Made by a program: the position numbers and the translations under genes. A stretch of 6,202 nt of DNA from Candidatus Nanopusillus sp. (lineage in GTDB: Archaea > Nanobdellota > Nanobdellia > Nanobdellales > Nanobdellaceae): assembly GCA_046536775.1 (NCBI GenBank), contig JAWDMD010000025.1:1-6202 (forward strand), read 5' to 3'. The notes below the pieces were generated by a model that worked only from the letters and a program-made list of their open reading frames with translations, was not told where the DNA came from and did not search any database. Positions 1 to 6,202 of the stretch are shown here, piece by piece; positions within the stretch are counted from its first letter, which is position 1; each line of letters begins with the position of its first letter.

Positions 1-2
1 GA

Positions 3-230
3 TTAATTATTTTTATTATTTGGTTTTTGTTCATTTTTTGTGAAGGGTAGACTTCCTTCAATAAGAGAAAAAGCAATAAAGACAGCAATTAAAATAAATA
101 TAATATAGGCAAGTATACTACTTATGTCTTGAGTCTCTACAAGATGTATCCCGTAAAGAATTATAGAAGATGGTATTCCTGAAAGAAAGGTAATAACCCA
201 AGTTTTAGAAAATGATATATTTATATTCAA
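3..230 (-). CDS. small hypothetical membrane protein (2 predicted TM helices, Lys/Asn-rich C-terminal tail)
   Basis: The 75-codon ORF ends in TAA (3..5). Two hydrophobic stretches (WVITFLSGIPSSIILYGIHLV and ISSILAYIIFILIAVFIAFSLI) are followed by a polar tail, KNEQKPNNKNN. The start codon is TTG (plus-strand caa at 228..230) and the ORF contains no ATG. The same frame stays open upstream to a stop at 351..353. The start, and the gene itself, are therefore uncertain. Confidence 0.45.
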   Translation of the reverse strand: MNINISFSKTWVITFLSGIPSSIILYGIHLVETQDISSILAYIIFILIAVFIAFSLIEGSLPFTKNEQKPNNKNN

Positions 231-414
231 ATAACGTTTAGCAAATGAATAAATAAGTTTTGAAAATATATAAGAATATCCGATCCTGAAATGTTCATCT
301 CTATGAAGAATTTTATCAAAAATAATTTTATTGAGATTAATAATGTCTATTTATATTAGTTGAATAAAAATTGTTTAGGGAAAATATTAATGTTTTTATA
401 AGTAATAATAAAAT

Positions 415-3400
415 TTATTTTCCAGATAGTATATCCATTAATTCTTTAAATCCTTCTAATTCTTCTTTAGAAATTCCATATAATTCAGCAGCTGATAAAT
501 CAATTTCATCTTCAACTTTTTTAAGTTCTTCTTTTGCATTAATATTTTTACAATAATCAGGTTTATTATTGGAATATATACATTTTGCTAATTCATGAGC
601 TCTTTCAGATAATTTAGCAATTTTCTTATGTAAATTATTATTGGGATCAAATTTTGGTATTTTAATGATATCTATAATGTTAGTAGATATTACTGTCTCA
701 TATGTGTAAGATGCTATGATAGAACGTGCTATAACCGAGTTTAAGATACCAGCAATATAATATGCCTCATCAGATGTCTTTGTTTCTACTAACATAAGTT
801 TAACATTAGGTATAGTAGGTTTTCCATTAATAGGTTCAACAACTGCGCAAGCAAAACTTGCTGCTTTGCCTGTAATAGCACCAGTTATATTTTTCCATAC
901 AACTTTATAGGGTGCAAAAGTATATGTACCTATATCGTATATAGAATAAAAAGGATTTCCTTTACCCCATAATTTATGTATTGATCTATTTTCCAATTCA
1001 TTCTTATAATTAGATAAATAATCATATGTAAGATGCCATCTATCTTTCATATCTCTCTCTGAAATAGGTTTTGCTGTTTTTGGGTCATGTGGTACAATAA
1101 TATATCTATCTTTAAACTCTACATACCATTTTTTTACATCTCTACCCCTAATTAATGGATAAATAAGGTCTGGTTCTACTTTTTTATCTTTAATTTGTTT
1201 GACTTTTTTCTTTTGTCCACTTTCGGGCGGATTAGTTATTATTAACATGTTGTCATAAGACTTTCCGTATACTTTAACATAATAAATCTGATCAAGACCT
1301 ACATAAACTCCTGCATGAGCTTCATAATATTGGTTTCCACTTATTACTTTTCTAATTGCATTTACAATATTGGGTTTAACTTGCATCCATGGTGATGATG
1401 GATCATTGGGAATTAGGGGTACCATTGTTATTTCATAGTGTTTTATTTCATGGTGTTTTGTCATCTCAATGATATCTTTTAAAGATTTATTTGGATCTAT
1501 TTTCTTTCCATTCCATATAACATGTTTGATACTATTCATATTTTCTTTTTGTACTTTTCTAATAATTTCGCATTCATTATCATTCATATTATCTAATTCA
1601 CAAACTTTTTCAACAATAATAATTCCTGTTCTATTTGTTGCACCTTCAAATGGTGCTAATGTTACTAAATCATGGATAACATGTATTTTTGTTCTTCTAG
1701 CTAAGAAATTTCTAAAACCAGCACCAGCCTGATTTTTAAATACTGTAAATGTTATTACAAATCCTAATTTTCCACCTACTTTTAAATATAAATCAAAACA
1801 CCTTGCTAAGAATAACATAGATAAATCTCTCTTAACTTTACCTAATCCGGTTTTTCCCTTAATTTCTAATAATCCATACTTTTTCCAAAGTTCTTTGCTT
1901 GATTCTCTATATTGTTCAGGTAGACTCTCCCAATTTATCCATGGGGGATTGCCAATTATATAATCAAATTTGCCTTTTAATAACGGAGCAAATGCATTTT
2001 TAATTATATATATCCATATACCATCTTTACCTTCTTTTTCGAGCTTAAATAATTCTTGATAAAGCTTAGCCAATTTTTTTCTTTCTTTTAATAAAATTTC
2101 TTTCTCTTCAGGGGGTAAGTTGAAGAAGGATATTCTTTTTTCAAAATCTTCATCTGTCCATTTATATTTTAGGCCTTTTCTCATTTCATTCAATAAATCC
2201 TTTAGAAGCTTTGTATTTCTTGCTATATCATCAGGTATTCTAAGGTCAACAAATTTCTTCTCCCCTATTCTAATTTTTAATTTAAAATATTTACCATCAT
2301 ATAAGTGTTCTTCTTGAATAATTATAGAATCTGCTAAATAAATTGGAATCTCGATGCTCCCTAATTCATTTCTATTAGCAGAAATTAGATCTCCTATAGC
2401 TAATAAATAATTTGTTCTTGCAGCTAAAACGGCTAATGGATTTAAATCATAACCAACAACATTTTCAAGTACATATTTAGCTAATTTATCTTTTAAGTAA
2501 TATTTTTCTGCATATCTTTTTAATCTACTAATATAAAGTATAAGAAATGTACCCGATCCACATGCAGGATCTAAAACTCTAATTTTTAATGGTTTTAAAT
2601 CATCTTCTTTTCCCATATTTTCTAAATTTTCATAGCTTAGGCCAATCTCATCAAGTAATAATTCGGCTAACCAATCAGGTGTATAATATTCACCAAAGCG
2701 ATGTCTAATATCCCTTGGAATAAGATCTTGATATAAATCTTTTAATAAGTCTCTAGTAGATTCTGGATTTGATTTAATTGTGGTCATATCGTAGTTTGAA
2801 AGTTCCTTTACAAGGTCAATAATGGCTTCTGCTAATTTATTGTCAATTTTTTCTATATACCAAGAAAAATAATCTCCTTCTAAAAAGTTTTCAATACCTA
2901 AAAGTTCTTTAAATATATATCCACTTTCTACTTTTTGTAATTCATCTTTTAAACCTTCGGTTAGTTTAGATTTGTAAGCTTCTCGGAGATCTCCAATATA
3001 AGATCTATATAATTCGCCATTTGCATGTATAGAAGCTATTTCAGCAGCAAGTAGTTTCATTATTAATGCATAATATGTATGTATTGCAAAAATAAGATAA
3101 GAATAATTAATATTATCTTCTTTAATTTCATAGTATTCTTTTAATTCTTTTAATTCTTTAAATTTTTCAAGATCTTTTTCATCACTATAACCTATGATTT
3201 GTCCAAATAATCTTTTCCAGTCATTAAATAATGCCCATGTCTTTTCTTTTTCTGTTGTATTTAATAATTTTGTATAAAGTAATCTTACTATTTTTTTAGA
3301 TATTTGTGATTTTATACCAAAATCTTTGGCAAGTTCTTCAGCACTTAAACTTTTCTTTCTTAGACCTCTTAAAGCTTCTATTAATTCTTTAATACTCTCT

Positions 3401-3843
3401 TTGTTTATTTCAAAGGGCCCTTCTAATCTCCATTTATTTTCTGTTTTATTATATCTGACAAAAGCGATTTTATCGCTAATAATTACACCTAAAAAATCAT
3501 CTAAATCTTTTTTATCATGTTCAGCTTTTTCTAATATATAATTTCTAACTTGCTCTTCTGCTGATTCAGATGAAAATTTATAAGGATCTTTAAATTCAAT
3601 GATAACATTTCCGCATAAAAGATCAATTCTCTTACCAGAAGGTAAAGTATATTCAAGTTCGAATGGAATATTTATACCTTCTCTTTTTAAAGGTTCTATT
3701 ATCTTGTTTATAATACAATTTGATACTAAAAATCTTAAATTTTCTTCTTTCCCTTTAGTAAGTGCTTGATTTACTGCATTTTTAAAGCATTCTACAATAT
3801 CATCAATATTTAATTTATCTAGGGGGTTAATATCAGAAGACAT
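415..3843 (-). CDS. Type IIG single-polypeptide restriction endonuclease / N6-adenine DNA methyltransferase fusion (MmeI/Eco57I-like domain order: nuclease-helical linker-MTase-TRD)
   Basis: Uninterrupted 1142-codon ORF from ATG to TAA. The N-terminus carries GKRIDLLCGNVIIEFKDP (D74-x8-E83-x-K85), followed by AEEQVRNYI and VIISDKIAFVRY, a pattern I recall from MmeI-type N-terminal nucleases. MTase motif X is FGEYYTP (aa 383-389), motif I is VLDPACGSGTFL (aa 423-434), motif II/III is VVGYDLNPLAV...IPIYLADS, and motif IV is IIGNPPWINW (N632). The C-terminus has GILNSVIARSII and the ending EIDLSAAELYGISKEELEGF, typical of TaqI_C/HsdS-like recognition modules. All antisense ORFs are short and low-complexity. 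Confidence 0.9.
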   Translation of the reverse strand: MSSDINPLDKLNIDDIVECFKNAVNQALTKGKEENLRFLVSNCIINKIIEPLKREGINIPFELEYTLPSGKRIDLLCGNVIIEFKDPYKFSSESAEEQVRNYILEKAEHDKKDLDDFLGVIISDKIAFVRYNKTENKWRLEGPFEINKESIKELIEALRGLRKKSLSAEELAKDFGIKSQISKKIVRLLYTKLLNTTEKEKTWALFNDWKRLFGQIIGYSDEKDLEKFKELKELKEYYEIKEDNINYSYLIFAIHTYYALIMKLLAAEIASIHANGELYRSYIGDLREAYKSKLTEGLKDELQKVESGYIFKELLGIENFLEGDYFSWYIEKIDNKLAEAIIDLVKELSNYDMTTIKSNPESTRDLLKDLYQDLIPRDIRHRFGEYYTPDWLAELLLDEIGLSYENLENMGKEDDLKPLKIRVLDPACGSGTFLILYISRLKRYAEKYYLKDKLAKYVLENVVGYDLNPLAVLAARTNYLLAIGDLISANRNELGSIEIPIYLADSIIIQEEHLYDGKYFKLKIRIGEKKFVDLRIPDDIARNTKLLKDLLNEMRKGLKYKWTDEDFEKRISFFNLPPEEKEILLKERKKLAKLYQELFKLEKEGKDGIWIYIIKNAFAPLLKGKFDYIIGNPPWINWESLPEQYRESSKELWKKYGLLEIKGKTGLGKVKRDLSMLFLARCFDLYLKVGGKLGFVITFTVFKNQAGAGFRNFLARRTKIHVIHDLVTLAPFEGATNRTGIIIVEKVCELDNMNDNECEIIRKVQKENMNSIKHVIWNGKKIDPNKSLKDIIEMTKHHEIKHYEITMVPLIPNDPSSPWMQVKPNIVNAIRKVISGNQYYEAHAGVYVGLDQIYYVKVYGKSYDNMLIITNPPESGQKKKVKQIKDKKVEPDLIYPLIRGRDVKKWYVEFKDRYIIVPHDPKTAKPISERDMKDRWHLTYDYLSNYKNELENRSIHKLWGKGNPFYSIYDIGTYTFAPYKVVWKNITGAITGKAASFACAVVEPINGKPTIPNVKLMLVETKTSDEAYYIAGILNSVIARSIIASYTYETVISTNIIDIIKIPKFDPNNNLHKKIAKLSERAHELAKCIYSNNKPDYCKNINAKEELKKVEDEIDLSAAELYGISKEELEGFKELMDILSGK
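418..1602 (-). other. C-terminal target-recognition region (single TRD plus helical tail)
   Basis: About 395 aa lie downstream of the MTase core. Typical TRD elements are present: YIIVPHDP, WGKGNPFYSIYD, YKVVWKNI, YYIAGILNSVIARSII and the terminal DEIDLSAAELYGISKEELE. The assignment is by pattern recall and the specificity cannot be read from sequence. Confidence 0.55.
1603..2706 (-). other. gamma-class (X-I-II-III-IV order) N6-adenine methyltransferase core
   Basis: Motif X FGEYYTP lies at 2677..2697, motif I VLDPACGSGTFL at 2542..2577 and motif IV NPPW at 1939..1950. The post-IV block is LSMLFLARCFDLYLKVGGKLGFVITFTVF...APFEGATNRTGIIIVEK. NPPW with an upstream SAM-binding DPACGSG loop is the amino-MTase (N6-A) signature. 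The boundaries are approximate. Confidence 0.85.
3394..3843 (-). other. N-terminal PD-(D/E)xK nuclease domain of the Type IIG enzyme (catalytic motif at 3589..3624)
   Basis: Reverse complement of 3589..3630 reads aag aga att gat ctt tta tgc gga aat gtt atc att gaa ttt aaa, which is KRIDLLCGNVIIEFK. D74, E83 and K85 are all intact. The domain boundary (about aa 1-150) is an estimate. Confidence 0.7.
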
Positions 3844-3992
3844 AATATTATAATTTATAAATGGTTTATGAATTTTACTTTTGGCTTTTAATATGATATG
3901 TTAAGGAGACTATATTATTTTATTTAATTGGATTTTTCTTAAATAATATGTAATAAAGTGATAATGGAAGGCAATCTCATTAATCAGATAAT

Positions 3993-4010
3993 ATTGAAAA
4001 ATTTTTGAAT
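3993..4010. repeat. 18-bp near-palindrome ATTGAAAAATTTTTGAAT centred on A5T5
   Basis: The central AAAAATTTTT (3997..4006) is a perfect palindrome. The outer ATT/AAT arms also match, and only the G/G pair (3996/4007) breaks the symmetry. It lies 7 bp upstream of the candidate TATA box of the Zn-ribbon gene. Confidence 0.5.
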
Positions 4011-4016
4011 ACACGC

Positions 4017-4026
4017 TATATATTAA
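4017..4026 (+). promoter_or_regulatory. candidate archaeal-type TATA box for the Zn-ribbon gene (leaderless or near-leaderless transcript)
   Basis: TATATATTAA is centred about 30 nt upstream of the ATG at 4052. No GGAGG/GGTG-like ribosome-binding sequence lies between the box and the ATG. Confidence 0.4.
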
Positions 4027-4051
4027 TAAAATTTTATTCAAATTCATACTA

Positions 4052-4657
4052 ATGGTAAGATGTCCATTTTGTGGTTCTGAAGATTTAACATTAATTAGTT
4101 CATGGAAATATGGAGCTTTTGATGTATCTAGATATAAGTGTAATAAATGTGGAAATAAGTTTAATTATTATAAAGGAAAAAATACAGAATTTTATATACC
4201 AAAACCAAAAGATCAAGAAATGAATAAAGAAGAAAATAAAGAAGTTGATTATAATCATGAAGAAGTAAAATCTTGGTTACAAGAGATTGGTGAAGTATTA
4301 GGATATTATGCTTATCCTGAATATGCAGATGAACCATATAGGTTTGATATTGTCTATAAATTGTTTAATAGTAAAAAAGAATCGCCTGTGGCAGTTTTTG
4401 AAGTTGTAGATAGTAATACTGTGGATACTGCTCTTTCAAGATTATCCTATGCATATAAAATTCTTAAATCTAAGGGATTATATTTGATAGTTTTAGATAA
4501 TAAATATAAAGAGAGGGCAAAGAAATTATTAGAAAATACACATCCAGAAATAAAAGATAAAGTAGAAATATTAGATGCAAATAAAATAAAAGAATTAAGA
4601 GATATATTAAATAAATATGGGGATGACATAAAGAAATTAATAAATCTAGGAAAGTAA
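4052..4657 (+). CDS. hypothetical protein: N-terminal C4 zinc ribbon + C-terminal restriction-endonuclease-like (PD-(D/E)xK-like, Lys-less) domain
   Basis: 201-codon ORF from ATG to TAA. The zinc ribbon is C4-P-F-C7 ... RYK-C30-N-K-C33-GNKF (nt 4061..4150), the same CPxC...RYxCxxCxxxF layout as IS1 InsA-type and archaeal DNA-binding Zn ribbons. A Lys/Glu/Asn-rich linker spans aa 50-70. The C-terminal block WLQEIGEVLGYYAYPEY...YRFDIVY(D99)...PVAVFEVVDS(E117)...ALSRLSYA...GLYLIVLD has the hydrophobic strand-D / strand-E-x-x spacing of a PD-(D/E)xK fold, but reads E-V-V instead of E-x-K. The coding call is solid. The function is inferred. Confidence 0.75.
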   Translation: MVRCPFCGSEDLTLISSWKYGAFDVSRYKCNKCGNKFNYYKGKNTEFYIPKPKDQEMNKEENKEVDYNHEEVKSWLQEIGEVLGYYAYPEYADEPYRFDIVYKLFNSKKESPVAVFEVVDSNTVDTALSRLSYAYKILKSKGLYLIVLDNKYKERAKKLLENTHPEIKDKVEILDANKIKELRDILNKYGDDIKKLINLGK

Positions 4658-4660
4658 ATA

Positions 4661-4668
4661 TATTTTTG
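4661..4668 (+). terminator. T-tract terminator candidate after the Zn-ribbon gene
   Basis: TATTTTTG (a run of five T at 4663..4667) begins 4 nt after the TAA at 4655..4657. Oligo-T tracts are the usual archaeal termination signal. Confidence 0.3.
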
Positions 4669-4778
4669 GTTGATTTAGATTCTTTGTTTATAGATTTCTA
4701 TAATTATTTAAATATTAATATTTGATATTTAAATACCCATTGAAATAGATAAAAATAAGCAAGCTTTTTCTCTCTAAA

Positions 4779-4802
4779 TTAATAGATTTATATATCTATT
4801 AA
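4779..4802. repeat. perfect 9-bp inverted repeat TTAATAGAT-(6)-ATCTATTAA
   Basis: The left arm is 4779..4787 and the right arm is 4794..4802, which is its exact reverse complement. The spacer is TTATAT. It is part of a local cluster of ATAGAT motifs. Confidence 0.6.
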
Positions 4803-4903
4803 CAATTTAGACATAAAAATAAAATTTTTAATATTTTGTTAATATCTTTTCAATTTAATAAAATAAATCTTTATAATAAATTATTTTTTAAGAGTGTTAA
4901 AAG

Positions 4904-4911
4904 TTTATAAA
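4904..4911 (+). promoter_or_regulatory. candidate archaeal-type TATA box for the membrane-protein pair (leaderless transcript)
   Basis: TTTATAAA is preceded by the purine-rich TTAAAAG. The box centre lies about 26 nt upstream of the A of the ATG at 4933, which is the canonical TATA-to-TSS distance for archaeal promoters. No Shine-Dalgarno sequence is present. Confidence 0.5.
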
Positions 4912-4932
4912 AAGGCAATAAAATATTAATCT

Positions 4933-5367
4933 ATGTCTATAAACAATGATCAAATATTGATAGTATTTCTAATAGGCTGGTCTATTTTGTTAGGAACATA
5001 CTTTAGCAAATTTATAGAGTTGCTATCATCAAATCTTATATCGGTAAATCTTATATCATTAATACAGGTCATTGGGATTATAACCATGTTTTTTCTTTCT
5101 GTATTATTAGCATCATATATAGTGTCAAAGATAAAAGATGAAGATGAGGATATAGCAATAAAATTGACTATAGGTTTGTCTCTATTATATATAGCTGGAT
5201 TCATATTAGCCATAATTCCTACTAATAATCCAGCTATGTTTGAATATTATGTGATAATATCATTTATAATATCAATACTATTATGTTTTTATCTCAGAAG
5301 AAAAGGATATTTATTTATGAATGGTGGTGGGTTATTAGAAAATTTTGTATTTTGGTCAGTAATTTAG
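4933..5367 (+). CDS. hypothetical polytopic membrane protein (about 4 TM helices)
   Basis: 144-codon ORF from ATG to TAG. There are four long hydrophobic segments, with an acidic loop KIKDEDED between TM2 and TM3. A TTTATAAA box sits 22-29 nt upstream of the ATG. The antisense ORF 4950..5213 is low-complexity. Confidence 0.7.
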   Translation: MSINNDQILIVFLIGWSILLGTYFSKFIELLSSNLISVNLISLIQVIGIITMFFLSVLLASYIVSKIKDEDEDIAIKLTIGLSLLYIAGFILAIIPTNNPAMFEYYVIISFIISILLCFYLRRKGYLFMNGGGLLENFVFWSVI

Positions 5368-5373
5368 TCTATT

Positions 5374-5862
5374 ATGTTGGGATGGTATTTCTTTAAATCT
5401 ATAAAATTTATAGCATATGTATTGTCAACATCTCTAATATATCCATTATCTCTAATATACTCATCACCTATTATAGGGTTTATTTTCCTTATATTATTAG
5501 TACCATATTTTTTATCCGAGATAGAAGATTTGGATAATGAAAAATTAAAAATATTATATACTTGTATAACGATATTATATCTAATAGGAGACATACTTGC
5601 TGTCAAAGTCAATTGGCTTATAGTTATATGGATTGGAATATTGATGTTTATATTATTTATATTATCATTATTGGAAGGATCAGGTAAAGCAAAAAATGAT
5701 TTGTTTGCATTACTTTTATTATTAGCTATTTTCTTAATAATCATATTGATAATGGGAATTATATCAAATACATTAGTAGGTATGCTATTAATGTTAACAA
5801 TATTAATAATCCAGGCTACAATTATAATGTTAATATTAATATACAATGCATATTATTATTAA
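5374..5862 (+). CDS. hypothetical polytopic membrane protein (about 6 TM helices), paralog-like to the upstream ORF
   Basis: 162-codon ORF from ATG to TAA. It starts 6 nt after the upstream stop and in the same frame. Six hydrophobic segments are present, and the acidic loop SEIEDLDNEK between TM2 and TM3 aligns with the upstream ORF. The competing antisense ORF 5364..5846 is Asn/Ile low-complexity, typical of a shadow frame in AT-rich DNA. Confidence 0.7.
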   Translation: MLGWYFFKSIKFIAYVLSTSLIYPLSLIYSSPIIGFIFLILLVPYFLSEIEDLDNEKLKILYTCITILYLIGDILAVKVNWLIVIWIGILMFILFILSLLEGSGKAKNDLFALLLLLAIFLIIILIMGIISNTLVGMLLMLTILIIQATIIMLILIYNAYYY

Positions 5863-5877
5863 ATTGCATAATACTAT

Positions 5878-5946
5878 TGCACATTATTCAGAAATGTGTA
5901 ACAAACTACCGTTAGTTTATCTATAATTCATAATTAGGGATTTTTT
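5878..5946 (+). terminator. hairpins plus T6 tract downstream of the membrane-protein pair
   Basis: The first stem is TGCACATT / AATGTGTA (5878..5885 pairing with 5893..5900, one G-U, 7-nt loop). The second stem is AAACTA / TAGTTT (5903..5908 with 5913..5918). GGGATTTTTTATTA follows, with T6 at 5941..5946. Confidence 0.25.
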
Positions 5947-6079
5947 ATTACGAGTTTGGAAATTTGTATTTTTGAAAAATCTAATTTATAATTTTTTGGA
6001 TTGTAGTTTTCTCTTAAGTATATTATCTTTAAATTAAGTTTCTATTTTTGGATACAAAGAAGGTTAAATGATAATAAAC

Positions 6080-6087
6080 TTTATATA
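6080..6087 (+). promoter_or_regulatory. orphan TATA-like box (TTTATATA) with no downstream ORF in the window
   Basis: This is a consensus-like TTTATATA followed immediately by the GTATAATTAC direct repeats. The only downstream ATGs open 1-8 codon frames. It could be chance in AT-rich DNA. Confidence 0.2.
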
Positions 6088-6088
6088 T

Positions 6089-6121
6089 GTATAATTACAA
6101 TTAGTATAATTACGATTATAC
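6089..6121. repeat. 10-bp perfect direct repeat GTATAATTAC x2 (period 15), second copy forming a 7-bp inverted repeat GTATAAT-TACG-ATTATAC
   Basis: The copies lie at 6089..6098 and 6104..6113. The arm 6104..6110 is the reverse complement of 6115..6121. Confidence 0.6.
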
Positions 6122-6202
6122 AAATAATGAAAATACAAAAGATATATATTTAATAGAATGTAAGTATTCTGATAATATAATCCAAAAGAAATATTAGAAG
6201 AT

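Follow-up and report, generated by a model that had tools for sequence, protein, structure and literature searches.

A zinc ribbon joined to a lysine-less restriction-endonuclease-like domain beside a Type IIG restriction gene in Candidatus Nanopusillus

The stretch of Candidatus Nanopusillus DNA analysed here (6,202 nucleotides, G+C ~25%; hereafter the window) holds a large restriction-modification gene and, head-to-head with it, a small gene. Does the small gene belong with the restriction system and, if it does, which part of its product makes the connection? The original prediction proposed a zinc-ribbon protein with a divergent nuclease-like domain as a partner of the enzyme, and listed an unrelated neighbour among the options. 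The genes lie as follows:

415..3843, minus strand: Type IIG restriction-modification gene, 1142 aa, head-to-head with the ORF at 4052..4657
3844..4051, no strand: divergent intergenic region of 208 bp, common to both genes and holding both promoters
4052..4657, plus strand: accessory gene, 201 codons plus stop with an ATG start, for a zinc ribbon, a linker and a restriction-endonuclease-fold domain

Judged by sequence conservation, the ORF at 4052..4657 is confirmed as a genuine conserved gene, above chance. Its product is 100% identical to the NCBI entry 'hypothetical protein RXN79_02720 [Candidatus Nanopusillus sp.]', and close homologs of the whole 201-aa protein (n=13, 75-100% identity) all come from Nanopusillus-like contigs. 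Pairwise dN/dS among these homologs is 0.13-0.35, in the zinc-ribbon half and the C-terminal half alike. One naturally occurring allele, truncated by an in-frame stop at codon 139, retains the zinc ribbon beside an intact Type IIG gene (L001-L003).

The head-to-head pairing holds, with the two genes 208 bp apart and the enzyme confirmed by both PADLOC and Pfam. Residues 17-1140 of the 415..3843 product match the PADLOC model REase_MTase_IIG (E=0), and the Pfam matches are Eco57I (4.6e-18), N6_Mtase and MmeI_Mtase; reading the translation by eye, we found a D74...E83-F-K85 motif near the N-terminus. The predicted product is a Type IIG enzyme in its makeup: a nuclease motif at the N-terminus, a gamma-class N6-adenine methylase core and a recognition region at the C-terminus, all within one chain. 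Its identity is 66% with the N. acidilobi orthologue and 54% with a Thermoproteota homolog (L022), which has a free-standing zinc-ribbon gene directly upstream. As had been predicted, no canonical helix-turn-helix (HTH) controller is present: the ORF list, Pfam and an AbrB search turned up neither an HTH protein nor another small regulator gene in the window, which also holds no tRNA or Rfam element.

The N-terminal part of the accessory protein consists of a putative metal-binding module and a linker:

4052..4219, plus strand: zinc-ribbon module, aa 1-56, with four Cys and four beta strands
4061-4063, 4070-4072, 4139-4141 and 4148-4150, plus strand: Cys4, Cys7, Cys30 and Cys33
4220..4249, plus strand: acidic/lysine-rich linker, aa 57-66, the least confident part of the model

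All of the motifs on which the prediction was built are present: C4-P-F-C7 and R27-Y-K-C30-N-K-C33-G-N-K-F37 in this module, and D99 in RFDIVY and E117-V118-V119 further on. Other conserved elements of the zinc ribbon are W18-K-Y, F37-N-Y-Y and the tail E46-F-Y-I-P-K-P-K53; the module is basic and its tail is rich in K and R. We modelled the protein with AlphaFold2 from a 122-sequence alignment (mean pLDDT 93.4), which replaced a run with close homologs alone (pLDDT 66). The assignment as a zinc ribbon agrees with this model, which places four strands at 12-20, 23-30, 36-41 and 46-50 (pLDDT 93-96), as well as with ribbon neighbours in Foldseek, namely NrdR (9fvr, 9gex) and TFIIS-like ribbons (weak matches, E 0.01-0.03), and with profile matches below threshold. 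NrdR-like and TFIIS-like ribbons bind nucleic acid. Searches of Pfam, NCBIfam and PHROG with the ribbon gave only sub-threshold generic matches (PaaD, IS1595, NrdR, Lar). Confidence falls around the linker, where 10-residue blocks average 64 at aa 51-60 and 83 at aa 61-70; this segment is missing from free-standing zinc-ribbon proteins.

The C-terminal part has the predicted fold of a restriction endonuclease:

4250..4651, plus strand: restriction-endonuclease-fold (PD-(D/E)xK-like) domain, aa 67-200, predicted alpha-beta-beta-beta-alpha-beta-alpha-beta topology
4256-4258, 4283-4285, 4319-4321 and 4346-4348, plus strand: H69, E78, E90 and D99
4400-4402 and 4406-4408, plus strand: E117 and V119, the latter in the slot of the Lys in canonical enzymes

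In the model, where aa 67-200 have a pLDDT of 95-98, the helix at 69-82 is followed by strands at 86-93, 96-103 and 114-119, a helix at 124-137, a strand at 142-147, a helix at 151-162, a strand at 171-175 and helices at 176-200. The helix WLQEIGEVLGY, the strands RFDIVY and VAVFEVV, the helix ALSRLSYAY and the strand LYLIVLD had thus been placed as the model has them, and the modelled topology agrees with the idea of a restriction-endonuclease-like core without its Lys; as modelled, aa 67-200 contain the PD-(D/E)xK core fold, alpha-beta-beta-beta-alpha-beta with a mixed sheet. Among solved structures PD-(D/E)xK nucleases match best, but the matches are weak: EndoMS/NucS (5gke) leads with E=8e-3 and a probability of 0.97, and EcoT38I, Can2, Cdn1 and the R2 restriction-like endonuclease are further weak matches. 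Sequence and profile searches of the PDB gave no meaningful match for either module, and in the window protein, as in 122 relatives, aa 67-200 lie outside every Pfam, NCBIfam, PADLOC and PHROG family. The statement that no family could be named therefore stands, since none of the Pfam, NCBIfam, PADLOC, PHROG and PDB sequence searches put a name to either module. In an hhalign comparison, the C-terminal domain showed no similarity to the N-terminal nuclease domain of the Type IIG enzyme (probability 0.2%).

The canonical (D/E)-x-K motif is incomplete: D99 and E117 are present and invariant, but the Lys slot holds V119. The reported loss of the Lys is correct for E117-V-V, but E-x-V is not the norm of the family; in ~90% of distant C-domain relatives position 119 is Q, E or H, giving E-x-Q, E-x-E or E-x-H. 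V or I is found at 119 in other EVE-fused relatives too (P0018, P0029, P0030). H69, E78, E90, D99 and E117 are invariant family-wide, including in fused forms of 52% (P0014) and 39% identity. The Nanopusillus clade, on the other hand, lacks not only Q/E/H119 but also D136 and W138, is variable at 120, 133 and 136, and has lost the H..D.W helix motif found family-wide (H133..D136.W138). Compensation for V119 by D120 was considered and dropped, position 120 being D or G among close relatives. Because V119 replaces Q/E/H and H133..D136.W138 is lost, nuclease activity of the Nanopusillus domain is doubtful. The domain is not simply decaying, however, since its core residues are invariant in P0014 and the dN/dS values of domain and zinc ribbon are equally low.

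Where else does this domain occur? At E<=1e-3, its family numbers 325 or more cluster representatives. Most of the relatives carry N-terminal partners such as EVE (20/122) and Mrr_N (13-16/122), and also wHTH, SAP, HARE-HTH and MrcB_N, and are solitary or located in defence islands. In its predicted domain order, a reader followed by a cutter, this plan is the layout of Type IV restriction, where reader-nuclease fusions are established (PMC6765204, PMC11037411, PMC7641849). Models of Mrr_cat, HNH, GIY-YIG and PLD do not match the cutter domain of the window protein or its relatives, and no relative was found in PLSDB plasmids or GenBank phages. The domain seems to supply the cutting function in a new set of Type IV-like enzymes, those with fused EVE, Mrr_N or winged-helix domains.

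The zinc ribbon has a different distribution. Its family comprises at least 432 clusters, mostly free-standing proteins of 60-70 aa (55-90 aa across the homologs of the module) from Thermoproteota and thermophilic archaea, with members in Caldivirga, Metallosphaera, Zestosphaera, Acidilobaceae, Desulfurococcales and Sulfolobales genomes and at 80 hot-spring metagenome loci; for locus scans, the sequences in the broad alignments A2 and A3 diverged too far. Of 97 independent non-Nanopusillus loci, 57 have a Type IIG-like ORF no more than 3.5 kb from the zinc ribbon, usually directly downstream on the same strand; this is its place in 34 of the 87 loci whose downstream sequence reaches at least 600 nt. 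When the ribbons are clustered at 80% identity, 28/52 clusters have at least one Type IIG-linked member. The distance from the zinc-ribbon stop to the first possible Type IIG start codon is -4 to +26 nt in 23 of 27 pairs, and Pfam confirmed Eco57I/N6_Mtase in the neighbours at L010, L016 and L019. The pairing spans at least five divergent Type IIG subfamilies, some only 29% identical, and the two were never found fused into one polypeptide in ~430 clusters. Type IIG systems number just under one per archaeal genome (PMC10609329). Less often, ribbons neighbour a Type I HsdR, an N6_N4 methylase or a SNF2 helicase system; ~40% of the loci have no Type IIG gene, and at some the ribbon stands beside housekeeping genes, among them one for aldehyde ferredoxin oxidoreductase (L020, L021). 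No relative of the ribbon was found in IMG/VR viral contigs.

The proposed partnership with the restriction system is supported, with one correction: the link is real across archaea, but it is carried by the zinc ribbon and not by the nuclease-like domain. Divergent adjacency is peculiar to Nanopusillus, whereas elsewhere the zinc-ribbon gene is a separate gene, usually directly upstream and co-oriented. The conserved linkage between zinc ribbon and restriction-modification genes argues strongly against an unrelated neighbour. Nuclease activity of the C-terminal domain is doubtful, and the zinc ribbon is probably the part of the fused protein that matters for the Type IIG gene.

The neighbours of the ribbon include further small proteins. 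An AbrB/MazE-like gene is directly upstream in 29/105 loci, and we found true AbrB-Zn fusions (P0298 and L026 709-1113) and one RHH-like-Zn fusion. The two modules of the window protein also meet outside Nanopusillus. In several Thermoproteota loci they are adjoining but separate genes, the zinc-ribbon gene sometimes following the C-domain gene; such neighbours occur at L010, L031, L045, L046, L065, L083 and L106; some EVE-bearing C-domain proteins have a separate zinc-ribbon gene alongside; and the modules are fused in three forms, the window protein, P0014 and P0016, representing Nanopusillus and two other lineages. These comparisons show that the predicted product of 4052..4657 is an accessory protein, built from two modules, that belongs to a Type IIG restriction-modification locus.

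We also looked at the region between the two genes. In an alignment of 3844-4051 across six Nanopusillus-type loci, conserved A+T-rich blocks adjoin each start codon and two further conserved blocks lie at the center; the alignment covers close relatives only. The best inverted repeat (3912-3922 / 3939-3949, 10/11 matches) was equalled in 213 of 500 simulated sequences; being no better than chance, it gives no support to a C-box-like operator. A scan for sigma-70 promoters and terminators, uninformative for an archaeon, gave 17 hits against 14.2 expected.

What might the ribbon do? The explanation we prefer, to which we give a little less than an even chance, casts the zinc ribbon as the element that controls or couples the restriction nuclease or nucleases at its locus, its functional steps being read from gene context. 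It would govern the nuclease either via the promoter or via contact with the enzyme; taken singly, binding to the enzyme is unlikely and action at the promoter somewhat more so. In Nanopusillus, the governor would have become fused with a cutter domain that came from a Type IV-like gene next to it, and this cutter would keep its metal-binding acidic core (E78, E90, D99 and E117, plus H69) while losing the third catalytic slot. A controller- or antitoxin-like reading is suggested by the order AbrB-like gene, zinc ribbon, Type IIG gene, together with the AbrB-Zn and RHH-like-Zn fusions. The order regulator, antitoxin, toxin is that of tripartite toxin-antitoxin systems, and C-protein-controlled restriction-modification operons have a similar layout.

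In a more specific form, which we consider improbable as it stands, the ribbon would be a post-translational governor of archaeal single-chain Type IIG enzymes, an antitoxin-like or built-in restriction-alleviation factor. Translated just before the enzyme, it would restrain the nuclease while the genome becomes methylated; the AbrB-type proteins would act at the level of transcription, as their counterparts do in tripartite toxin-antitoxin systems; and the same ribbon would also control the new family of Lys-less restriction-endonuclease-fold domains, one of which is its fusion partner in Nanopusillus.

Several observations run counter to control of this kind. A basic ribbon with a K/R-rich tail suits nucleic-acid binding better than the DNA cleft of a nuclease, and no significant operator-like repeat was found in 3844-4051. 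The Type IIG gene is missing from the ~40% of loci noted above, the cutter core is invariant and the dN/dS of the C-terminal domain is low. The fused ribbon, moreover, fills the slot that DNA-reader domains occupy in the paralogs, which favors a rival in which it is a targeting domain.

This rival, a possible explanation though not a likely one, takes the ribbon as a DNA-binding or targeting domain and the C-terminal domain as a working metal-dependent endonuclease without Lys. The protein would then be an additional cutter of Type IV-like or Type II-like character, independent of the Type IIG enzyme although both lie in one defence island. That the ribbon occupies the DNA-reader position of more than 100 paralogous architectures, in what is an established Type IV plan, fits this well, as do its best structural matches, the nucleic-acid-binding NrdR-like and TFIIS-like ribbons. 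So do the invariance of H69, E78, E90, D99 and E117 across the whole C-domain family, the V/I119 shared with EVE-fused P0018, P0029 and P0030, and the purifying selection on the domain. But the absence of Q/E/H119, D136 and W138 from the Nanopusillus clade, its variability at 120, 133 and 136 and the persistence of the truncating allele in three samples all weigh against a working cutter. A targeted nuclease also leaves unexplained why mostly free-standing ribbon genes are tied to Type IIG genes, why a separate ribbon gene stands beside EVE-bearing C-domain proteins, and why ribbons are fused to AbrB-type and RHH-like domains.

The tight operons with start/stop overlap, and a pairing kept across at least five divergent Type IIG subfamilies, would also be expected of an obligate structural, activating or specificity subunit of the Type IIG enzyme, with the Nanopusillus fusion incidental. 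We regard this as quite improbable: the ribbon also accompanies Type I HsdR, N6_N4 methylase, SNF2 and EVE-C-domain genes, and at times has no restriction gene near it, not one of ~430 clusters shows it fused with the Type IIG polypeptide, and characterised Type IIG enzymes such as BpuSI act as single chains (PMC3185434). The ribbon might, finally, be a passenger, left over from a mobile element or a transposase and carried along by mobile restriction-modification genes, in which case nothing functional would link the window gene to the Type IIG enzyme. It does have a sub-threshold likeness to the zinc ribbons of IS1595/IS1 transposases, family members are in some cases auto-annotated by JGI as 'transposase' or 'transposase-like', and an integrase or resolvase lies near some loci. 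However, a transposase catalytic domain accompanies it in 0 of ~105 loci, its position and strand relative to Type IIG are constant across subfamilies only 29% identical, and it is under purifying selection; relatives of the ribbon are absent from IMG/VR, as are those of the C-terminal domain from PLSDB and GenBank phages. A passenger is thus the least credible of these explanations and very hard to sustain.

Two sizeable unannotated families are newly defined here by homology, the zinc ribbon linked to restriction-modification genes and the Lys-less restriction-endonuclease-fold domain. Type IIG enzymes are regarded as self-sufficient single-chain systems, and a ribbon gene that stands in front of them in many archaeal lineages and at least five subfamilies implies an unrecognised regulatory or partner component; the Nanopusillus gene reveals an undescribed accessory layer of archaeal restriction systems. 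Such a component of Type IIG systems is listed neither in a survey of archaeal restriction-modification systems (PMC10609329) nor in the PADLOC 2.0 catalogue. If the ribbon does govern the enzyme after translation, it would solve the establishment problem that two-gene restriction-modification systems solve with C proteins. Both families bear on how hosts stay safe from restriction, on the search for new modification-dependent nucleases, and on gene flow linking Nanopusillus with Thermoproteota lineages, its known host genus among them.

How does the locus compare with known systems? The C proteins (C.PvuII, C.AhdI, C.Esp1396I; PMC3695507) are likewise encoded by a small gene that directly precedes a restriction gene, often overlaps it, or diverges from it, and are presumed nucleic-acid-binding proteins found with many unrelated restriction genes. 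They are, however, helix-turn-helix dimers that act on palindromic C-boxes, whereas the window protein has a four-Cys zinc ribbon and no match to an Xre-like HTH family in Pfam, NCBIfam or the model. Moreover, a single-chain Type IIG partner makes delayed transcription of R relative to M impossible, and zinc-ribbon loci often have a separate AbrB-type protein too.

The C-domain relatives resemble Type IV enzymes in having an N-terminal reader and a C-terminal cutter; these include Mrr, EVE/PUA-HNH and PUA-PD-(D/E)XK enzymes (PMC6765204), EVE fusions (PMC7641849) and winged-helix fusions (PMC11037411). The window protein differs from them in having a zinc ribbon where the modified-base reader sits. 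Among Type II enzymes, the active site of BglII is D...E-x-Q and that of BamHI is D...E-x-E. The family consensus D99...E117-x-[Q/E/H]119 likewise lacks the canonical Lys, but there is no detectable sequence or profile similarity to these enzymes, and V119 leaves even the variant motif incomplete in the window protein.

Lar proteins (TIGR03655 / PF14354) are also small four-Cys zinc ribbons connected with restriction. Lar is the best NCBIfam match of the window protein (8e-6), at 26.1 bits against a curated cut-off of 39.6, and matches 9/11 free-standing relatives at E<=0.1 (best E 6.8e-5), where RpoP, YnfU and other ribbons do equally well. In contrast to Lar, which is borne by phages and prophages, the zinc-ribbon family has no relative in IMG/VR viral contigs. 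We dropped Lar membership because the scores are under the cut-off, other ribbons match equally and viral relatives are lacking.

Toxin-antitoxin systems offer parallels in omega-epsilon-zeta and in antitoxins headed by AbrB or RHH domains. By analogy, the order of AbrB-like gene, zinc ribbon and nuclease-bearing enzyme would resemble tripartite systems, and the AbrB-Zn and RHH-like-Zn fusions would parallel two-domain antitoxins with a DNA-binding head and a neutralising tail, although the 'toxin' would here be a restriction-modification enzyme with its own methylase as antidote. The NrdR ribbon and the R2 retrotransposons differ from the window protein in their partner domains, with weak scores (E 0.01-0.03) and no sequence relationship. 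R2 (9dou) nevertheless has a zinc knuckle beside a restriction-like endonuclease, a precedent for a zinc module combined with a PD-(D/E)xK-like domain.

The features listed in the original prediction were all found at their positions. The 6202-bp window has a G+C content of ~25% and contains these ORFs:

415-3843, minus strand: Type IIG ORF, 1142 aa
4052-4657, plus strand: study ORF, 201 aa
4933-5367, plus strand: hydrophobic ORF downstream of the study gene, 144 aa
5374-5862, plus strand: hydrophobic ORF downstream of the study gene, 162 aa
3-230, minus strand: hydrophobic ORF, 75 aa

By homology, ORF 415-3843 is a Type IIG restriction-modification enzyme; it matches the PADLOC model REase_MTase_IIG over residues 17-1140 (E=0) and the Pfam families Eco57I, N6_Mtase, and MmeI_Mtase, and inspection of its translation reveals D74...E83-F-K85 near the N-terminus. 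The three very hydrophobic ORFs have no family matches and probably encode small membrane proteins; each is overlapped by a long antisense ORF, as is typical of A+T-rich DNA. The 275-bp spacer 3' of the study gene (4658-4932, ~17-20% G+C) contains an imperfect 32-nt inverted repeat (4687-4718 / 4722-4753, 78% complementary) that yielded no Rfam match or terminator call.

Homologs and dN/dS argue that the study gene is real. Its product is 100% identical to 'hypothetical protein RXN79_02720 [Candidatus Nanopusillus sp.]' in NCBI, on a 6202-bp contig, and has 13 homologs on Nanopusillus-like contigs (75-100% identity), including one from the completely sequenced Candidatus Nanopusillus acidilobi 7A (L008); both halves of the protein give pairwise dN/dS values of 0.13-0.35. 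Four database versions (P0002, P0004, P0005, and P0010; 216-233 aa) have 15-32 added N-terminal residues compared with window 3998-4051, starting upstream within the poorly conserved intergenic region; these look like gene-calling artifacts, because MV(K/R)CPFC is common to all versions and the window has no upstream start. One natural allele, found in three different samples, has an in-frame stop at codon 139 (...DKNF*PKG...), giving pieces of 138 aa and 57 aa:

L001 10001-10606: ortholog of window 4052-4657
L002 2147-2749: ortholog of window 4052-4657
L003 1719-2321: ortholog of window 4052-4657

The sequence past the stop is still intact, and the adjoining Type IIG gene in L001 is full length. 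In close relatives, the study gene and the Type IIG gene are still arranged head-to-head, but at such divergence this amounts only to synteny. Between the window and N. acidilobi 7A, the enzyme (L008 4404-7805) is only 66% identical, whereas the adjoining ribbon/nuclease-fold proteins share 88%; the enzyme is diverging much faster than its neighbor, and we suspect that the fast-diverging part is the recognition domain.

AlphaFold2 modeled the protein poorly from close homologs alone (pLDDT 66) and with high confidence from a 122-sequence alignment of distant relatives (pLDDT 93.4, pTM 0.74). A zinc ribbon of four strands (aa 12-50) is followed by a linker at lower confidence and by the C-terminal domain (C-domain): helix 69-82, strands 86-93, 96-103, and 114-119, helix 124-137, strand 142-147, helix 151-162, strand 171-175, and terminal helices. 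The elements follow the canonical order of the restriction-endonuclease core, as had been read from the sequence, with D99 on strand 2 and E117-x-V119 on strand 3. Positions conserved across the C-domain family are H69, E78, G80, E90, D99, W102, P112, F116, E117, Q/E/H119, G122, A127, L128, L131, H133, A134, D136, and W138. The lysine slot (119) is thus normally Q, E, or H, recalling BglII and BamHI. The Nanopusillus clade retains H69, E78, E90, D99, and E117 and has Y102, V119, Y/H133, a variable 136, and L/F/Y138; its predicted metal-binding core is kept, but it has lost the helix motif as well as the third catalytic slot.

In an exhaustive HMMER search, the C-domain family comprised 325 cluster representatives (E<=1e-3), and in nearly all of them the C-terminal part is what matches aa ~65-197. 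In none of 122 members is the C-domain matched by a curated model or a solved structure, in keeping with the original statement that no family could be named; in databases these proteins are 'hypothetical' or named for the N-terminal half alone. Those N-terminal halves include EVE (20/122), Mrr_N (13-16), winged helices, SAP, HARE-HTH, MrcB_N, DUF1802, and DUF5655. Type IV restriction enzymes are defined by such reader-plus-cutter fusions (PMC6765204, PMC7641849, PMC11037411), and the C-domain family has this Type IV layout. Its contexts fit that reading: the gene is solitary in L111, near an MjaI-type R-M system in L114, part of an island in L116 that also contains a resolvase, a Type III-like R-M system, and a PIN toxin, and adjacent to an SNF2 helicase system in L106. 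L107 holds two paralogous C-domain genes (313-1632 and 3746-4579) on a single 4.6-kb contig.

The more surprising element is a conserved pairing of the zinc ribbon with Type IIG genes. The HMMER search with the study protein also finds proteins of 54-81 aa that match aa 1-56 alone. In a scan of one genome per species, full-length fusions occur only in Nanopusillus, and ribbon-only genes in Caldivirga, Metallosphaera, Zestosphaera, Acidilobaceae, Desulfurococcales, Sulfolobales, and other Thermoproteota; 80 further loci came from a scan of metagenomes. A ribbon profile retrieved 432 clusters, none annotated as anything but 'hypothetical', 'uncharacterized Zn finger', or 'transposase-like', and IMG/VR viral contigs contain no member of the family. 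P0220 (122 aa) is a tandem duplication of the ribbon.

All loci were annotated locally using profiles and Type IIG seeds. A Type IIG-like ORF is at most 3.5 kb away in 57 of 97 non-Nanopusillus ribbon loci; it lies directly downstream on the same strand in 34 of the 87 loci having at least 600 nt downstream, and 28 of 52 ribbon clusters (80% identity) have at least one linked member. In 23/27 pairs, the enzyme's first possible start codon is placed -4 to +26 nt relative to the ribbon stop. The linked enzyme subfamilies are as little as 29% identical, and Pfam confirmed Eco57I/N6_Mtase in representatives of three. Because archaeal genomes carry just under one Type IIG system each (PMC10609329), this adjacency, judged from that frequency, is far beyond chance. 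Other neighbors are a Type I HsdR, an N6_N4 methylase, SNF2/HerA-type genes, and a few housekeeping genes. A free-standing ribbon gene immediately precedes the closest non-Nanopusillus relative of the window enzyme (L022, 54% identity). Free-standing ribbon genes and the closest non-Nanopusillus Type IIG relatives come from Acidilobus sp. (P0226), Acidilobaceae (L023), and a Thermoproteota MAG (L022), lineages to which the genus known to host N. acidilobi belongs, which hints that the locus moved between host and symbiont.

In 29/105 loci, the ribbon gene is immediately preceded by an AbrB/MazE-type gene. A conserved small AbrB/SpoVT (MazE-antitoxin-type) gene overlaps the ribbon start in a three-gene unit of AbrB-like protein, zinc ribbon, and Type IIG:

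L023 1834-2019: AbrB-like gene
L028 80-310: AbrB-like gene
L039 3715-3939: AbrB-like gene
L043 5775-6005: AbrB-like gene
~25 other loci: AbrB-like gene

The two are fused in frame in P0298 and in L026; the window has no AbrB/SpoVT-type gene. In P0073 (221 aa), the ribbon sits between an N-terminal region that looks RHH-like by eye and a long Q/P-rich tail.

In addition to the Nanopusillus protein, P0014 (52% identity, beside a Type IIG fragment) and P0016 (39% identity) join ribbon and C-domain in one chain. P0016 adjoins a MazE-like gene in what looks like a defense island (L007):

531-3188 and 3202-3966: two large proteins without a family match
5180-5746: BrxL-like ATPase fragment
5788-7689: MkoA-like SF1 helicase

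Separate C-domain and ribbon genes lie side by side, in either order, in L031, L045, L046, L065, L083, and L106. In the Caldivirga locus L010, a 63-aa ribbon gene (3662-3853) comes 53 nt after an EVE-C-domain gene (2671-3609), with a Type IIG gene 2.2 kb beyond.

The data show which domains the protein contains, the two families they belong to, gene orders and fusions that are conserved, and the loss of some family-conserved residues; the function is inferred. Our tentatively preferred reading is that the ribbon serves to control or couple restriction nucleases, acting through promoter binding or enzyme binding. This reading is suggested because the ribbon gene precedes the enzyme gene, where a controller or antitoxin would sit, because the ribbon is promiscuous among restriction types, and because with AbrB-type proteins the pattern of separate or fused regulator and antitoxin recurs; the codon-139 allele, which truncates the C-domain, also leaves both the ribbon and the enzyme gene intact. 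Somewhat less probable is the main alternative, that the ribbon merely targets an active lysine-less nuclease to DNA, for which speak its place in the stead of reader domains, the invariant acidic core of the C-domain, and the purifying selection on that domain. That the ribbon is an obligate subunit seems improbable, and a passenger role more improbable still.

The study protein would act as one of the restriction accessories, and it is in none of the curated families tested. In the literature searched, no paper describes either the C-domain cutter family or a zinc-ribbon protein that partners Type IIG genes. Two loci (L011 8181-13876, L106 1769-7455) carry an SNF2 helicase, which in L011 ends in a NOV_C-like region, together with a conserved protein of ~1050 aa that has no Pfam match, convergent to ribbon or EVE-C-domain genes. 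The neighborhood in L106, where the C-domain gene adjoins the SNF2 genes, is reminiscent of an EVE-associated SNF2 helicase-nuclease system known from archaea (PMC7641849), and both loci may represent that restriction system. We classify the study protein as a putative reader/regulator-plus-cutter restriction accessory built of two unannotated families.
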